DNA of 64,000 nt from Acidilobaceae archaeon (GTDB taxonomy: Archaea; Thermoproteota; Thermoprotei_A; Sulfolobales; Acidilobaceae): positions 704,001 through 768,000 of the forward strand of contig JAWAWX010000001.1 in the NCBI GenBank assembly GCA_038897215.1. Reading direction: 5' to 3'. Under the pieces are notes generated by a model. That model saw only the letters and a list, made by a program, of their open reading frames with translations. It ran no database searches and was not told where the DNA came from. Within the stretch, counting starts at the first letter, position 1. Every line of letters starts with the position of its first letter. Of the stretch, positions 1 through 64,000 are shown in pieces. Position numbers and translations under genes: made by a program.

Positions 1-2
1 AG

Positions 3-338
3 GAGAGCGGAAAGACTCTGAGTCTCCGAGAGCTAGAGAGCCTAGCTGCTCTAGTGAAGAAGCTCGTACTCTGTCTCTCTCGGAGAGGAGTCACTATAGC
101 TACTAGGAGGAGGAGGCTGGCGGCGTCTCTCCTGACTACTCTAAGAGAGAAGCTGGGGGCCAGAGACCAGCCGCGTCTAGTACCGCTCTCGAGGCTCTAC
201 AAGATATCGCGAGAGACTGTAAGATTATCGAGCCACGGATACTTGGTAGTTCTCGTAGACAGCGAGAGAGACTTAGAGAAAGCGGTTAGAGCTCTTGAAC
301 GCTACCCCTTCAAGACTCTCGCCTATCTTCAGCACTAA
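3..338 (+). CDS. Hypothetical protein, 5' partial (frame is open from the window edge)
   Basis: The frame of ORF 54..338 stays open upstream to position 3 (ESGKTLSLRELESLAALVKKL...). No family recognised. Confidence 0.6.
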   Translation, partial: ESGKTLSLRELESLAALVKKLVLCLSRRGVTIATRRRRLAASLLTTLREKLGARDQPRLVPLSRLYKISRETVRLSSHGYLVVLVDSERDLEKAVRALERYPFKTLAYLQH

Positions 339-1200
339 CCACTAAAGCGGCTCCACAGACAGCCATGGCTACAGCTAGAGCTCTAAAAGCAGGCAAGCTC
401 TCCCCTAGAAGCATCCACGCTAGTAGCGATGCTCCAGCAGGCTCTAAGAGGGGAGGAATCGAGGCCACGGTCAGACTCGTTATCCTGGCTAGAGCGTTTA
501 TCAAAGTGTGCCCGAGCAGAGTAGGCAGGATGGCTAGCAGTATAGCTAGAGGGATGGCTTCTAGAGGTAGAAGAGAGCCATAGCCAGCTACTAGAGAGTA
601 GGTTAGAGCTAGCACTCCTCCGAGCAAGTAGGCGTAGAAAGTGTACTCGAGAGCACTCATAGCGTCTCTTAGCAGCTTCCCCACAGTCAGGTAGCCGGCG
701 ACTCCAAGCATTGAAGCAAAGGCGGCAACAGCTCCCAGCACGTCACCACCATCTCTCTCCAAAGTGAGCGTTAGAGTAACAGCTGCACTCAAGGCTAGAG
801 CTAGCCCCAGGTACTGCTGGGTTCTCAGCTTAGTATTGAAGACCAGGTTGTCGACTAACACCATCACTAGAGGATAGAGGTTGACTATGGTGGCAGCTAC
901 AGCAACACTCGTCAAGCCGAGACTAACCTTCCACAACACCATGTGAATGCCTAGTAGCAATCCCCCTATTAGAGTAAGCGCTATCACAACCGGCTTAGAA
1001 GCTGTGCTTGGAGACCGGCCCCCTATCTTCAGCACCTTCAGCAATATCAGCGTTAGACTTGAGGCGATCAAAAGCCTCCAGGCAGCTAGAGTAGCGGGTT
1101 GAGCTCCCAGAGCTAGAGAGTACTTGATCAAAATCGATGCAAGCGAGAAGCTAACGGAAGCTACGAGAACCCCTCCTGCCACCATAGCGATACGCTTCAA
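310..1200 (-). CDS. DMT/EamA family transporter
   Basis: About 10 hydrophobic segments in two repeats; 'LAAWRLLIA', 'LLEPAGASLLAWMLLGE'. Confidence 0.9.
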   Translation of the reverse strand: MKRIAMVAGGVLVASVSFSLASILIKYSLALGAQPATLAAWRLLIASSLTLILLKVLKIGGRSPSTASKPVVIALTLIGGLLLGIHMVLWKVSLGLTSVAVAATIVNLYPLVMVLVDNLVFNTKLRTQQYLGLALALSAAVTLTLTLERDGGDVLGAVAAFASMLGVAGYLTVGKLLRDAMSALEYTFYAYLLGGVLALTYSLVAGYGSLLPLEAIPLAILLAILPTLLGHTLINALARITSLTVASIPPLLEPAGASLLAWMLLGESLPAFRALAVAMAVCGAALVVSAEDRRES

Positions 1201-1284
1201 GACTATGAGCCCTCCAGCGTTAGCTAGAGCTCTCGCCTAAAGCTTAAACTCTCGCAATACAAGATCGTATAGTGGGGCGCGCTC

Positions 1285-2088
1285 TTGGATTGCTCGAGGC
1301 TAACCCTGCTCGATCATGACGATGTCGTGGCAGCGGTCTTAGCAGGCGGCGAGGGGAGGAGGTTCAGACCGCTCACATACTACATCCCGAAACCGCTAGT
1401 TCCAGTAGGCTTCTCCGAGAAGCCAGTGATCGACGTTATACTACACTGGATAACTAGAAGCGGTATAAGAGACATAGTCTTACTCGTTGGGTACAAGTGG
1501 AGACAGCTCGTCAACTACATTGGAGACGGCTCGCGATACAAGGCTAGAGTCAAGTATGTTGTCGACAAGCCCCCCTACTCCAATACTGGGGGAGCTTTAA
1601 GAAGAGCCTTAGAGTTAGGGCTTTTCGAAAACTATAGCGATATACTGGTGTGGTACGGAGACATCATCGCACCCGTGAATATCCACGAGCTTCTAGAACA
1701 GCATAGAAATGCGGACGCGGACCTAACAGTAGTCGTGTCTAAGTCTTACAGAGTCCCTGTGGGAGTAGTCAGCTTAGGAGATGGAGGCCGCGTACTAGAC
1801 ATGAAGGAGAAGCCTCTCCTAGACCTAGGAGCTAACATAGGCGTTCTCGCTATGAAGCGTGAGAGCTTCGAAAGGACTCTAGCCACCGTTAACCTAGGCT
1901 GCTCCTTCGATATAGCTGGAGACCTGATACCGGCTATGATTAGAGCGGGGTTCAGCGTGAGAGCCTACATCTTCGACGGCGTCTGGTACGATGTAGGTAG
2001 CATAGAGCGCTACGAGAAACTAGACCACGAAGACATAGAGAGAATGATGTGCCTAGATAGAGAGCCTCCATCCTACGTTTACATCTAA
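1285..2088 (+). CDS. NDP-sugar pyrophosphorylase / nucleotidyltransferase family protein
   Basis: LAGGEGRRFRPLT...PKPL signature, GD motif, EKP, WYDVGS. Confidence 0.9.
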   Translation: MDCSRLTLLDHDDVVAAVLAGGEGRRFRPLTYYIPKPLVPVGFSEKPVIDVILHWITRSGIRDIVLLVGYKWRQLVNYIGDGSRYKARVKYVVDKPPYSNTGGALRRALELGLFENYSDILVWYGDIIAPVNIHELLEQHRNADADLTVVVSKSYRVPVGVVSLGDGGRVLDMKEKPLLDLGANIGVLAMKRESFERTLATVNLGCSFDIAGDLIPAMIRAGFSVRAYIFDGVWYDVGSIERYEKLDHEDIERMMCLDREPPSYVYI

Positions 2089-2159
2089 TCAGCGTCTCTT
2101 TAGGCTCTCGTCTAAAAGACTATTAAGCTTTAGACGAAGAGTGGAGGAAGGCGACGGGA

Positions 2160-3347
2160 TTGAGAGAAGTATACATAGTAGACGCGGTGAGAACTCCTAT
2201 AGGTAGATTTGGTAAAAGCTTGAAGAGCTATAGAGCAACAGACCTCGCCTCCTTCGCTATCAGCAAGCTAATATCCAGGACACGCCTAGACCCTTCTTTC
2301 GTCGACTTCGTGGTGATGGGTCACGCTATAAGAGCAGGCACGGGCATGAATACAGCTAAGCAGGCAGCACTCCGCGCTGGACTCCCTCCCTACATACCTG
2401 CTAGCAATGTCGACATGGTTTGCGCTAGCGGCATGAAGGCTATAATCACAGCCTATCTCCACATAGCTGTAGGCGACTACGAGATCGCGATAGCTGGAGG
2501 CATGGAGTCCATGAGTCAAACCCCGCTACTCCTCCCCGCATCTCACAGATGGGGCATCAGGCATCTCGTCTTAGATAGAGGCTCGGGAGTAGTCATAGAC
2601 AGCATGGTTTACGATGGGCTAACAGATGTCGTGAACTCCGCTCTCATGGGAGAAGAGGCTGATAGCGTTGCTCGAAGATACGGAGCGTCGAAGGAGGAGT
2701 TGGATTGGATAGGCTACGAGAGTCACAGAAGAGCCTTCCAGGCGTGGAGTCAGGGGCTTCTCGGGAAGCGCGTCGAGCCATTCGTAGACAATGGGAGCAT
2801 GGTTTTGGATAGAGACGAAGGTGTGAGAGGAGACTTGAAGCTAGAGGAAGCCTATGCTGCTAAGCCTGTATTCAGCTCAGACGGGCTCCACACCGTCATA
2901 TCTTCGAGCCAGCTTAGCGATGGAGCTGCGGCACTACTCCTAGCCTCAGGAGATGCTGTGAGAAAGCTAGAGCTAGAGCCTGTAGCTAAGATAGTCGGCT
3001 ACACCTACGTGGGGGTAGAGCCTAGAGAATTCCCGGTAGCGCCTGTGTACGCGATAAAGAATCTACTAGCCAAGATAGGCTGGAGCATAGACAAGGTCGA
3101 CTTCTGGGAGAATAACGAGGCTTTTGCTGTAAACAGCTTTTTAGTAAACAAACTGCTAGGCATCCCCTACGATATACTCAACGTCTACGGTGGAGCCATA
3201 GCCATAGGGCACCCTCTGGGAGCTAGCGGGGCCAGAATAGTCGTCGACCTACTGACTGTACTAGAGACCAAGAGTGGAGTCCGGGGAGTTGCATCGATAT
3301 GCCACGGGCTTGGCGGAGCGGCAGCTCTAGCTATAGAGCTAGTCTAG
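2160..3347 (+). CDS. Acetyl-CoA C-acetyltransferase (thiolase)
   Basis: VCASGM, NEAFA, GHPLGASG and CHGLGG thiolase motifs. Confidence 0.95.
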   Translation: MREVYIVDAVRTPIGRFGKSLKSYRATDLASFAISKLISRTRLDPSFVDFVVMGHAIRAGTGMNTAKQAALRAGLPPYIPASNVDMVCASGMKAIITAYLHIAVGDYEIAIAGGMESMSQTPLLLPASHRWGIRHLVLDRGSGVVIDSMVYDGLTDVVNSALMGEEADSVARRYGASKEELDWIGYESHRRAFQAWSQGLLGKRVEPFVDNGSMVLDRDEGVRGDLKLEEAYAAKPVFSSDGLHTVISSSQLSDGAAALLLASGDAVRKLELEPVAKIVGYTYVGVEPREFPVAPVYAIKNLLAKIGWSIDKVDFWENNEAFAVNSFLVNKLLGIPYDILNVYGGAIAIGHPLGASGARIVVDLLTVLETKSGVRGVASICHGLGGAAALAIELV

Positions 3348-3971
3348 TCGCGTTCCGCGAGCACGAGAGGTCTCTCTCAGCCACTCGATAAACGCTATCA
3401 CGTGCTCTGTATGCAAGCTCACTGGCCCCACAGAGACTACGCTCGCTCCGAGAGATATAGCGTAGGACTCTATATGCTCGGGTATGTCTACCTGAGACCC
3501 TAGGAGGAAGAGCCTGCGCCCCTCGATTAGAGAGAGGTTTTCCAAGACGCTTACTCCATCTTCTCTCAGCAAGGTTAGCGCAAAGCCTAGCCTCTTAGCC
3601 TCTAGCAAGACCTTCTCGATGCTCTCTTCGAGAACGAGGATAGACCCAGAGCCCCCTCTCTTCAGAGCTCTCGACAACTCCACGGCTGCCTCTCTCTCAC
3701 TAGAGTATCTCGGCTTAGTGTCTAGGACTAGCTTGGGGGGACTAGGGGGCCCTAAGAGCGCTCCCATAAAGCACACTCTACCAGAGAAAGCTGAGAGCAC
3801 ATACATGCATCTAGCCACGATATCTATCCTGCCCGCTGAGCTAGCATAGCCTCTAGGCTTGAAGGGCGACGTAGTGGCTGTCGGGCTAACTACGCAGTAT
3901 ATAGAGTTGCACTCATCTAGACGTTTTAGCGAGCTATCTCTTGAGAGAGGGCTCTCCACAATCTCCCCCAT
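3339..3971 (-). CDS. SPOUT methyltransferase, TrmY-like (tRNA pseudouridine-54 N1-methyltransferase)
   Basis: 'AGRIDIVARC', 'LLGPPSPP', 'VSVGPVSLHTEHVI'. Confidence 0.7.
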   Translation of the reverse strand: MGEIVESPLSRDSSLKRLDECNSIYCVVSPTATTSPFKPRGYASSAGRIDIVARCMYVLSAFSGRVCFMGALLGPPSPPKLVLDTKPRYSSEREAAVELSRALKRGGSGSILVLEESIEKVLLEAKRLGFALTLLREDGVSVLENLSLIEGRRLFLLGSQVDIPEHIESYAISLGASVVSVGPVSLHTEHVIAFIEWLRETSRARGTRLD

Positions 3972-4078
3972 CTACCAGCTTGCTCGACGTTTCTCTCGAG
4001 AGAGCAAACGAGCCTCGAGAGGAAAAGTCTTCGGAGAAGACTCTCCTGCATTCGATGAATTCAGAGCGAGCTACAAGG

Positions 4079-4450
4079 CTACCTTAAACTATAGTAGCTC
4101 TCGCTCTCCTCTCTTTTCTTCTCGTACTCGCTCTCGATCTCCACTATGACTCTAGCTCGTACTCGCTCTTTCAGAGACTCGGGAATCCTCTCTCCTAGCT
4201 CGATCCCTATCACTACAGGATTGCCTAGGTCGTCGGTGAATCTGACTTCAGCCACGTAGGTACTCGTGGGGCCTCCTCCCTCCATCATCTTGAGTAGAGC
4301 ATCGTAGATTCTCGACATAGCCATCTGGAAAGACACGGGGCTCGAGAAATCTTCAGGCTTGAGCGTAATGGAGGCAAACCCTTTGATTACCCTCCCTACT
4401 TTACCTGTAGCTTCGAAGACTCTGACAATGCTTTCCCTCTCTTCACTCAA
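4079..4450 (-). CDS. Hypothetical protein
   Basis: 123-aa ORF with host-like codon usage, divergent from tRNA-Gly. Confidence 0.75.
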   Translation of the reverse strand: MSEERESIVRVFEATGKVGRVIKGFASITLKPEDFSSPVSFQMAMSRIYDALLKMMEGGGPTSTYVAEVRFTDDLGNPVVIGIELGERIPESLKERVRARVIVEIESEYEKKREESESYYSLR

Positions 4451-4561
4451 AACTCAGCCCCGTGTTCTCCCAGAGCTCCAGCCCTAATTTAAGCCGACTC
4501 TTGGCTTAACCGTGAAGACAGAAAGAGCTTTAGGCTACTCTCGAGAAGCTCTAAGTCTCGG

Positions 4562-4640
<79 letters not shown>

Positions 4641-4849
4641 CTCTCCGTATTACTACTCTACACACTCCTCAGGTCTAAGCGACGCTGGGAGAAGAGGTTC
4701 TCGAAGCGGGGCGGCGATGCGCTCGAGCCAGCACGCTATCCTCGACTCTCGCGGAGCCTTGTTGTTTATAGCGAGAGCCTGCTAGTCGGCGACTACATAA
4801 GGCCTGGGAGTCTATCGGGGGAGATGGTTGCCGTTTAGAGGTTTTCTTC

Positions 4850-6118
4850 ATGACTGTGATAATGTGGTTTAAGAGAGACCTTAGAGTCTACGATAACAGA
4901 GCTCTAGAGAGAGCTGTGAAGCTAGGAGAGGTGCTACCTGTTTTCGTCATAGACCCCGATATCCTCGATAGCCTGGAGGCTTACGATTCGAGGCTAGGGT
5001 TCGTGATCACAGCTTTAGAGAAGCTATCAGAGGAGCTACCTCTCAGAGTATACGTTGGGAAGACGGAAGAGGTGTTCAGAAATCTACTCGAGAAGTATCG
5101 CCCAAAGGCGGTGGTTACGGCCGAGGCTGGTAGCTGGAGTGGTGAGTTGAGAGTAGCAAAGATAGAGAGGCTCTGCGCTGAGAAAAAGGTTAGATTCGTA
5201 AAAGTCTTCGACAACTACCTGGCGGATTACCACAGAATAAGCGGCTTTTGGAGCTTTTCCAGCTTCTACAGGAAGTGGAGAAACCTACTGGACCTAGAGA
5301 CCTCCGGGAAGCCGAGCGGTCGTTTCGTCAAAGCGGAGGACGAGCCCACGTGGCTGGATGCAGCTCGTGTTCTGAAGTACCAGATAGGCAGGTTTACTGC
5401 GCGTGACGCAGAGAAGCACCTCGAATACGATTTCAGAAACTACAAGTGGCTAAGGAGAAAGCTAGACGGGTCGAGCCAGCTATCCCCCTATATCAGGTTC
5501 GGGGTGCTATCCATAAGGCATGTGTACGCTGAGGGGAGGCATAGCGAGGATTTCGTGAGAGAGCTAGCTTGGAGAGAGTACTGGTACGCTTTGAAGGCAC
5601 AGCACCCCTACATGAATACTCTAGAGCTGAGAGCAAAGAGGCGCGGGATAAGCTGGAGGAATCTGTACATCGAGGCCTTCTACAATGGCGAGACAGGATA
5701 CCCCATAATAGATGCCGCTATACGCCAGCTGAAAGAAGAGAAGTGGATACACAATAGGCTGAGAATGCTGCTAGCTAGCTTCTTCACGAAAGACCTGCTC
5801 GGAGACTGGCGTCTAGGAGAAGCGTTTTTCCGAAAGCACTTAATAGACTACGACGAGGTCGTCAACGTGGGCAACTGGCAGTGGGTAGCCTCAGTGGGTA
5901 CGGACTACACTGTGAGGATATTCAATCCAGTGAAGCAAGCAAGAGAGCTAGACCCGCACTGTGTGTACATAAAGAGATACCTTCCAGAGCTAGAAGACGT
6001 TAGCTGTGACTGTCTCCACGACCCTGTGAGATGCAGGGTTCCAAACTATCTCCCGCCCATCGTAGATTACAGAGAGACGAGGAGGAAGGTAGCTGAGCTA
6101 TTCAAACGAATGGTCTAG
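4850..6118 (+). CDS. phrB: Deoxyribodipyrimidine photolyase (photolyase/cryptochrome family)
   Basis: WFKRDLRVYDNRAL, SQLSPYIRFG, ELAWREY, GETGYPIIDA, HNRLRM, GNWQW, RIFNP. Confidence 0.93.
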   Translation: MTVIMWFKRDLRVYDNRALERAVKLGEVLPVFVIDPDILDSLEAYDSRLGFVITALEKLSEELPLRVYVGKTEEVFRNLLEKYRPKAVVTAEAGSWSGELRVAKIERLCAEKKVRFVKVFDNYLADYHRISGFWSFSSFYRKWRNLLDLETSGKPSGRFVKAEDEPTWLDAARVLKYQIGRFTARDAEKHLEYDFRNYKWLRRKLDGSSQLSPYIRFGVLSIRHVYAEGRHSEDFVRELAWREYWYALKAQHPYMNTLELRAKRRGISWRNLYIEAFYNGETGYPIIDAAIRQLKEEKWIHNRLRMLLASFFTKDLLGDWRLGEAFFRKHLIDYDEVVNVGNWQWVASVGTDYTVRIFNPVKQARELDPHCVYIKRYLPELEDVSCDCLHDPVRCRVPNYLPPIVDYRETRRKVAELFKRMV

Positions 6119-6275
6119 AATCGGGAGACCGTAGACTGCAGACTTGACTGCTTGGTGGCTAGACAGAGTCAGCTTCATCTCCACTCTGTGCGAGCTTAGA
6201 GGCTCGCGCGAGTCTTAGCAGAACTCTCAAGCTGCTTTAACGAGGAGGAATGCCTTTCGACTTATGGCTTCACGG

Positions 6276-7016
6276 TTATTGGGTTTGTTGTGCTTTAGCT
6301 CCCCTCTTCCTCCCCGTTCTCCTGGCAGCTATGTGTCCCACCTTTCTGCCTGGTGGCGCATTCCTGCTTACAGTGGAGGGTTTGCTCTTCCTCTGGTGTC
6401 TACCTCCACCGAATGGGTGGCAGGCTGCTATCATGGCTACTCCTCTCACTCTAGGCCACTTTCTCGCCTTCCTCTTCCACTTATGGTAAGCGTTCCCCGC
6501 TTTCATTAACGGCTTCTCTATCCTCCCAGCTCCAGCAGGGATCCCTATTGTGGCTCTGCAATCCCCGCTTAGGGTCTTCTGCTTACCGCTTGGTAGGAGT
6601 AGCACCACATCGTTACCACTCTTGCCTAAGACTACGCAATAGCTTCCAGCTTGTCTCGCTATCCTGCCGCCATCTCCCGGTCTTAGCTCCACGTTACAGA
6701 CTAGAGTGCCTTCAGGGATATTCTTGAGCATTGTGACATTACCTGGAGATATGCTAGCCCCCGGTCCGACTTCTATCACCTGCCCTTCGTACATCCCCTC
6801 AACAGCAGGCATCAAGAACTCTTCCCCCGTATCCATGACTACTCTAGCTAGAGGCACATACCTCCCCGGGTCGTGCACGAGCTCCACCACTCTAGCCTTA
6901 CGGGTAGCTGATCCATCGAGAGGCGGGTACTTAGCAGAGCCTACTCTCAGATGCGAGGGGCTTCTGAAAGTCGGCGACCCCTTCCCTGCTCTCTGCTGAA
7001 TTAAGCTCCTACCCAT
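6276..7016 (-). CDS. rpl2: 50S ribosomal protein uL2
   Basis: HDPGR, WPRVRGVAM, HPFGGG, PPGRKVGHIAARRTG. Confidence 0.98.
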   Translation of the reverse strand: MGRSLIQQRAGKGSPTFRSPSHLRVGSAKYPPLDGSATRKARVVELVHDPGRYVPLARVVMDTGEEFLMPAVEGMYEGQVIEVGPGASISPGNVTMLKNIPEGTLVCNVELRPGDGGRIARQAGSYCVVLGKSGNDVVLLLPSGKQKTLSGDCRATIGIPAGAGRIEKPLMKAGNAYHKWKRKARKWPRVRGVAMIAACHPFGGGRHQRKSKPSTVSRNAPPGRKVGHIAARRTGRKRGAKAQQTQ

Positions 7017-7114
7017 AGACTAGGCCCTAACAAAGCACTCGCCGAGCAGACCCTAAAATAGGTTACTTGAAGACACCACCAGCCACTCCATGATTTAAAC
7101 TAGCTCACACAACC

Positions 7115-7180
7115 AGACTCAGCTAGGCGAGCATATCGCTACCACTACTAGGTATCAGCAATCCTGGGCTTCGTCTACGC
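7115..7180 (-). ncRNA. Candidate box C/D guide sRNA
   Basis: Minus strand: degenerate C (TAGACGA), 12 nt, CTGA, TACC/GGTA stem, degenerate C' (..GCGA), 13 nt, CTGA. TATA-like run at about 7209-7216. Confidence 0.35.
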
Positions 7181-7254
7181 TCTGGAGGAAGACTTCTCGT
7201 CGTAGAGCTATATATCCTCTGAGGTTTACGAGAGAATAGCGGAGGCAGTATCTA

Positions 7255-8145
7255 TTGAGTGAGGTCGTGGTCGCTGAAGAGCTAACAAAGTATTATGATG
7301 GGAAGCTAGGTATTGAGGATGTCAGCTTTACCGTTAGAAGAGGAGAAGTCTTCTGCTACCTAGGCCCCAATGGCTCGGGGAAGACTACGACAATTAGGCT
7401 AATGCTGGGGCTCATTAAGCCTTCGAGAGGGAGAGTCTTGGTGATGGGGGTTGATTCGAGGGACGAAATTAGGATGGCTCACGTCAAGAAGAGTGTAGGC
7501 TACCTGCCTGAAGAGCTAGGATTTCCGCGCGGCTTGCGCAGCGGCGAGATCCTACGATACTTTAAGTCTATGAGAGGAGATGCTCCTAGGCTAGACGAGG
7601 TTCTCGAGCTGTTCCCTCTAGACCTCGAGAAGAGAGTCGAGGAATACTCTAGAGGCATGAAGCAGGCTTTAGCAATAGCTCTTGCTTTCATGCACGACCC
7701 AGACCTCGTTATCCTAGATGAGCCCACGACGGGTCTCGACCCTCTTCTAAGAGAGAGGTTTCTCGCCTTCGTCAAGAGGGAGGCTGAGAGAGGGAAGACT
7801 GTCTTTCTCTCGTCCCACGTGCTCAGCGAGGTTCAGAAAGTCGCTAGTAGAGTCTGTCTGATCAAAGGTGGTAGAATAGTCGCTATTGAGGACTTAAACT
7901 CTCTCCTCTCCAAGCACGGTAAGATACTGAGAGCTAGGCTGAAAGAGCCTCTACGCTTAAGCGAGCTAGAGAGCTGGGATGGAGTAGTTAAAGCCCGTGT
8001 GTCCAATGATGGGAGAGAGATAGAGGCAGTAGTGAAGAGCGGCTACTCCAGAGTACTAGAGATGCTAGCTCGCTATCACGTAGAAGACATCGAGATCAGA
8101 AGCATGACTCTCGAAGAGTTCTTCCTCCACTTCTACGAGAGGTGA
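7255..8145 (+). CDS. ABC-2 type transporter ATP-binding subunit
   Basis: GPNGSGKTT Walker A, YSRGMKQ signature, ILDEPT, SSH. Confidence 0.95.
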   Translation: MSEVVVAEELTKYYDGKLGIEDVSFTVRRGEVFCYLGPNGSGKTTTIRLMLGLIKPSRGRVLVMGVDSRDEIRMAHVKKSVGYLPEELGFPRGLRSGEILRYFKSMRGDAPRLDEVLELFPLDLEKRVEEYSRGMKQALAIALAFMHDPDLVILDEPTTGLDPLLRERFLAFVKREAERGKTVFLSSHVLSEVQKVASRVCLIKGGRIVAIEDLNSLLSKHGKILRARLKEPLRLSELESWDGVVKARVSNDGREIEAVVKSGYSRVLEMLARYHVEDIEIRSMTLEEFFLHFYER

Positions 8146-8957
8146 TGGTTGTGCTAGCACTCGTAGCGTACGAGTTTAGGCTGAGGAGAAGGTCTCTCCT
8201 CGGCTGGTCGATCCTAATCATTCTCTACCTAGGGCTCCTCACGTGGGCCTGGAGAGCTGGAGCTAGAGAGCTAGGAGAGGTCTACGAGCAGATAATCTCC
8301 CAATACCCAGAGGAGTTCATAAAGCTCTTCGCTAAAGAAGTCCCGCGAGCATTCAGAGCGGAGGCCTTCTACGTGATCGAGTACTTCGTATTCGCTTACG
8401 TCATGGCTCTAGGAGCCTACGTCTCCTACCTTGGAGCAGGCTTGATCGTAGACGATGTTCTCGAGAGGACTGGCTCTCTCGTTCTATCTATGCCTATCTC
8501 TAGGAGGGGACTGCTAGCTTCGAGATTCCTATCTCTGCTACTCCTCTCTACCTCAATCTCTCTAGCCTCGCTTGCTACCACGGTTGCTATATACGGAGCT
8601 CTAGGAGCTCACGAAGACTTCAGATACTCCAATATAGCTCTCCTACACCTCAATGGAGTATTCTATCTAGCTACCTGCGCAGCCTTGGGTGTTCTCGTGG
8701 GAGCGATTCTACCATTCCATCTAGCTAAGCCTGCTGTTGCCGGGCTAGCTCTACTGTGCTATGTGGTTGACGTTATGACTGCTGAGACAAGCCTGGAGGT
8801 GATAGGCTATCTGGCTCCTTCGCGCTACATCGATGTGATGAGCATAGCTGTAGAGGGTTCTCTTAGCTCAACCAATCTAGCGGTCTTAGCGGTGCTCACA
8901 GCACTCCTTCTACTTGCTTCAATTCCACTCTACGAGAGGAAAGACCTGCCAGTGTGA
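8142..8957 (+). CDS. ABC-2 type transporter permease
   Basis: About 6 TM segments, 'ERTGSLVLSMPISR', C-terminal 'YERKDL'; overlaps the ATPase stop. Confidence 0.88.
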   Translation: MMVVLALVAYEFRLRRRSLLGWSILIILYLGLLTWAWRAGARELGEVYEQIISQYPEEFIKLFAKEVPRAFRAEAFYVIEYFVFAYVMALGAYVSYLGAGLIVDDVLERTGSLVLSMPISRRGLLASRFLSLLLLSTSISLASLATTVAIYGALGAHEDFRYSNIALLHLNGVFYLATCAALGVLVGAILPFHLAKPAVAGLALLCYVVDVMTAETSLEVIGYLAPSRYIDVMSIAVEGSLSSTNLAVLAVLTALLLLASIPLYERKDLPV

Positions 8958-9066
8958 GGGTCTAGGAGAGCGTGAAGCGTGCTGGAGATCTCTACGATAC
9001 TGAGTCGCTTCACGCATAATACTTTATAAGAACTCGCTTGCTACTAAAAAGAGATGGGTTAATCCT

Positions 9067-9471
9067 GTGAGCGTTCGAGCTGAAGCATCTCCTATAGCAA
9101 TAACCTCGGAGATCTCGAGACTGCTCAAAAGACCTCCTGTCTACGTGCACCAGTCAGTTAGCGTTAGGGACGCTGTTTTAACAATGTATAGAGAGAACGT
9201 TGGGAGCATTCTCGTAGTCGATGAGAGAGGCATGCTTGTAGGAATATTTACTGAGAGAGACCTAGTGAGAATAGTAGCTCTAGGAGTGTCTCTCGAAACC
9301 CCCATATCCGAAGTTATGACTGTAAATCCGGTTTCTGTAAAGGCCAACGCTAGGATAGTAGATGTAGTCGAGATCATGGTAGAGAAGAGAATCAGACATG
9401 TTCCGGTAGTCGATGAAATGGGGAGACCCGTGGGAGTAGTCTCTGTAAGAGATATAGTTGACGTAATGTGA
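9067..9471 (+). CDS. CBS domain pair protein
   Basis: 'LVGIFTERDL', 'IRHVPVVDE..RPVGVVSVRDI'. Confidence 0.92.
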   Translation: MSVRAEASPIAITSEISRLLKRPPVYVHQSVSVRDAVLTMYRENVGSILVVDERGMLVGIFTERDLVRIVALGVSLETPISEVMTVNPVSVKANARIVDVVEIMVEKRIRHVPVVDEMGRPVGVVSVRDIVDVM

Positions 9472-9504
9472 TAATGTGAACTTATTAGGTTTAGTGATTT
9501 TACA

Positions 9505-11127
9505 GTGGTCCTCCTCGGTGCTCTATTCTTGCCCGAGAAGAAGCTTCCCTCAGATAACGCTAGTTCTCTAGGAGGAACTAGGCTCAGAGTCCAGGATTAC
9601 ACTCCCATAAGCGGGCTGTGTGCTCTATGCATTCCCGAGAAGTGCTTGTTTCTCTGCGAGGTCTCTAAGGCTGCTTTGAGAGGGAGAGAGACTCTATACC
9701 CTGAAGTCGAGGAGTTCGGCTATTCTACTGCAGCAGCTAACAAAGACTATGGACTCGACTGGTCTGATATACAGCTTCTCCCCAATCTCTCTGAGTTCTA
9801 CGGAGTAGAGAGCGACGAGTTCCTCTTCGAGGATGTCAGCGTCGAGGCTAGATTTGCTGGCATCAGATTAAAGCTACCTGTCTTCATAGCTGCTCTAGGC
9901 TCAACTGATATAGCTAGAAAGCACTGGGAGGGGCTAGCGGCAGGAGCCGCTATATCGGGGACCATGATTGTTGTCGGAGAGAACGTCTGCGGTATGGACT
10001 CGAAAGCCGTCTTCTCTCAGGGCGTCGTCAGAGAAAGCCCCGAGCTAGAGAGGAGAGTGCGAGCTTTCAGAGACTACTGGGACGGAGTCTACGGCGATAT
10101 CGCTGTCCAGACCAATGTAGAGGATGAGATGATGGGCGTAGACTTCTACGCTCTATCTAAGCTAGAGGTTGGTATTATCGAGAAGAAGTTCGGCCAAGGA
10201 GCTAAGAGCATCGGGGGAGAGGTGAGGATATCGAGTATAGAGAGAGCTCTAGAGCTGAAGAAGAGAGGCTACATAGTGATCCCGGACCCCGAAGATGAGG
10301 CTGTGAGAGAAGCTTATAGAAGAGGTTTAATCAAATCCTTTGAGAGACACAGTAGAGTGAAGAAGCCCGATGTAGACTCGTTCCTCGAGAGAGTAGACAG
10401 GCTTAGAGAAGCTGGAGCAAAGAGAGTACTAATAAAAACAGGGTCCTACAGACCTGCTGCTGTAGCTTTCGTCATGAAGCTCGCGTCTACGGCTAGGATA
10501 GACGGAGTGACGTTTGACGGAGCTGGCGGAGGCACGGGTATGTCTCCAGTGTCTATGATGAATGAGAGTGGAGTCCCCACGATCTACCTCGAAGTCTGGG
10601 CTGTTAGAGCGGCTGAGATACTCTCAAAGAGAGGAGCGCACGTGCCCGACATAGCTATGGCTGGAGGCTTCTCTAGCGAGCATCATGTAGTCAAAGCGAT
10701 TGCTCTAAGCGGGGTCAACGGTGAGCCCTACGTGAAAGCTGTCGCTATGGCTAGAGCCCCCATACTAGCTGTTGCTAAATCGAAGCTCTTACTGAGCCTA
10801 GCTAGAGAAGGCAAGCTCCCCCCAGAGCTAGCTAGGAGATGGGGCTCTGAGCCAGCTCGGCTCTTCACCTCCTACGATGAACTCTCGCGAGAATACGGGA
10901 GGAGAGTCGGGGACCTCGTAGAGAGCGGAGCTATAGGTCTCTACACGTACTTCAAGAAGATAGCTATCGGGATAAAGATACTGCTAGCTGGTCAGAGGAA
11001 AGCATCACTCTATCTCCTCAACCGCAGAGACCTGGCAGCGTTAACAGAGAGAGCTTCTAGAGTGACGGGTCTACCTCTCGTCAGCGAGGTTGACGAAGAC
11101 TTATTCAACGCCATACTATCAGCGTAG
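9505..11127 (+). CDS. FMN-binding glutamate synthase family protein (archaeal stand-alone GltB-type domain)
   Basis: N-terminal Cys cluster, ALGST, KFGQGAK.IGGE, DGAGGGTGMSP, AGG. Confidence 0.85.
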   Translation: MVLLGALFLPEKKLPSDNASSLGGTRLRVQDYTPISGLCALCIPEKCLFLCEVSKAALRGRETLYPEVEEFGYSTAAANKDYGLDWSDIQLLPNLSEFYGVESDEFLFEDVSVEARFAGIRLKLPVFIAALGSTDIARKHWEGLAAGAAISGTMIVVGENVCGMDSKAVFSQGVVRESPELERRVRAFRDYWDGVYGDIAVQTNVEDEMMGVDFYALSKLEVGIIEKKFGQGAKSIGGEVRISSIERALELKKRGYIVIPDPEDEAVREAYRRGLIKSFERHSRVKKPDVDSFLERVDRLREAGAKRVLIKTGSYRPAAVAFVMKLASTARIDGVTFDGAGGGTGMSPVSMMNESGVPTIYLEVWAVRAAEILSKRGAHVPDIAMAGGFSSEHHVVKAIALSGVNGEPYVKAVAMARAPILAVAKSKLLLSLAREGKLPPELARRWGSEPARLFTSYDELSREYGRRVGDLVESGAIGLYTYFKKIAIGIKILLAGQRKASLYLLNRRDLAALTERASRVTGLPLVSEVDEDLFNAILSA

Positions 11128-11193
11128 AGTCTAAGCTCTCTGAACGTATAACTCTCAGTCTTTCAACCAGCTCTTGGAGGAGGCGTCTCCACA

Positions 11194-11751
11194 TTGTCTA
11201 GCGGGGAGTCTAGGAGGAAGATTCCTAGAGACGACGAGTTAGAGAAGATTGCCAGCATAGCTGCAGAAAAGGCTGCTCTAATCGTCAGCAAGGGTGTGCT
11301 AGCAGAGCTGAGGAGGATCAGAGAGACTCTAGAGTCGATCGAGTCCGAGCTGAGAGAGATAAGAGATCTCTTGAGGAGTAGCGAGAGAAGAGAAGAGGTA
11401 TCGAGAAAGCGTGGGAGAGAGGAGAAGCTGGAGTCTCTACTCTCTCTACTGAGAGAGAGCAAGTACGTTCTAGCTAGTGATGCCTCGAGGAGGCTCAAGA
11501 TAGGAGTCGAGGAGATCCTCAGGCTAGCCTACGAGAAAGCTAGAGTGCTAGAAGCTAGTGGAGACATAGTGGTCATGAGTGATGAATCCTATAGAGAGTT
11601 CAAGAGTCTCCTCGAGAAAGTAAAGTCTAGCGACCCTAGTGAAGCCTCTTCATCAATGGGAGCCTACAGCAGACTCTTCGATATGCTTAGAAGAGCTGGA
11701 CTCGTCTACTACGACTACAAGAGAAGCTCTTGGACTCTACTAGAGAGCTAG
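11194..11751 (+). CDS. Hypothetical protein (coiled coil plus possible winged helix)
   Basis: Charged heptad N-terminal half; C-terminal 'LFDMLRRAGLVYYDYKRSSW'. Confidence 0.75.
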   Translation: MSSGESRRKIPRDDELEKIASIAAEKAALIVSKGVLAELRRIRETLESIESELREIRDLLRSSERREEVSRKRGREEKLESLLSLLRESKYVLASDASRRLKIGVEEILRLAYEKARVLEASGDIVVMSDESYREFKSLLEKVKSSDPSEASSSMGAYSRLFDMLRRAGLVYYDYKRSSWTLLES

Positions 11752-11818
11752 GGAAAAAGCTACCTCGCTTATTAATCTCCTCTAGATCTCGGGAGTCTCC
11801 TGGAGGCGGTGACTCCCC

Positions 11819-12589
11819 GTGAGTCTAATCGAGGAGGTCGAAGCTCCTAGAGCTGTCTTGAGGTATCCGGATGCGAAAGTCTTCGAGGGATTCGTATCGA
11901 CTCTCTCAGAAGTCATGGATGAAGCGCTCTTCGTAATAACGAGCGATGGCGTGAAGGTTAGAGGCATGGATCCCGCTAAGATATCCTACATCGAGGTCTT
12001 TATGCCTAGAGAAGCGTTTCTAGACTACTCAGTAGAAGAGGAGCCAGTAGAGATGGGGCTTAATCTAGACCTACTAGGCGAGATCATCGTGGCTAAGAAG
12101 GGTAGCCCTATTGAGTTCAGAGTAGTAGCAGACAAGGTCTTAGTGTCTATAGAGACTCTTAGTGTTAAGCGCTACCTGCTCCCCAACATAGAGGTAGCTA
12201 TAAGCGTCCCTGAGGACGTAAGGCTAGAGCATAAGGCTAGAGCTCTCCTAATCTCGGACGCTTTCAGGAAAGCTATAGCCGATATCGAGAGCGTCTCTGA
12301 TATCGTTGAGTTTAGAGCGAGCGAGGAGCAGCTAGTGATATCGAGTGTTGGAGAAGACAAGTCTAGAGTCTCGGCTCGCTTCACTAGAGAGACCTCGGCT
12401 CTGCTAAGCCTAGAGGTAGAGGAGGAGTCCTCCGCTAGATACGATGTATCATACGTGAGCAGAGTAGCCGGGATGTCTAGAGTGGCTGACACAGTGGAGA
12501 TAGGCTTCTCGTCAGACAAGCCTCTGGAGTTGAAGCTGAAGAGCCCCGATGGCTCTCTAGTCAGGTATCTCTTAGCCCCTACAGTCTAG
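11819..12589 (+). CDS. pcn: DNA sliding clamp PCNA subunit
   Basis: 'GMDPAKISYI', 'ARYDVSYV', 'DKPLEL', C-terminal 'YLLAP'. Confidence 0.95.
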   Translation: MSLIEEVEAPRAVLRYPDAKVFEGFVSTLSEVMDEALFVITSDGVKVRGMDPAKISYIEVFMPREAFLDYSVEEEPVEMGLNLDLLGEIIVAKKGSPIEFRVVADKVLVSIETLSVKRYLLPNIEVAISVPEDVRLEHKARALLISDAFRKAIADIESVSDIVEFRASEEQLVISSVGEDKSRVSARFTRETSALLSLEVEEESSARYDVSYVSRVAGMSRVADTVEIGFSSDKPLELKLKSPDGSLVRYLLAPTV

Positions 12590-12596
12590 CGCTACG

Positions 12597-13187
12597 TCAC
12601 GCTCGGCAGGAGTAGAGGGGGCTAATGCCGGCTCTCGCGGAGAGCTCCTCAACTCTAGCGAGCCAGCTTGCTCCAGCCAGCCTAGGTAGTAGAGCAGCTA
12701 GAACAGCCTGTTCTGTCAGCTCTTGTCTCGTCACGAATCCAGAGCTGAGGTAGCCGATGTAGCCTATGCTTTCTCCCAAGTCTTTAACCCCCCGGTTAAC
12801 GCGAACCAACTGGGAGAGCTCGCCACCCAAGAGCATAGCCGGGACGATCGAGGGGTCGATCTCGAAGCCCGAGCTGAGCCCCACGCTAACTCTACAGTCT
12901 CTATCAACTATGACTGCTACCTCGATCTCGATGAACCCCGAGCTGGTGTAGAACTCTATCGGGCCAGCCTCGATGCCAACACCCCACTCAGCTCTCTTCA
13001 TCGATAGCGCTCCAAGAGCTCTCTCGAGAGCGCCTAGAAGCACGTCTCTACTACCAACAGGCTGAGACCCGACGCTTGTCTCCACTGAGACACCCTCTAC
13101 GACAGCATCGTAGTATCGCGAGAGAACTCTCTCAACAGCTCTCAGCTTGACGGGATTCAAGCTACCCACAGCAACCCTGAAAGACAC
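12597..13187 (-). CDS. yjjX: Inosine/xanthosine triphosphatase (YjjX/DUF84)
   Basis: VAVGSLNPVK, VGSQP, GVGIEAG, GYIGYLS, TR motifs. Confidence 0.88.
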   Translation of the reverse strand: MSFRVAVGSLNPVKLRAVERVLSRYYDAVVEGVSVETSVGSQPVGSRDVLLGALERALGALSMKRAEWGVGIEAGPIEFYTSSGFIEIEVAVIVDRDCRVSVGLSSGFEIDPSIVPAMLLGGELSQLVRVNRGVKDLGESIGYIGYLSSGFVTRQELTEQAVLAALLPRLAGASWLARVEELSARAGISPLYSCRA

Positions 13188-13383
13188 TAGCGTAGCCCCG
13201 AATGCTAGAGCAGTGAGGAAGAGGGTATAAGAGTCTCAGCGATACCGGTAGAAGCGTTGAGAACACGAGCGCGCTCTCGTCTCTACTAGCCTATCGCTTC
13301 TCACGCTCTCGAAGACGCTATTGCTAGAGCTTTCTCTACACTACTTATAAGCCTCTGCTTGAGAGAAGCTCGAGGGACAGCGA

Positions 13384-13548
13384 ATGCCTGTAACAGACCC
13401 GCAGCTACTAGCGATATTCGAGGCTAGAGTACTCAATAAGAAGGTCTGTAGAAAGTGTGGAGCGCTAAACCCCATGTCGGCAGTCAAGTGTAGAAGGTGT
13501 AGGAGCACTAATCTGAGACCGAAGAAGAAGCTCGTTGGTAAGAAGTAG
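13384..13548 (+). CDS. rpl40e: 50S ribosomal protein eL40 (not in the ORF track)
   Basis: [54 protein letters not shown]; TATA at about 13345. Confidence 0.96.
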
Positions 13549-13560
13549 GGAAAGGAGGTT

Positions 13561-14115
13561 ATGCCTCTAAGAATTCCTCTCCACGAGGCTTGCGTTAGGA
13601 GAAGAGCGCTCTGCCCGTCTTGTATGAGTAAGGTGAAGAGCGGAGAGGTAGCGGAGTGGGAGGTGGAGGTATTCAAGGCTCTCTTTTCAGCGGTAGAGAA
13701 GAAGGGGGTTAGCGACGAGCTGAGATATGTGGCGTCAGCGATAGCCGGCTCGACTCTCTACGTGGCGGTCGAGGGCAATGAGATAGCTATGCTCGAGGAT
13801 GAGGTGTCTAGAGCTCTCTCGATACCTCGCGTAGCTAGAGTTAGGATGCTCTTCTTCAAGGGGGGAGAATTAGGGCTACTGGAGAGAATATATGGTCAGA
13901 AAGTACTTTCGGTTAACAAGGTTTACGACCCTGATGGCAGTATCCAGGTCTACGTGAAGGTACCTAGGCCAGACCCTGGAGCCGATAAGCTAGCATCTCT
14001 ACTCCTGAAAGTCAGAGTTCAAAGCATCGGGTCGGAGGAGCAGCATAAAGCAGAGAGAGTTTCTAGTACTAGAAGAGCTGATGTTAGGAAGCTTCTAGAG
14101 AAGCTCTTCATGTAA
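13561..14115 (+). CDS. NusA-like KH/Zn-finger transcription factor homolog
   Basis: N-terminal C-x6-CPSC..V.SGEV..WEV pattern typical of archaeal NusA-like paralogs. Confidence 0.6.
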   Translation: MPLRIPLHEACVRRRALCPSCMSKVKSGEVAEWEVEVFKALFSAVEKKGVSDELRYVASAIAGSTLYVAVEGNEIAMLEDEVSRALSIPRVARVRMLFFKGGELGLLERIYGQKVLSVNKVYDPDGSIQVYVKVPRPDPGADKLASLLLKVRVQSIGSEEQHKAERVSSTRRADVRKLLEKLFM

Positions 14116-15163
14116 ACCACTGGTCGAGCTTTCTCTGCTTAACCTTAACGTGCTCCCTATAGGCTCTCTTAAGTCTCTCCATAGCGTTAGCTACTCTCTC
14201 CTTGTTGAAGTCATGTCTCTCCACGAGTATCTCGTGAACTCTCCTCTCGTCGGGCTCCTTGAAGACTATCCGGTAATCTGTTCTCACGGGTGGCTTCAGG
14301 AAGTACTCGTAGACAGCTACCGGGTCTACCCCTTCTCCCCACTCGGCTCTCGGAATACTCTGAAGAGCTTTGACGGGGTCTCCTATGGTCTTAACGTATC
14401 TGTACGCTTTCTGGACCCCCCACCCTCTAGCTCCTCCAGGATTGTAGTCTGTGCCTACTATCACAGCGATCGCTATCAACTGCTCTCTGCTGATTCCTAG
14501 AGCTTTGAGCAAGTCTTCTAGCACTATGAGCTCCGGCTTGATCTCAACGTATTCATCTCTTCCAGGCATCTTCCTCCTACCCGTTATAGCTAGATTTCTG
14601 ATGAGACGCTTGGCTCCAAATAGTAGGCTATCATAGTCCTGGCTTCCGGTAGCGTAAGCATCTCCTCTGATAGTCATGAAGGCTGCTTGAGCCTCCCCCT
14701 CTGCTTCTGCTTGAACAGAGGGGACTCCCATAGCGTCTAGTAGCTCTCTAGTCTCCGAGACCATCTCGGAGGTGAGCCTGCTAGCTGCCTGAGCATACTT
14801 CCTGGCTTCTTCGAGCAAGCCTGCCTCGAGAGCCTCCCTGTACCTGGCTTCCGCCTCAGCTCTCCTCCTAGCTCTCTCCTCGAGCTCTCTTGCTTTGAGC
14901 TCAGGAGGCTTCCCGTCGAAGACGTAGACCGGCTTGACCCCCTCCTCTACCAGGCTCACGGTTCTGTAGAAGATGCCGCTCAAGTGGCTGGTGACCCTCC
15001 CCTCTCTATCCATGAGAGGGGTTCCGTCAGGTTGCCTTATGGCTGAGAGGAATTGGTATAGCATATTGTAGGCGTCGAGAGCCACAACCTCTCCTCTGAG
15101 GCTAGAGAGCTCCACCTCTCTCCTAGCCTTCTCAGGCACGAGGTCTCTGAGATTGACCCCCAA
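14108..15163 (-). CDS. fen: Flap endonuclease 1
   Basis: MGV, DAYNMLYQFL, VFDG, EGEAQAA, SQDYDSLLFG, GTDYN, C-terminal PIP box QRKLDQWF. Confidence 0.98.
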   Translation of the reverse strand: MGVNLRDLVPEKARREVELSSLRGEVVALDAYNMLYQFLSAIRQPDGTPLMDREGRVTSHLSGIFYRTVSLVEEGVKPVYVFDGKPPELKARELEERARRRAEAEARYREALEAGLLEEARKYAQAASRLTSEMVSETRELLDAMGVPSVQAEAEGEAQAAFMTIRGDAYATGSQDYDSLLFGAKRLIRNLAITGRRKMPGRDEYVEIKPELIVLEDLLKALGISREQLIAIAVIVGTDYNPGGARGWGVQKAYRYVKTIGDPVKALQSIPRAEWGEGVDPVAVYEYFLKPPVRTDYRIVFKEPDERRVHEILVERHDFNKERVANAMERLKRAYREHVKVKQRKLDQWFT

Positions 15164-15309
15164 TAGCTACCCCGCTCTATAGAGTATAGAGGCGAGTGCT
15201 AAGTATCTAACCATCGCGCTCCGGGAAACCGTCGTGCTAAGCGATAGCTAGCCAGTCTAAGATAGCTAAACCACATATAAAGGCTCCTGCTCCAGGGTCT
15301 CGAGACTGG

Positions 15310-15409
15310 GGGGCCGTCGTCTAGCCTGGCTAGGATGCCAGCCTGGGGAGCGAATCCCTAGAGCCCGGAGCGCTGGTGGTCCCGGGTTCAAATCCCGGCG
15401 GCCCCACCA
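15310..15409 (+). tRNA. tRNA-Pro(GGG) with 22-nt intron (15349-15370) at position 37/38
   Basis: GGGGCCG/CGGCCCC acceptor, CCAGC/GCTGG anticodon stem; CTGG pairs with intron CCGG with two 3-nt bulges (BHB); ACCA end. Confidence 0.95.
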
Positions 15410-18327
15410 GCCTTCTCTACGTATATAGCGGGCTTAGCGGGCAGAGCTTGGCTTTTTCTTGGCGACGAGCCTTCCTCCTCTCTCTCTACTCTCACCTCTA
15501 CCCCTAACTCTCTTGAGAAGAACTCTTCCGCCTCCTTCAGGAACTCGTACTCTAAGTCTGGGTCTACGAGCTTCTCGAGGATCTCCGGGCTCTTCGCTAT
15601 TCTTGATACTAGAGCTCCCGCTCTCTCTCTGTGTGGTGATACTCTTAGAGCTTCTCTCAAAGCCTCAGCCAACGGCTTGTCTTGAGCTAGCTTCTTGACC
15701 TCGCCGAGAAACTCGTACTTCCATCTTGCTGCCACTGTGACGACGATCTTGCCTGCTCCTACTAGCTTGAGTATCTCTCTCGCGTCTTCGAGAGTGCTCT
15801 CGACTATACTCTCCGCTCTCGCTATCTCCGGCTTTATCGCTGAGTAGTCGGGAGTAGGCCAGGGAGCTAGGCTAACGAAGCCCTCCTTGCCTATCAGCGA
15901 CCACACTTCCTCGGCTAGGTGTGGAGCGAAGGGAGCAATGAGGAGAGTCTGGACCTCTATGAATCTCTTCAACAGCTCTCTGTTGGGTACTCCGGCTCTC
16001 CTCAGGTACCACTTGAACTTCGCCTGGAGACCGTAGAAGCCCTCTACTAGAGCAGATTTATACATGGTCTTCTCCATTAGCTCGGTAACCTTGACTATAG
16101 TCTCGTTTAGAACGTGGTTGAACCAATCGTCTACTCTCCTCCAATCGTCTCTCCCCCTACCGTAGTTCGCTCTAGCGAACTCGAGCCAGGACACGAGGTC
16201 TTCTACAGCTGAGTCTGCCACCGTCGGGTCGAAGTTAGCGTCATCGAGCGTCGAGTCAGCCCCAGCTAGTGTTTCAGCCCACCTAGTAGCATCGGCTCCC
16301 CACCACTCTAGAGCCTGCCTTAGGAGAATGAAGTTACCCCTGCTTTTACTCATCTTCTCCCCACCCACTAGAACCCAGCCGTTAACGCTTATCCCTCGAG
16401 GCCAGAGCTCTCTCGGGAATATCGCTACGTGATGCATTATGAAGAAGATTAGGTGATTGTAGAGGAGGTCTTTACCACTTATCCTCAAGTCCACAGGATA
16501 CCAGTACAGGAACTCTCTCCTGATCTCCTCAAGTAGCTCGACTCCAATCCCCGTCTTCGCGGAGACCTCTCTGGGGTCTCCGATGCCTAGGAGGACGTAG
16601 TCGAAGAACTCGGGAGTTAGATTCTCCGGCTTAACCCCGTACTTCTCGGGGTGCTGGAGATACTTGGCTAGAGCGTAGTACGCCATGTATATAGTTGAAT
16701 CGCTAAGACTCTCTATGACCCACTCGGGGTCCCAGGGTAGGTGTGTTCCGAGCTCTCCCTTGTGCGTGAAAGCCCAGTCTCCGAGCTCCCCCATGAATCG
16801 ATTCATCTCAGCTTTAGCTTCTCTAGGGACGATCATCATGGATTCTAGAGCTTCGAAAGCGAGCTTCTTCCAGTCCTCTCGGCTATAGAGTATGAACCAC
16901 TGGTCTTCCACGATCTTGACATGCGCTCTACTCCCGCACCTACAGTAGACTCTCTGTGGTAGAGTGTAGACTCTTAGAGCGGAGTTGATGGAGGAGAGCC
17001 AGGAGGCCACACTCTCTCTAGCCTGAGCTACGCTCACGCCCCTCCAGGGCCCTGTATTCTCCAGCATGACTCCTTTGTGGAACTCTCTACTGTAGAGGTC
17101 TCGAGTAGCTTCCTCTAATAGCTCTCTATCGTGCTGGCTCGCGACTCTCTTAGCTTTAAGCTCTTCCTCTGCGGGGACTCCTCTATAGTCCTCTGTCTCA
17201 ATTATGACTATAGGCTCTATCCTATCGACGACCCCGGGGTCCAGACCGTATCTCGCTAGAAGGCTCTTGTCTCTCTTCAAGTCTAGGAGAGCAGCTAGGT
17301 CGAAGGGTGCGTGTGCTGGAACGCTCATCACCATACCCGTCCCCACATCGGGATCCACGAACCAGGCTGGTAGAACAGGCACGCGAGAGCCCGTAGCAGG
17401 GTTCAGAGCCTCTAGTCCTAGGAGCTCTCTACCATCGACTCTGCCCCTGACCTCTACTCTGTACCCTTGGTCTCTCAGCTCTCTAGAGGAGGTCTCGTTG
17501 AGAACCCACAGCTCTCCCTCGACGTCGGCTAGCAGGTAGGAGGCTTCGGGGTGGACCCAGATATTTGTGACACCGAAGACGGTCTCGGGTCTTAGGGTCA
17601 GTGCTGGCAGGACTCTACCATCGCTCAGCTTGAATTTGATTATGTAGGCTTCTATGGGGCCTATGCCTACGTACTCGTCTGGCCTGTCGTGGTCTCCGAC
17701 AACCTTACCCTCCTTGGGGCACCAGACAACAGGATGTCTGCCCTTACCGATCAACCCCTTATCTCTGAGCTTCAGGTACTGCCACTCTATGAACTTGCTG
17801 TAGTATGGGTTCAGTCTCGTGGTGAAGAACTCTCTCCTCCAGTCGATGCTCATACCGTACCTCTCTAGGTCTCTCCTCCACTCTCTCGTAAAGTAGCGAA
17901 CCCAGGTCTCGGGCTCTCTGAACTTCTCTATCTCGCTCTCGGGGACCCCGGCTAGCTTGAGGCTCTCCACTATCCTCGGGTCTCCCTCTCTTAGTCTTAG
18001 AGCAGCAGCAACTATGGGGCCTCCCGTAGCGTGCCAGCCTTGAGCGAAGAGCACGTTGTAGCCTCTCATCCTCTTGTATCTAGCCGTTACATCGACTCTG
18101 AGTATTGTGAACGCGCTGCCTAGATGAGGAGGCGCGTTCACGTAGGGGTAGGGGAAGGTGACGAAGTACTTTGGGACTCCTGGCTTCGGGTCGGCTTCGA
18201 ATATCCGTGCCTCTCTCCACCTCTCCTGCCACTTAGACTCTATGGCTTTGAGGGTCTCGACTAGCTTAGGAGAGACTCTGGGAGCTATTCTCGGAGCTCT
18301 GGCCCGCTCTTCAACAATGATCCTCAC
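15388..18327 (-). CDS. leuS: Leucyl-tRNA synthetase (archaeal type)
   Basis: FPYPY..HLGS (HIGH), TLRPET and GTG editing domain, ESLSDSTIY, GKDL, KMSKS. Confidence 0.97.
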   Translation of the reverse strand: MRIIVEERARAPRIAPRVSPKLVETLKAIESKWQERWREARIFEADPKPGVPKYFVTFPYPYVNAPPHLGSAFTILRVDVTARYKRMRGYNVLFAQGWHATGGPIVAAALRLREGDPRIVESLKLAGVPESEIEKFREPETWVRYFTREWRRDLERYGMSIDWRREFFTTRLNPYYSKFIEWQYLKLRDKGLIGKGRHPVVWCPKEGKVVGDHDRPDEYVGIGPIEAYIIKFKLSDGRVLPALTLRPETVFGVTNIWVHPEASYLLADVEGELWVLNETSSRELRDQGYRVEVRGRVDGRELLGLEALNPATGSRVPVLPAWFVDPDVGTGMVMSVPAHAPFDLAALLDLKRDKSLLARYGLDPGVVDRIEPIVIIETEDYRGVPAEEELKAKRVASQHDRELLEEATRDLYSREFHKGVMLENTGPWRGVSVAQARESVASWLSSINSALRVYTLPQRVYCRCGSRAHVKIVEDQWFILYSREDWKKLAFEALESMMIVPREAKAEMNRFMGELGDWAFTHKGELGTHLPWDPEWVIESLSDSTIYMAYYALAKYLQHPEKYGVKPENLTPEFFDYVLLGIGDPREVSAKTGIGVELLEEIRREFLYWYPVDLRISGKDLLYNHLIFFIMHHVAIFPRELWPRGISVNGWVLVGGEKMSKSRGNFILLRQALEWWGADATRWAETLAGADSTLDDANFDPTVADSAVEDLVSWLEFARANYGRGRDDWRRVDDWFNHVLNETIVKVTELMEKTMYKSALVEGFYGLQAKFKWYLRRAGVPNRELLKRFIEVQTLLIAPFAPHLAEEVWSLIGKEGFVSLAPWPTPDYSAIKPEIARAESIVESTLEDAREILKLVGAGKIVVTVAARWKYEFLGEVKKLAQDKPLAEALREALRVSPHRERAGALVSRIAKSPEILEKLVDPDLEYEFLKEAEEFFSRELGVEVRVEREEEGSSPRKSQALPAKPAIYVEKAGGAAGI

Positions 18328-18378
18328 ACCTTCCGGGATTCTCGCCTGAACCGGCTTTTAAGGTTTAGCCGTCTCTAG

Positions 18379-19539
18379 CTACTTCTCGCTCCTCCTTCTC
18401 CTAGGCTTCTTGACTTCTTCCTCAGCTTCTACTACCGTCACTCCAGTGCCTATCAGCTTCTTGAACACCTCGTCTAGGAATCTAGCGTAGACTCCTCTCT
18501 GACCTAGGATAGCTCCCATGGCTTCTCTGGATACGCTTAGCTTCACCTTGCTTCCAGCGAAGTCTGCCTCCTCTATGTGTTTGTAGACCCACGCGACTGG
18601 ATGCACGGCTCTCACTATCTCTCTCAAGTCTAGAGTGTGCTCTATTGCTCTTATGCTGGCTCCAAGCTCTCTCTCCATCTTCTGGACTCTCTCCCCGCCT
18701 GAGCCCACGAATCTCCCGATGTGCCCCTCTTTCGTGACTACTAGAGCGTCTGGCACGTGCTGAGACGTTATCTCATATCTCTTCTTCAGTTCTCCCACGT
18801 TGAGTACTGTCACTATGTCGGCGTCTGGAGCATATGCTTTAGCTAGGTCTCTCACTCTGATCTCGAACTCGTCTAGAGGCCTCTTCCTCATCTGGAGCTC
18901 TAATAGGAGCCTGATGCCCTTCTTGGCTCCAGGTCTCACCACATCCTTCAACCCCAGGTCTATCACTATCGCTGACTCCTCTCCGAGGAGTATCTCTCTA
19001 GCTAGAGTAGCTCCATCTCTATCGCTCGACCTCTGGAAGACCGGGTCTCCTGCTATTATCAGCTTGCTCTTTCTACCCATTCGAGTAATTATCTCTACTA
19101 TGGTCTCTGCTGAAACCCCTTGAGCATCGTCGACGACTATCACAGACTCGTCGAAAGTCCTCCCTCTCAGAAAGTGGGGATCAGCTAGGACCAGCTTGCC
19201 TGAGTTGATCATCTCGTCTAAGACTCCGGGGTCGGCGAAGCCTGCTAGCAGGTCTCTCACGTAGTCGCTAGCGTGCTTGATGTAGGCTTGAGGGTCACTA
19301 TATAGAGTGATCTCCCTCCCTGTCACGACATCGACTATCGGTCTAGACAAGATCATCCTCTTGTAGAGACCCTTAGCTGTCGCGCTCAGCCCGTAGGATA
19401 TAGCGAACAAGCTCTTTCCAGTACCCGTGGGCCCGAAGACCCCGATTATCTCCTTCTCTGAGACTAGAGCTCGCTTAAACTCCTCCTGACCAGGGCTCTT
19501 GGGCTCTATCTTCTCAAATAGCTCTGCCACACTATCCAT
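18379..19539 (-). CDS. PhoH family ATPase with C-terminal KH domains
   Basis: GPTGTGKS, LRGRTF, DDAQ, GD..Q; KH GxxG loops. Start moved to ATG 19539 behind a GGTGA SD. Confidence 0.88.
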   Translation of the reverse strand: MDSVAELFEKIEPKSPGQEEFKRALVSEKEIIGVFGPTGTGKSLFAISYGLSATAKGLYKRMILSRPIVDVVTGREITLYSDPQAYIKHASDYVRDLLAGFADPGVLDEMINSGKLVLADPHFLRGRTFDESVIVVDDAQGVSAETIVEIITRMGRKSKLIIAGDPVFQRSSDRDGATLAREILLGEESAIVIDLGLKDVVRPGAKKGIRLLLELQMRKRPLDEFEIRVRDLAKAYAPDADIVTVLNVGELKKRYEITSQHVPDALVVTKEGHIGRFVGSGGERVQKMERELGASIRAIEHTLDLREIVRAVHPVAWVYKHIEEADFAGSKVKLSVSREAMGAILGQRGVYARFLDEVFKKLIGTGVTVVEAEEEVKKPRRRRSEK

Positions 19540-19783
19540 ACGCTCACCCGGAGAGAAGACTGAGCTAGTTCTACAACCTATATAAGAAGCTACCGGCTTC
19601 TCGCAAGAACTCTCGTATAGAGGAATCCGGACTAGCTGACTCACCGAGATCTCCTATGGAATCCCGTTCTCTGTGTGAGCACGAATCTCGTTGAATGCAA
19701 ATCTTGCTTTAAAAAGAACTGTTTATAACTAAATCTTAAAACCCGTTTTCGACAGGATCTCTAGGCGGCTTTGGTGATGAATT

Positions 19784-22327
19784 GTGCCTATTCTATTGAA
19801 TAGAAGAGATTTTATTAAACTAGCGGCTCTAGCAGGCTTAGCGGCATCAATTCCTCTAGCTCAAAGAGTAGCTGAGAAGAAGGCTGAGCAGACTCTACTC
19901 AGCCCCGCTTCTGGAGTCAAGTTCGTCAACACATTCTGCTACATGTGCGCTGCTCTCTGCGGAGTCCAGGTAGCCGTCAGGGACGGGAAGCCCATATACA
20001 TAACACCCATTGATGGCCACCCCCAGAGAGGCATGTGTGGTAGGTCTGCGTCCGGCATGTGGCTATGGAATCACCCGCTTAGAGTCAGGAAGCCTCTGAA
20101 GAGAGTTGGGGAGAAGGGCGAGGGCAGATTCCAGGAGATCTCTTGGGAGCAAGCTCTAGACGAGATAGCAGCCAAGCTCAAAGAGATAGCCGAGAAGTAC
20201 GGCCCACGAGCAATAGCCTTCACCTGGCACGAGCACGGGCTAGAGTACCAGCCTCTATTCCAGTACGCTCTAGGTACCTGTAGCTTCACCAACCACCTGG
20301 CGACTTGCAACAACAACGGGACTATAGCTAGAAGAGCCAACCTAGCTGCTGGAGGGCCTCCCACGGTCGAGCCCGACTTAGAGAACGCTAGCTATGTTCT
20401 CTTAGTTGGGAGAACCTACTCTACTGCTAACATGGGCCACGTTAACTGGCTCAGGTCTAGTGACAAGGTTAGGATTGTCTACGTCGGACCTAGGATGGCT
20501 GAGATTGCTTTTGGTGAGGTTGAGTGGGTTCCTATCAAGCCTGCTACTGATGTTGTCTTCGTGCTTAGCTTGATCAACGTTATCATAGAGGAGGGTCTTT
20601 ACGACGCTGAGTTCCTGAAGAGGTATACTAACGCTCCGTTCCTCATCAAGCCCGATGGGAGGCCTCTTGTTGCAGCCGACGTAGTGGAGGGCGGGAGCCC
20701 GACAGTGTACCTGGTCTACGACGCTAGAACAGGGAGGCTGGAGGACCACACGAGAGCAACGGATCCCCACTTAACGTATAAAGGTAAGGTGACGCTGAGA
20801 GACGGGACGGAGATAGAGGTAACAACAGCATTCAACCTGCTGAGAGAAAGAGCAGCCAAATACCCGCCAGAAGAAGCGGAGAAGATAACAGGAGCACCGG
20901 CAACAACCATAAGAAGAATAGCGAGAGAATTCGCGCTATACAGAGGAGTAGCAGACGACACCTGGTGGACTGTCTGGAACGGGCTAGTTGACACCTACGC
21001 TGTGATGGCTATACTGATACTCAATATGCTAGTTGGGAGCTACGAGAGGCCCGGAGGCCTCTGCTTCCCTCTCGGCAGGAGGATGCCGGCTATAGGCTCT
21101 GTTGTGACAGTGGGCGGGAAGACGTACTGGAGGCCAGTGTGGGCTGACACGATCCCGGAGGCTCACCCAGGCCTGCCCCAGGAGCTGTGGGGTAATGCTA
21201 CCGAGACGAGGATCGACTTGAGGAAGTACCCCGCTACCACCATGAACTTCGACGTGATACTAGACGCTATAATCAAAGACGACCCCTACCCTGTCAGAGC
21301 CCTCTTCACGTTCGCCACAGACCCGATCACCAGAGACATGGACACAGAGAAGGTCAAGGAGGCTCTGAAGAAGCTCGAACTCTTCGTCGCCTTCGACGTA
21401 GTCATAACGGACTCGGGCATGTACGCAGACTACATACTACCCGACACCATATACATGGAGAGAGACTTCGTCACTAGCAACAAGTGGTCGCTTCACGCTG
21501 CTATCCAGAAGCAGAACAAGGCCGTGAACCCGCCGCCCGGCTGCGAGGCTAGAGACATGCTCTGGGCCTTCATGGAGATAATAAGGAGAGCCTGGCCAGA
21601 GAAGGCTAGAGCCCTAGGCTGGAAGGATGAGTATAGAGACTACTCCAGGTACGAGAGCGAGTTCCTCCCCAAGATGGAGGAGGCTATACTGAGAAGGACT
21701 GCTGCAGCGTGGGCAGCAGACCTGAGGGTAAGCGCTGACGAGCTCTACGCCAGGATGGACAAGGAGCTGAAGGAGAAGGGCTACATAGTGCTCGCCAGGA
21801 AGACCTACAGCCCGGCAGGTCTAGCTGCTAGGCCTACCCCCAGCAGGAAGCTCGAGATCTACGCTCTGAGAAGCTTCGCAGACGGCATAGACCCGCTCCC
21901 AGACTACATCCCGCCAAACTACACTCCGCCCAGAGGCGGCAACGAGTTCTACTTGATCAGCGGCAAGAGCCCGCTGGTCAGCGTCCACGGGACTCTAATG
22001 AATCCAATGAGGTGGCTACTGGATAGAACAGTGTGGATGAACCCAAAGGATGCTGAGAGACTCGGAGTGAAGGATGGAGACGAGATAGAGCTAGAAGGGA
22101 TAGACTCCGGTAGAAAGGCTAGAGTAAAGGTCACAGTGACAGACAAGGTAGTAGAGGGGACTCTATTCACATACGCTCAGAGCCACGGCAGGGCAATAAA
22201 GCCGCCTAAGGGCATGGAGTGGATAAGAGAAGGCCTCAACCCCAACACGCTCATCAAAGCCATAGTGGTAGGCAGAGTAGGAGTCGGTGCGACCAACTGT
22301 AGCGTCAGAGTCAGGAAGGTGAGCTGA
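19784..22327 (+). CDS. Molybdopterin oxidoreductase catalytic subunit, polysulfide/thiosulfate reductase (PsrA/PhsA)-like
   Basis: Tat signal NRRDFIK, CYMCAALC...C FS0 cluster, RVRKPLKR, H..TC Mo-ligand region, YADYILP, C-terminal MNP.DA.RLG. Confidence 0.9.
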   Translation: MPILLNRRDFIKLAALAGLAASIPLAQRVAEKKAEQTLLSPASGVKFVNTFCYMCAALCGVQVAVRDGKPIYITPIDGHPQRGMCGRSASGMWLWNHPLRVRKPLKRVGEKGEGRFQEISWEQALDEIAAKLKEIAEKYGPRAIAFTWHEHGLEYQPLFQYALGTCSFTNHLATCNNNGTIARRANLAAGGPPTVEPDLENASYVLLVGRTYSTANMGHVNWLRSSDKVRIVYVGPRMAEIAFGEVEWVPIKPATDVVFVLSLINVIIEEGLYDAEFLKRYTNAPFLIKPDGRPLVAADVVEGGSPTVYLVYDARTGRLEDHTRATDPHLTYKGKVTLRDGTEIEVTTAFNLLRERAAKYPPEEAEKITGAPATTIRRIAREFALYRGVADDTWWTVWNGLVDTYAVMAILILNMLVGSYERPGGLCFPLGRRMPAIGSVVTVGGKTYWRPVWADTIPEAHPGLPQELWGNATETRIDLRKYPATTMNFDVILDAIIKDDPYPVRALFTFATDPITRDMDTEKVKEALKKLELFVAFDVVITDSGMYADYILPDTIYMERDFVTSNKWSLHAAIQKQNKAVNPPPGCEARDMLWAFMEIIRRAWPEKARALGWKDEYRDYSRYESEFLPKMEEAILRRTAAAWAADLRVSADELYARMDKELKEKGYIVLARKTYSPAGLAARPTPSRKLEIYALRSFADGIDPLPDYIPPNYTPPRGGNEFYLISGKSPLVSVHGTLMNPMRWLLDRTVWMNPKDAERLGVKDGDEIELEGIDSGRKARVKVTVTDKVVEGTLFTYAQSHGRAIKPPKGMEWIREGLNPNTLIKAIVVGRVGVGATNCSVRVRKVS

Positions 22328-22342
22328 AAGAGGTGAGCCCCT

Positions 22343-22912
22343 ATGGCCAGGCTCGCGTACCTATGGGATGAGAGGCTCTGCATAGCCTGCATGGCCTGCG
22401 TAGTAGCGTGCGCTAACAACTACGACGAGCTGAGATACGAAGAGAACCCCAACCCGTACTGGGACTGGTTCGCCACAAACATAAGAGTCCAGGAGAGGAA
22501 GCGTGGCAAGAAAGCCATAAGGCTGATGTCGTGCCAGCACTGCGAGAAAGCGCCCTGCGTGACAGCATGTCCCACGGGCGCTAGCTACATAGACAAGGAG
22601 ACCAAGCTGGTTAAGATAGACTACAAGAAGTGCATCAGATGCTTGGCATGCGTAGTCTCCTGCCCCTATGGAGCAAGATGGGTTGGCAGAGACAGGCTGC
22701 CCTACAAGTGCATGGGGCCAGTCTGCGAGGAGAGGCTGAACATGGGACTAAGGCCTCTCTGTGTCAGCGTCTGCCCAGCCAGCGCTAGAGACTTCGGCGA
22801 CATAGACGACCCAGAGAGCAGCATATCCAGGAAGCTGAGAGCCCTGAAGACCGACAGGATGCTCGAAGAGTTCGGCACGGAGCCGAAGTACTACGTGGTG
22901 AGGAACGCTTAG
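22343..22912 (+). CDS. 4Fe-4S electron transfer subunit (PsrB/NrfC-like)
   Basis: CIACMACVVAC, CQHCEKAPCVTACP, CIRCLACVVSCPY, PLCVSVCP. Confidence 0.95.
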   Translation: MARLAYLWDERLCIACMACVVACANNYDELRYEENPNPYWDWFATNIRVQERKRGKKAIRLMSCQHCEKAPCVTACPTGASYIDKETKLVKIDYKKCIRCLACVVSCPYGARWVGRDRLPYKCMGPVCEERLNMGLRPLCVSVCPASARDFGDIDDPESSISRKLRALKTDRMLEEFGTEPKYYVVRNA

Positions 22913-22926
22913 GGGGTGCGTGAGCA

Positions 22927-24021
22927 GTGAAGAGCACACAGCTACTAGTCATAGGCATCGTAGTTGCCGTCGTCGGAGCAGCCATAGCTCTATACGGGAT
23001 GACGCTATGGGATGTCCACAGAGTAGCATGGGGTCTCCTCGTAGCGCTCTACGAGTACTTCGGAGTGGTGGCAGCAGGCTCTGCTATAATCGCCTCACTC
23101 ATAGTCCTCGCCAGGCTAGCAGGGTACCTGGATGAGAGCGCTGAGAGAGTAGCCAGGCTCGGGCTAGTACTGGCTCTAGCCGGGCTGATCGCAGCGGGCT
23201 TCACTGTAGGGCTTAAGAGCGGGTTCCCCAGCACGCTGACGGTAGCGTACTTCAGCATCAAGCTCGATAGCGCTATAGGCAGAATGCTGCTCCTGCTCCC
23301 AGCATTCATAGTCGTGACCCTAGTCGCTATATTAGTCTCGACGACGCGGAACCTCAGAGAGGTCAAGGCGCTCGTAGCCTCTCTCGTGATCATAATCGCT
23401 GTCCTCGCGTACGCCAACGCGGGCTCTGTCTTCCAGAGCATGGCCTCTGTCCCGCTGTGGCACGTTACCCCGATGACGGCTTTATTCATAGCCGGGGCAG
23501 TAGCGTGGGGCGCCTCAGCTCAGAGCCTCTACGTCCTGGCTTCGGAGAGAAGGCTTGCTCTCACTCTAGCTAGAGCATTCGGTCTAGCCATAGCGCTAGG
23601 AGTCCTAGCCTACGCTACCATACTATACTTCACCAAAGCCGGGTACACGTGGATAGCTGCCGAGGCGTGGTCTAGGATAGTGGAGAGTGCTCTCTTCACT
23701 CTATCGTTCTACATACTAGGGCTCATAATCCCGCTAGTGCTAGGCATTTACGTCTTCGTATCGGGAGACACCAGAGCTCTCCCGATAGCGGCAATCTCAG
23801 CGATAGTCGGAGGATTCATAGTCCACTCCATGCTAATCATCGTGCCTCAGACACTCGCGCTAACAGGATTCAGGGAAGTAGTCGAGATCCCATACCACAT
23901 AGCCGCGGATGAAGCTCTAGGAGCAGTTGGAGCTACAATACTCCTCCTAGGGCTCCTGATTGCTGGAGTAGGAGCACTCAACATACTAGAAGCTAGGCAG
24001 GTCAAGCAGGCTAGTGCTTAG
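22927..24021 (+). CDS. NrfD/PsrC family membrane anchor
   Basis: About 10 TM segments, 'WGLLVALYEYF', 'VPLWH'; third gene of the operon. Confidence 0.88.
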   Translation: MKSTQLLVIGIVVAVVGAAIALYGMTLWDVHRVAWGLLVALYEYFGVVAAGSAIIASLIVLARLAGYLDESAERVARLGLVLALAGLIAAGFTVGLKSGFPSTLTVAYFSIKLDSAIGRMLLLLPAFIVVTLVAILVSTTRNLREVKALVASLVIIIAVLAYANAGSVFQSMASVPLWHVTPMTALFIAGAVAWGASAQSLYVLASERRLALTLARAFGLAIALGVLAYATILYFTKAGYTWIAAEAWSRIVESALFTLSFYILGLIIPLVLGIYVFVSGDTRALPIAAISAIVGGFIVHSMLIIVPQTLALTGFREVVEIPYHIAADEALGAVGATILLLGLLIAGVGALNILEARQVKQASA

Positions 24022-24029
24022 CTCACGCT

Positions 24030-24075
24030 CCACAACTTTCCCTAATTCTCTTCTCTTCTCTTCCTAGCTTCTATC
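24030..24075 (+). terminator. Pyrimidine-rich archaeal terminator of the molybdoenzyme operon
   Basis: ctttccctaattctcttctcttctcttcc directly after the stop. Confidence 0.5.
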
Positions 24076-24207
24076 CTAGCCTCTATTTGAGAGTTCCTAG
24101 AGTGACCTGAGACTCCCGCTCTTTCCTTAGCGAGATATAGCTTCGAGTGTTAGAGTGGTCGCTAAAGCGATATAGGCTCCGGACTACCGCCTCTCTTCGG
24201 GCTCTAT

Positions 24208-25608
24208 TTGGGGATCAGGACTCCTAGGCTTATGTGCACGCAACACCCTGACTCCACTGTCAGGCTCACGGCTCAAGACGAGGTAGCGGAGGCTATTCAA
24301 GCTAGGATACACTATGGTTGCGATGAGGTGATGGTTGATTACGAAGGCAAGCTTACGCCATACTCTCAGCCTAAAGAGATAGTCTTGAAAGCTCTCTCTC
24401 ACGGTATAGACTTGGGGGACGGCTTCTATCTCACAGTCAGAATACCCAACCCTCTCCTAGAGGAACTCGATAGAGTCATGTTGTCGATCGATGCTGCTCT
24501 CATGGCTAACTACTACTCTCTAATGGAGAGGGAGGTTCAGGCAGTAAGATGGATAGTCCTCCCCATGACTGAGTCTGGAGAATTAGTTGCTCTTGTTCAG
24601 AGGATACTAGCTAAGAAGACCCGTCTGCTCAACGAAGAGTTGAACACTAGAATAGAGCCCATAGTGCTCGTGCCTCTACTGGAGAGCTTTGAGTCTCTCA
24701 CTAGAGCGAGCTTAGTGACAGAGGCTCTCAAGGTGGCTCTCCAATCGGAGAGCGGAGAGCTGAGACTAGTCAGGCTCTTCCTGGGCAAAAGCGATACAGC
24801 TGTGAAGAGCGGGCACATAGCTTCCTCTCTGGCTCTCCTATATGCGCTAAGCCAGCTCCACGACCTCTCTCTAGCTCTATCTCTCCCAATCAAGCCAATC
24901 ATCGGCATGGGGTCTCCTCCCTTTAGAGGCGGTATAAACAATCCCGAGCTCGTCGACGTAGAGGTAGAGCAGTACTCCGGATACTCTACGGTGACTATAC
25001 AGTCTGCTATTCGCTACGATGTAGGTATGAGTGATTACAGTAAGGTGCGCATGACTCTCCTCGAGAGAGTAGACGAGACCCCGAGGAGAGTCGATGAGAG
25101 CGCGCTCAGCATAGCTGAGAAAGCGCGCTCAGCCTACAAGAGCCTAGTAGCTAAGTACGCCGACATGGTAGCTGAGACAGCTAAACACGTGCCAACTACG
25201 AGAGATAGAGTAGCTTGGAGAGTGTATGGTAGACTGGTAGAGAGCGAGACCGGAGTCTTCCATATGCCTAGAGCCATAGTCTACACCTCCACTTGGTATC
25301 TTCTAGGCGTCCCGCCCACTCTCCTCGACGCGAGCTTCATTGTACAAGCGTATAGAGAAGACTTGCTCGACGAAGTCTTCAGAATACTGCCAGGCTTGGA
25401 GAGAGAGTGGAGTCTAGACTCTCTATTCTACGTGCCGAGCGTAGCCGAGAAGAGGCTCGACTCCAAGATAGTCGAGTTAGTCAACACAGCACTAGACATA
25501 CTAGGCATCAAGCGCGAGCACGATGAGGCATATGCTAGAATACTTTCTCTAGGCCCCTCCGAGGCGGTAGCACTCGCTCTAGGTAGGATGAGAGGATACC
25601 TCGGATAA
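24208..25608 (+). CDS. ppcA: Archaeal-type phosphoenolpyruvate carboxylase
   Basis: MCTQHPD, DYEGK, LFLGKSD, GMGSPPFRG, TIQSA, PRAI. Confidence 0.93.
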   Translation: MGIRTPRLMCTQHPDSTVRLTAQDEVAEAIQARIHYGCDEVMVDYEGKLTPYSQPKEIVLKALSHGIDLGDGFYLTVRIPNPLLEELDRVMLSIDAALMANYYSLMEREVQAVRWIVLPMTESGELVALVQRILAKKTRLLNEELNTRIEPIVLVPLLESFESLTRASLVTEALKVALQSESGELRLVRLFLGKSDTAVKSGHIASSLALLYALSQLHDLSLALSLPIKPIIGMGSPPFRGGINNPELVDVEVEQYSGYSTVTIQSAIRYDVGMSDYSKVRMTLLERVDETPRRVDESALSIAEKARSAYKSLVAKYADMVAETAKHVPTTRDRVAWRVYGRLVESETGVFHMPRAIVYTSTWYLLGVPPTLLDASFIVQAYREDLLDEVFRILPGLEREWSLDSLFYVPSVAEKRLDSKIVELVNTALDILGIKREHDEAYARILSLGPSEAVALALGRMRGYLG

Positions 25609-25740
25609 CCTCCACGCAATTCTAGAGAGCTAAAGGCTACAGTATTGCTAGAGCCAGCTAGACGGTCTTAGAGAACATCGGTGAGAAACTCAACACTCGC
25701 TTTTAAGCATGAGTCGTAACAACTCTCCTGGGAGTGTGTC

Positions 25741-26921
25741 GTGAGAGAGCTGGTGATTGTAAGGTATGGAGAGATAGGCGTTAAGGGCCCTGCTACGAGG
25801 AGGCTTATGGAGAGACTCCTAGTCTCAGCTCTAAAGGAGGCTCTAGAGAGACACGGAGTCCGGGGGGTCGTAGAGAGGTCTGAAGCTCGAGTATACATAT
25901 GGGATCCGAGCGATGTTCAGAGAGCTCTCTACGCTTCATCGCGAGTATTCGGGGTCAAGTCCGTGTCTCCAGCTCACCACATCACATTCAGCGACCTCAA
26001 CGACCTCGTTAGCAAAGCCAGAGACCACTTCGCTGAAAGAGTTAAAGGCAAGAAGTTCAAAGTAGAAGCTAGAAGAGTTGGCTCGCACGACTTTACAAGT
26101 ATGGATGTAGAGAGAGCTCTAGGAGCAACTCTCCTCGAAGCGGGAGCATCAAGAGTAGACCTCAAGAGCCCAGAGTACGTGGCATACGTGGAGATACGTG
26201 GTAGAAACGCTTTTTTTACGATAGAATCGTAGAGGGCCCAGGAGGTCTACCTCTAGGTAGCGAGGGGAGAGTTCTAGTACTCTTCAGTGGAGGCTTTGAC
26301 TCTACCGTGGCAGCCTGGAAGCTGATGAAGAGAGGCTGTAGAGTAGACTTGCTACATTTCCATCTAGGTTACAACGAGCCTCTCAGAGTAGCAGTAGAGG
26401 CAGCCAAGTATCTCGCGGATAACTGGAGCTTCGGTCATGACATGAGACTTCTAGTCGTAAACTTCAGGTCTCAAGTTATGGCTCTAGAGGGGCTGGTAAG
26501 CCCCCCATATAGGACTCTAGTGCTTAGAAGACTCATGCTAGAATACGCTGAGAAACTAGCCGAGAAGCTGGGAGTAGAGGCTCTCGCTCTAGGAGACTCT
26601 ATAGGTCAGGTCTCTAGCCAGACTATAAGAAACATTTATCTAGTAGAGCGAGGTCTAGGAGTCCCGGTTCTACGCCCCCTATCGGGTTCTGATAAAGACG
26701 AGATAGTCAAAGATGCAATCAAGATAGGGGTCTATGATATAGTGAAGAGGCAGATAGAAGTGTGTGCTGTAGCTTCTCACGCAACCCCTAGAGGAGACCC
26801 CCGAGTCTTCGAGAAAGAATATGGGAAAGTCAGAGGGCTAAGTGCTCCAGAACCCGTAGTGATCGATTTGAAGAAGAGAAGTATCGAAGAGATCCTGGAG
26901 GTTCTAGGTGTTAGAGGTTGA
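25741..26921 (+). pseudogene. thiI: tRNA 4-thiouridine synthase ThiI, split by a -1 frameshift at the T7 run (26211-26217)
   Basis: VRYGEI.K and THUMP domain in frame 0. Adding one T gives ...[38 protein letters not shown], then GDSIGQVSSQT and RPL...K. Confidence 0.9.
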
Positions 26922-27373
26922 GATTGAGAGACGAGAATTCTATCGCGTTAAAGTGGGTAGAGGGCTACGCGTTAGTATCGATGAAGAGAGGAAGCATAAC
27001 GCTTGATTTTGAGAACGCGTCGATCTCGTTAACTGAGAGAGAGATCGAGGTATCCGAGATTAGGGTAAACGTGAGACAGTACGATAGAAGAGACTCGACT
27101 CTCATATATCTCGACTTTGAGGAGCAACTAGTAGGTAGGAGGCTCGAGCAGGTAGCGAAATCGAGTGACCGCGTAGACTTCACTCTAGACTCATGCATAA
27201 TCTCTTACACGAGAATAGGAGAGCTCGGCTACTATATCACGATACAAGCTTCTACAGGCTTTCTCTACGACTTCGTTATAGTGACACCCTACATGGTAGC
27301 CATAAAGACTCGCTATAGGAGAAGAGCGTACATCATGTCTTCAGATTCTAGCACCAAGATCTTCCTAGTGTAG
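26918..27373 (+). CDS. Hypothetical protein (beta-rich)
   Basis: 151-aa ORF overlapping the thiI stop. Confidence 0.7.
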   Translation: MRLRDENSIALKWVEGYALVSMKRGSITLDFENASISLTEREIEVSEIRVNVRQYDRRDSTLIYLDFEEQLVGRRLEQVAKSSDRVDFTLDSCIISYTRIGELGYYITIQASTGFLYDFVIVTPYMVAIKTRYRRRAYIMSSDSSTKIFLV

Positions 27374-27491
27374 TACTCTAAGAGCTCAAGCTACTCGATC
27401 GCGAGAGAGAAGACACCAGAGAACCTGATTTAAGTTCACTCTAGAGAATATCAACGCAGATTCTTGCTCTAAGTGGTGGGGGTGGAAGCTA

Positions 27492-28400
27492 GTGGATATA
27501 CTCGTAACAGGATCGATCGTGTTCACGGGAAAAGAAGTCATTAAAAAAGGCTACGTCTACATACGCAGTGGTAGAGTTGTTGGAGTAGGCGAGGAACCCT
27601 ATCCTGAGGAGTACTCATACGCAAATCTCATCCTCGGAGGACCGGGGAGGGTGGTCGTCCCAGGGCTGACAGCAGTAGCTAGTCTCCCATATTATCCGCT
27701 TAGGCTGAAAAGCTCGAGCTTAAAGGAGAGGGTAGAGTTCTACAAGAGCCTAGACCTCTCTACACAATTCCTGCTCTCTCTGCCTGCTCTCTACGACCTC
27801 CATATGAGTGGAGTGTCTACAGTCATAGTCGAGTCTATAGATGCAGAGCTCCCCCTAAGGCTCAGTAGAGAGATCGGGGGGTTCTACGGTCTCGCTCTTC
27901 CTGTTTGTGTCGAGAACAGAGTAAAGCATGTAGAGGGCTTAGTCGCAGTAGTCAGAGTAGCTGGCGAGGGCTGTGAAGGCGAGGCCGAGATCGTAGAAGT
28001 CGGCGGGCTAGGCTATAGTAGAGGCTCTAGAGTCCTAGGGTTCTTCTCAGGCTACTACTACACCACCTCTTCAGGCAGTAGCGAGAACCCCTGGCTGGAG
28101 TCGCTAGAGCTAAGGAGAGCACTAATGCTACCCGATTCAGCGATCAAGCCCGGGAGACTGGCTGAGATCGCTGTCTTCGATGGGTCTAAGCCGCCACTCC
28201 TTCTAGCTGAAAACTACCTCAACGAAGACACGATAGTAGATATCTACAAGCTGGGTCTTAGAGTAGAGTCTCTCATCGTGGGGGACGACGTTCTTGTAGA
28301 TGTTGGAGACCATCTATACATAGCCGAGAAGCACTTCAAGGAGGCGAGAGACTTAAGCGATAGGATGAGAGCAAAGACCCTCTCCTCCAAGAGCCGCTAG
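27492..28400 (+). CDS. Truncated amidohydrolase-superfamily-like protein lacking the HxH metal motif
   Basis: N- and C-terminal beta-sandwich motifs (GYVYIRSGRVVGVG, VVVPGL, IKPGRLAEIAVF). No HxH after PGL, and the barrel is short. Confidence 0.7.
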   Translation: MDILVTGSIVFTGKEVIKKGYVYIRSGRVVGVGEEPYPEEYSYANLILGGPGRVVVPGLTAVASLPYYPLRLKSSSLKERVEFYKSLDLSTQFLLSLPALYDLHMSGVSTVIVESIDAELPLRLSREIGGFYGLALPVCVENRVKHVEGLVAVVRVAGEGCEGEAEIVEVGGLGYSRGSRVLGFFSGYYYTTSSGSSENPWLESLELRRALMLPDSAIKPGRLAEIAVFDGSKPPLLLAENYLNEDTIVDIYKLGLRVESLIVGDDVLVDVGDHLYIAEKHFKEARDLSDRMRAKTLSSKSR

Positions 28401-28431
28401 CAATCAAAGACTCTACATAGCAGACGCTCCA

Positions 28432-28565
28432 GTGGGGGTCGCTGAGAGGACTCTTCGGAGTCATTTTAGCCTAGTCCTAGACTCCAAGCTTTGAGTAAGC
28501 TAGAGTAGCGAATACATCTAAGAGTACTTCTGCGAGAAGCACTAGGGAAGCGGGCAACCCCCACA
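28432..28565 (+). ncRNA. Candidate structured ncRNA (H/ACA-like end)
   Basis: GTGGGGGT/ACCCCCAC closing stem ending in ACA; GACTC-TTCG-GAGTC hairpin; CCTAGT/ACTAGG stem. Confidence 0.4.
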
Positions 28566-28619
28566 TCTATCCTCTACCTAGATTAAGCCTCGAGCTGGCT
28601 CGAGCTAGCGGGGGGCGGA

Positions 28620-30149
28620 GTGTCGACTTACGTGACTGATATCGACGTGCTGGTTAACGGGACGCTGAGATCAGCTATTGAGAGAGGCGAGGTTAGGGGA
28701 GTCGTTCTAGTTCATAAGATACTCGTAGACTTCCTGCAACTAGAAGCGAGTAGAGGCAAGGCTCTAGGCTTTACTGGGATCGAGGAGCTCCGAAGACTCG
28801 CGGAATCTGTCAAGATGAGAGGTAGTGTGGAGCTTAGGATTGTAGAAGAAGACTATAAGCCTCCTAGAGACCTCTCAGAGGAAGAGGTTAGGAGAGTCGT
28901 CAGAGACTACGCTTGGAGACTCGGAGCCACTCTACTGACCTCAGACCCTCTCCAGGCCTCAGTGGTCTTAGCTATGGGCGGGTCTTCGGTATATCTGGCT
29001 AAGAGGTCTGCTGACAAGCTGGCTTTCGAGAAGTTCTTCGACTCTAGGACGATGAGTATTCACTTAAAGGAGGGGGCTCCTCCTCTAGCTAAGGTCGGGT
29101 CTCCTGGTAGGTGGGTTTTTGTAAGATTACGAGACTCCCCGATGACTAGAGCAGAACTCGAGGAGATAGCTAGAGAGATACTCGAGGAAGCAGGGAGAGG
29201 CAGAGGGTTCATCGAGATCGATAGAGCAGGCTCGGCTATAGTCCAGCTCGGGGACTACAGGATAGTGATAACGAGACCCCCTCTGAGCAACGGGTGGGAG
29301 ATAACAGCAGTCAGACCTATAGCCAAGTTATCACTCGAAGACTACAATCTGCCGGAGAAGCTGGTAAAGAGGCTACTCGAGAGAGCAGAGGGGATCCTCG
29401 TAGCGGGGGCTCCAGGCATGGGTAAGACCACGTTTGCTCAAGCACTGGCAGAGTTCTACGCTAGAATGGGCAAGATAGTTAAGACTATAGAGTCTCCTAG
29501 AGACATGAGGCTACCCCCGGTGATCACGCAATACTCGAAGACTTATGCTGAGATCGGAGAGCTTCACGACATCCTGCTACTCTCTAGACCCGATTACACG
29601 GTGTTCGATGAGCTTAGAACAGATGAAGACTTCAGACTCTACGTAGATCTGAGGCTTGCTGGTATAGGCATGGTGGGCGTTGTGCACGCAACTAGCCCTA
29701 TTGACGCTATTCAAAGATTCTTGAATAGAGTAGAGCTAGGCATGCTACCTAGCATAGTTGACACGGTAATATTCATTAGCGAGGGCAAAGTAGTAAAGGT
29801 CTACGAGCTAGCCATGACAGTCAAGCTACCATCAGGACTCAGAGAGGCAGAGCTCACAAGACCCGTGGTCGAGGTGAGAGACTTCATCACAGGAGAGTTA
29901 GAGTACGAGATATACACTTTCGGAGAGCAAACAATGGTAGTGCCCGTCAAAAGCCTGAGTAGAGCTAAAGAAGCCAAAGCTGAAACGCTAATCAGGAAGC
30001 TAATCCCAGAAGCTGAGGTCGCAGTCAGAGACGAGATTATAGAAGTCAAGCTACCAAGAGTCAAGAGCTCTCTCACAGCTAGGAAGCTGAAAAAGCTCAA
30101 GAAGATAGCGGACAGCTTCGGCTTCGAGCTCAGAATAGTTTCAGACTAG
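28620..30149 (+). CDS. PINA: PIN-domain plus secretion-type ATPase
   Basis: N-terminal PIN fold, MSIHLKEG, GAPGMGKTTF, ESPRD, RPDYTVFDE, GVVHA, YEIYTFGE. Confidence 0.9.
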   Translation: MSTYVTDIDVLVNGTLRSAIERGEVRGVVLVHKILVDFLQLEASRGKALGFTGIEELRRLAESVKMRGSVELRIVEEDYKPPRDLSEEEVRRVVRDYAWRLGATLLTSDPLQASVVLAMGGSSVYLAKRSADKLAFEKFFDSRTMSIHLKEGAPPLAKVGSPGRWVFVRLRDSPMTRAELEEIAREILEEAGRGRGFIEIDRAGSAIVQLGDYRIVITRPPLSNGWEITAVRPIAKLSLEDYNLPEKLVKRLLERAEGILVAGAPGMGKTTFAQALAEFYARMGKIVKTIESPRDMRLPPVITQYSKTYAEIGELHDILLLSRPDYTVFDELRTDEDFRLYVDLRLAGIGMVGVVHATSPIDAIQRFLNRVELGMLPSIVDTVIFISEGKVVKVYELAMTVKLPSGLREAELTRPVVEVRDFITGELEYEIYTFGEQTMVVPVKSLSRAKEAKAETLIRKLIPEAEVAVRDEIIEVKLPRVKSSLTARKLKKLKKIADSFGFELRIVSD

Positions 30150-30366
30150 CCCTCAAACCAAGCTATCGACTCCAGAGGCTCCCCGCAGAGCCCGCTATTA
30201 TGCTCAATGAGATAAACGAGTCCCCCAAGCTTCTCCTCAGCCCGCTCCTCCAACGAGCCCAGCGTCGAGCATGGAGAGCGGAGAGAATCTCATCGAATAC
30301 AATCAAGCTCGAAGGATACGGTGGTAGTAGAGTGAGAAATAGATGGAGATGAGCGATGAGAAAGAT

Positions 30367-30393
30367 GCCCCAGGGGCATAGCGCCCCTGGGGC
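30367..30393 (-). other. Perfect 11-bp GC hairpin 6 nt after the AdoMetDC stop, followed by a pyrimidine tract
   Basis: GCCCCAGGGGC-N5-GCCCCTGGGGC. Confidence 0.75.
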
Positions 30394-30399
30394 TGAACC

Positions 30400-30786
30400 C
30401 TATTCCAGGACTCTCTCGAATTCCCGGAGCTCCACGCGGCGAGGCTTTAGAACAGAGACTATGTAATCGAACGCAGCTCTAGGGTTCGTATGCTTCCCGC
30501 ATGTGTAGACATCTACGGTGGCAAAGCTAAACTCGGGCCACGTGTGTACAGCTATGTGACTCTCTAAGACTATAGCTACAACGGATGCTCCTAGCCCTAT
30601 CTTCCAAGCTTTGATATCTAAGAGCGTCATGTTCCCTATCTCCGTTGCTTCAATAACTGTTTTCTTCAAACTCTCGACATCCATCAGTATATCTACTCTA
30701 TCGCAGTCTAGCAGATTTCCAGCTACGTGGTAACCGTATACTCTAGGTTTTCTCGTAGTCTCCAAGCTTCTAGCTATTGTCTCCAT
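30400..30786 (-). CDS. speH: S-adenosylmethionine decarboxylase proenzyme
   Basis: LESH self-cleavage site, HTWPE, DVYTCG. 'IGNM..LDIK.WKIG' resembles the crenarchaeal AdoMetDC rather than the ArgDC paralog. Confidence 0.9.
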
Positions 30787-30788
30787 GA

Positions 30789-30808
30789 CCCCCCACCCCC
30801 CGCCCCCC
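30789..30808 (-). promoter_or_regulatory. (G6-N)3 tract forming the speH 5' leader; potential G-quadruplex
   Basis: Minus strand GGGGGG-C-GGGGGG-T-GGGGGG-TC-ATG; TATA (TATAAAAA) about 20 nt upstream of the tract. Confidence 0.6.
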
Positions 30809-30878
30809 TCGAGGGTATATGAGGGGTATTTTTATACTTAACTCTGTGCTTCACTCTCGAGTGGGTGAGCTGGGTCTC

Positions 30879-31667
30879 TTGTCGCTAGAGCTTATCGGCA
30901 CTCATACGGGATTGAGGGAGGCTGTTTCCACAGATGTTCTCTTTATCACGACTTCTAGAGGGGTTTTTGAAGCTCTCAGGCGGAGTCTAGATAAGGAGCT
31001 AGAAGAGTATAGAGGCAAGCCTGGCTTCACAGCGGTCCTGGGCAGATACTCTGATAGAGAAATGTTACTAGCCTGTATTCCTCCGTACTCTCACGCTATT
31101 GTAGACTCTATCAGAGAGTTCTACGTGGTAGGAGTCAGAAAAGTGATTTTCTTTAGTGAAGGGCTTAGATTAAAGGGGGAGCACGAGGCTCTCTTAGCTA
31201 TATCAGCTTTACCCAGAGACTCTGCCTCGAAGCAGATAGCTTCTCTCAGCCTGCCTCCCGTAGCATCTCTGACTCTTCTCCAAGCTCTCCTCGGCGCTAG
31301 AGGCTTTAGTGGAGAGAGTGTTGTTCTTGAGAGCGGAGTTAGCGTGGCTCTAGGGACTGCTATCAGTGTAGATAGCTTAGCTAACGAGAATGCTTTAAAG
31401 AGAGTCCTCGTGGAGTCAAGGAAGCTTAGAGGAGCGATAGCTATCGATTGCTGTACTTCTGCTCTCTACTCTCTACACCACGTCTACGCCATAGACTCTC
31501 TCTCAGTTATCCTCATGGCTCTCGATGTCTCGAAGGCTAGGACGTTCCTTCCATCAACAGAAGCTGAGAGAGTCTCGGAGACTGTGAGAGAGCTATCTCT
31601 CAAGATCTTCCCGATACTCTTCGAGAAGGTGGTTAAGAGTGGGGAAGAGAGTAGAGTGCAGAGCTAG
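30879..31667 (+). CDS. Degenerate nucleoside phosphorylase-fold protein
   Basis: 'GVRKVIFF', 'ISVDS', 'AIAIDCCTSAL' align loosely with PNP/UDP phosphorylase, but the VEME motif is lost. Likely TTG start behind GGTGA. Confidence 0.5.
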   Translation: MSLELIGTHTGLREAVSTDVLFITTSRGVFEALRRSLDKELEEYRGKPGFTAVLGRYSDREMLLACIPPYSHAIVDSIREFYVVGVRKVIFFSEGLRLKGEHEALLAISALPRDSASKQIASLSLPPVASLTLLQALLGARGFSGESVVLESGVSVALGTAISVDSLANENALKRVLVESRKLRGAIAIDCCTSALYSLHHVYAIDSLSVILMALDVSKARTFLPSTEAERVSETVRELSLKIFPILFEKVVKSGEESRVQS

Positions 31668-31836
31668 AGACCTCCTAGACTCTGTCTACAGTAGACTTGA
31701 GATTCTGGAGTCTCATCTGAGAGTCAGAGTATCTGAGGAGAGAGGACTCCCGGTGATCCTAGAGACTTTAGACAAGATATACGATGAGCTAGCTCTACTC
31801 AAGAAAGAGATTGATAAGTTATGCGGCACCATCTAG
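31639..31836 (+). CDS. Small helical hypothetical protein
   Basis: 65-aa coiled-coil-like ORF coupled to the upstream gene. Confidence 0.6.
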   Translation: MGKRVECRARDLLDSVYSRLEILESHLRVRVSEERGLPVILETLDKIYDELALLKKEIDKLCGTI

Positions 31837-31913
31837 CTATCGCGCTAAAGCCGAGGAGTCGAGACTCTCCTGCTAGCGAGCAAGAAGCCATAGCTAGACC
31901 CTTTACTCTCTAG

Positions 31914-33329
31914 CTATCCTCGACTTTCCTCTCTCACTGGCTTCACGAGAAGCACTGGCCCCTCTTTGTCTATGACTAAGACCTTCTCTCCTTTCGATAT
32001 TCTCGAACTCGACCTAGCTCTCCAATACTCGCCCTCTATCAGCACGAAGCCCTCCTTTTCCGGCGTGATCTCGTCTAGAGCTATCCCCGTTGTTCCCCGA
32101 ATATCGCCCACGGCTGGTCTACGCTTTTGGGCCTTCACTACCTTATAGATCACGAAAGCAGCCACCAGGCCTGCAATTACTCCTATCGATACGAGAGTAG
32201 CGACTAGTTGAGATATGTAGGCTCTCGAGATCACGAAGTCTGGCGTTATCGGAGCGAGCGCCGCCCCTATAGACATCATTATCACTCCGATCACACCCAT
32301 TAGACCGAAGCCTGGAGTTAAGAGTTCGGCAATGAAGAGAATAGCCCCAATAGCTACGAGAGTCACAGCGACTACGTTTGGATTGAAGCCATAGCCGAGT
32401 AGCCCGAGGAGGATCAGAGCAACCCCTAGAGCTATCCCTACGGGGTTGCTGTTAACTATGCTAAATATCAGAGCCAGCGTGCCCACACTGAGTAGCACAC
32501 CTGAGAGAAGAGGGTCTGAAAGAACCTTAAGTAAAGTCTCGGAGGGGCTTAGACCGACCTCCTCTACGCTCTCCCCTGCTTGTATTCTCACGATGCGACC
32601 ATCATACAGTCTTACCTTGAGACCGTTGATTTGCCTCAATAGCTCTTCTCTATCTTTTGCTGTAAACTCTACGACGCCGAGAGCTAGAGCCTCGTAGGCT
32701 CCGTAGTTAGCATTCACTAAAACCATTTTAACTAAGGCGGTGGCATTACGCCCCTTAGATGCAGCGTGTTCACATAGAGTCTTTATGATCGGGTTTATGA
32801 TCTTCGTGTCGTTGACGGGAACGTATCCACGCGCTGGATCGAGTACTACCGGCTGAAGCGAGCCTGTTATAGTTCCAGGAGCTAGAGCGGCTACGTGACC
32901 AGACACTAAGATCAGGCTTCCAGCGCTCTCAACCCACTTGCCTACACCATAGGTGACTACCGGGACCCGGGCTTTGCTTATCGCTGACACTATGGAGAGA
33001 GTGGGGTCTAGTAGCCCTCCAGGGGTCTCTAGCTCTATTACGAGCACGGCTGATTTGCTCTCAGCTAGCGCTATTGCTCTCTCAACGTATCTTCGAGTCC
33101 ACTCACCTATGACTCCCTCAATAGTGATCACTATCACGTGAGGCCCGACTAGTCCATCGGGCTCTAGCTCATCTTCCACAATGCCCATTCTCTTAGTGAG
33201 AGGACCGCAATACTTGAGACCTAGGTCGTTTTCCACTCTCTCTGACAGAGTCTCGGTAGCATGAGTCTGTAGGAGTGCCGGTGTAAGTGCGAGAATGAGG
33301 ATTAAAGCTACTAGCTGAGAGCCTCTCAC
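31914..33329 (-). CDS. nfeD: NfeD (STOPP) membrane protease, ClpP-like domain + TM + OB fold
   Basis: LETPGGL, SAG, APGT, C-terminal G.VLIEGEYWRA. Confidence 0.92.
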   Translation of the reverse strand: MRGSQLVALILILALTPALLQTHATETLSERVENDLGLKYCGPLTKRMGIVEDELEPDGLVGPHVIVITIEGVIGEWTRRYVERAIALAESKSAVLVIELETPGGLLDPTLSIVSAISKARVPVVTYGVGKWVESAGSLILVSGHVAALAPGTITGSLQPVVLDPARGYVPVNDTKIINPIIKTLCEHAASKGRNATALVKMVLVNANYGAYEALALGVVEFTAKDREELLRQINGLKVRLYDGRIVRIQAGESVEEVGLSPSETLLKVLSDPLLSGVLLSVGTLALIFSIVNSNPVGIALGVALILLGLLGYGFNPNVVAVTLVAIGAILFIAELLTPGFGLMGVIGVIMMSIGAALAPITPDFVISRAYISQLVATLVSIGVIAGLVAAFVIYKVVKAQKRRPAVGDIRGTTGIALDEITPEKEGFVLIEGEYWRARSSSRISKGEKVLVIDKEGPVLLVKPVREESRG

Positions 33330-33343
33330 AGCTCTCTTAGCCT

Positions 33344-34165
33344 CTACGCTTCGCCCCTCTTCTCCTCGGCAGCGTACGTCTGTGCCTTCGAGAGAGCTAT
33401 CTCCAGCCCGGCTACGGTTCCGAGAACTCCTGAAGGCGCGATCACTATCATGTTCTTCTCTCTAGCGATCTCAACTAGAGTCTGGAGTTCTCTAAGCCTC
33501 ACGGCTACAGGGTGCTCCTCGTAGATTCTCGCTGCTTCCGCCATTATCGCTGCAGCCTGCTTCTCGCCCTCGGCCTCTATAACTCTAGCTCTCCTCCACC
33601 GCTCTGCTTCAGCCTGCTTAGCCATAGCTCTAAGCATCCCCTCAGGTAGCCTCACCTCCTTCAGCGTGACAGACACGACCTTGATACCCCATGGGTCTGT
33701 TAGGATGTCTAGCGTCTCCTGGAGCCTCCTGTTGACCTCTTCTCTCTTAGTCAATAGGTCGTCTAGCTCGAGCTGGCCGACTATGTCTCTGAGAGAGGTC
33801 TGAGCTAGCATCATTATAGCGTAGTGGTAGTTCTCGATCTTCGTGACCGCCTTGTCCGGCTCAACTACTCTATAGTAGACGACTGCGTCCACACCAACGG
33901 TTACGTTGTCTCTAGTTATGACTCTCTGCTCCGGCACATCGACAGCAACTATTCTCAGGTCAACTTTAACAGCTGTATCAACGATCGGTATTAAGACGAC
34001 TAACCCGGGCCCTTTCGTGCCCAGAAGCCTTCCTAACCTGAAGACCACTAGACGCTCATACTCTCTCACTACCCTAATGCTATAAGTTGCTATGAGTATG
34101 GCGAGCACTATAAGTAACACTATCAAGAATCCCAGGGTCTCGGCTAACACCAAGTCGCTCACCAC
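33344..34165 (-). CDS. Stomatin/SPFH (slipin) family protein
   Basis: EYERLVVFRLGR, ITRDNV, AQTSLR, AMAKQAEAER; adjacent to nfeD. Confidence 0.96.
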   Translation of the reverse strand: MVSDLVLAETLGFLIVLLIVLAILIATYSIRVVREYERLVVFRLGRLLGTKGPGLVVLIPIVDTAVKVDLRIVAVDVPEQRVITRDNVTVGVDAVVYYRVVEPDKAVTKIENYHYAIMMLAQTSLRDIVGQLELDDLLTKREEVNRRLQETLDILTDPWGIKVVSVTLKEVRLPEGMLRAMAKQAEAERWRRARVIEAEGEKQAAAIMAEAARIYEEHPVAVRLRELQTLVEIAREKNMIVIAPSGVLGTVAGLEIALSKAQTYAAEEKRGEA

Positions 34166-34221
34166 TATTTCTAGACAGTTCTGGAGCTATTTCTATCTTA
34201 TTATACAGTCGGTTGTAGCAC

Positions 34222-34686
34222 TTAGGCGTGATGCTCGGAGCTGTCGTAGCTCTCGAGGAATTCCGTGAGCGATTTACTCTTAGGCTCTATGCGCTCCAGC
34301 AGGTCTCTCAGTCTCACTCCTTTCTTGAGATCTTTTAGCTTGAAGTTCCCGCCTTTCGTTATCTCTAGGTCGCCTACATCGTGTATTCTCCACTCCCCTC
34401 CCGGAAGTCTGATAGCGATAAACGCCTCTCCTCCCGCTCTCTTAGCCCACTCCTGGAGGCCCAGCACTTGGCTCGATTCTATGTAGAGAGCGGTCTCGTC
34501 TCTAGAGCATCTCTTAATCTCGAAGACTAGAATCTTCCCGTTCTTAGCAGCCACTAGGTCTGGCTGGAATCTCCTCCTAACGCCGCTTCCGCTCGCAGGT
34601 CCTCTGACTACAGCGAAGCCAAGACTCCACAAGATATTGGCTAGCTCGTTCTCAGCCTCGTAGGACCTCCTCTTGCGCGAGGACAA
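34222..34686 (-). CDS. hjc: Holliday junction resolvase Hjc
   Basis: E.EL...L...GFAVVRGPASG, PDLVA, FEIK; C-terminal PIP-like SLTEFL. Confidence 0.93.
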   Translation of the reverse strand: MSSRKRRSYEAENELANILWSLGFAVVRGPASGSGVRRRFQPDLVAAKNGKILVFEIKRCSRDETALYIESSQVLGLQEWAKRAGGEAFIAIRLPGGEWRIHDVGDLEITKGGNFKLKDLKKGVRLRDLLERIEPKSKSLTEFLESYDSSEHHA

Positions 34687-34750
34687 GAGCGCCCCTGGGA
34701 TAGTGGCTTACTAAACGTGAAGCTCTTAAAGCTACAACCTGGCTGGAGGA

Positions 34751-36028
34751 ATGAGGCGGACTGCCTTGAGTCTCGAGGACTCCCTAGATTTTGCTGTAAG
34801 AGCGCTGACTAGACTGATATCGATCCCCACTGTAGCCCCTTCTGGAGAGCACTATGAAGAAGCAGCAGAGACTCTAGCTAGGTACCTAGAGGAGCTGAAG
34901 TTCGAGACAACAGTTGAGAGAGTTCCCTCAGACTATCAGGAGACTAGATGTAGAGGAGCTGGAACAAACCCTAGATTCATTGTGTTCGGTTGGAGAGGAG
35001 ATGAGAGCCTGCCTGTTCTCCACTTCAACGGCCACTACGACGTAGTCCCTGGAGGCCCGGGCTGGACTATCACCGACCCATTCAAGCCCCTGGTTAGAGA
35101 CGGGAGAGTCTACGGTAGAGGAGCGGTCGACATGAAGGGCGGCATAGCGGCTCTCCTGGGGGGCTTGAAGCACGCAGAGCTAGAGAGACTAGAGGGTAGG
35201 CTGAGAGTAGAGGTTGCATTTGTTCCAGACGAGGAGATCGGGGGAGCTTGCGGTACTGGCTATCTCGTCGAGAGAATGCTTAGGAGAGTTCCCGACTTCG
35301 TCTTCATACCCGAGCCTAGCGGTCTTACAACCCCCTGGATCGGGCATCGGGGAGTCCTCTGGCTCACAGTCAAAGTGCTGGGAAGAGCTGCTCACGGTAG
35401 CACTCCCTGGCTTGGAGTCAACGCGTTCCTCCTAGCAGCGCAGCTCGCTCTAGGGCTACACGAGACTCTAACGTCTCTATACTCGTCTAGAAAGTCGTCC
35501 TACAAGATAGTGCCGCCCGAGGCATCTAGGCCTACAGCGATGATCGGAGGAATGGCTGGAGTAGTTGGGGGAGGTAAGACCAACCAGGTTCCGGGCGAGT
35601 TCGCTTTTAGCATCGATAGGAGGCTGATACCAGAGGAGAGAGTCTCAGAAGCTCTAGACGAGATCAAGAGCGTCCTAGCCTGGCTGAGCCAGAAGCTCAA
35701 TATAGCCTACGAGCTGACAGTAGACCAGGCTATGGAGCCGGCTATAAGCGATCCGTCTACACTACTAGAGGCTTTGAGGAGAGCGGCAGAGAAAGCAGGG
35801 ATCGCGGATCTAGACCCAGTCGTGTGCCCCGGAGGTCTCGACATGTGGTACTATACGACGAGAGGGTCTAAGGCAATAGCCTACGGGCCTGACTCCAAGC
35901 TAGCACACGCTCCCGACGAGAACATAGCGTTAGATGATTTAGAGAAACTAGTCAGAATCTACGCTGCTCTCCCCGAGATGCTAGCATTGGTCCTAGAGGA
36001 GTCGGCTACGCGTAGAGGCAAGACCTAG
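34751..36028 (+). CDS. M20/ArgE/DapE family metallopeptidase
   Basis: FNGHYDVV, YGRGAVDMKGG, DEE, AHGS, AHAPDE. Confidence 0.92.
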   Translation: MRRTALSLEDSLDFAVRALTRLISIPTVAPSGEHYEEAAETLARYLEELKFETTVERVPSDYQETRCRGAGTNPRFIVFGWRGDESLPVLHFNGHYDVVPGGPGWTITDPFKPLVRDGRVYGRGAVDMKGGIAALLGGLKHAELERLEGRLRVEVAFVPDEEIGGACGTGYLVERMLRRVPDFVFIPEPSGLTTPWIGHRGVLWLTVKVLGRAAHGSTPWLGVNAFLLAAQLALGLHETLTSLYSSRKSSYKIVPPEASRPTAMIGGMAGVVGGGKTNQVPGEFAFSIDRRLIPEERVSEALDEIKSVLAWLSQKLNIAYELTVDQAMEPAISDPSTLLEALRRAAEKAGIADLDPVVCPGGLDMWYYTTRGSKAIAYGPDSKLAHAPDENIALDDLEKLVRIYAALPEMLALVLEESATRRGKT

Positions 36029-36118
36029 AGTTCTCTCAACCACCACGCACGCAGGAGAGCACAACTGACTTCAATAACTAATTAAGCTCCGCTAGCTTTC
36101 CCGGGATTCTAGGAGTAG

Positions 36119-36228
36119 CCCGCCGTAGCTCAGCGGTAGAGCGCCCGGCTGTAGTGAGACGGGCGTGTAGAGCCCGGTGTCTCACAGACACCGGGTGGTC
36201 GGGGGTTCGAATCCCCCCGGCGGGACCA
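36119..36228 (+). tRNA. tRNA-Tyr(GTA) with 35-nt intron (36155-36189) at position 37/38
   Basis: CCCGCCG/CGGCGGG acceptor (C1-G72); CTGT/ACAG central helix with GAGAC/GTCTC outer helix (BHB); ACCA end. Confidence 0.96.
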
Positions 36229-36231
36229 GCT

Positions 36232-37074
36232 CTACTCACTCTCCTTCTTGACTTCTCTCCTAGACGTGCTCGCAACGTATGCTATCGATACAGCGATCGC
36301 GATAGCAAGAGTGGCCAGGAAGACTAGCGATGCTAGAGCGTTGAGAGCATTAGGAGAGGCTAGCTCGTCTATCCCGGGTCTCCTAGCTCTAGCCCATATG
36401 AGTAATGGCAGTGTCTCGAAGCCCGGTCCTTTAGTGAACACGGTCTTCACGAAATTCGTGAAGCTTAGGATGAATGTCACGGCAAAAGCCGCTACTACTA
36501 CTGGCAGAGAGAGAGGTAGCGTTATCTTGACTAGCACCTGGTGCGGTCTAGCTCCTAGTGTTCTAGCAGCGTCCTCTAGGCTGGGGTGTCTTAGCCCACT
36601 AGCGCTGATCACTGTGTAGGCGAAGGCTACGTTGAAGGCCGTGTGTCCCAGCATGACTGTAAGCCATCCTAGCTCGATCTTGATGTAGATGTAGAAGAGG
36701 AAGAGAGCCACGGCTTCAGCTACCTCCGGCATGACTATGACTGGATAGACTATGTAGTCTAAGATTCTGACTCTACCCGGTCCTGTCGCAAGACCTGCTA
36801 GGAAGCCTAGAAGCACGCTGAGAGTAGCGCTAGCCATGGCTACAGTCACGCTATTGAAGAGAGCCTCTCTGAACCTGCTATCAGCTAAGACTAGCTGATA
36901 CCACTTGAGCGTGAAGCCTCTCCACTCTCCCATGAAGGGGTTCTCGTTGAAGCTGTGTATGAGCATAGCAGCGAGCGGAGCGTAGAGAGCTAGCACTACG
37001 ACTAGAGCATAGGCTCTCAAGAACCTCTTGTCAAGAAGACTCCCTAGAATCCTAGACGAGAAGCTAGACCCCAA
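36232..37074 (-). CDS. potC: Spermidine/putrescine ABC permease (PotC-like)
   Basis: SFN..GFTLKWY, EAA loop LEDAARTLGA, TLPL. Confidence 0.85.
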   Translation of the reverse strand: MGSSFSSRILGSLLDKRFLRAYALVVVLALYAPLAAMLIHSFNENPFMGEWRGFTLKWYQLVLADSRFREALFNSVTVAMASATLSVLLGFLAGLATGPGRVRILDYIVYPVIVMPEVAEAVALFLFYIYIKIELGWLTVMLGHTAFNVAFAYTVISASGLRHPSLEDAARTLGARPHQVLVKITLPLSLPVVVAAFAVTFILSFTNFVKTVFTKGPGFETLPLLIWARARRPGIDELASPNALNALASLVFLATLAIAIAVSIAYVASTSRREVKKESE

Positions 37075-37843
37075 CTCTCTCAGCCGCTCTTCGAGTCAAG
37101 ACAGCTACGGTTACGCCCAGTGCTGTAGCTACTAGCGCGAGCGTCGCTCCCTCATTCCAGAGGTCTGCTTCGAGAAACAGTCGATATATCGCGACCCCTA
37201 CAGTCGCTCCCGTTACTCCTCCCAAGAGAGATGGTATCACTATCTCCGTGTAGCTCATCAAGAAGACGAGTAGAGAGCCTACAGCTACTCCGGGAGCGCT
37301 TAGAGGTAGCACGACTCTAGCTAGAACCTGGTGTGGCCTAGCTCCCAGCGTTCTAGCAGCATCTAAGACGTTAGGCGGGACTCTCATCAATGATATCGCT
37401 AGAGGGATGAACATGAATGGCAAATAGTCGTACACCATGCCTATAATCATGGCTAGATAGCCTTCACGAATGCCGATAGAGTAGAGGAGAGTCCTGAGAG
37501 ACCACGTTCTCAGAAGAACATCGATCCAAAAAGGGGTCACTAACAGCACGACTAAGGCTATTCTCTCTAAGCCCCTACTGTAGAGGCCCACGTATAAAGC
37601 GACAGGGTATGCTACTAGGAGAGTGCAGATGGTAGTGATCAAGGCTACCTCTCCGCTAAAAGCGAGAACAGAGAGATAGGTGGGATTCGTGATCACATCG
37701 ATTGGCGTAAACAGCTTAGAGCCTTCTTGAACTCGGAAGACGGTATAGGCTAAGACTACAAGCGGAGTGTAGAAGAAGAGGAGTAGGAAGAGTGCTAGGG
37801 GGACTCCAAGTACTAGCGAGAGGTAGGCTTTGACGCTCTTCAC
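37064..37843 (-). CDS. potB: Spermidine/putrescine ABC permease (PotB-like)
   Basis: AYPVA, PFW...R..., YDYLPFM.IP, AARTLGA, LLGG. Confidence 0.85.
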   Translation of the reverse strand: MKSVKAYLSLVLGVPLALFLLLFFYTPLVVLAYTVFRVQEGSKLFTPIDVITNPTYLSVLAFSGEVALITTICTLLVAYPVALYVGLYSRGLERIALVVLLVTPFWIDVLLRTWSLRTLLYSIGIREGYLAMIIGMVYDYLPFMFIPLAISLMRVPPNVLDAARTLGARPHQVLARVVLPLSAPGVAVGSLLVFLMSYTEIVIPSLLGGVTGATVGVAIYRLFLEADLWNEGATLALVATALGVTVAVLTRRAAERVGV

Positions 37844-38853
37844 GAGCTAGCACCAAACACCTTCAGCTTATCTTTCTTCAAGCCCAGCGTGATAGTCTCA
37901 CCTAGAGAGATCCTATTCCTGTAGAACTCAGCCTTAGTAGTCACTGCTTTCACTAGAACTCCATCTACCCTCACGTCTATCCGAACGAGCGGTCCCTGGA
38001 ATAAGAGGTCGTCCACGACTCCGGAAAGCTTTATGTCGACTTCTTCAAGAGGATTGATCAAGATGTCTTCTGGTCTCACTCCTACAGACTCAGAGCCATC
38101 TACTCCTAGAAGTCTACCAGGTAGTATGTTTAAGTCACCGAAGAATGACGCTACTCTAAGGTCTGAGGGGTACTCGTAGACTTCTGAGGGGCTTCCATAC
38201 TGTACTATCTCGCCATCCATCATCACTGCTATGAGATCGCTGACGAGCATCGCCTCTGTCTGGTCGTGAGTCACGTATATTGTTGTGACTCCTAGCCTTC
38301 TCTGAAGTCTCCTAAGCTCCTCGAGGAGTCTCTGTTTTATCTTGTAGTCTAGGTGAGATAGAGGCTCGTCTAGAAGCAATACTCGAGGCTCTAGGACTAG
38401 AGCTCTGGCTAGAGCAACTCTCTGTTGTTGCCCCCCGCTCAGCTGATTCACTCTTCTCGAAGCGAATACTCGAGGCTCTAAGCCTACGAGCTCCATGACC
38501 TCGAATACTCTCCTCCTCACATACTCCTCTCTTTCCCCCCTAACCCTCAAGCCGAAGGCTATGTTCTCAAAGACATTCATGTGAGGAAATAGTGCTAGGT
38601 CCTGGAAGACCATCCCTATGTTTCTCTCCTCTGGAGGGGTTTCAGTATAGTCTTCTCCGTCAAAGTACACTTTACCTCTCTTCACTTCAACGAGACCTGC
38701 TATCACTCTCAGCAACGTAGTCTTACCGCATCCGCTAGGACCTATTACTGAGACTATGGAGCCTCTCGGTATCTCTATTGAGACTCCACGTAGAGCATAG
38801 TAGTCTCCGTAGGCTACCCACACCTTCTCTAAGTCTACGCGAGCACCGCCCAC
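37840..38853 (-). CDS. potA: Polyamine ABC transporter ATPase (PotA-like)
   Basis: GPSGCGKTT, FQDLALFPH, LSGGQQQR, TOBE tail. Confidence 0.9.
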   Translation of the reverse strand: MGGARVDLEKVWVAYGDYYALRGVSIEIPRGSIVSVIGPSGCGKTTLLRVIAGLVEVKRGKVYFDGEDYTETPPEERNIGMVFQDLALFPHMNVFENIAFGLRVRGEREEYVRRRVFEVMELVGLEPRVFASRRVNQLSGGQQQRVALARALVLEPRVLLLDEPLSHLDYKIKQRLLEELRRLQRRLGVTTIYVTHDQTEAMLVSDLIAVMMDGEIVQYGSPSEVYEYPSDLRVASFFGDLNILPGRLLGVDGSESVGVRPEDILINPLEEVDIKLSGVVDDLLFQGPLVRIDVRVDGVLVKAVTTKAEFYRNRISLGETITLGLKKDKLKVFGASS

Positions 38854-40052
38854 CTCATCTTCTCCCCTATGAGTTCTAACTCTGACTGCTTACGCCTCCT
38901 TAGTAGCACGATTATGGATGCTATCGCTACTAAAGCTAACACTGCTATTGCGAGATAGAGTCCTAGAGGTCTCCCAGCCTGGACCTCCATCATTACTCTA
39001 GTCACTGCTTCGAGCTTGCTCTCGTCTAGATAGGGGCTCATGATGAACTCGTATCCCTCTAGGTAGAGGAGTCCAGAGTCTATTAAGGAGAGAAGCTCGC
39101 TGTCTCCGACTTTAACAGCATAGCTTCTCAAGACCTCTCTATCTATTGGTGGCGGGTAGTAGGTGTACTTAGCGTTCCTGGCAGCTATGTCTGGTCTCAG
39201 GAGGAAGTTGATGAATAGATGAGCTTCCCCGACGTTTCTAGCATCTCTAGGTATGACCATGAAGTCTATCCATATATACAGGCCGTCCTCTGGTACTATG
39301 AAGTCCACTCTATCGCTCTCTGACATCATGAAGAGAACGTCGCCCGTCCAGGCTTGAGCTAGGCAGATCTCTCCAGCTATAAGCTTCTGCGTGATGTCGG
39401 TGACTCCCCAGAACCCTCTGAGATAGCCACGTATCTTCTTCAAGTGATCTATTACTTTGTCTATGACCTCTTTAGACCACGAGGCCTCATCGTTTATATC
39501 ATAGCCCAAGGCTATCATTGTGGCTTCGACTACATCTGTCCCCTCCGATAGGAGAACAACTCTGCCAGAGTACCTCTTGAGGTAATCGGGGCTCAAGAAC
39601 TCTCTCCAGCTTCTGGGAGGGTCTCTAACACAGTCCTTATTGTAAGCTATCACAGTAGCGCCCCAGCTATATGGGATAGAGTAGTCCATGTTCGGGTCGG
39701 CCGGGTATCCTCTCAGTCTCGGGTCTAGGTAAGCTAGATTCGGTATCTGATTCTTGTCGATCCTCTGTAGGAGACCTCTATCGATCGCTAGCTTTAGGTG
39801 AGTGTGTGCTAGCACGATTAGATCGTAGCCTCCTCCTCCGGCAATCAGCTTAGCCCACGCTTCTTCAGCGCTCTCGAACTCATCGTAGACAACCCGTATC
39901 CCGGTCTCTCTCTGGAAGATCTCCAGCACCTCGGGGTCTATGTACTGGCTGTAGTTGTAGACTCTTAGAACCCTTTCCTGAGCCGGAGCCGTGACAGTGA
40001 CATTCAGAACTAGGATGGCGAGGAGAAGCACGGGTACCAGATTCCTGAGCAC
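38835..40052 (-). CDS. potD: Polyamine-binding protein (PotD-like) with signal peptide and C-terminal TM anchor
   Basis: YNYSQYIDP, GGYDL, YSIPYSWG, W.GD, WIDFM.IP, FINFLLRP. GTG start at 40052 behind GGGGTGGA. Confidence 0.88.
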   Translation of the reverse strand: MLRNLVPVLLLAILVLNVTVTAPAQERVLRVYNYSQYIDPEVLEIFQRETGIRVVYDEFESAEEAWAKLIAGGGGYDLIVLAHTHLKLAIDRGLLQRIDKNQIPNLAYLDPRLRGYPADPNMDYSIPYSWGATVIAYNKDCVRDPPRSWREFLSPDYLKRYSGRVVLLSEGTDVVEATMIALGYDINDEASWSKEVIDKVIDHLKKIRGYLRGFWGVTDITQKLIAGEICLAQAWTGDVLFMMSESDRVDFIVPEDGLYIWIDFMVIPRDARNVGEAHLFINFLLRPDIAARNAKYTYYPPPIDREVLRSYAVKVGDSELLSLIDSGLLYLEGYEFIMSPYLDESKLEAVTRVMMEVQAGRPLGLYLAIAVLALVAIASIIVLLRRRKQSELELIGEKMRWAVLA

Positions 40053-40133
40053 TCCACCCCCAGCCCTCCGCGGCCGGTATCGCTCCCACAACGTTGAGAC
40101 CTATAATAGGTTTCGAGATATACCTAGACACAA

Positions 40134-40447
40134 GGCCGCGGCCAGCGGCCGACGGGCTCTAAGCCCGAGGACACACCGCTCTCACCGCGCTCCCGGACCC
40201 CGCAAGGGGTGCGGGTGATACCCGCGGCTACGGCACAGAAACGAGACGGCCTCCGGCTATGTCGATGAAGCCGCGAGACCCTCTCGGCAACGAGAGGGTA
40301 GTAACCGGTGGAGGAAGCCGGGGGATGCGTTGAAACGGCCGACCCCGGGTGAGCAAGGCGGGGGGCTGTGAGGAGCGCGCGAGCCCTCCGAGAGACCGCT
40401 GAGTCGAATGCCGCTGGAGGTACTGAAAGCGGGTTATGGCCGCGGCC
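40134..40447 (+). ncRNA. rnpB: RNase P RNA (archaeal) with atypical conserved-region bases
   Basis: P1 GGCCGCGGCCA/TGGCCGCGGCC, P2 GCGGC/GCCGC, P3 CGGGCT/AGCCCG, CR-I GAGGA.., ACAGAAA, TGAAACG, GAGCAAG, CR-V ACTGAA AGCGGGTTA; TATA at about 40102. Confidence 0.9.
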
Positions 40448-40499
40448 GCTTAGCTTTAATAGGGGACAGGTGGTAGAGGGCTCGGTGGGTGCTGAGCGT

Positions 40500-40862
40500 A
40501 TGGTTGAGAGAGTGCCTCCGGAGGTTGAGGCTAAGTACACTAAGTACGTCAAGCTAAGAGACACCTTGGCTGCCGTGACCCAAGAGAGGACGGCTCTAGA
40601 AGCAGCTCTCTCCGAGCTCGACGAGGTGCTCGGCAGAGTCTCCGGGCTGCCTGATGACGCAGAGCTGTATAAGATAGTCGGGCACGTGATGGTGAGAGCC
40701 TCTAAGAGCAGTCTGCTCGATGAGCTGAAAAGCAGGAAGGAGGAGCTAGAGATAAAGCTGAAAGCAGTTAAGACTCAAGAGGAGTATCTGAGGAGAGAGG
40801 TCGATAGGCTAGCTGGAGAGCTGAGGGCGTTACTGAGTGGAAGAGCGGCGACCGGAGGGTAG
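40500..40862 (+). CDS. pfdB: Prefoldin subunit beta
   Basis: Coiled coil-hairpin (LYKIVGHVMV)-coiled coil; real ATG at 40500. Confidence 0.92.
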   Translation: MVERVPPEVEAKYTKYVKLRDTLAAVTQERTALEAALSELDEVLGRVSGLPDDAELYKIVGHVMVRASKSSLLDELKSRKEELEIKLKAVKTQEEYLRREVDRLAGELRALLSGRAATGG

Positions 40863-41145
40863 GAGTAGCAGCGAGGAGATTCTAGTAAACGCTCTTCTCG
40901 AAGCGGAGAAAGAGGCTAGACGCTTTCTAGAAGAAGCTCTAGGCAAGAGGTCAAGTAACGCCTACCTGGTCCTCAGGCTGGAGAAAAGGGGGGAGAGGAA
41001 GATATTAGTAGCGGAAGCTCGAGCAGAGTGGATCGCAGCTTCCAGAGAGGACTTGGAGAGAGTGGTTGACGAAGCTCTAGACAGAGCGTTCAGAGTATTC
41101 GAGGAGAAGACGGGGCTGAAGCCTCTTTGGCGAGAGCGAAGATGA
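40837..41145 (+). CDS. DUF3194-like protein
   Basis: alpha-beta-beta-alpha pattern 'VVDEALDRAF'; position next to prefoldin beta. Confidence 0.55.
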   Translation: MEERRPEGRSSSEEILVNALLEAEKEARRFLEEALGKRSSNAYLVLRLEKRGERKILVAEARAEWIAASREDLERVVDEALDRAFRVFEEKTGLKPLWRERR

Positions 41146-41435
41146 AGCTCTGTCTAGGAGAGTACACTAGACCCGTGTATGAGAGCCTCCTAGCTGAGGC
41201 TTCACAACCAGCTCCCCCCAAGGCTAGAGTCTCGGTTGGCTTCGAGGAAGACTGCGTCTCTCTCCTAGTCGAGGCTGAGAGCTTGAGCAGACTTAGAGCA
41301 GTCCTGAACTCCTACGCTTACCTAGCTTACGCCATGTACTCAGCCCTAGCTGAGCTCAGGGGCTCTCGAGAAACTCAGATAGGTCTTGAGCCCTCTTCTC
41401 GCGCCTCTCGTAGGGAGTCTTCAGGAGAGCTTTGA
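41127..41435 (+). CDS. pcc1: KEOPS complex subunit Pcc1
   Basis: 'VYESL..E', 'VEAESLSRLRAVLNSY'. Confidence 0.85.
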   Translation: MARAKMKLCLGEYTRPVYESLLAEASQPAPPKARVSVGFEEDCVSLLVEAESLSRLRAVLNSYAYLAYAMYSALAELRGSRETQIGLEPSSRASRRESSGEL

Positions 41436-42060
41436 TCCTCTCGGCTCTACTCTCCCCTACGACTCTCTGGAGCTCAGCCAGGCTGGCTGTAAACACGTTC
41501 TCGACAGTCTTGAATTGCTCTAACAGCTTCTCAGCGAGTCTAGGCCCGATCCCGGGGAGGGAGCTGACCACGTAGAGTTGCCACTCTCTCAGAGTAGAGA
41601 GCCTAGGCTTCTTGTGGATGACCGCTCGGCCTCCTCCCCTTTCTTCAGCAGACTTTCTGGCAAGAGCCTCTATGAGAGACGCGCTCTCTCTAGGGCTAGA
41701 GCTGAAGAGGATTCTAGCGTCGAAGCTCAAGACTAGAGCCGCTAGAGCGCTGTGGATCTGCTTGAGCTTGTTGTGAAATAGCCTGAAGTCTCTCGGGTCT
41801 CCTTCTACGATGTAGACGACCACGTCGTAGGAGTCAGAGAGCCTAGATGCTTGCTCGAAAAGCCTCCCGTCGAAGAGAGAGCTAGCGAAATCAGCTACAG
41901 TCTTCCTCTCCACAGCGACACCACCTGGTAGCACGTAATCCCCTATCTCGAGCTGCTTCCTAAAGACTATGAGCCCTGCTGCTTCGAGAAGCGAGGGTAT
42001 CCCGCTTGGCTCTTCTCTGTAGTCAGCGTAGACTCTCACCTTCTTCTCCACAGCACTCAC
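41356..42060 (-). CDS. xpf: XPF/ERCC4 endonuclease (short crenarchaeal form)
   Basis: ADYRE, GDY, ERKT..DF..S..DGRLFEQ, HhH LPGIG, PIP-like QDLSEFL. Confidence 0.95.
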   Translation of the reverse strand: MSAVEKKVRVYADYREEPSGIPSLLEAAGLIVFRKQLEIGDYVLPGGVAVERKTVADFASSLFDGRLFEQASRLSDSYDVVVYIVEGDPRDFRLFHNKLKQIHSALAALVLSFDARILFSSSPRESASLIEALARKSAEERGGGRAVIHKKPRLSTLREWQLYVVSSLPGIGPRLAEKLLEQFKTVENVFTASLAELQRVVGESRAERIKALLKTPYERREKRAQDLSEFLESP

Positions 42061-43076
42061 TCCCTGCAGATCCTCCCTATCCTCCCGGGCAGGAAGCTGG
42101 CTATCTCTTCCGCTATCTCACTCGAGTCTAGGCTACTCTTGACGTGAGCCATAGCAACCTCCTCGTGCCCTCCCCCCTCTCCTCCCAGCTTGCTGGCCAC
42201 GTAGGAGGCCACGTCGGAGGCTTTGACTCCCCGGGCTAGAGCTCTCTTCGAGACTCTAACGGAGACTCTCTTAGACTCCCCCCTGTCGACCACGACTAGA
42301 GCCACGTCGGCTCCCAGCTCTACGAGCTTCTTGGCTACGAGCGATTCGTGAGAGCCCACGCTCGTAGACGCTATCAGGATGTCGGAGCAGGCCTTGCCCA
42401 GCTTCAGTCTAGACAGAGCCTTCAGGACAGCTACTCTCTCGGAGAGCTCCTCAACCCACTCTTTCTCGACGCGGAGGAGCTCTACTACCTTACCGTAGTC
42501 GCAGCCATAATCTAGGAGCTTGGCTGCAGCTAGGAGGGAGTGCTTTGTTGCTATAGAGAACCTCCTGCTATCGTAGAGGATCCCCGCTAGCGCGAGTTCA
42601 GCCACATGGCTCTCTATCGAGACACCCAGCTTAGAGCAGGCTTCCACCAACAGCTCGGTCGTAGACGGGGAGCTCTCATCCACTATAGCCACGTCGGCTC
42701 TCTTAGCCAGCTCTCCTAGCTTATGGTGGTCGAAGACGACGAGCTTCCCCGCAGAGAGGCAGAGAGAAGCCTTGTCTCCGAGCTGAGCAGGGTTAGAGGA
42801 GTCCACCACGATGCATACATCAAGGCTCTCACTGCTATCGCAGCTCTCCTCTAGCTCTAGCGAGAGAGCGGCAACCAGCCTCTTCGAAGCCTTAGACAAG
42901 CCCTCGGGCACGGCTATGCAGACTCTTGCCCCGAAGTGGGAGGCTATTCTAGCAGCCAGAACGAGAGAGGCTAGAGCGTCGGGGTCTGCGTTCGAGTGCG
43001 TCGCAACCCCGACTAGCCTAGAGCGCCTCAAGACCTCCTCCAGCCTCGCCAGAGACTCGGGGGGCACTGCCTCCAA
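42057..43076 (-). CDS. DHH/DHHA1 phosphoesterase (NrnA/RecJ-like)
   Basis: H.NADPDAL, VVDS, DHH, GILYDS, GGGH. Confidence 0.92.
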   Translation of the reverse strand: MEAVPPESLARLEEVLRRSRLVGVATHSNADPDALASLVLAARIASHFGARVCIAVPEGLSKASKRLVAALSLELEESCDSSESLDVCIVVDSSNPAQLGDKASLCLSAGKLVVFDHHKLGELAKRADVAIVDESSPSTTELLVEACSKLGVSIESHVAELALAGILYDSRRFSIATKHSLLAAAKLLDYGCDYGKVVELLRVEKEWVEELSERVAVLKALSRLKLGKACSDILIASTSVGSHESLVAKKLVELGADVALVVVDRGESKRVSVRVSKRALARGVKASDVASYVASKLGGEGGGHEEVAMAHVKSSLDSSEIAEEIASFLPGRIGRICRE

Positions 43077-43133
43077 TCTCCTACCTCCTCCAGCCTCGCC
43101 GCTCGTCGAGAGCTATATAGTAGCTCCCGAGGA

Positions 43134-43264
43134 GGCCCCCTGCTCGCTCAGCGATAGGCAGCACGCGTGGGGCAGGAGGGGGAGGGCTTACGGCGATCGA
43201 GGCAGCTGTCCGCTCGGCTCTCTCCCCCTGTGGCGGCTCCCGCCTGCTCCACGGTGTTGGGGTG
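43134..43264 (+). promoter_or_regulatory. Highly structured GC-rich leader/ncRNA upstream of the pilin-like gene
   Basis: CAGCAC-G-CGTGGGGCAGG pairs with CCTGCTCCACG-GTGTTG; AGGGGGAG pairs with CTCCCCCT. G-U wobbles favour the + strand. Confidence 0.45.
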
Positions 43265-45133
43265 TTGAGGAGAGGCTTGAGCGGCCTCCTCTCGATTCTG
43301 GTCCTATCCGTCATAGTCTCTTCTCTCGTAGTCTTCTCGCTAAGCCTGCACTCCCGCCTGCTGGAGGAGTCGAGGAGAGCGGCTCTAGAGGTCTCTCAGA
43401 CAGTGCTAGACTCCGTCAACCCCCCCGTCATCAGCCTAGACACGGCCAACGGCTCTCTAGAGGTCGAGATATACTCGAGCGCTCCAATCAAGGTCTCTCA
43501 CGTCATAGCTCTCCTCCAGGACTCTAGGGTAGTCATCAAGAGAGTCGGCGAGGAGGTGGACGGGTTTAGGAGAGTCACTCTACTGGATAACTACTCGTGC
43601 GAGAAAGTCAAAGTCCTGGTAGTTCTCGAGAGAGGCAACGTAGTCTACTGGAGCCCCGAGAGAGACCCGAGGATAGGGAGCACCCCCAGCTCTTGGGATG
43701 GCTGGTTCGCGTGTGAACTCTCGCGAGTCTCCTCGGTAAGGTCTCAGGAGCGTGGCGTAGCGGAGCTATCGAGAAGCCTTAGAGTCATAGGCTACACCTC
43801 GGCCAGAGTAGACCCTCTGAGCTTCGCCACAATACTCGAGGCTAGAGCTCCTCAAGTACTGTCCTCGAAGACCCTGACTCCCAGAGTAGAGCTCTCATTC
43901 ACTCTCTCGGTATACGGTGATTCACTGATAGTTAGGACTCCCGAGAGATCCCAGAGGTCCGGCGTAGGGTCTGTAGAGGTAGCAGTGGTCGACCTCGGTG
44001 ATGGAGTGAAGGCTAGAGTGATGGCTCACGCCAAGCTCATTAGGGAAGCCGGGATATCTCGACTTCAGTATGTGTGGCTAACGCTATCTACAGAGAATCC
44101 ATCGGTTTTCAAAGGCTCCATAGAGGTCGTATATCCGCGCCCGAATTACTATCTCGAGAGCCCCAGCGCGCCCACTGGAAACAGCCTGTCCAGATTCATC
44201 TCCGCTTTAGCCTACTCCCCTAGAGGTAGCCAATCCTTCTATGCGATCACGTCCTTCGCTAGAACTGACGATACTCGAGGCATATATCCAAGATATCATG
44301 TTATCATAGAGAGTGAAGCTCGAGGACTCTATGAAACCAATGGGCCAATAGTCATTTTATACAACGGCTTAGCTAACATTATCACAACACATTCTATTCA
44401 AGTCAGACTGACCATAAACGAGGTAACGATCTACTCGATGAGCCCCGCTAAGATAAGGATTGAGGGGTCGGAGGCTATAAGAGCTAGAGTAGCAGTCTTC
44501 AGCTACGAGCCTCTCAATGAAGGCGATCTCTTCACCTACTCGATATACGATGCTATAGCAACATCTTCAATGCCCTCTATCAGGCTGGGCGCTTGCTACA
44601 CTGCATCATCGTGCTCCTACATGGTTCTCGGGAATGAGTGGACTAGCTTCTGGAGCCCTCTAGGGGTCTTCGAGATAGAGCTGCTCCCGAGAGCAAGCCA
44701 GGCTCTGAGACCTGTGAGCTTCGAGTTCACCTGCTTCTCCGGCACTCCAGCCTCTTGCACTAACTGGACTCTACGAGGGTCGAGCTCCGAGGGGCTCCTC
44801 CCAACTCAATCCACCACGCCATACCTCATCGAAATCCAGGCTCCCGGAGGCTTCAGAGCCATCATAGCAGCTCCTACTACAGGCCTACTGGCTGTCTCTC
44901 AGGGAGCTGGAGTAGAGCAAAGAGGCTACGTGACGGTAATCCGGGACGCTCCTCTCACAGCGACATCAACGCTATACTGGGCTCCAGCCCTAGTAGACTG
45001 GAGCAGTCTCAAAGCCCGAGTTCTGGTAGACGTTAGGTCAGCGCCTCTCAGAGAGCCTGCTACAAGGCAAGCGTACTACGTGGTCACGGGAGGCGAGACT
45101 CTCAGCGAGAGTTCACTAGCCTGCGTCACCTAG
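43262..45133 (+). CDS. Large secreted protein with class III (prepilin-like) signal peptide
   Basis: N-terminal RRG/LS followed by a hydrophobic helix; S/T-rich beta-rich remainder. Confidence 0.6.
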   Translation: MLRRGLSGLLSILVLSVIVSSLVVFSLSLHSRLLEESRRAALEVSQTVLDSVNPPVISLDTANGSLEVEIYSSAPIKVSHVIALLQDSRVVIKRVGEEVDGFRRVTLLDNYSCEKVKVLVVLERGNVVYWSPERDPRIGSTPSSWDGWFACELSRVSSVRSQERGVAELSRSLRVIGYTSARVDPLSFATILEARAPQVLSSKTLTPRVELSFTLSVYGDSLIVRTPERSQRSGVGSVEVAVVDLGDGVKARVMAHAKLIREAGISRLQYVWLTLSTENPSVFKGSIEVVYPRPNYYLESPSAPTGNSLSRFISALAYSPRGSQSFYAITSFARTDDTRGIYPRYHVIIESEARGLYETNGPIVILYNGLANIITTHSIQVRLTINEVTIYSMSPAKIRIEGSEAIRARVAVFSYEPLNEGDLFTYSIYDAIATSSMPSIRLGACYTASSCSYMVLGNEWTSFWSPLGVFEIELLPRASQALRPVSFEFTCFSGTPASCTNWTLRGSSSEGLLPTQSTTPYLIEIQAPGGFRAIIAAPTTGLLAVSQGAGVEQRGYVTVIRDAPLTATSTLYWAPALVDWSSLKARVLVDVRSAPLREPATRQAYYVVTGGETLSESSLACVT

Positions 45134-45396
45134 CCTTACGCGATCGGAGCCTCGAGGCCGACACGGAGAGCCGAGATTAGGCGGCGATGCCAGCCGATGT
45201 GAGAGCCGAACCCTCTGCAGCTACGTGAGCGAGGCGAGCTACGGCAGCTAGGCTTTTGTGACGCAGACGATGCAGGCCAGCACGATTCTCCGTGGGAGGA
45301 GAGCAGTACCGGCGCCCGGAGTAACCGGGGAGTTAGCTAAAGCCCAAGGAGCCGGAGTCCTTAAGAGTCCTCTCCTATTTTCAGCCATAGCCGGCT

Positions 45397-48300
45397 ATGG
45401 TGTCTAGCGTGAACTCGAAGAGAGTTCTAGGCTTGGTCTTGGCGGCGTTAGTAGTAGCGCCTCTGATCCTCGCGATGGTCCCGGCTCAGGCTCAGATCCC
45501 TCCAGCTCTGGTACTCTACACGGCTGTAGCTAGCCCCGGCACGGAGCTATTCTTCATGCTTGACAGAACACTAATACCAATACCGGGGCATCCTGTGGCT
45601 GATGCTCATGAGCTATTCTTTTATCTGAGCGGGAATGTCTACGCGGAGATCACTATAGGAGACAGGTTGCTCGGTAGTGCCGTGGTGTACAATTATACAG
45701 TCATATTCGGCAGCATCAAGATACCGGCTGATGTACCTGAGGGAATCTACTGGCTGAAGGTGGCTGCGGCCCCTCAGGCGGGAGCACCAGCGATAGTCTC
45801 AGAGAGCCCAATATACATTGCGGAAGACCCGTCGATGTACGCTACGCTAGCTAGAGAAGACTTGTCGAGGATACCTGTGAGTGAGCCCATCAAGACAACG
45901 AACATTTTCGACTTAACGCTTAATCTCACAGCTGTCTACGTGCTCGTACCGGGCTACGACCTCACAGGAAAGAGTCTAGCCGTGCAGCTCCTAGTAGGCG
46001 GGAACGTGAGGAGGAGCGCTGAGGGGACCATACCGGCTAACGGGACCGCTAGCGCCACATCAGACTTCCTAAGCGGAGCTGTGATATCTAGACCAGCAAT
46101 CTACGTAGTAACCCTCACGGGCGAGATCGCGGACTTCGGCCAGCTACTGGGAGACTTGAAGGTCTGCGCTACACCGCTAGGAGTCAACGTTGTCTGCGCT
46201 AGATACGGGGTCTCGGTGAGCGTCAATATCACGGAGACTTTCACGGGTTACTATGTGAATGTAACTAGCATTTCCAGCATGGGCAAGCCCGTAGTCAACG
46301 AGACGATATCCGTGCCCGAGGTCATTCTCGTTCTGCACCAGGAGGCTAGAGTATACCCTGTTTCCAACGTGAGATCACTCCATCCGGGCGTAGTGGGTCC
46401 AGCTACTGACATGAATGCCGGCGACGTAGTAGAGCTAGAAGTCTTCAACTTCGTGTGCGGAGCTAGGACTTTGATTGTCGAGTTCTTCTCAGTCAAGGGG
46501 GACAAGCTCGTCTCACTTGCCCGCGTCAGCGTGAACACCACAGTGGCTAACGGCTACAGCAGATTCAACGTGACTCTGCCACCGATACTCTATGGAGGCG
46601 AGATGATAATACCGCTGGTCATGGATAGCGTGTGGCCCGGTTACGCGCTCTTCGACATCACGCAGAGTTTCAAGGTGGGACCCTACTTCATTGCTAGAGC
46701 CTTCGATAACGAGGGCAAGCCTGTGATAGAGCCGCCCACGTTCGTGCCCGGCGAGTACATATACATCAGAGGCTATGGCTTCATCATGGAGGAGCTGACC
46801 TTCACTCTCATAGTAGACACGACCAGCATACCCTTGAACATAGTGGCCGGGCCTCTCTGGGATGCCAAGACTGGAGACTTCGCCGTAATAGTCCAGATAC
46901 CAGGTGATGCCATACTAGCACCCGGGGCGTCTGTCACTCTCAGAGTAGCCGGGACGGGAGGCAACTTCTACCAGATAAGCGGGACAGTGACCTACGGAAC
47001 CGTGAGAGTCTATGTCAATCCCAAGGTAGGGTTAGCAGGCATCGACCAGCCAGTCTTCAAGCTACCTCCCTTATTAACTAGGTATCCATACGGCGCCACA
47101 TGGCTGCCTGAGGCTATGCGTACGATTGAGACCATCGAGGTGATAGGCTTCACTCCAGGGACCAGTGTCACTATAAGCCTCGATGGGTATATTATGATAC
47201 CTGCCAAACCTCTACCCACAGGCTACCTGAAGCTAGAGAATGTGAGGATGCCTGTCGAGATACCTCGTGGCAACTACTATGTGGCAGTCGGTGGTGTAAA
47301 TGCAGCCACGAAAGTCCTGGTCGACTCCACTCTCGCCGTATTCGGGCCGCAGGATAGACTGCTGGGTCACATGTACGCTCCAGACAAGATGAGCGAAACA
47401 ATCCACCTACCGCTAGCACTAGACCTGACCATGATAGGTTTTGGCTTTAGTCCAAACAGTATTATCAATATAAAAGTTGTGCGTGTAGGCTTAACTGTGC
47501 CCATATTTGACGGCTCTGTGGAGACTAACGTGCAGGGCTCCTTCAGTTACACGCTACCACTCTCTGTTGTAGCGACACTACCCGGGCAGTATAGGGTCTT
47601 CGTGACTGACCAGACTAGCGGTTTAACTTTCGTGATAAACGTTTACGTGGCAGCGCTACCAGTCTTCACGATCAAGGTAGCAATCGGCCCGGCTCAGTTC
47701 GCCGACCTCCCCGTCAACGTCTGGGTTCTAGCGCTACTCGATAGCGAGCCTCTCGAGCCAGGAAGGGTTGTAGCTCACAACATTGAGGGCATAGTGGTCT
47801 ACTACGACACTAAGGGATATCCGATACTGCACACTCTCACCTTCACATACACAGGCATACCCGGGCTCTTCCACGCAGTCTTCGTCCCAGGGAGCGAGCT
47901 CAAGGGCACGAACGCTGCTGTAATCGTGAGAGCCGAGGTCAGAGTACACGAGCTAGCTCCAGTTCAGACGGCAATCGACATAGCTAGCTTCGTCGTCCCA
48001 CCATACTCGCTCGCCGAGATAAAGGCTATCGTAGAAGACACTCTAGCAAAGCTAGATACTGTAGCCAAGAAGCTCGACGAAATCTCCATGGAGATAGCGG
48101 AAGCGAGGGCTGCTCTAAGCGGGAAGCTAGACGAGGTCCTGGCTAAGATCGACCAGTCTAAGGGCGACATTCTCGCCGCCATAGAGGTCATAGCCATCAA
48201 CCTAGGAGACCTCTCCGTGGCGCTCGCTCAGGTCAACGCTAGCCTGGCGGCGGAGATAGCTAAGGTCGCTGGCAGAGTCGAGTACTATGGCGAGCTGCTC

Positions 48301-49005
48301 GCTAAGGGCCAGATGGACATCAAGACCGCTATAGACGCTGTGAGCGCTGACCTCAAGAGCCTGGCTCAGGCTCTCGCCGACTTCGACAAGAGGACGTCTG
48401 ACAGGCTCTTAGCCATAGCCAGCAGGCTCGACGAAATCTCCAAGCAGATCGCAGACGCCACGAGTGCCATAAGGTCCGATATATCCGCCGTAAGGTCCGA
48501 CGTGGCTGCCGTCTCGAGCAAGATAGACGCTCTGAGCGCTCAGCTCACGAGCGTCGCTAACACTCTAAGGTCCGATATAGCTGCCGTCTCGAGCAAGATA
48601 GACAGCCTGACTGCCATAGCCTCCGGCATACAGTCCGACGTGACAGCGATTAGGAGCGATGTGGGAGCCATCAGGACCACTGTGACAGCGATCGATACCC
48701 GCACTGGCGAGATAAGAACCATCGTGGCCACGATAAACACCAAGGTCGACGACATATCTAGAGTCGTGACGGCTATAAACACTGCTGTAGCGGGCCTAGC
48801 CACGAAGACCGATGTAGCCACAGCTAGAGACGCTGTAACCGGCGCTGTCGACAAAGCTAGGAGCGAGATAATGAGCAAGCTCGCCGACATAGAGACCGTA
48901 GCCGAGACAGCTGCTGGTGTCAGGACGCTAGCGATAATCAACATAATATTAACGCTAATAGTCCTAGGTCTAGCAGCCTACATAGCCTTCGCTAGAAAAG
49001 GCTAA
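45397..49005 (+). CDS. S-layer-like surface glycoprotein with long coiled-coil stalk and C-terminal TM anchor (tetrabrachion/SlaB-like architecture)
   Basis: Sec signal (AQA), Ig-like beta-rich body with many N-x-S/T sequons, about 300 aa of heptads, TM helix plus RKG. Confidence 0.75.
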   Translation: MVSSVNSKRVLGLVLAALVVAPLILAMVPAQAQIPPALVLYTAVASPGTELFFMLDRTLIPIPGHPVADAHELFFYLSGNVYAEITIGDRLLGSAVVYNYTVIFGSIKIPADVPEGIYWLKVAAAPQAGAPAIVSESPIYIAEDPSMYATLAREDLSRIPVSEPIKTTNIFDLTLNLTAVYVLVPGYDLTGKSLAVQLLVGGNVRRSAEGTIPANGTASATSDFLSGAVISRPAIYVVTLTGEIADFGQLLGDLKVCATPLGVNVVCARYGVSVSVNITETFTGYYVNVTSISSMGKPVVNETISVPEVILVLHQEARVYPVSNVRSLHPGVVGPATDMNAGDVVELEVFNFVCGARTLIVEFFSVKGDKLVSLARVSVNTTVANGYSRFNVTLPPILYGGEMIIPLVMDSVWPGYALFDITQSFKVGPYFIARAFDNEGKPVIEPPTFVPGEYIYIRGYGFIMEELTFTLIVDTTSIPLNIVAGPLWDAKTGDFAVIVQIPGDAILAPGASVTLRVAGTGGNFYQISGTVTYGTVRVYVNPKVGLAGIDQPVFKLPPLLTRYPYGATWLPEAMRTIETIEVIGFTPGTSVTISLDGYIMIPAKPLPTGYLKLENVRMPVEIPRGNYYVAVGGVNAATKVLVDSTLAVFGPQDRLLGHMYAPDKMSETIHLPLALDLTMIGFGFSPNSIINIKVVRVGLTVPIFDGSVETNVQGSFSYTLPLSVVATLPGQYRVFVTDQTSGLTFVINVYVAALPVFTIKVAIGPAQFADLPVNVWVLALLDSEPLEPGRVVAHNIEGIVVYYDTKGYPILHTLTFTYTGIPGLFHAVFVPGSELKGTNAAVIVRAEVRVHELAPVQTAIDIASFVVPPYSLAEIKAIVEDTLAKLDTVAKKLDEISMEIAEARAALSGKLDEVLAKIDQSKGDILAAIEVIAINLGDLSVALAQVNASLAAEIAKVAGRVEYYGELLAKGQMDIKTAIDAVSADLKSLAQALADFDKRTSDRLLAIASRLDEISKQIADATSAIRSDISAVRSDVAAVSSKIDALSAQLTSVANTLRSDIAAVSSKIDSLTAIASGIQSDVTAIRSDVGAIRTTVTAIDTRTGEIRTIVATINTKVDDISRVVTAINTAVAGLATKTDVATARDAVTGAVDKARSEIMSKLADIETVAETAAGVRTLAIINIILTLIVLGLAAYIAFARKG
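48470..48603 (+). repeat. Internal direct repeats in the stalk-coding DNA
   Basis: 24-nt GCTGCCGTCTCGAGCAAGATAGAC at 48505 and 48580; TAAGGTCCGA at 48470, 48491 and 48566. Confidence 0.85.
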
Positions 49006-49050
49006 TTCCTCCCGAATTACTCCCCCCTCCTCTCTCTTTTTTATTCCTCT
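49006..49050 (+). terminator. Pyrimidine/T-tract terminator
   Basis: tcccccctcctctctcttttttattcc after the S-layer gene stop. Confidence 0.6.
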
Positions 49051-49080
49051 CTGAACAGAGTTCTCCAGCGGGCTCCGGGC

Positions 49081-49857
49081 TTGGTCGTGAGCGTGGAGAT
49101 AAGCGGTGTTCTAGAGCGAAGACTCAGAAAGCTCGTAGAGCTCGGCCTCTACGGAAGCGTGTCTGAGGTTGTGAGAGACGCCTTGAGGAGATACTTCGAG
49201 AGCCTCGACTTGAAGAGAGTAGCGTTAGACCTCTACCTCTCGAGAGAGGTCAGCTTAGGCTATGCGGCCGACGTCGCTGGAGTATCGTACGACGAGTTTC
49301 TAGACAATCTAGTCTACAGAGGAGTCCAGCCCCTCCTCGGAGTCCTGGACTCTGGCGAGGTCGCGGCTGTGGGGGGAGAGCTCCTCCTAGACCCCTCGAG
49401 CGTCTACGTTATCTACAAGTCTAGGCTCGTGGATCTGATCGCGTCAGCTGGAGGCCACGATGTCAAGATGCTGGCTCCGAGACAGCTAGCTCCCAGGATT
49501 CAGGCGCTCAACGCTCTCCGGGTAAGAGTAGGGCTCCCCGCGGTCCTAGTATCCGGCTACGTCGACCTGGAGGTGGACGAGAGCGAGGACTTCGGAGCAG
49601 TCACCCCACTCGAGAAAGCATGTATAGACTACGCGGCTAGAGAGAGGCTGCCTCTGATAAGCGATGATCTGAGAGTGAGAGCTGAAGCTCGCCGCAGAGG
49701 GGCTCGCGCTCACTCCTCTCTCTCCATACTAGAGACGCTGATCGAGAAGGGCTCGCTCTCGGACGCCAGAATCCTGAGGGAGACGATACTGTCGCTCAAA
49801 GCGGTGCCGGTCCTGGTCCCGGCTGAGCTGGAGGAGAGATGGCTTGCCAGAAAATAG
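49081..49857 (+). CDS. RHH + UPF0175-type HTH + PIN-like fusion protein
   Basis: 'LVELGLYGSVSEVVRDALR' (RHH), 'LYLSREVSLGYAADVAGVSYDEFL' (UPF0175), 'LLLDPS...LEKACI...LISDD..R..A' (PIN). Confidence 0.75.
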   Translation: MVVSVEISGVLERRLRKLVELGLYGSVSEVVRDALRRYFESLDLKRVALDLYLSREVSLGYAADVAGVSYDEFLDNLVYRGVQPLLGVLDSGEVAAVGGELLLDPSSVYVIYKSRLVDLIASAGGHDVKMLAPRQLAPRIQALNALRVRVGLPAVLVSGYVDLEVDESEDFGAVTPLEKACIDYAARERLPLISDDLRVRAEARRRGARAHSSLSILETLIEKGSLSDARILRETILSLKAVPVLVPAELEERWLARK

Positions 49858-50362
49858 GGGGATAGCCATAGTCCTAGATGTGTCTCTCAGCATGGGGAAG
49901 CCCTACGGGGACCTTGTCCCCAGCAAGCTAGCCGCTGTAGTAGAGGCTGTGGCTTTCTTCGGAAGGAGAGCTCTAGAGAGCGGTGCTTGCGTGTCTCTCG
50001 CGGTATTCCACGAGAACGCTGTCCCCATACTGCCCCCCACTAGGTCTTACAAGGACTTCATAGAAGCCCTCTCGGAGATAACGAGAACCTATGAGGGGTC
50101 ATCTCTAGGAGACGGCATAATATGGGGGGTCAAGCTCCTAAGGCAGCATAGAGGGCAGAAGATGTTAGTAGCCATAACCGACGGCGAGGTGACAGGAGGA
50201 GTCCCCGTAAAGCTAGCTCTAGCCTACGCTAGAGCGTCCAGAGTAGACTCCAGGATCTTGCTCATAGGAGACGAGGCTATACACGAAGCCCCTCTCGAGA
50301 TAGTTAGGAGAGTGAAGAGCAAGGAAGACCTGGCGAGAGCTCTGGGGGAGCTCCTCACGTGA
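49844..50362 (+). CDS. von Willebrand factor A domain protein with intact MIDAS
   Basis: DVSLS (DxSxS), DLVPSKL, ITDG. Confidence 0.88.
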   Translation: MPENRGIAIVLDVSLSMGKPYGDLVPSKLAAVVEAVAFFGRRALESGACVSLAVFHENAVPILPPTRSYKDFIEALSEITRTYEGSSLGDGIIWGVKLLRQHRGQKMLVAITDGEVTGGVPVKLALAYARASRVDSRILLIGDEAIHEAPLEIVRRVKSKEDLARALGELLT

Positions 50363-50883
50363 GCCTAGCGATCATCTTAGCAGAGAAGACGGCTTCTATA
50401 GAGAAGGAGCTAGCAGCGAGGCTACTCGAGTCTCTCGTCTCTCTAGCCGAGTCTAGTGGTATGAGCGTAGCCGTAGTCTTCTACGGAGAGAGAGTAGCAC
50501 CGATCCTCGACCCTACCAGCGACCCCGACATTGAGACCCTCCTGGAGGTCTACGAGTCTCCACCAGACCTAGGCAAGAGCCCCAGGCTGGAGGAGGCTCT
50601 ATCTGAGGCTCTCGAGCTGGTTTTAGAGTACGCGTCGAGCAGCTGGTCTCCCAGAGTTGTCACTCTCTGGTCAGCGGCCGTTAAGCCTTCGAGGCTCACG
50701 GACAGCCTGCTCCTAGCTCTAGAGAAGGCGGGCTCGCAGACAGCTATAGCAGCTCTCAGACCGAGCCTCCCAGGCTGGATCAAATACCACCAAGTCATAG
50801 CTTCTAGAACGAGAACAGTGAGAGCTAACGCTAACCAAGCCAGGATAGCTGAGGCTCTCCTCTTCGGGAGCACTAAGCCTTAA
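50359..50883 (+). CDS. vWA-like protein with degenerate MIDAS
   Basis: Same beta/alpha order ('VAVVFYGERVAPIL', 'LEEALSEAL') but no DxSxS or TDG. Confidence 0.55.
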   Translation: MSLAIILAEKTASIEKELAARLLESLVSLAESSGMSVAVVFYGERVAPILDPTSDPDIETLLEVYESPPDLGKSPRLEEALSEALELVLEYASSSWSPRVVTLWSAAVKPSRLTDSLLLALEKAGSQTAIAALRPSLPGWIKYHQVIASRTRTVRANANQARIAEALLFGSTKP

Positions 50884-50930
50884 CCTCGTTAAAGCCTCAG
50901 AGGAGCACAGTGTAGAGGAGGTGGCCGGAC

Positions 50931-51788
50931 TCGGCTAGGATAAGGTATGGTCCAGCAGGGCTCCCTATAGACTATAGGGGGGCTCTAGAGGGGGTTCCAG
51001 CTTATCTGCGAAGCCTCGGCTTAGACGCCTTCGAGTACGAGGCGGTACACGGGGTCAAAGTGAGCGAAGAGAGAGCTAGAGCTCTAGGAGCTCAAGCCAG
51101 GTCTCTCGATGTCAGAGTCTCTCTACACGGCCCATATTACATAAATCTAGCTAGCACAGACAAGGAGGTCGTGGCTAGAAGCGTGGAGAGGATAGTCGAG
51201 TCCATGAAGGCTGCTGAATGGATGGGAGCCGAGGCTGTTGTCATACACACAGGCTACTATAAAGGGAATCCGAGCAAGAAGGCGGCTCTAGATAGAGCGA
51301 TAGCGGCCTACAAGACGGCTCTCGAGAGCCTACCGAGCTGGGTCAAAACCCCATTAATCGCTCCAGAGACTATGGGGAAGGATTCTCAGATAGGGACCGT
51401 GGAAGAGATCATAGAGATATGCAGACAAATAGGTAGATGCAAGCCCTGCATAGACTGGGCTCACCTATATGCTAGATACGAGGGTAGATTCGTTACTAGA
51501 CTCGACGATGTACTCAAGGTTATAGAGCTCGTAGAGCGAGAGCTCGGCCAAGAGGCAGTCAATCCTCTCCACACACACTTCTCCAAGATAGAGTACGGGA
51601 GAGGAGGGGAGAGAGAGCACAAGACGCTAGCCGAGAAAGACTACGGTCCAGACTGGAGCCTAGTATGCAGAGCCTACTTAGAGGCGGGGGTAGAGGCGGT
51701 AGTCATAAGCGAGAGCCCTCTCCTAGACAGAGACGCTTTACTCATGAAGAGTCTCTGCGAGGAGGTCGAGAAGTCTAGAGCTAAATAG
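50931..51788 (+). CDS. nfo: Endonuclease IV (AP endonuclease 2 family); expected start codon reads TCG
   Basis: Frame extends to (S)ARIRYGPAG...LDAFEYEAVHGVK; HGPYYINL, HTG, PETMGK, DWAH, H.HFS, E.EH, ESP. Confidence 0.88.
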   Translation, partial: SARIRYGPAGLPIDYRGALEGVPAYLRSLGLDAFEYEAVHGVKVSEERARALGAQARSLDVRVSLHGPYYINLASTDKEVVARSVERIVESMKAAEWMGAEAVVIHTGYYKGNPSKKAALDRAIAAYKTALESLPSWVKTPLIAPETMGKDSQIGTVEEIIEICRQIGRCKPCIDWAHLYARYEGRFVTRLDDVLKVIELVERELGQEAVNPLHTHFSKIEYGRGGEREHKTLAEKDYGPDWSLVCRAYLEAGVEAVVISESPLLDRDALLMKSLCEEVEKSRAK

Positions 51789-51826
51789 GCCTAGCTAACG
51801 CCTAGAGGAGACTCGGTGCTCGAGAA

Positions 51827-52162
51827 GTGGCTAAGCCTACTAGGGTTATCCTGGCTTCAGCAGAGTTCCACCCTCTCCACAAAGACTGGGTGAGGCTAGC
51901 TCAGAGATTGGCGAAAGCTCTAGGAGTAGAGCTAGAGGTCAAGCTAGAAGACTACGTCTTCGTGAACGAGTACGGCGAGAAAGATGACTTCGGGATGGCC
52001 TGGCTTCCTCAGCTCTTCCTAGCTCTAGACGACAACAGGATAGTCCTCTTACTCAGCCAGTATCCCTTCGATAAGACTACGCTGAAGCCCGATGAGAGTC
52101 TAGCAGTTCAAGAGCTCAAGAAGAAGCTAGAAGAGCTAGGCGTAGAGCCCGGAGCTCTCTAG
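51827..52162 (+). CDS. Conserved hypothetical protein, possible Cys-less thioredoxin fold
   Basis: beta-alpha start 'VILASAEFHPLHK' and 'WLPQLF' cis-Pro-like motif. Confidence 0.65.
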   Translation: MAKPTRVILASAEFHPLHKDWVRLAQRLAKALGVELEVKLEDYVFVNEYGEKDDFGMAWLPQLFLALDDNRIVLLLSQYPFDKTTLKPDESLAVQELKKKLEELGVEPGAL

Positions 52163-52258
52163 CTAGCTCTCTCAAGCCTAGAAGACAGCTATCTCCGAGA
52201 CTCAGCAGTGCTCTAGTCTTTAAGGCTCTCAGCTCACTACAAGATACTAGGGCTCTGC

Positions 52259-54655
52259 GTGCCGGTAAGAGTCTCCTTCCAGCTCCTAGATGCGAGCTAC
52301 GAGATTCAGGGTGGAGAGGCTAAGATAATCCTCTGGGCCAGGCTAGCTGACGGCAGGAGAGCTGTTCTAATCTACGAGGGCTTCAAGCCGTACTTCTACG
52401 CTCTACTAGACGAGAGCGCTGACGCGGCCAAGGTAGCGCAAGAGGTCAGAAGACTCTCTAAGCCCTCAAGCCCCATAGTCTCCGTCGAGACTCAAGAGAA
52501 GAGGCTCTACGGGAGACCCTGTAGAGTTCTAAAGATAACCACCACTATCCCCACAGCTGTGAGAGAGTATAGAGAAGAGGTTGCTAAGATAAGGGGGGTC
52601 AAGGAGGTTCTAGAAGCCGACATAAGGTTCGCTATGAGATTCCTAATAGACAAAAACCTTTATCCCATGAGGTGGTACATAGCGGAGGCTCAAGAGCACC
52701 TAAATCCAGGCTACTACGGTGTCGACTCTGTCTACAAGATTACTGGAGAAGTCGTGGAGGACGAGTCGAAGGTCAACGTAGACCCTCTAGAAGGCTTGAG
52801 AATCCTGGCTTTCGACATTGAAGTATTTAATCTAATGAGGACCCCTAATCCGAAGAAAGACCCAGTGATAATGATCGGAATACTACCCCATCCTGGGGAT
52901 GACGAGCCCACTATACTTGAAGCAAGAGGTAGCGATGACTCCGAGCTTATAGCTAGATTTGTGTCAGAGCTTAAGTCCAGAGATCCCGATGTCATTGTCG
53001 GCTATAACCAGAACAGGTTTGACTGGCCTTACCTGATAGAGAGAGCTAGGCTACACGGCATTCAGCTAGATGTAGGGAGGAGGAGAGGGGGGTCTCCTCA
53101 GTCTAGCTCCTTCGGCCACATCTCTATACCCGGCAGGCTCAACGTAGACCTTCTAGATTTCGCTATGGAGATCCATGAGGTGAAAGTGAAGAGCTTAGAC
53201 GAGGTAGCCGACTACTTGGGGGTCATGAGTAAAGAGGAGAGAGTGAATCTAGAGTGGTGGCAGATAGGCGAGTACTGGATGGACTCCTCCAAGAGACAGG
53301 TTCTGAGAAGGTATCTGAGAGACGACGTTGTGTCCACTATGAGGCTAGCTCTAAAACTCCTCCCCTTCGGAGCACAACTAAGCCAGATCAGTGGTCTTCC
53401 TCTAGACCAGGTTATGGCGGCTAGCGTAGGCCACAGGCTGGAGTGGAGGCTGATTAGAGAAGCCTACAAGAGAGGAGAGCTAGTCCCCAACAGGCTCTGG
53501 AGAGGAGAGGAGAGCTATGAGGGAGCCATAGTCTTAGAGCCTAAGCCCGGCATACACGAAAACATAGCCGTCCTAGACTTTGCTAGCATGTATCCAAACA
53601 TAATGGTAAAGTATAACGTAGGCCCCGATACCCTAGTGAGGCTAGGAGAGGGGGCTGGAGAAGTCTACATAGCTCCCGAGACCGGCCATAGGTTCAGAAG
53701 AGAGCCTCCCGGCTTCTTCAAGAGTGTCTTGGAGAGATTCCTGAGGTGGAGAAGGGAGATCAAGAAGATTATGGATAAGATGCCGAGAGACTCTCCCGAG
53801 TACAGGCTTCTCGATGAGAGACAGAAGGCGATCAAGGTCTTAGCTAACGCAAGCTACGGCTACATGGGCTGGGTTTCAGCTAGGTGGTATTGCAGAGAGT
53901 GTGCTGAAGCAGTAACAGCCTGGGGCAGGACTCTGATAAAGTCCGCTATAGCTAAAGCTAGAGAGCTCGGGCTACCGGTAGTCTACGGTGACACAGACAG
54001 CCTCTTCGTGTTATACGATGAGAGCAAGATAGAGAAGCTAGTAGAGTTCGTGGAGGAAGAGCTAGGCTTCGACATAAAGATAGACAAGGTGTACAAGAAG
54101 GTATTCTTCACTGAAGCCAAGAAGAGATACGTGGGTCTCACCTCAGACGGCAAGATAGACGTTGTGGGATTTGAGGCAGTTAGAGGGGACTGGAGCGAGC
54201 TAGCGAAGGAAGCTCAAGCCACAGTAGCCGAGATCGTGCTCAAGACCGAGTCCACGGAGAGAGCCGTAGAGTACGTGAACTCTCTCATAGACTCGCTGAG
54301 AGGCAGGAGAGTAAGTATAGATAAGCTGGTCATATGGAAGACTCTCACCAGGAGAATCGACGAGTACAAGGTAGAGCAGCCACACGTGGTAGCAGCTAAG
54401 ATGATGGTGAAAGCGGGGATCAGGGTAGAGCCGGGTGATAAGATAGGATACGTAATAGTCCGAGGCTCCGGCCCGCTTTCCGCTAGAGCGAAACCGTATT
54501 TCATGGCGTCACTCGATGAGATAGATGTAGACTATTACGTTGAGAAACAGGTGATACCAGCGGTCATGAGGATACTCGGATTCTTCGGAGTCTCGGAGAA
54601 GAGGCTTAAAGGGTCTCCTCAAAAAAGCCTCCTAGACTTCCTCGGCTCTAGCTAA
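52259..54655 (+). CDS. polB3: Family B DNA polymerase (PolB3)
   Basis: FDIE, GYN..FDWPY, DFASMYP, K...N..YGY, YGDTDS, KKRY, PIP QKSLLDF; no intein. Confidence 0.96.
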   Translation: MPVRVSFQLLDASYEIQGGEAKIILWARLADGRRAVLIYEGFKPYFYALLDESADAAKVAQEVRRLSKPSSPIVSVETQEKRLYGRPCRVLKITTTIPTAVREYREEVAKIRGVKEVLEADIRFAMRFLIDKNLYPMRWYIAEAQEHLNPGYYGVDSVYKITGEVVEDESKVNVDPLEGLRILAFDIEVFNLMRTPNPKKDPVIMIGILPHPGDDEPTILEARGSDDSELIARFVSELKSRDPDVIVGYNQNRFDWPYLIERARLHGIQLDVGRRRGGSPQSSSFGHISIPGRLNVDLLDFAMEIHEVKVKSLDEVADYLGVMSKEERVNLEWWQIGEYWMDSSKRQVLRRYLRDDVVSTMRLALKLLPFGAQLSQISGLPLDQVMAASVGHRLEWRLIREAYKRGELVPNRLWRGEESYEGAIVLEPKPGIHENIAVLDFASMYPNIMVKYNVGPDTLVRLGEGAGEVYIAPETGHRFRREPPGFFKSVLERFLRWRREIKKIMDKMPRDSPEYRLLDERQKAIKVLANASYGYMGWVSARWYCRECAEAVTAWGRTLIKSAIAKARELGLPVVYGDTDSLFVLYDESKIEKLVEFVEEELGFDIKIDKVYKKVFFTEAKKRYVGLTSDGKIDVVGFEAVRGDWSELAKEAQATVAEIVLKTESTERAVEYVNSLIDSLRGRRVSIDKLVIWKTLTRRIDEYKVEQPHVVAAKMMVKAGIRVEPGDKIGYVIVRGSGPLSARAKPYFMASLDEIDVDYYVEKQVIPAVMRILGFFGVSEKRLKGSPQKSLLDFLGSS

Positions 54656-54667
54656 CGACACGGAGAC

Positions 54668-55966
54668 TCATAGCCCGAGATCAGCGAACGTGAGTATCTT
54701 CAACGCGGGACTCTTGGGTAGCACCTTGCTCCCAGCTCGAGCACCCACGAGTAGGCTCACGTTCTTCTCTACAGCTACGTCGGCTAGTCTCTGAGTGATT
54801 ATTCCGTCTAGTATCACTGCGTAAGCTTTGCCTGCTTCTAGGCTCTGCATGGTGTTGAATAGATCCTTCACCTTGACTCTCATAACCTCATTCCAGTTAG
54901 CGTCATAGACTATAGCTTCTAGAGTGCCCTTGAGGCGCCCGATATTCTCCAAGATGCTCTTAGGTATAGCCAGAGTAGTCATCTCGATCTCCGGCTGGGG
55001 AGCTGGAGGAGCTTCTGGAGGAGCTACAGCCACTGCCTCAGCTCGAGCAACGGGAGGAGCCTCTACTCTAGCCTCAGCCGCGGGAGCCTCTACCTCCGGC
55101 AAGACTGTAGGCTTGGGTGTGGGTGGAGCTACCTCAACTTGAGGCTTTAGGCTCTTAGCGAATTCATCTGCTGGGATCATCTCACTTAACGCTTTAGCTA
55201 TCTCTTTTGCTGTAAGCTTCTCAACCTCTCTACCTCTCGGAGCTCTAGCCACGTAGTCGATCTTCATCTGGCTTAATACATTCATAGCTATCAGCTCTCC
55301 TCCTCTATCTCCGTCAACGAATAAGACTACCTTCTTGGCTTCAGCGAGCTTCTTCAAGCTCTCCGGCACTCTCTCTCTAGCTCCTTCTAGAGCGATCACG
55401 TTCTCGTAGCCGTATCTGAGGAGATTCACGACATCAGCTCTACCCTCAACAACTATCAGGGTATCGGCTGTCTCTACCTGAGGGCCTGCAGGTAGCCTCT
55501 CAGGGCCGTACTCTATCACTCTAGGGACTTTGAGTAAGTCCTCTTCGACCTGCCTTATGATCTCCTTTATGTCTGGCTCTTCCTCCTTGATCTTCCTCAA
55601 TATCTCCTTAGCTCTATCGATGATGTATTTGATCTTCTCTGCTCTCAAGTCTCTGACCTCCTCGACTATCAAGCGGGCAGAGTAGGGCCCTACTTTGTCC
55701 ACGGTTTCGAGCATAGCTGCTAGAATAGCTGTCTCTACTCTATCGAGATTACTCGGAACCTGGATAGAGCCTAGAGTCTTGCTCCCAACGTGTCTCAAGT
55801 CGATCAAGACTCTGCCGATTTTATCCTTCTCCTGGAGTTCTTCTAGGTTGAATGCAGAGCCGAGTAGCCCCTCTGTCTGCCCAAAGATAGCGCCTATTAT
55901 ATCGTGCCTCTCTACCTTCCCATCTACTTCTATCCTCGCTTTAATCATATACTTCACAAACACCAC
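54668..55966 (-). CDS. dnaG: Archaeal DnaG (TOPRIM; exosome-associated)
   Basis: KY.I, GAIFGQTEGLLG, VEGRADV, DGDRGG, DGIITQRL. Confidence 0.95.
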   Translation of the reverse strand: MVFVKYMIKARIEVDGKVERHDIIGAIFGQTEGLLGSAFNLEELQEKDKIGRVLIDLRHVGSKTLGSIQVPSNLDRVETAILAAMLETVDKVGPYSARLIVEEVRDLRAEKIKYIIDRAKEILRKIKEEEPDIKEIIRQVEEDLLKVPRVIEYGPERLPAGPQVETADTLIVVEGRADVVNLLRYGYENVIALEGARERVPESLKKLAEAKKVVLFVDGDRGGELIAMNVLSQMKIDYVARAPRGREVEKLTAKEIAKALSEMIPADEFAKSLKPQVEVAPPTPKPTVLPEVEAPAAEARVEAPPVARAEAVAVAPPEAPPAPQPEIEMTTLAIPKSILENIGRLKGTLEAIVYDANWNEVMRVKVKDLFNTMQSLEAGKAYAVILDGIITQRLADVAVEKNVSLLVGARAGSKVLPKSPALKILTFADLGL

Positions 55967-56061
55967 CCCGAAGGCCGAGCTCTCAGACTTCTCTTATACA
56001 GTTAGCTTAAGAGGCTTTATTTAAGCTAGTCTCTCCTCGATTGAGTGCTCAGCGAGCAAAG

Positions 56062-57240
56062 CTATGTTGCCTGCCGGCTGGAGTCCAAGGACTCTAGGTA
56101 GATCGACTTAAGGAGCTCTCTCGAAACAGCTACGGGCGATAGGCTCAGCTGTACTGGGAAGAGTTCGAGAGCTCTCTCCACCACCTCTTCAGCGTGGTCC
56201 GTGGAGAACCCGTAGCTGCGCAGACTCTCAGCGAAGCCTAGAGACTCTTGGAAGCGGGCTAGCGCTCTCGCGAAGACCTCCGGGTTATCTCCGCTCTCTC
56301 CAGGCTCGAGGAGAGGCTGGAGTATCGACGAGCACGTCTCTAGAGCTTCTGAGCATATGTGCTTAATAGCCGCTGGCCCTAGGATGGCGAGCCCAGCTCC
56401 GTGAGCTAGGCTTTGGTTGAGGCCTGTTAGCACGTGCTCCAGCACGTGTATTACGTGTGTCCTAGCGTTATCGATAGCTATGCCAGCAGTGAGTGCGGCA
56501 TACATCAGCCAGTATCTTGCCTCAACGTCTTCGGGTTTATTCAGAGCTCTAGGCAGATACCTAGCTATCAGCTTGACCCCCTCACTAGCCAGTGTTGTCA
56601 CCATAGGGGATGAGGCTCTAGAGGTAGAGGCTTCTATGAAATGGTAGAGAGCATCAAGGCTAGTGTACACTATTTGCTCTCTCGGCATGGTTAGAGTGTA
56701 GGTTGGGTCATCGACTGACACCATTGGGTAGAAGTAGTCGCTAGCTAGTCCTAGCTTCACTCTACTAGAGTTGTCAGAGATAACGCTATACCTATCCACC
56801 TCGCTACCAGTCCCGTGAGTCAAGTTGACAGCGATAACTGGAAGCGAGCCGCAGGGAGAACATCTACCCTCCAGGTAGTCTCTGGCAGCGCACCCGCAGA
56901 CAGCAACCACTGAAGCCAGCTTAGCCGTGTCTATAACACTACCGCCTCCCAGAGCGACTAAGCAGTCAGCTCCACCTCTCCAAGCCGCTTCAGCAACCTT
57001 ATCCACAGTCTCGACTGAAGGATTGGGCTCAACGCCCTGATAGAGAGAGACCTGAAGCCCGAGTCTTGAAGCTATCTTCTGGAAGTCTCCTAGAGCACCA
57101 CTGGAGAGAGCTCCCCTCCTGCCTGTCAACACCAGCACTCTCGAGAATCTCCTAAGATGCTCTTCGAGCATGGCGATCGACCCGGCTCCGAAGAACACCT
57201 GTGTTCTACCATACCTCAACGTGAAGCCTTTCAGTCGCAT
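56062..57240 (-). CDS. Iron-containing alcohol dehydrogenase
   Basis: NP, GGGSVID.AK, THGTGSE, DALYH..E, H..EH, HGAG. Confidence 0.93.
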   Translation of the reverse strand: MRLKGFTLRYGRTQVFFGAGSIAMLEEHLRRFSRVLVLTGRRGALSSGALGDFQKIASRLGLQVSLYQGVEPNPSVETVDKVAEAAWRGGADCLVALGGGSVIDTAKLASVVAVCGCAARDYLEGRCSPCGSLPVIAVNLTHGTGSEVDRYSVISDNSSRVKLGLASDYFYPMVSVDDPTYTLTMPREQIVYTSLDALYHFIEASTSRASSPMVTTLASEGVKLIARYLPRALNKPEDVEARYWLMYAALTAGIAIDNARTHVIHVLEHVLTGLNQSLAHGAGLAILGPAAIKHICSEALETCSSILQPLLEPGESGDNPEVFARALARFQESLGFAESLRSYGFSTDHAEEVVERALELFPVQLSLSPVAVSRELLKSIYLESLDSSRQAT

Positions 57241-57417
57241 AGATACCGCCAGATGAGAGAAGAGTCGAGGGAACTAATAGAGAAACGCTTGTGGTTCTAG
57301 CTGAGAGCTCCTCCAACTCTCAATACGTGAGACGAGCCGAAAAGATAGGGGAGACTGACTGAAGGCTCGCGCGGCTCGGAGTCTCAAAAAGTGGTCATCT
57401 GGAAGAACTTGTGTACG

Positions 57418-57759
57418 CTAGAAGCCGAATAGCCCGGCGAGCCCCGAGGATAGGTCTACCTCTTCCTCCTTCTTCTCCTCCTTCTTCTCCTCAACTGTCT
57501 GTGTTGTCGTTGACTGCGCGGCAGGCTGTGTTGTAGCGACTGCAGCAGGCGCAGCGGCTGGCGCTGCTAGTAGCGCCTGTTTGAGAACACTCTCTAGGTC
57601 GATTTGAGAGAGACTAGCTACTAGCATCTTGATTCTAACAGGGTCCGGCTCTAGCCCTAGAGCTCTCACAATCTTCTCTAGAGCATCCTCCGTTATTGGT
57701 CGCCCAGCGTAGTATAGAGCTAGCGCAGCGTGAACGTACGCCTTGCCTTCACTAGGCAT
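57418..57759 (-). CDS. rpl12: Ribosomal stalk protein P1/L12
   Basis: YVHAALAL, Ala-rich hinge, acidic tail GLAGLFGF. Confidence 0.95.
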   Translation of the reverse strand: MPSEGKAYVHAALALYYAGRPITEDALEKIVRALGLEPDPVRIKMLVASLSQIDLESVLKQALLAAPAAAPAAVATTQPAAQSTTTQTVEEKKEEKKEEEVDLSSGLAGLFGF

Positions 57760-57794
57760 TCTCCACTACACCCCGCGAAGGCTAGCTGGCTGTA

Positions 57795-57895
57795 GACTTA
57801 TAAACATTTTAGTGGCAGTAAGCAGAGACTTCGCAAGACCCTCCAAGAGCTCCAGCTTTTCTGAGGGATGGAGAGGAAGGCCAGGCTTTATTAAG
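57795..57895. promoter_or_regulatory. Divergent TATA boxes for rpl12 and rpl11-rpl1-rpl10
   Basis: TTATAAAC at about 57798 and TTTATTAAG at about 57887, each about 35-40 nt from its ATG. Confidence 0.6.
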
Positions 57896-57926
57896 CCTCT
57901 ATCTTAGGGCTCTCAGGGGATAGCGT

Positions 57927-58247
57927 ATGGGCAAAGGAGGCCAGACTAGACCCAGCGCTACCGAGCTTTTACTCAAGGCTGTGAAGGCGTCTGAGCCTAG
58001 TGGTGACCCTGCTCACAAGAAGATAGGAGACCTGCCTCTAGAGAAGATCGTGGAGATAGCTATCGAGAAAAAGCCCGACCTGTTAGCTAAGAGTCTGAAA
58101 GCAGCCGTGAAGACTATCCTAGGCTCTGCTAGAAGCATCGGGATCACGGTGAACGGAAAGGACCCCAAGATAGTGAGCAAGGAGATAGACGAGGGGCTAC
58201 ACGACGAGCTACTGAAGCGTTACGAAGACAAATGGGTTACGGCTTAG
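57927..58247 (+). CDS. rpl11: 50S ribosomal protein uL11, C-terminal domain only
   Basis: [39 protein letters not shown]; in-frame TAG two codons upstream of the ATG. Confidence 0.9.
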
Positions 58248-58303
58248 ATTCAAGAACGCTTTTATAGAGTCTAGAGTGTGGAGTCGGAGAGGGTGTCTAC
58301 TCG

Positions 58304-58939
58304 ATGCCGGTAGATGAGAAGAGTCTCAGAGACGCTATCGCTAAAGCGCTAGAGTCTAGGAGGAGGCGTTTCACTCAAGGAGTTGAGCTTCAGATCGTGC
58401 TGAGAGGCGTAGACCCGAAGTCTCAAGAGGGGAGGATCAGAGAGACAGTGTTTCTACCCCACGGTGTGGGGAGAGAGGTCAGAGTGTGCGTGATAGCGGA
58501 AGGCGATATGCTGATAGCTGCTAGAAGCATCCCGGGCATACAAGTCTACTCGAGGCAGGATGTTCAAGCTCTAGATAAGAAAAGCGCGAGAAAGCTCGCG
58601 GAGTCGTGCGACTGGGTCTTAGTGAGAGCAGACCTAATGGGTGTAGCGGGCAAGGTTCTAGGCCCGGCTCTAGGCCCTCGAGGTAAGATACTCGTCCCCG
58701 TCCCCCCCAATGCCAACATAGCGGACCTCGTGGAGAGATATAAGAGAGCAGTCTTGGTCAGAGCTAGAGGACAGCCTCAGATAGGCTGCAGGATCGGAGC
58801 AGAGGATATGGATGTCTCGCAACTCGTGGAGAACGCTAAAGCCGTGCTCTCGCTAGTAGAGTCTAAGCTGGGCGCGGACAAGATAGGAGCGATATACGTC
58901 AAGAAGACTATGGCGCCCCCGGTAGCTGTTCTGAGGTGA
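58304..58939 (+). CDS. rpl1: 50S ribosomal protein uL1
   Basis: RRFTQGVEL, LPHG, LGPALGPRGK, KKTM.P. Confidence 0.97.
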   Translation: MPVDEKSLRDAIAKALESRRRRFTQGVELQIVLRGVDPKSQEGRIRETVFLPHGVGREVRVCVIAEGDMLIAARSIPGIQVYSRQDVQALDKKSARKLAESCDWVLVRADLMGVAGKVLGPALGPRGKILVPVPPNANIADLVERYKRAVLVRARGQPQIGCRIGAEDMDVSQLVENAKAVLSLVESKLGADKIGAIYVKKTMAPPVAVLR

Positions 58940-59970
58940 TGCTCGTGGCTCTAGCTGTGAGAGCGAGAAAGGTTCAGCCTTGGAAGCTAGAGGTAGTAGA
59001 GGAGCTCAAGACTCTATTCACTAAACACTCTACAGTAATGATAGCGGACTTGACGAGCACTCCCACCAATGTAGTGCAAAAGATAAGGAAGGAGTTGCGG
59101 AAAGTAGGAGAAACGCGTGTAGCCAAGAAGACTTTAATACTGAAAGCTGTTGAGTCTCTAGGGTTCGACAAGAGCTCTCTCGAAGACACTCTTCGCGGCA
59201 CAACTCTCCTGATATTCACTAACGAGAACCCCTTCAGACTCTACTCGATCATAGAGTCTCTCAAGGTCTCAGTTGACGCTAAGCCAGGTCAAATAGCACC
59301 TAAAGATATTGTGGTTCCAGAAGGGCCTACCAACATACCAGCTGGTCCAATGCTCGGAGTCCTCGGTAGGCTCAAGATTCCCTACGAGGTCAGAGGCGGT
59401 AAAGCTTACATCAAGAAGTCGACAGTCGTGGTGAAAGCCGGTCAGACGATAACCCCGGAGGTCGCTAGCGTTCTCCAGAAGATAGGAGTAAAGCCTATAG
59501 AGGTCTCTCTCAAGGTAGTCGCGGCATACGATAGAGGAGTAGTGATCCCAGCTAGTAGCCTAAAGCTCGACCTCGAATCGGTCACCAAAGAGTTTTCTGA
59601 CGCTGCTCAAGAGCTCCTGAAGGTGGCTGTAGAAGCAGCGTTATTCGATGTAGACGTAGCTTTACCCATAATGCTCCAGCACGCTGAGAGAAGAGTAGAA
59701 GCAGTCGCGGGAGAACTCGCTATACCAGCACCCGGTCTACTAGAGCCGGCTTTGAGGAGAGCTATAGCAGAGGTGGCGGCAATAGCGCTAGCTCTAGGAG
59801 AGAAAGCAAAAGAGTTAGGAATAGAGGACATCGTAGCACTACAGCAGACCCCAGCTCCACAACAGCAAGTAGCGGAGACACAGCAAGCACCTGAGCGGAA
59901 GGAAGAAGAGGAGAAGAAAGAGGAAGAGGTAGACCTATCCTCAGGACTCGCTGGGCTATTCGGCTTCTAG
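58936..59970 (+). CDS. rpl10: 50S ribosomal protein uL10/P0
   Basis: WK..V, AKPGQIAPKDIVVPEGPT, acidic tail GLAGLFGF. Confidence 0.97.
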   Translation: MMLVALAVRARKVQPWKLEVVEELKTLFTKHSTVMIADLTSTPTNVVQKIRKELRKVGETRVAKKTLILKAVESLGFDKSSLEDTLRGTTLLIFTNENPFRLYSIIESLKVSVDAKPGQIAPKDIVVPEGPTNIPAGPMLGVLGRLKIPYEVRGGKAYIKKSTVVVKAGQTITPEVASVLQKIGVKPIEVSLKVVAAYDRGVVIPASSLKLDLESVTKEFSDAAQELLKVAVEAALFDVDVALPIMLQHAERRVEAVAGELAIPAPGLLEPALRRAIAEVAAIALALGEKAKELGIEDIVALQQTPAPQQQVAETQQAPERKEEEEKKEEEVDLSSGLAGLFGF

Positions 59971-60165
59971 CTCGAGGACTCTCAGCTAGCCTCCTCCTCG
60001 AACTCTTCCATCTAGCTAGCCGGGCTCACTCTGAGAGCTCAGAGCTCTACCGTGGTCTAACGTGTCTAAATCCTCGGAAAAGCTCGGATGATTCTCACTA
60101 CAGGTCTTTACCTTCTTCCTCCGCTTTATAAGTTTCCGCTTTTGCTCAGACTCGGGGCTCGAGTC

Positions 60166-62925
60166 TTGAGTCTAGTAGACCCTAGAGAGTTCGAGCTACC
60201 CTTCTTTAAGGAGAGGGGGTTTAAGAGACTTCGAGGCAGGAGGTGTGCTGAACACTTCTGGACTCTAAATCAGGAGTTCGACGAGCCTCAAGACGCTCCT
60301 TGCGTCGACTACTGGTTTGACAGAATTCCTGCTAGAGAAGAGCTAGACGTGAGAGGAGCTAGGAGAAAATTCGTAGACTTCTTCCTGAAGCGAGGCCACG
60401 AGTTTCTGCCTCCGAGACCTGTCGTAGCCCGCTGGAGAGAAGACCTCTATTTGACTATAGCTAGCATTGCCGTATTCCAGCCTCACGTGACGAGCGGCCT
60501 CGTCCCACCTCCCGCTAACCCTCTCGTGATAAGCCAGCCAAGCATCAGGCTCGAGGATATAGACAATGTTGGCTTAACTCTCGGAAGACATCTAACGAGC
60601 TTCGAGATGGCTGCTCACCACGCTTTCAACTACCCAGATAGATACGTCTACTGGAAGGATGAGACTGTCAGATACGCCTTCGAGTTCTTCACTGAAGAGA
60701 TAGGAGTGCCCGAGGATATGATAACATTCAAAGAATCCTGGTGGGAGGGTGGAGGGAATGCCGGCCCCTGCTTCGAGGTCTCAGTAGGTGGCATAGAGCT
60801 AGCCACGCTGGTCTTCATGATGTACAAGGTAGAAGACGGCAGATACACTGAGATCCCGCTAAAGATCGTGGATACAGGCTACGGAGTCGAGAGAATAGCC
60901 TGGTATACATCGAAGAAGCCTACAGCATTTCACGCTATCTACGGTGAGGCATTAGAGAAGTTGAGAGAGAAGCTCGGGGTAGAGAGACCCGATGAGAGGA
61001 TACTCTGGGCAGCCTTCAGAACAGCGAGCCGCCTAGACCCCGAGAGCCCGGGAGGCTTGAGGCTGTTCTACGAGAGTGTTGCTAAACTCGCAGAGGAGTC
61101 CTTAGAGAAAGTGACTGAGACTCTCTCGAGAGAAGCTAGATTCTACGCTGTACTCGACCATTCTAAGACCTTGGCGCTAATGCTAGCAGATGGCATAGTC
61201 CCGAGCAACTCTGGAGAAGGCTATTTAGCTAGGCTTGTTGCTAGGAGAGCTTTGAGACAGTTGCTGAAGCTAGGAGCTTCTAGAACTCTAGTAGACCTGG
61301 TAGACTTCCAGATAGACTTCTGGAGCCAGGACTTCCCCCAGCTTAGAGAGAACAGAGACTACATCCTCGATGCTGTCACGCTAGAAGAGGAGAGATTCAA
61401 GGAGGCTCTAGAGAGAGGAGTTAAGCTCGTCGAGAGAGAGCTGAGGAGAGGAGCGTCTCTCACTGTAGAAGACTTGATCAGAATCTATGATAGCCACGGG
61501 GTCCCGCCTGATGTAGTCGCTGAGATAGCTGCCCCCAAAGGAGTAGTAGTCAGTATCCCCCACGATTTCTACTCTCTGGTAGCAAAGAGGCACAGGTCTC
61601 CACCCAGGCTAGCTAAGGAGGTAGAGACGACAGACCTGCCTCTAGAGATTGTCGAGTGGGCTAGAGCCTTCCCCAGCACCAGGCTTCTCTACTACCAGGA
61701 CCCCTACGCTAGAGATTTCGAGGCGATAGTGCTAGGGTCTCGTGACCGCTACCTAGTCCTAGACTCGACTCTGTTCTACTCGAGAGGCGGAGGGCAGTAT
61801 AGCGATACCGGCTACGTGGAGTCTGAGAGAGCAAGGTACAAGGTCGTAGGAGCTGAGAAGGTTGAGGGTGTCGTAGTTCACATCCTCGACAGACCGGCCT
61901 CTGAGCTCTCTCCAGGTACTCGTATACGCGGGAGGATAGATTGGGAGAGGAGATTCAGGATAATGAGGCATCACACGGCAACCCACATAATCCTAGGAGC
62001 AGCGAGGCGCATACTAGGCTCCCATGTCTGGCAGGCTGGAGCGGAGAAGACGGAGGTTAAAGCTAGACTAGACATAACCCACCATAGACCTCTCACTCTC
62101 CAGCAGATCAAGGCGATCGAGGAGCTGGCAAACAGAGTGGTCGATGAGAGGAGGAGAGTGAAGATAGAGTTCGTGAACAAGAACGAGGCTGAGGAAAAGT
62201 TCGGCTTCTCGATATACCAAGGCGGAGTCCCCATGGCTGAGAAGATAAGAATAGTGGAGATCGAGGGCTGGGACGTTCAGGCTTGTGGAGGCACTCATGT
62301 GCTCAACACTGGAGACATCGGGGCGATCAAGCTAGTTAATGTGGAGAAGATACAGGATGGAGTGATCAGACTAGAGTTCATTGCTGGCACGCGTGTAGCT
62401 GAAGAAGCGTCGAGACTTGAGAGCAAGATTAGAGAGATAGCTGAGATAATCGGAGCAGGGAAAGACCAGGAGGTGGAGAGAGCTAGGAGGCTAGTCGAGG
62501 ACCTAGAGGAGATGGAGTCTAAGCTCAAAACGTATAGAGAGCTTTGGCTCGCTAGCCTCAAAGCCGAGGCTCTTAGAGCAGAACCCGTCGGAGGAGTGAG
62601 AATCGTGGTAGCTGAGATGCCTGAAAGAGATAGAGAGGTTGCTCAAGAGGTTCTCCGAAGACTCACTAGTGACGTCGAGGATGTAGTCGCAGGTCTCATC
62701 ATAAAGCTTGATGACGGGATACAGCTAGAGATAGCAGCTGGTCAGAAAGCAGGAGCAAAGCTAGACCTAGGGGCTCTAGCAAAGACACTAGCGTCAAGGC
62801 TAGGAGGTAGGGGTGGAGGCTCGAGAACCTACGCTAGCCTCAGGCTTCAGAGACAGCTATTAGCGAGAGAGGTGCTCGAGGAGGTCAAGCAGTTGGTGTC
62901 TTCGAGCATTGCTACTAATAGTTGA
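60166..62925 (+). CDS. alaS: Alanyl-tRNA synthetase (archaeal type)
   Basis: VVARWR, IASI..FQP, FEM.AHH, DTGYG.ER, GGQ, HTATH, QACGGTH, C-Ala GGGS; likely TTG start at 60166. Confidence 0.97.
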   Translation: MSLVDPREFELPFFKERGFKRLRGRRCAEHFWTLNQEFDEPQDAPCVDYWFDRIPAREELDVRGARRKFVDFFLKRGHEFLPPRPVVARWREDLYLTIASIAVFQPHVTSGLVPPPANPLVISQPSIRLEDIDNVGLTLGRHLTSFEMAAHHAFNYPDRYVYWKDETVRYAFEFFTEEIGVPEDMITFKESWWEGGGNAGPCFEVSVGGIELATLVFMMYKVEDGRYTEIPLKIVDTGYGVERIAWYTSKKPTAFHAIYGEALEKLREKLGVERPDERILWAAFRTASRLDPESPGGLRLFYESVAKLAEESLEKVTETLSREARFYAVLDHSKTLALMLADGIVPSNSGEGYLARLVARRALRQLLKLGASRTLVDLVDFQIDFWSQDFPQLRENRDYILDAVTLEEERFKEALERGVKLVERELRRGASLTVEDLIRIYDSHGVPPDVVAEIAAPKGVVVSIPHDFYSLVAKRHRSPPRLAKEVETTDLPLEIVEWARAFPSTRLLYYQDPYARDFEAIVLGSRDRYLVLDSTLFYSRGGGQYSDTGYVESERARYKVVGAEKVEGVVVHILDRPASELSPGTRIRGRIDWERRFRIMRHHTATHIILGAARRILGSHVWQAGAEKTEVKARLDITHHRPLTLQQIKAIEELANRVVDERRRVKIEFVNKNEAEEKFGFSIYQGGVPMAEKIRIVEIEGWDVQACGGTHVLNTGDIGAIKLVNVEKIQDGVIRLEFIAGTRVAEEASRLESKIREIAEIIGAGKDQEVERARRLVEDLEEMESKLKTYRELWLASLKAEALRAEPVGGVRIVVAEMPERDREVAQEVLRRLTSDVEDVVAGLIIKLDDGIQLEIAAGQKAGAKLDLGALAKTLASRLGGRGGGSRTYASLRLQRQLLAREVLEEVKQLVSSSIATNS

Positions 62926-63688
62926 CCTCGATGGAGTGATTTGGCTAGGCCGTAAGATACTCTGGGACAATGTAGACTTCCTGAGGTCGCTCGAGAGAAC
63001 TCAGATAGTATTCGTTACCAACAACTCGACAGCTAGTAGGAGAGAGTACGCGGAGAGGCTGAACTCTATCGGCTTTGATGTAACGGAAGACGATGTAGTG
63101 ACTAGCGCTCAAGCCGCAGCACTCTGGCTTAGAGAGCGCTCGGAAAGACTCAAGGTTTACGCTATAGGAGAAAGGGGGCTCTTAGAGGAACTCTCTCTAG
63201 CGGGGCTCAAGATAGTCGATAGCTATGAGGAAGCAGAAGCGGTAGTGGTAGGTCTAGACAGGAGGCTAACCTACGGAAAGCTATCCAAAGCCTTGAAGGC
63301 GATAATGCGAGGAGCGTTCTTCGTAGCGACTAACGAAGACCCCACCTACCCTACCTCTCGGGGAGCTAATCCAGGTGCTGGAGCAATAGTCGCAGCACTA
63401 GAGAGAGCTTCAGGCAGAAAGCCTGACTTCGTTGCAGGTAAGCCTAACCCGTGGATTGCAGAGATAGCTCTTAGAGGTCGCAGAGTCTCTCTAGAAGACG
63501 TCGTCATTATAGGTGATAGAGTCGATACAGACATAGAACTCGCCTTCAGGATAGGCTGTAGAGCAGTACTAGTAGCGAGCATGGAGAGAAGAGGAGAGCT
63601 CTCTCAGCTAAGAAAAAGGGGAGTAATCATAGTAGAGAGTCTGAAGAACCTTCCACCTCTTGAAACACTACAGCAGACTCCCCGGTAG
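62909..63688 (+). CDS. HAD-IIA family hydrolase (NagD-like)
   Basis: DLDGV, TNNS, GKP, IGDRVDTD. Confidence 0.93.
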   Translation: MLLIVDLDGVIWLGRKILWDNVDFLRSLERTQIVFVTNNSTASRREYAERLNSIGFDVTEDDVVTSAQAAALWLRERSERLKVYAIGERGLLEELSLAGLKIVDSYEEAEAVVVGLDRRLTYGKLSKALKAIMRGAFFVATNEDPTYPTSRGANPGAGAIVAALERASGRKPDFVAGKPNPWIAEIALRGRRVSLEDVVIIGDRVDTDIELAFRIGCRAVLVASMERRGELSQLRKRGVIIVESLKNLPPLETLQQTPR

Positions 63689-63810
63689 CGAACTCTAGCC
63701 ACTCGACCCCCAGGCTAAGCGCTTAGTGCTAGCTAGAGAGGCCTATAGGAGAATCCGGAGGTCGTGTAGTTAGTCAGCATCTACGAGAGTAGCTTCAAGC
63801 TCTCTCGCGC

Positions 63811-63999
63811 TCAAGGAGGTCTCGGGACTACTACGCTCCTCCTGTAGTCTCTCAGGTTGAAGCTACTTACGTCGAGCTTCTTCACGTCATACCCTCTCAC
63901 TAGCTTCAGGAAATCGTCTACGGGCCTCAAAGGTAGCCTGAGGCCTCTGACTGCGTAATGTATCGGCAAGACGTTCAGAGGTTCTGTCTTCTCGACTAT
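63811..63999 (-). CDS. C-terminus of a probable MBL-fold hydrolase (5' partial)
   Basis: ...IVEKTEPLNVLPIHYAVRGLRLPLRPVDDFL... contains a P.HY motif; the frame runs off the window end. Confidence 0.55.
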   Translation of the reverse strand: MVEKTEPLNVLPIHYAVRGLRLPLRPVDDFLKLVRGYDVKKLDVSSFNLRDYRRSVVVPRPP

Positions 64000-64000
64000 C

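What the first reader, a model, noticed from the sequence alone, without database searches (positions are those of the whole stretch)
40134..40447. RNase P RNA with a rewired catalytic centre: bulged U replaced by A, plus two more invariant positions changed
Seen: P4 is in perfect register (CCGCT 40176-80 with AGCGG 40428-32; C40174-G40433; A40173-T40434). However, the bulged base at 40175 is A, 40172 is C (a C-U mismatch) and 40424 is T (ACTGAA). Known: in E. coli numbering these are U69, A66 and A349 of GAGGAAAGUCC/ACAGAA. U69 is near-universally conserved and helps bind catalytic Mg2+. Inference: the fold is under selection while the chemistry has changed. This could be a catalytically weak or dead RNP kept for another job (with protein-only HARP doing tRNA processing), or a variant active site. 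Three clustered changes are unlikely to be random sequencing error.
Basis: partly seen in the sequence, partly recalled or inferred. Interest (0 to 1): 0.8.

Follow-up and report, generated by a model that had tools for sequence, protein, structure and literature searches.

The report
RNase P RNA with variant catalytic core
This is the genome's only RNase P RNA, the ribozyme that trims tRNA precursors; it carries three inherited substitutions at near-invariant active-site positions and looks like a working natural variant, not a dead enzyme or a sequencing error.

Summary
Window 40134-40447 (+) is a full-length archaeal RNase P RNA (RF00373, 154 bits) and the only copy in a 1.16 Mb one-contig genome. 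P4 pairs exactly as described, with C40172 (E. coli A66), bulged A40175 (U69) and U40424 (A349).

The "dead RNP backed up by HARP" reading is not supported:
- Pop5, Rpp30, Rpp29, Rpp21 and L7Ae are all present.
- HARP was not found here or in any of seven species with the same three letters.
- The RNA departs from the ≥88% consensus of 243 Thermoproteota RNase P RNAs at only two columns.

The A bulge alone is ordinary. It occurs in 64 of 154 RNAs of the order, apparently including cultivated species, and this scan had already noted it on other DNA (e1-5451170).

Specific to this window is the triple state, which marks a clade of seven uncultured hot-spring Acidilobaceae-like species. C66 with U349 also arose independently in another family.

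Changes at 349 cluster in A-bulge lineages (9 of 10 within the order, crude P≈0.002) and go mostly to U. This hints at coupling between the bulge base and the J2/4 junction. Activity is inferred, not measured.

The parts
40134..40447 (+). RNase P RNA gene (rnpB), archaeal type; P1 formed by 40134-40143 with 40438-40447
   Evidence: RF00373 154.1 bits, model positions 1-288 of 288. Only match in the genome.
40102..40109 (+). TATA-like box TATAATAG, 25-32 nt upstream of the RNA's first base; likely promoter
   Evidence: Read from the sequence. The spacing fits the archaeal promoter rule, which is my knowledge; it was not tested.
40172..40180 (+). P4 5' strand (CR-I): C40172 = E. coli A66, A40173 = A67, C40174 = G68, bulged A40175 = U69, CCGCU = 70-74
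40175..40175 (+). Bulged nucleotide of P4, A instead of the 'universal' U
   Evidence: A in 64 of 154 RNAs of the order and in 0 of 89 outside it.
40172..40172 (+). C instead of A66; opposite U40435 (C.U mismatch at the end of P4)
   Evidence: A in 233 of 243 RNAs. C occurs only in this clade and in family f18.
40422..40427 (+). J2/4 (CR-V) ACUGAA; U40424 = E. coli A349; A40426 and A40427 = active-site A351/A352, unchanged
   Evidence: The Mja equivalents A233/A234 lie at the catalytic centre (PMC6565675).
40428..40435 (+). P4 3' strand AGCGGGUU (E. coli 353-360)
40402..40412 (+). CR-IV / J18/2 AGUCGAAUGCC, canonical here; the G (E. coli G332) varies among clade members

Best explanation
This is the single, functional catalytic RNA of a five-protein archaeal RNase P and the cell's only known enzyme for removing tRNA 5' leaders.

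Its active site is a lineage-fixed natural variant. The bulged P4 base is A rather than U, A66 is C, and J2/4 position 349 is U.

The likely mechanism is unchanged two-metal phosphodiester hydrolysis. The metals are held mainly by backbone phosphates of residues 67/68 and 351/352, all of which are retained. The bulge base mainly shapes the helix, so losing the uridine O4 ligand costs little in a protein-rich, hyperthermophilic RNP.

The order of changes was probably U69 to A first, in an ancestor shared with the sister genera, then A349 to U and A66 to C in the ancestor of this clade. The later changes look coupled to the first rather than random.

Shown: identity, single copy, conservation, protein partners, absence of HARP, and phyletic pattern. 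Inferred: activity, metal geometry, and coupling.
For: - Identity and copy number.
- Only two departures from the >=88% consensus of 243 RNAs.
- P4 pairs 67-74/353-359 are at least 98.8% paired with several pair types. Clade members show CCGCU/AGCGG, CCGCC/GGCGG and CCACC/GGUGG.
- The triple state is shared by 7 species-level genomes. The four in my tree form one clade (100/95 support), sister to an all-A-bulge clade.
- Pop5, Rpp30, Rpp29, Rpp21 and L7Ae are present as open frames.
- No HARP in any of the 7 genomes.
- The A bulge is in 64 of 154 RNAs of the order. These include genomes whose contig sizes equal those published for Acidilobus saccharovorans and Sulfurisphaera tokodaii (sizes from my memory).
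- E. coli U69A lowers kc only 5-10 fold and leaves binding intact: PMC11221534.
- An RNA-library contig covers 40213-40401 at depth 55, against 3 for the next gene.
- Of 10 gains of non-A349 inside the order, 9 fall in A-bulge lineages, which make up 40% of tree length (binomial P 0.0018). Seven of those 9 go to U.
- C66 arose twice, and 349 is U in all 13 genomes that carry it.
Against: - No activity was measured for this or any A-bulge RNase P.
- In M. jannaschii holoenzyme, U42A 'greatly diminished' activity (PMC6565675), so tolerance of A is not universal among archaeal enzymes.
- The coupling statistics are crude. The tree comes from the RNA itself, events are few, and the independent-pairs test was not significant.
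- 48 A-bulge RNAs keep A349, and 7 U-bulge RNAs have U349 (G199 and family f18), so no strict pairing rule holds.
- Genome completeness is estimated at 89.7%, so the absence of another enzyme is not proven. PRORP-type enzymes were not searched for.
- The RNA contig does not cover the three variant letters, and DNA carry-over cannot be excluded.
Confidence: 0.75

Rival explanations
1. Neutral tolerance without coupling. In multi-protein archaeal RNase P the identities of the bulge base, residue 66 and residue 349 matter little. The three letters travel together only because they were fixed by drift in one ancestor.
For: - 48 A-bulge RNAs keep A349, and G199 has a U bulge with U349.
- The independent-pairs test is not significant.
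- The clade consists of small-genome uncultured organisms (1.1-1.7 Mb) in which drift may be strong.
Against: - A66 is A in 233 of 243 RNAs, and the only two origins of C66 both carry U349.
- Gains of non-A349 are concentrated in A-bulge lineages, and 7 of 9 go to U and none to G, although A to G is normally the commoner change.
- Outside the order the bulge is never A among 89 RNAs, so the position is constrained in general.
Confidence: 0.3
2. One reading: a catalytically weak or dead RNP kept for another job, with tRNA 5' processing done by protein-only HARP.
For: M. jannaschii U42A strongly reduces activity (PMC6565675). HARP genes do exist in this family.
Against: - No HARP in G000, in the six other triple-variant genomes, or in the second C66 clade.
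- HARP is found in 16 of 25 U-bulge relatives but only 2 of 13 A-bulge relatives.
- All five protein subunits are kept.
- The substrate-binding and core nucleotides are all canonical.
Confidence: 0.04
3. The genomic A at the bulge is changed after transcription, for example deaminated to inosine. Inosine's O6 carbonyl could replace the uridine O4 as a metal ligand, so the mature RNA would be chemically near-canonical.
For: None direct. The idea rests only on chemistry and on the persistence of A in many lineages.
Against: - No enzyme known to edit such a site in archaeal RNase P RNA (my knowledge).
- The available RNA contig does not cover 40175, and the two raw-read RNA runs gave no reads.
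Confidence: 0.03
4. Sequencing or assembly error, or a decaying pseudogene.
For: The genome is a metagenome-derived assembly.
Against: - Identical letters in contigs at about 93x depth.
- The same three letters in six other species-level assemblies from different projects.
- Compensatory changes keep P4 paired, and only two columns depart from consensus.
Confidence: 0.01

Closest known systems
Archaeal RNase P RNA, Rfam RF00373 (for example the Methanocaldococcus jannaschii RPR in the cryo-EM holoenzyme, PMC6565675)
   Same: Full-length match, the P4 pseudoknot with one bulged nucleotide at the same place, the active-site AA of J2/4, and the same five protein partners encoded in the genome.
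   Different: The bulge is A rather than U (Mja U42), A66 is C giving a C.U mismatch at the end of P4, and 349 is U. In Mja the engineered U42A greatly reduced activity, whereas here A is the natural, fixed state.
A-bulge RNase P RNAs of the same order (sister genera g3/g11, families f5 and f11, two Sulfolobaceae genomes); noted earlier in this scan as e1-5451170
   Same: Same A at the bulge, same architecture, same C68-G358 pair.
   Different: Those keep A66, and 48 of 64 keep A349. Only this clade combines A bulge, C66 and U349.
Family f18 RNase P RNAs (another order of the same class): GAGGACGCUCC ... ACUCAAGG
   Same: C66 opposite U360 and U349, arisen independently. No HARP found either.
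   Different: They keep the canonical U bulge and also have C at 350, as human H1 RNA does (PMC13022451).
Engineered bulge mutants of bacterial RNase P (E. coli U69A, T. maritima U52C)
   Same: The same position is changed. They show the uridine is 'critical but not essential': 5-10 fold (PMC11221534) and about 13 fold (PMC3488217) loss.
   Different: Those are single laboratory mutations in a one-protein bacterial enzyme. Here the change is natural, ancient and accompanied by two further changes nearby.
HARP (Aquifex-type protein-only RNase P, Pfam PIN_5)
   Same: It does the same job and occurs in relatives of this organism.
   Different: Not encoded in this genome or clade, and unrelated in structure.

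Membership tests
Archaeal RNase P RNA (RF00373) | Covariance-model score above the curated gathering score over the whole model | tested here: met
   154.1 bits against 84, model positions 1-288 of 288.
Archaeal RNase P RNA (RF00373) | P4 pseudoknot between CR-I and CR-V with a single bulged nucleotide after the third pair | tested here: met
   Seven Watson-Crick pairs plus one bulge at 40175. The same columns are at least 98.8% paired across 243 RNAs.
Archaeal RNase P RNA (RF00373) | Identity of the 'universally conserved' core bases (bulged U69, A66) | tested here: not met
   A40175 and C40172. The bulge identity also fails in 64 of 154 RNAs of the order, so it is not truly defining.
Archaeal RNase P RNA (RF00373) | All other highly conserved columns (CR-II/III T-loops, CR-IV, active-site AA of J2/4) | tested here: met
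   No other departure from columns conserved at >=88%.
Archaeal RNase P holoenzyme | Genes for Pop5, Rpp30, Rpp29, Rpp21 and L7Ae in the same genome | tested here: met
   60.9, 49.5, 54.2, 57.3 and 117 bits, all above the Pfam cut-offs, with no stops.
Archaeal RNase P holoenzyme | Cleaves pre-tRNA at the mature 5' end | not testable with these tools
   Needs in vitro reconstitution.
HARP-dependent organisms (protein-only RNase P) | A PIN_5 (PF08745) gene above cut-off | tested here: not met
   Best hit 11.3 bits, E 0.1. None in the clade.
Type T (Thermoproteaceae) minimal RNase P RNA | Loss of most of the specificity domain; RNA of about 200 nt | tested here: not met
   314 nt with a full-length match including the S domain.

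The most novel reading that the evidence does not exclude
The P4 bulge base and J2/4 position 349 (with residue 66) form a functionally coupled unit of the RNase P active site. The canonical U69/A349 and this clade's A69/U349 would be two complementary solutions, with A69/A349 as the tolerated intermediate. The uridine carbonyl that helps hold the catalytic metal, or a pairing that parks the bulge base before substrate binding, could then be supplied from either strand.

On this reading the window's RNA is a naturally 'swapped' active site with an added C66 change next to the second metal site.
Probability: 0.2. Interest if true: 0.75.

Novelty: new variant of a known kind. Interest (0 to 1): 0.45.

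Why it matters
RNase P papers up to 2024 still call the bulged P4 uridine 'universally conserved' and assign its O4 to the catalytic metal (PMC3488217, PMC6565675, PMC11221534). In this archaeal order about 40% of sampled species have A there. One clade has also changed two neighbouring near-invariant bases, yet it has no back-up enzyme.

This gives a ready-made natural test of how much the base ligand contributes to catalysis compared with the backbone ligands. The pattern of follow-up changes at 349 and 66 also points to specific residues to examine in the solved structures and in mutant cycles.

It does not change what RNase P is or does.

Tried and rejected
- **A simple rule that failed.** My first rule, 'non-A at 349 occurs only with an A bulge', was broken by wider sampling: G199 and family f18. 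I replaced it with an enrichment statement.
- **Phylogenetic test.** The independent-pairs test of bulge against 349 was not significant (median p 0.25-0.5).
- **RNA reads.** Two raw-read metatranscriptomes (X7, X8) gave no reads on the stretch with about 3% of each run read, so they are no test.
- **Literature.** Searches for a paper describing a natural A bulge, a 66/349 contact or the CR-I consensus string found nothing relevant. Subscription papers are not covered.
- **Pattern scan.** One pattern could not cover both C66 clades because the gap varies by more than 30 bases, so only the own-clade form was scanned.
- **HARP and the bulge.** HARP and an A bulge look anticorrelated (2 of 13 against 16 of 25). 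Within family f1 this is driven by one or two events and it vanishes in the other families, so I make no claim from it.
- **Not attempted.** Covariation of Pop5 or Rpp30 residues with bulge identity, and a search for PRORP-type enzymes.

Full report
**What is there**

Window 40134-40447 (+) matches the Rfam archaeal RNase P model end to end (154.1 bits, gathering score 84). It is the only such match in the 1,159,524-base, one-contig genome. A TATA-like box (TATAATAG, 40102-40109) lies 25-32 nt upstream.

- The 5' strand is GAGGA-C40172-A-C-A40175-CCGCU.
- The 3' side is AC-U40424-GAA-AGCGGGUU.
- P4 forms seven Watson-Crick pairs, with A40175 bulged and C40172 opposite U40435.
- By the numbering of PMC9433436 (A67, G68, U69), these are E. 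coli A66, U69 and A349.

**Is it real?**

Metagenome contigs at about 93x depth are identical over the whole 601 bases laid, although that sample may be the source of the assembly. Independent support comes from other assemblies. A same-genus genome (G001), two genomes of a second genus (G007, G020) and three further species-level MAGs found by a pattern scan of 185,579 species genomes carry the same three letters. All are uncultured and are labelled Acidilobaceae, Desulfurococcaceae, Sulfolobales or Thermoprotei archaeon.

An RNA-library contig covers 40213-40401 at depth 55, against 3 for the downstream gene. This hints at expression, but the contig does not reach the variant letters.

**How unusual is each change?**

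I extracted and aligned 243 RNase P RNAs from the phylum: 154 from the own order and 89 from other orders and classes.

- The bulge is A in 64 of the 154 order members and in none of the 89 outside.
- Whole families (f5, f11) and the sister genera g3 and g11 have A.
- So do genomes whose contig lengths equal the published sizes of Acidilobus saccharovorans and Sulfurisphaera tokodaii. That identification rests on my memory of those sizes.
- So the bulged A is a common natural state in this order. An earlier follow-up of this scan reached the same conclusion on another genome (e1-5451170).
- C at position 66 is rare: 10 of 243, in this clade and in family f18 of another order.
- U, C or G at 349 occurs in 24 of 243.
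- Against columns conserved at 88% or more, this RNA departs only at 40172 and 40424.

**Is the RNA under selection?**

P4 pairs 67-74/353-359 are 98.8-100% paired across the set and show several pair types. Within the clade, the pair sets CCGCU/AGCGG, CCGCC/GGCGG and CCACC/GGUGG replace one another.

The 66-360 position behaves differently. It is A-U in 233 RNAs, C.U in 10, and never another Watson-Crick pair. Identity, not just pairing, is therefore constrained there.

**Is it a dead enzyme with a backup?**

No. Pop5, Rpp30, Rpp29, Rpp21 and L7Ae are all encoded as open frames above the Pfam cut-offs. PIN_5/HARP was not found in this genome (best hit 11 bits), in the six other triple-variant genomes, or in five genomes of family f18 (four with C66).

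HARP is present in 18 of 41 relatives. These are mostly U-bulge genomes: 16 of 25, against 2 of 13 with an A bulge. That is the reverse of what a backup role would predict, although the pattern rests on very few evolutionary events.

TATA-like boxes upstream of the window's tRNA genes sit where short leaders of roughly 5-9 nt would be transcribed. This is inference from promoter spacing only, but it suggests 5' processing is still needed.

**History**

In a tree built without the three columns, G000, G001, G007 and G020 form a clade (100/95 support). It is sister (90/79) to the all-A-bulge, A66, A349 genera g3 and g11. The simplest order of events is U to A at the bulge first, then A66 to C and A349 to U in the ancestor of this clade.

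**Signs of coupling**

- Parsimony on the 238-row tree gives 17 changes of the bulge base, 12 gains of non-A at 349 and 2 gains of C66.
- Nine of the 12 gains at 349 lie in A-bulge lineages, which hold 24% of the tree length (binomial P 3e-4).
- Inside the order alone the figure is 9 of 10 gains against 40% of the length (P 0.0018).
- Seven of those nine go to U, two to C and none to G. My own calculation gives P of about 0.008 if the three alternatives were equally likely.
- Both origins of C66 carry U349, in 13 of 13 genomes.

These numbers are crude. The tree comes from the same RNA, events are few, and the independent-pairs test is not significant. Exceptions also exist: 48 A-bulge RNAs keep A349, and G199 and family f18 combine a U bulge with U349. 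I read this as epistasis within one neighbourhood of the active site, not as a strict base pair.

The literature gives a plausible setting:
- The bulge O4 and the phosphates of residues 67/68 hold metal A.
- A second metal binds in the adjacent J3/4, next to residue 66 (PMC9433436).
- The two As after position 350 line the catalytic centre (PMC6565675).
- G350C in E. coli causes a defect in Mg2+ recruitment to P4 (cited in PMC13022451).

**Mechanism**

The most likely reading (about 0.75) is an active enzyme with ordinary two-metal chemistry. The backbone ligands are retained and the bulge base mainly keeps the distorted helix.

In favour, E. coli U69A loses only 5-10 fold in kc with normal binding (PMC11221534), and T. 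maritima U52C loses about 13 fold (PMC3488217). Against it, M. jannaschii U42A 'greatly diminished' activity (PMC6565675), so the tolerant background of this order is itself unexplained.

No activity was measured here. I found no paper that remarks on a natural A bulge in the searchable library.

**Verdict**

The bulged A is already known to this scan and is widespread. The triple state and the recurrent C66/U349 pairing are a new variant of a known kind. Their value is mainly as a natural experiment on the RNase P catalytic core.

Noticed in passing
L240-L242 (genomes G299, G347, G292; family f38): Three complete genomes of another class have weak RNase P RNA matches (86-98 bits). Their P4 strands AACCCCCUC / GAGGGGGU can pair as eight continuous pairs with no bulge at all, or with a C bulge. 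An earlier first-reader note (e1-5222290) describes a bulge-less P4 on other DNA.
   Followed up: partly
L223 (genome G289, family f37): This RNase P RNA aligns with a gap at the bulge column (GAGGAAGC-CCACC), so it may also lack the bulged nucleotide.
   Followed up: no
relatives G004-G037: HARP (PIN_5) genes scoring 200-265 bits sit alongside a full RNase P RNA in 18 of 41 relatives. These include genomes whose sizes match Aeropyrum, Hyperthermus and Ignicoccus. In family f1, HARP is found in the U-bulge genera and not in the A-bulge genera.
   Followed up: partly
L121:1300-1812 (+) = G000:C1:496188-496700: The Pop5 frame is 170 aa from a TTG start. It has a 21-residue hydrophobic stretch (YLVLALVSLIGGAVGGALVAI) and basic residues before the RKRRY core of the domain. 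No ATG, GTG or TTG lies between that stretch and the core. An earlier first-reader note (e1-5605994) suggests a membrane anchor.
   Followed up: partly
window 40405 and the same column in G001, G007, G020 and family f18: The G of GUCGAAUGCC (E. coli G332, a CR-IV residue that touches the substrate leader) is G here, A in G001, and U in G007 and G020. It also varies in family f18, so a third active-site-adjacent position is loose in the C66 clades.
   Followed up: no
window 15310-15406 and 36119-36225: Two tRNA genes carry long insertions and are probably intron-containing (97 and 107 nt; Rfam 50 and 62 bits). ARAGORN missed the first and shifted the second by 10 nt.
   Followed up: no
L147, L148, L131, L138, L142, L136 (family f18): J2/4 reads ACUCAA, with C at the position of E. 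coli G350. That is the letter of human H1 RNA, and in E. coli G350C causes a Mg2+ recruitment defect (PMC13022451).
   Followed up: no
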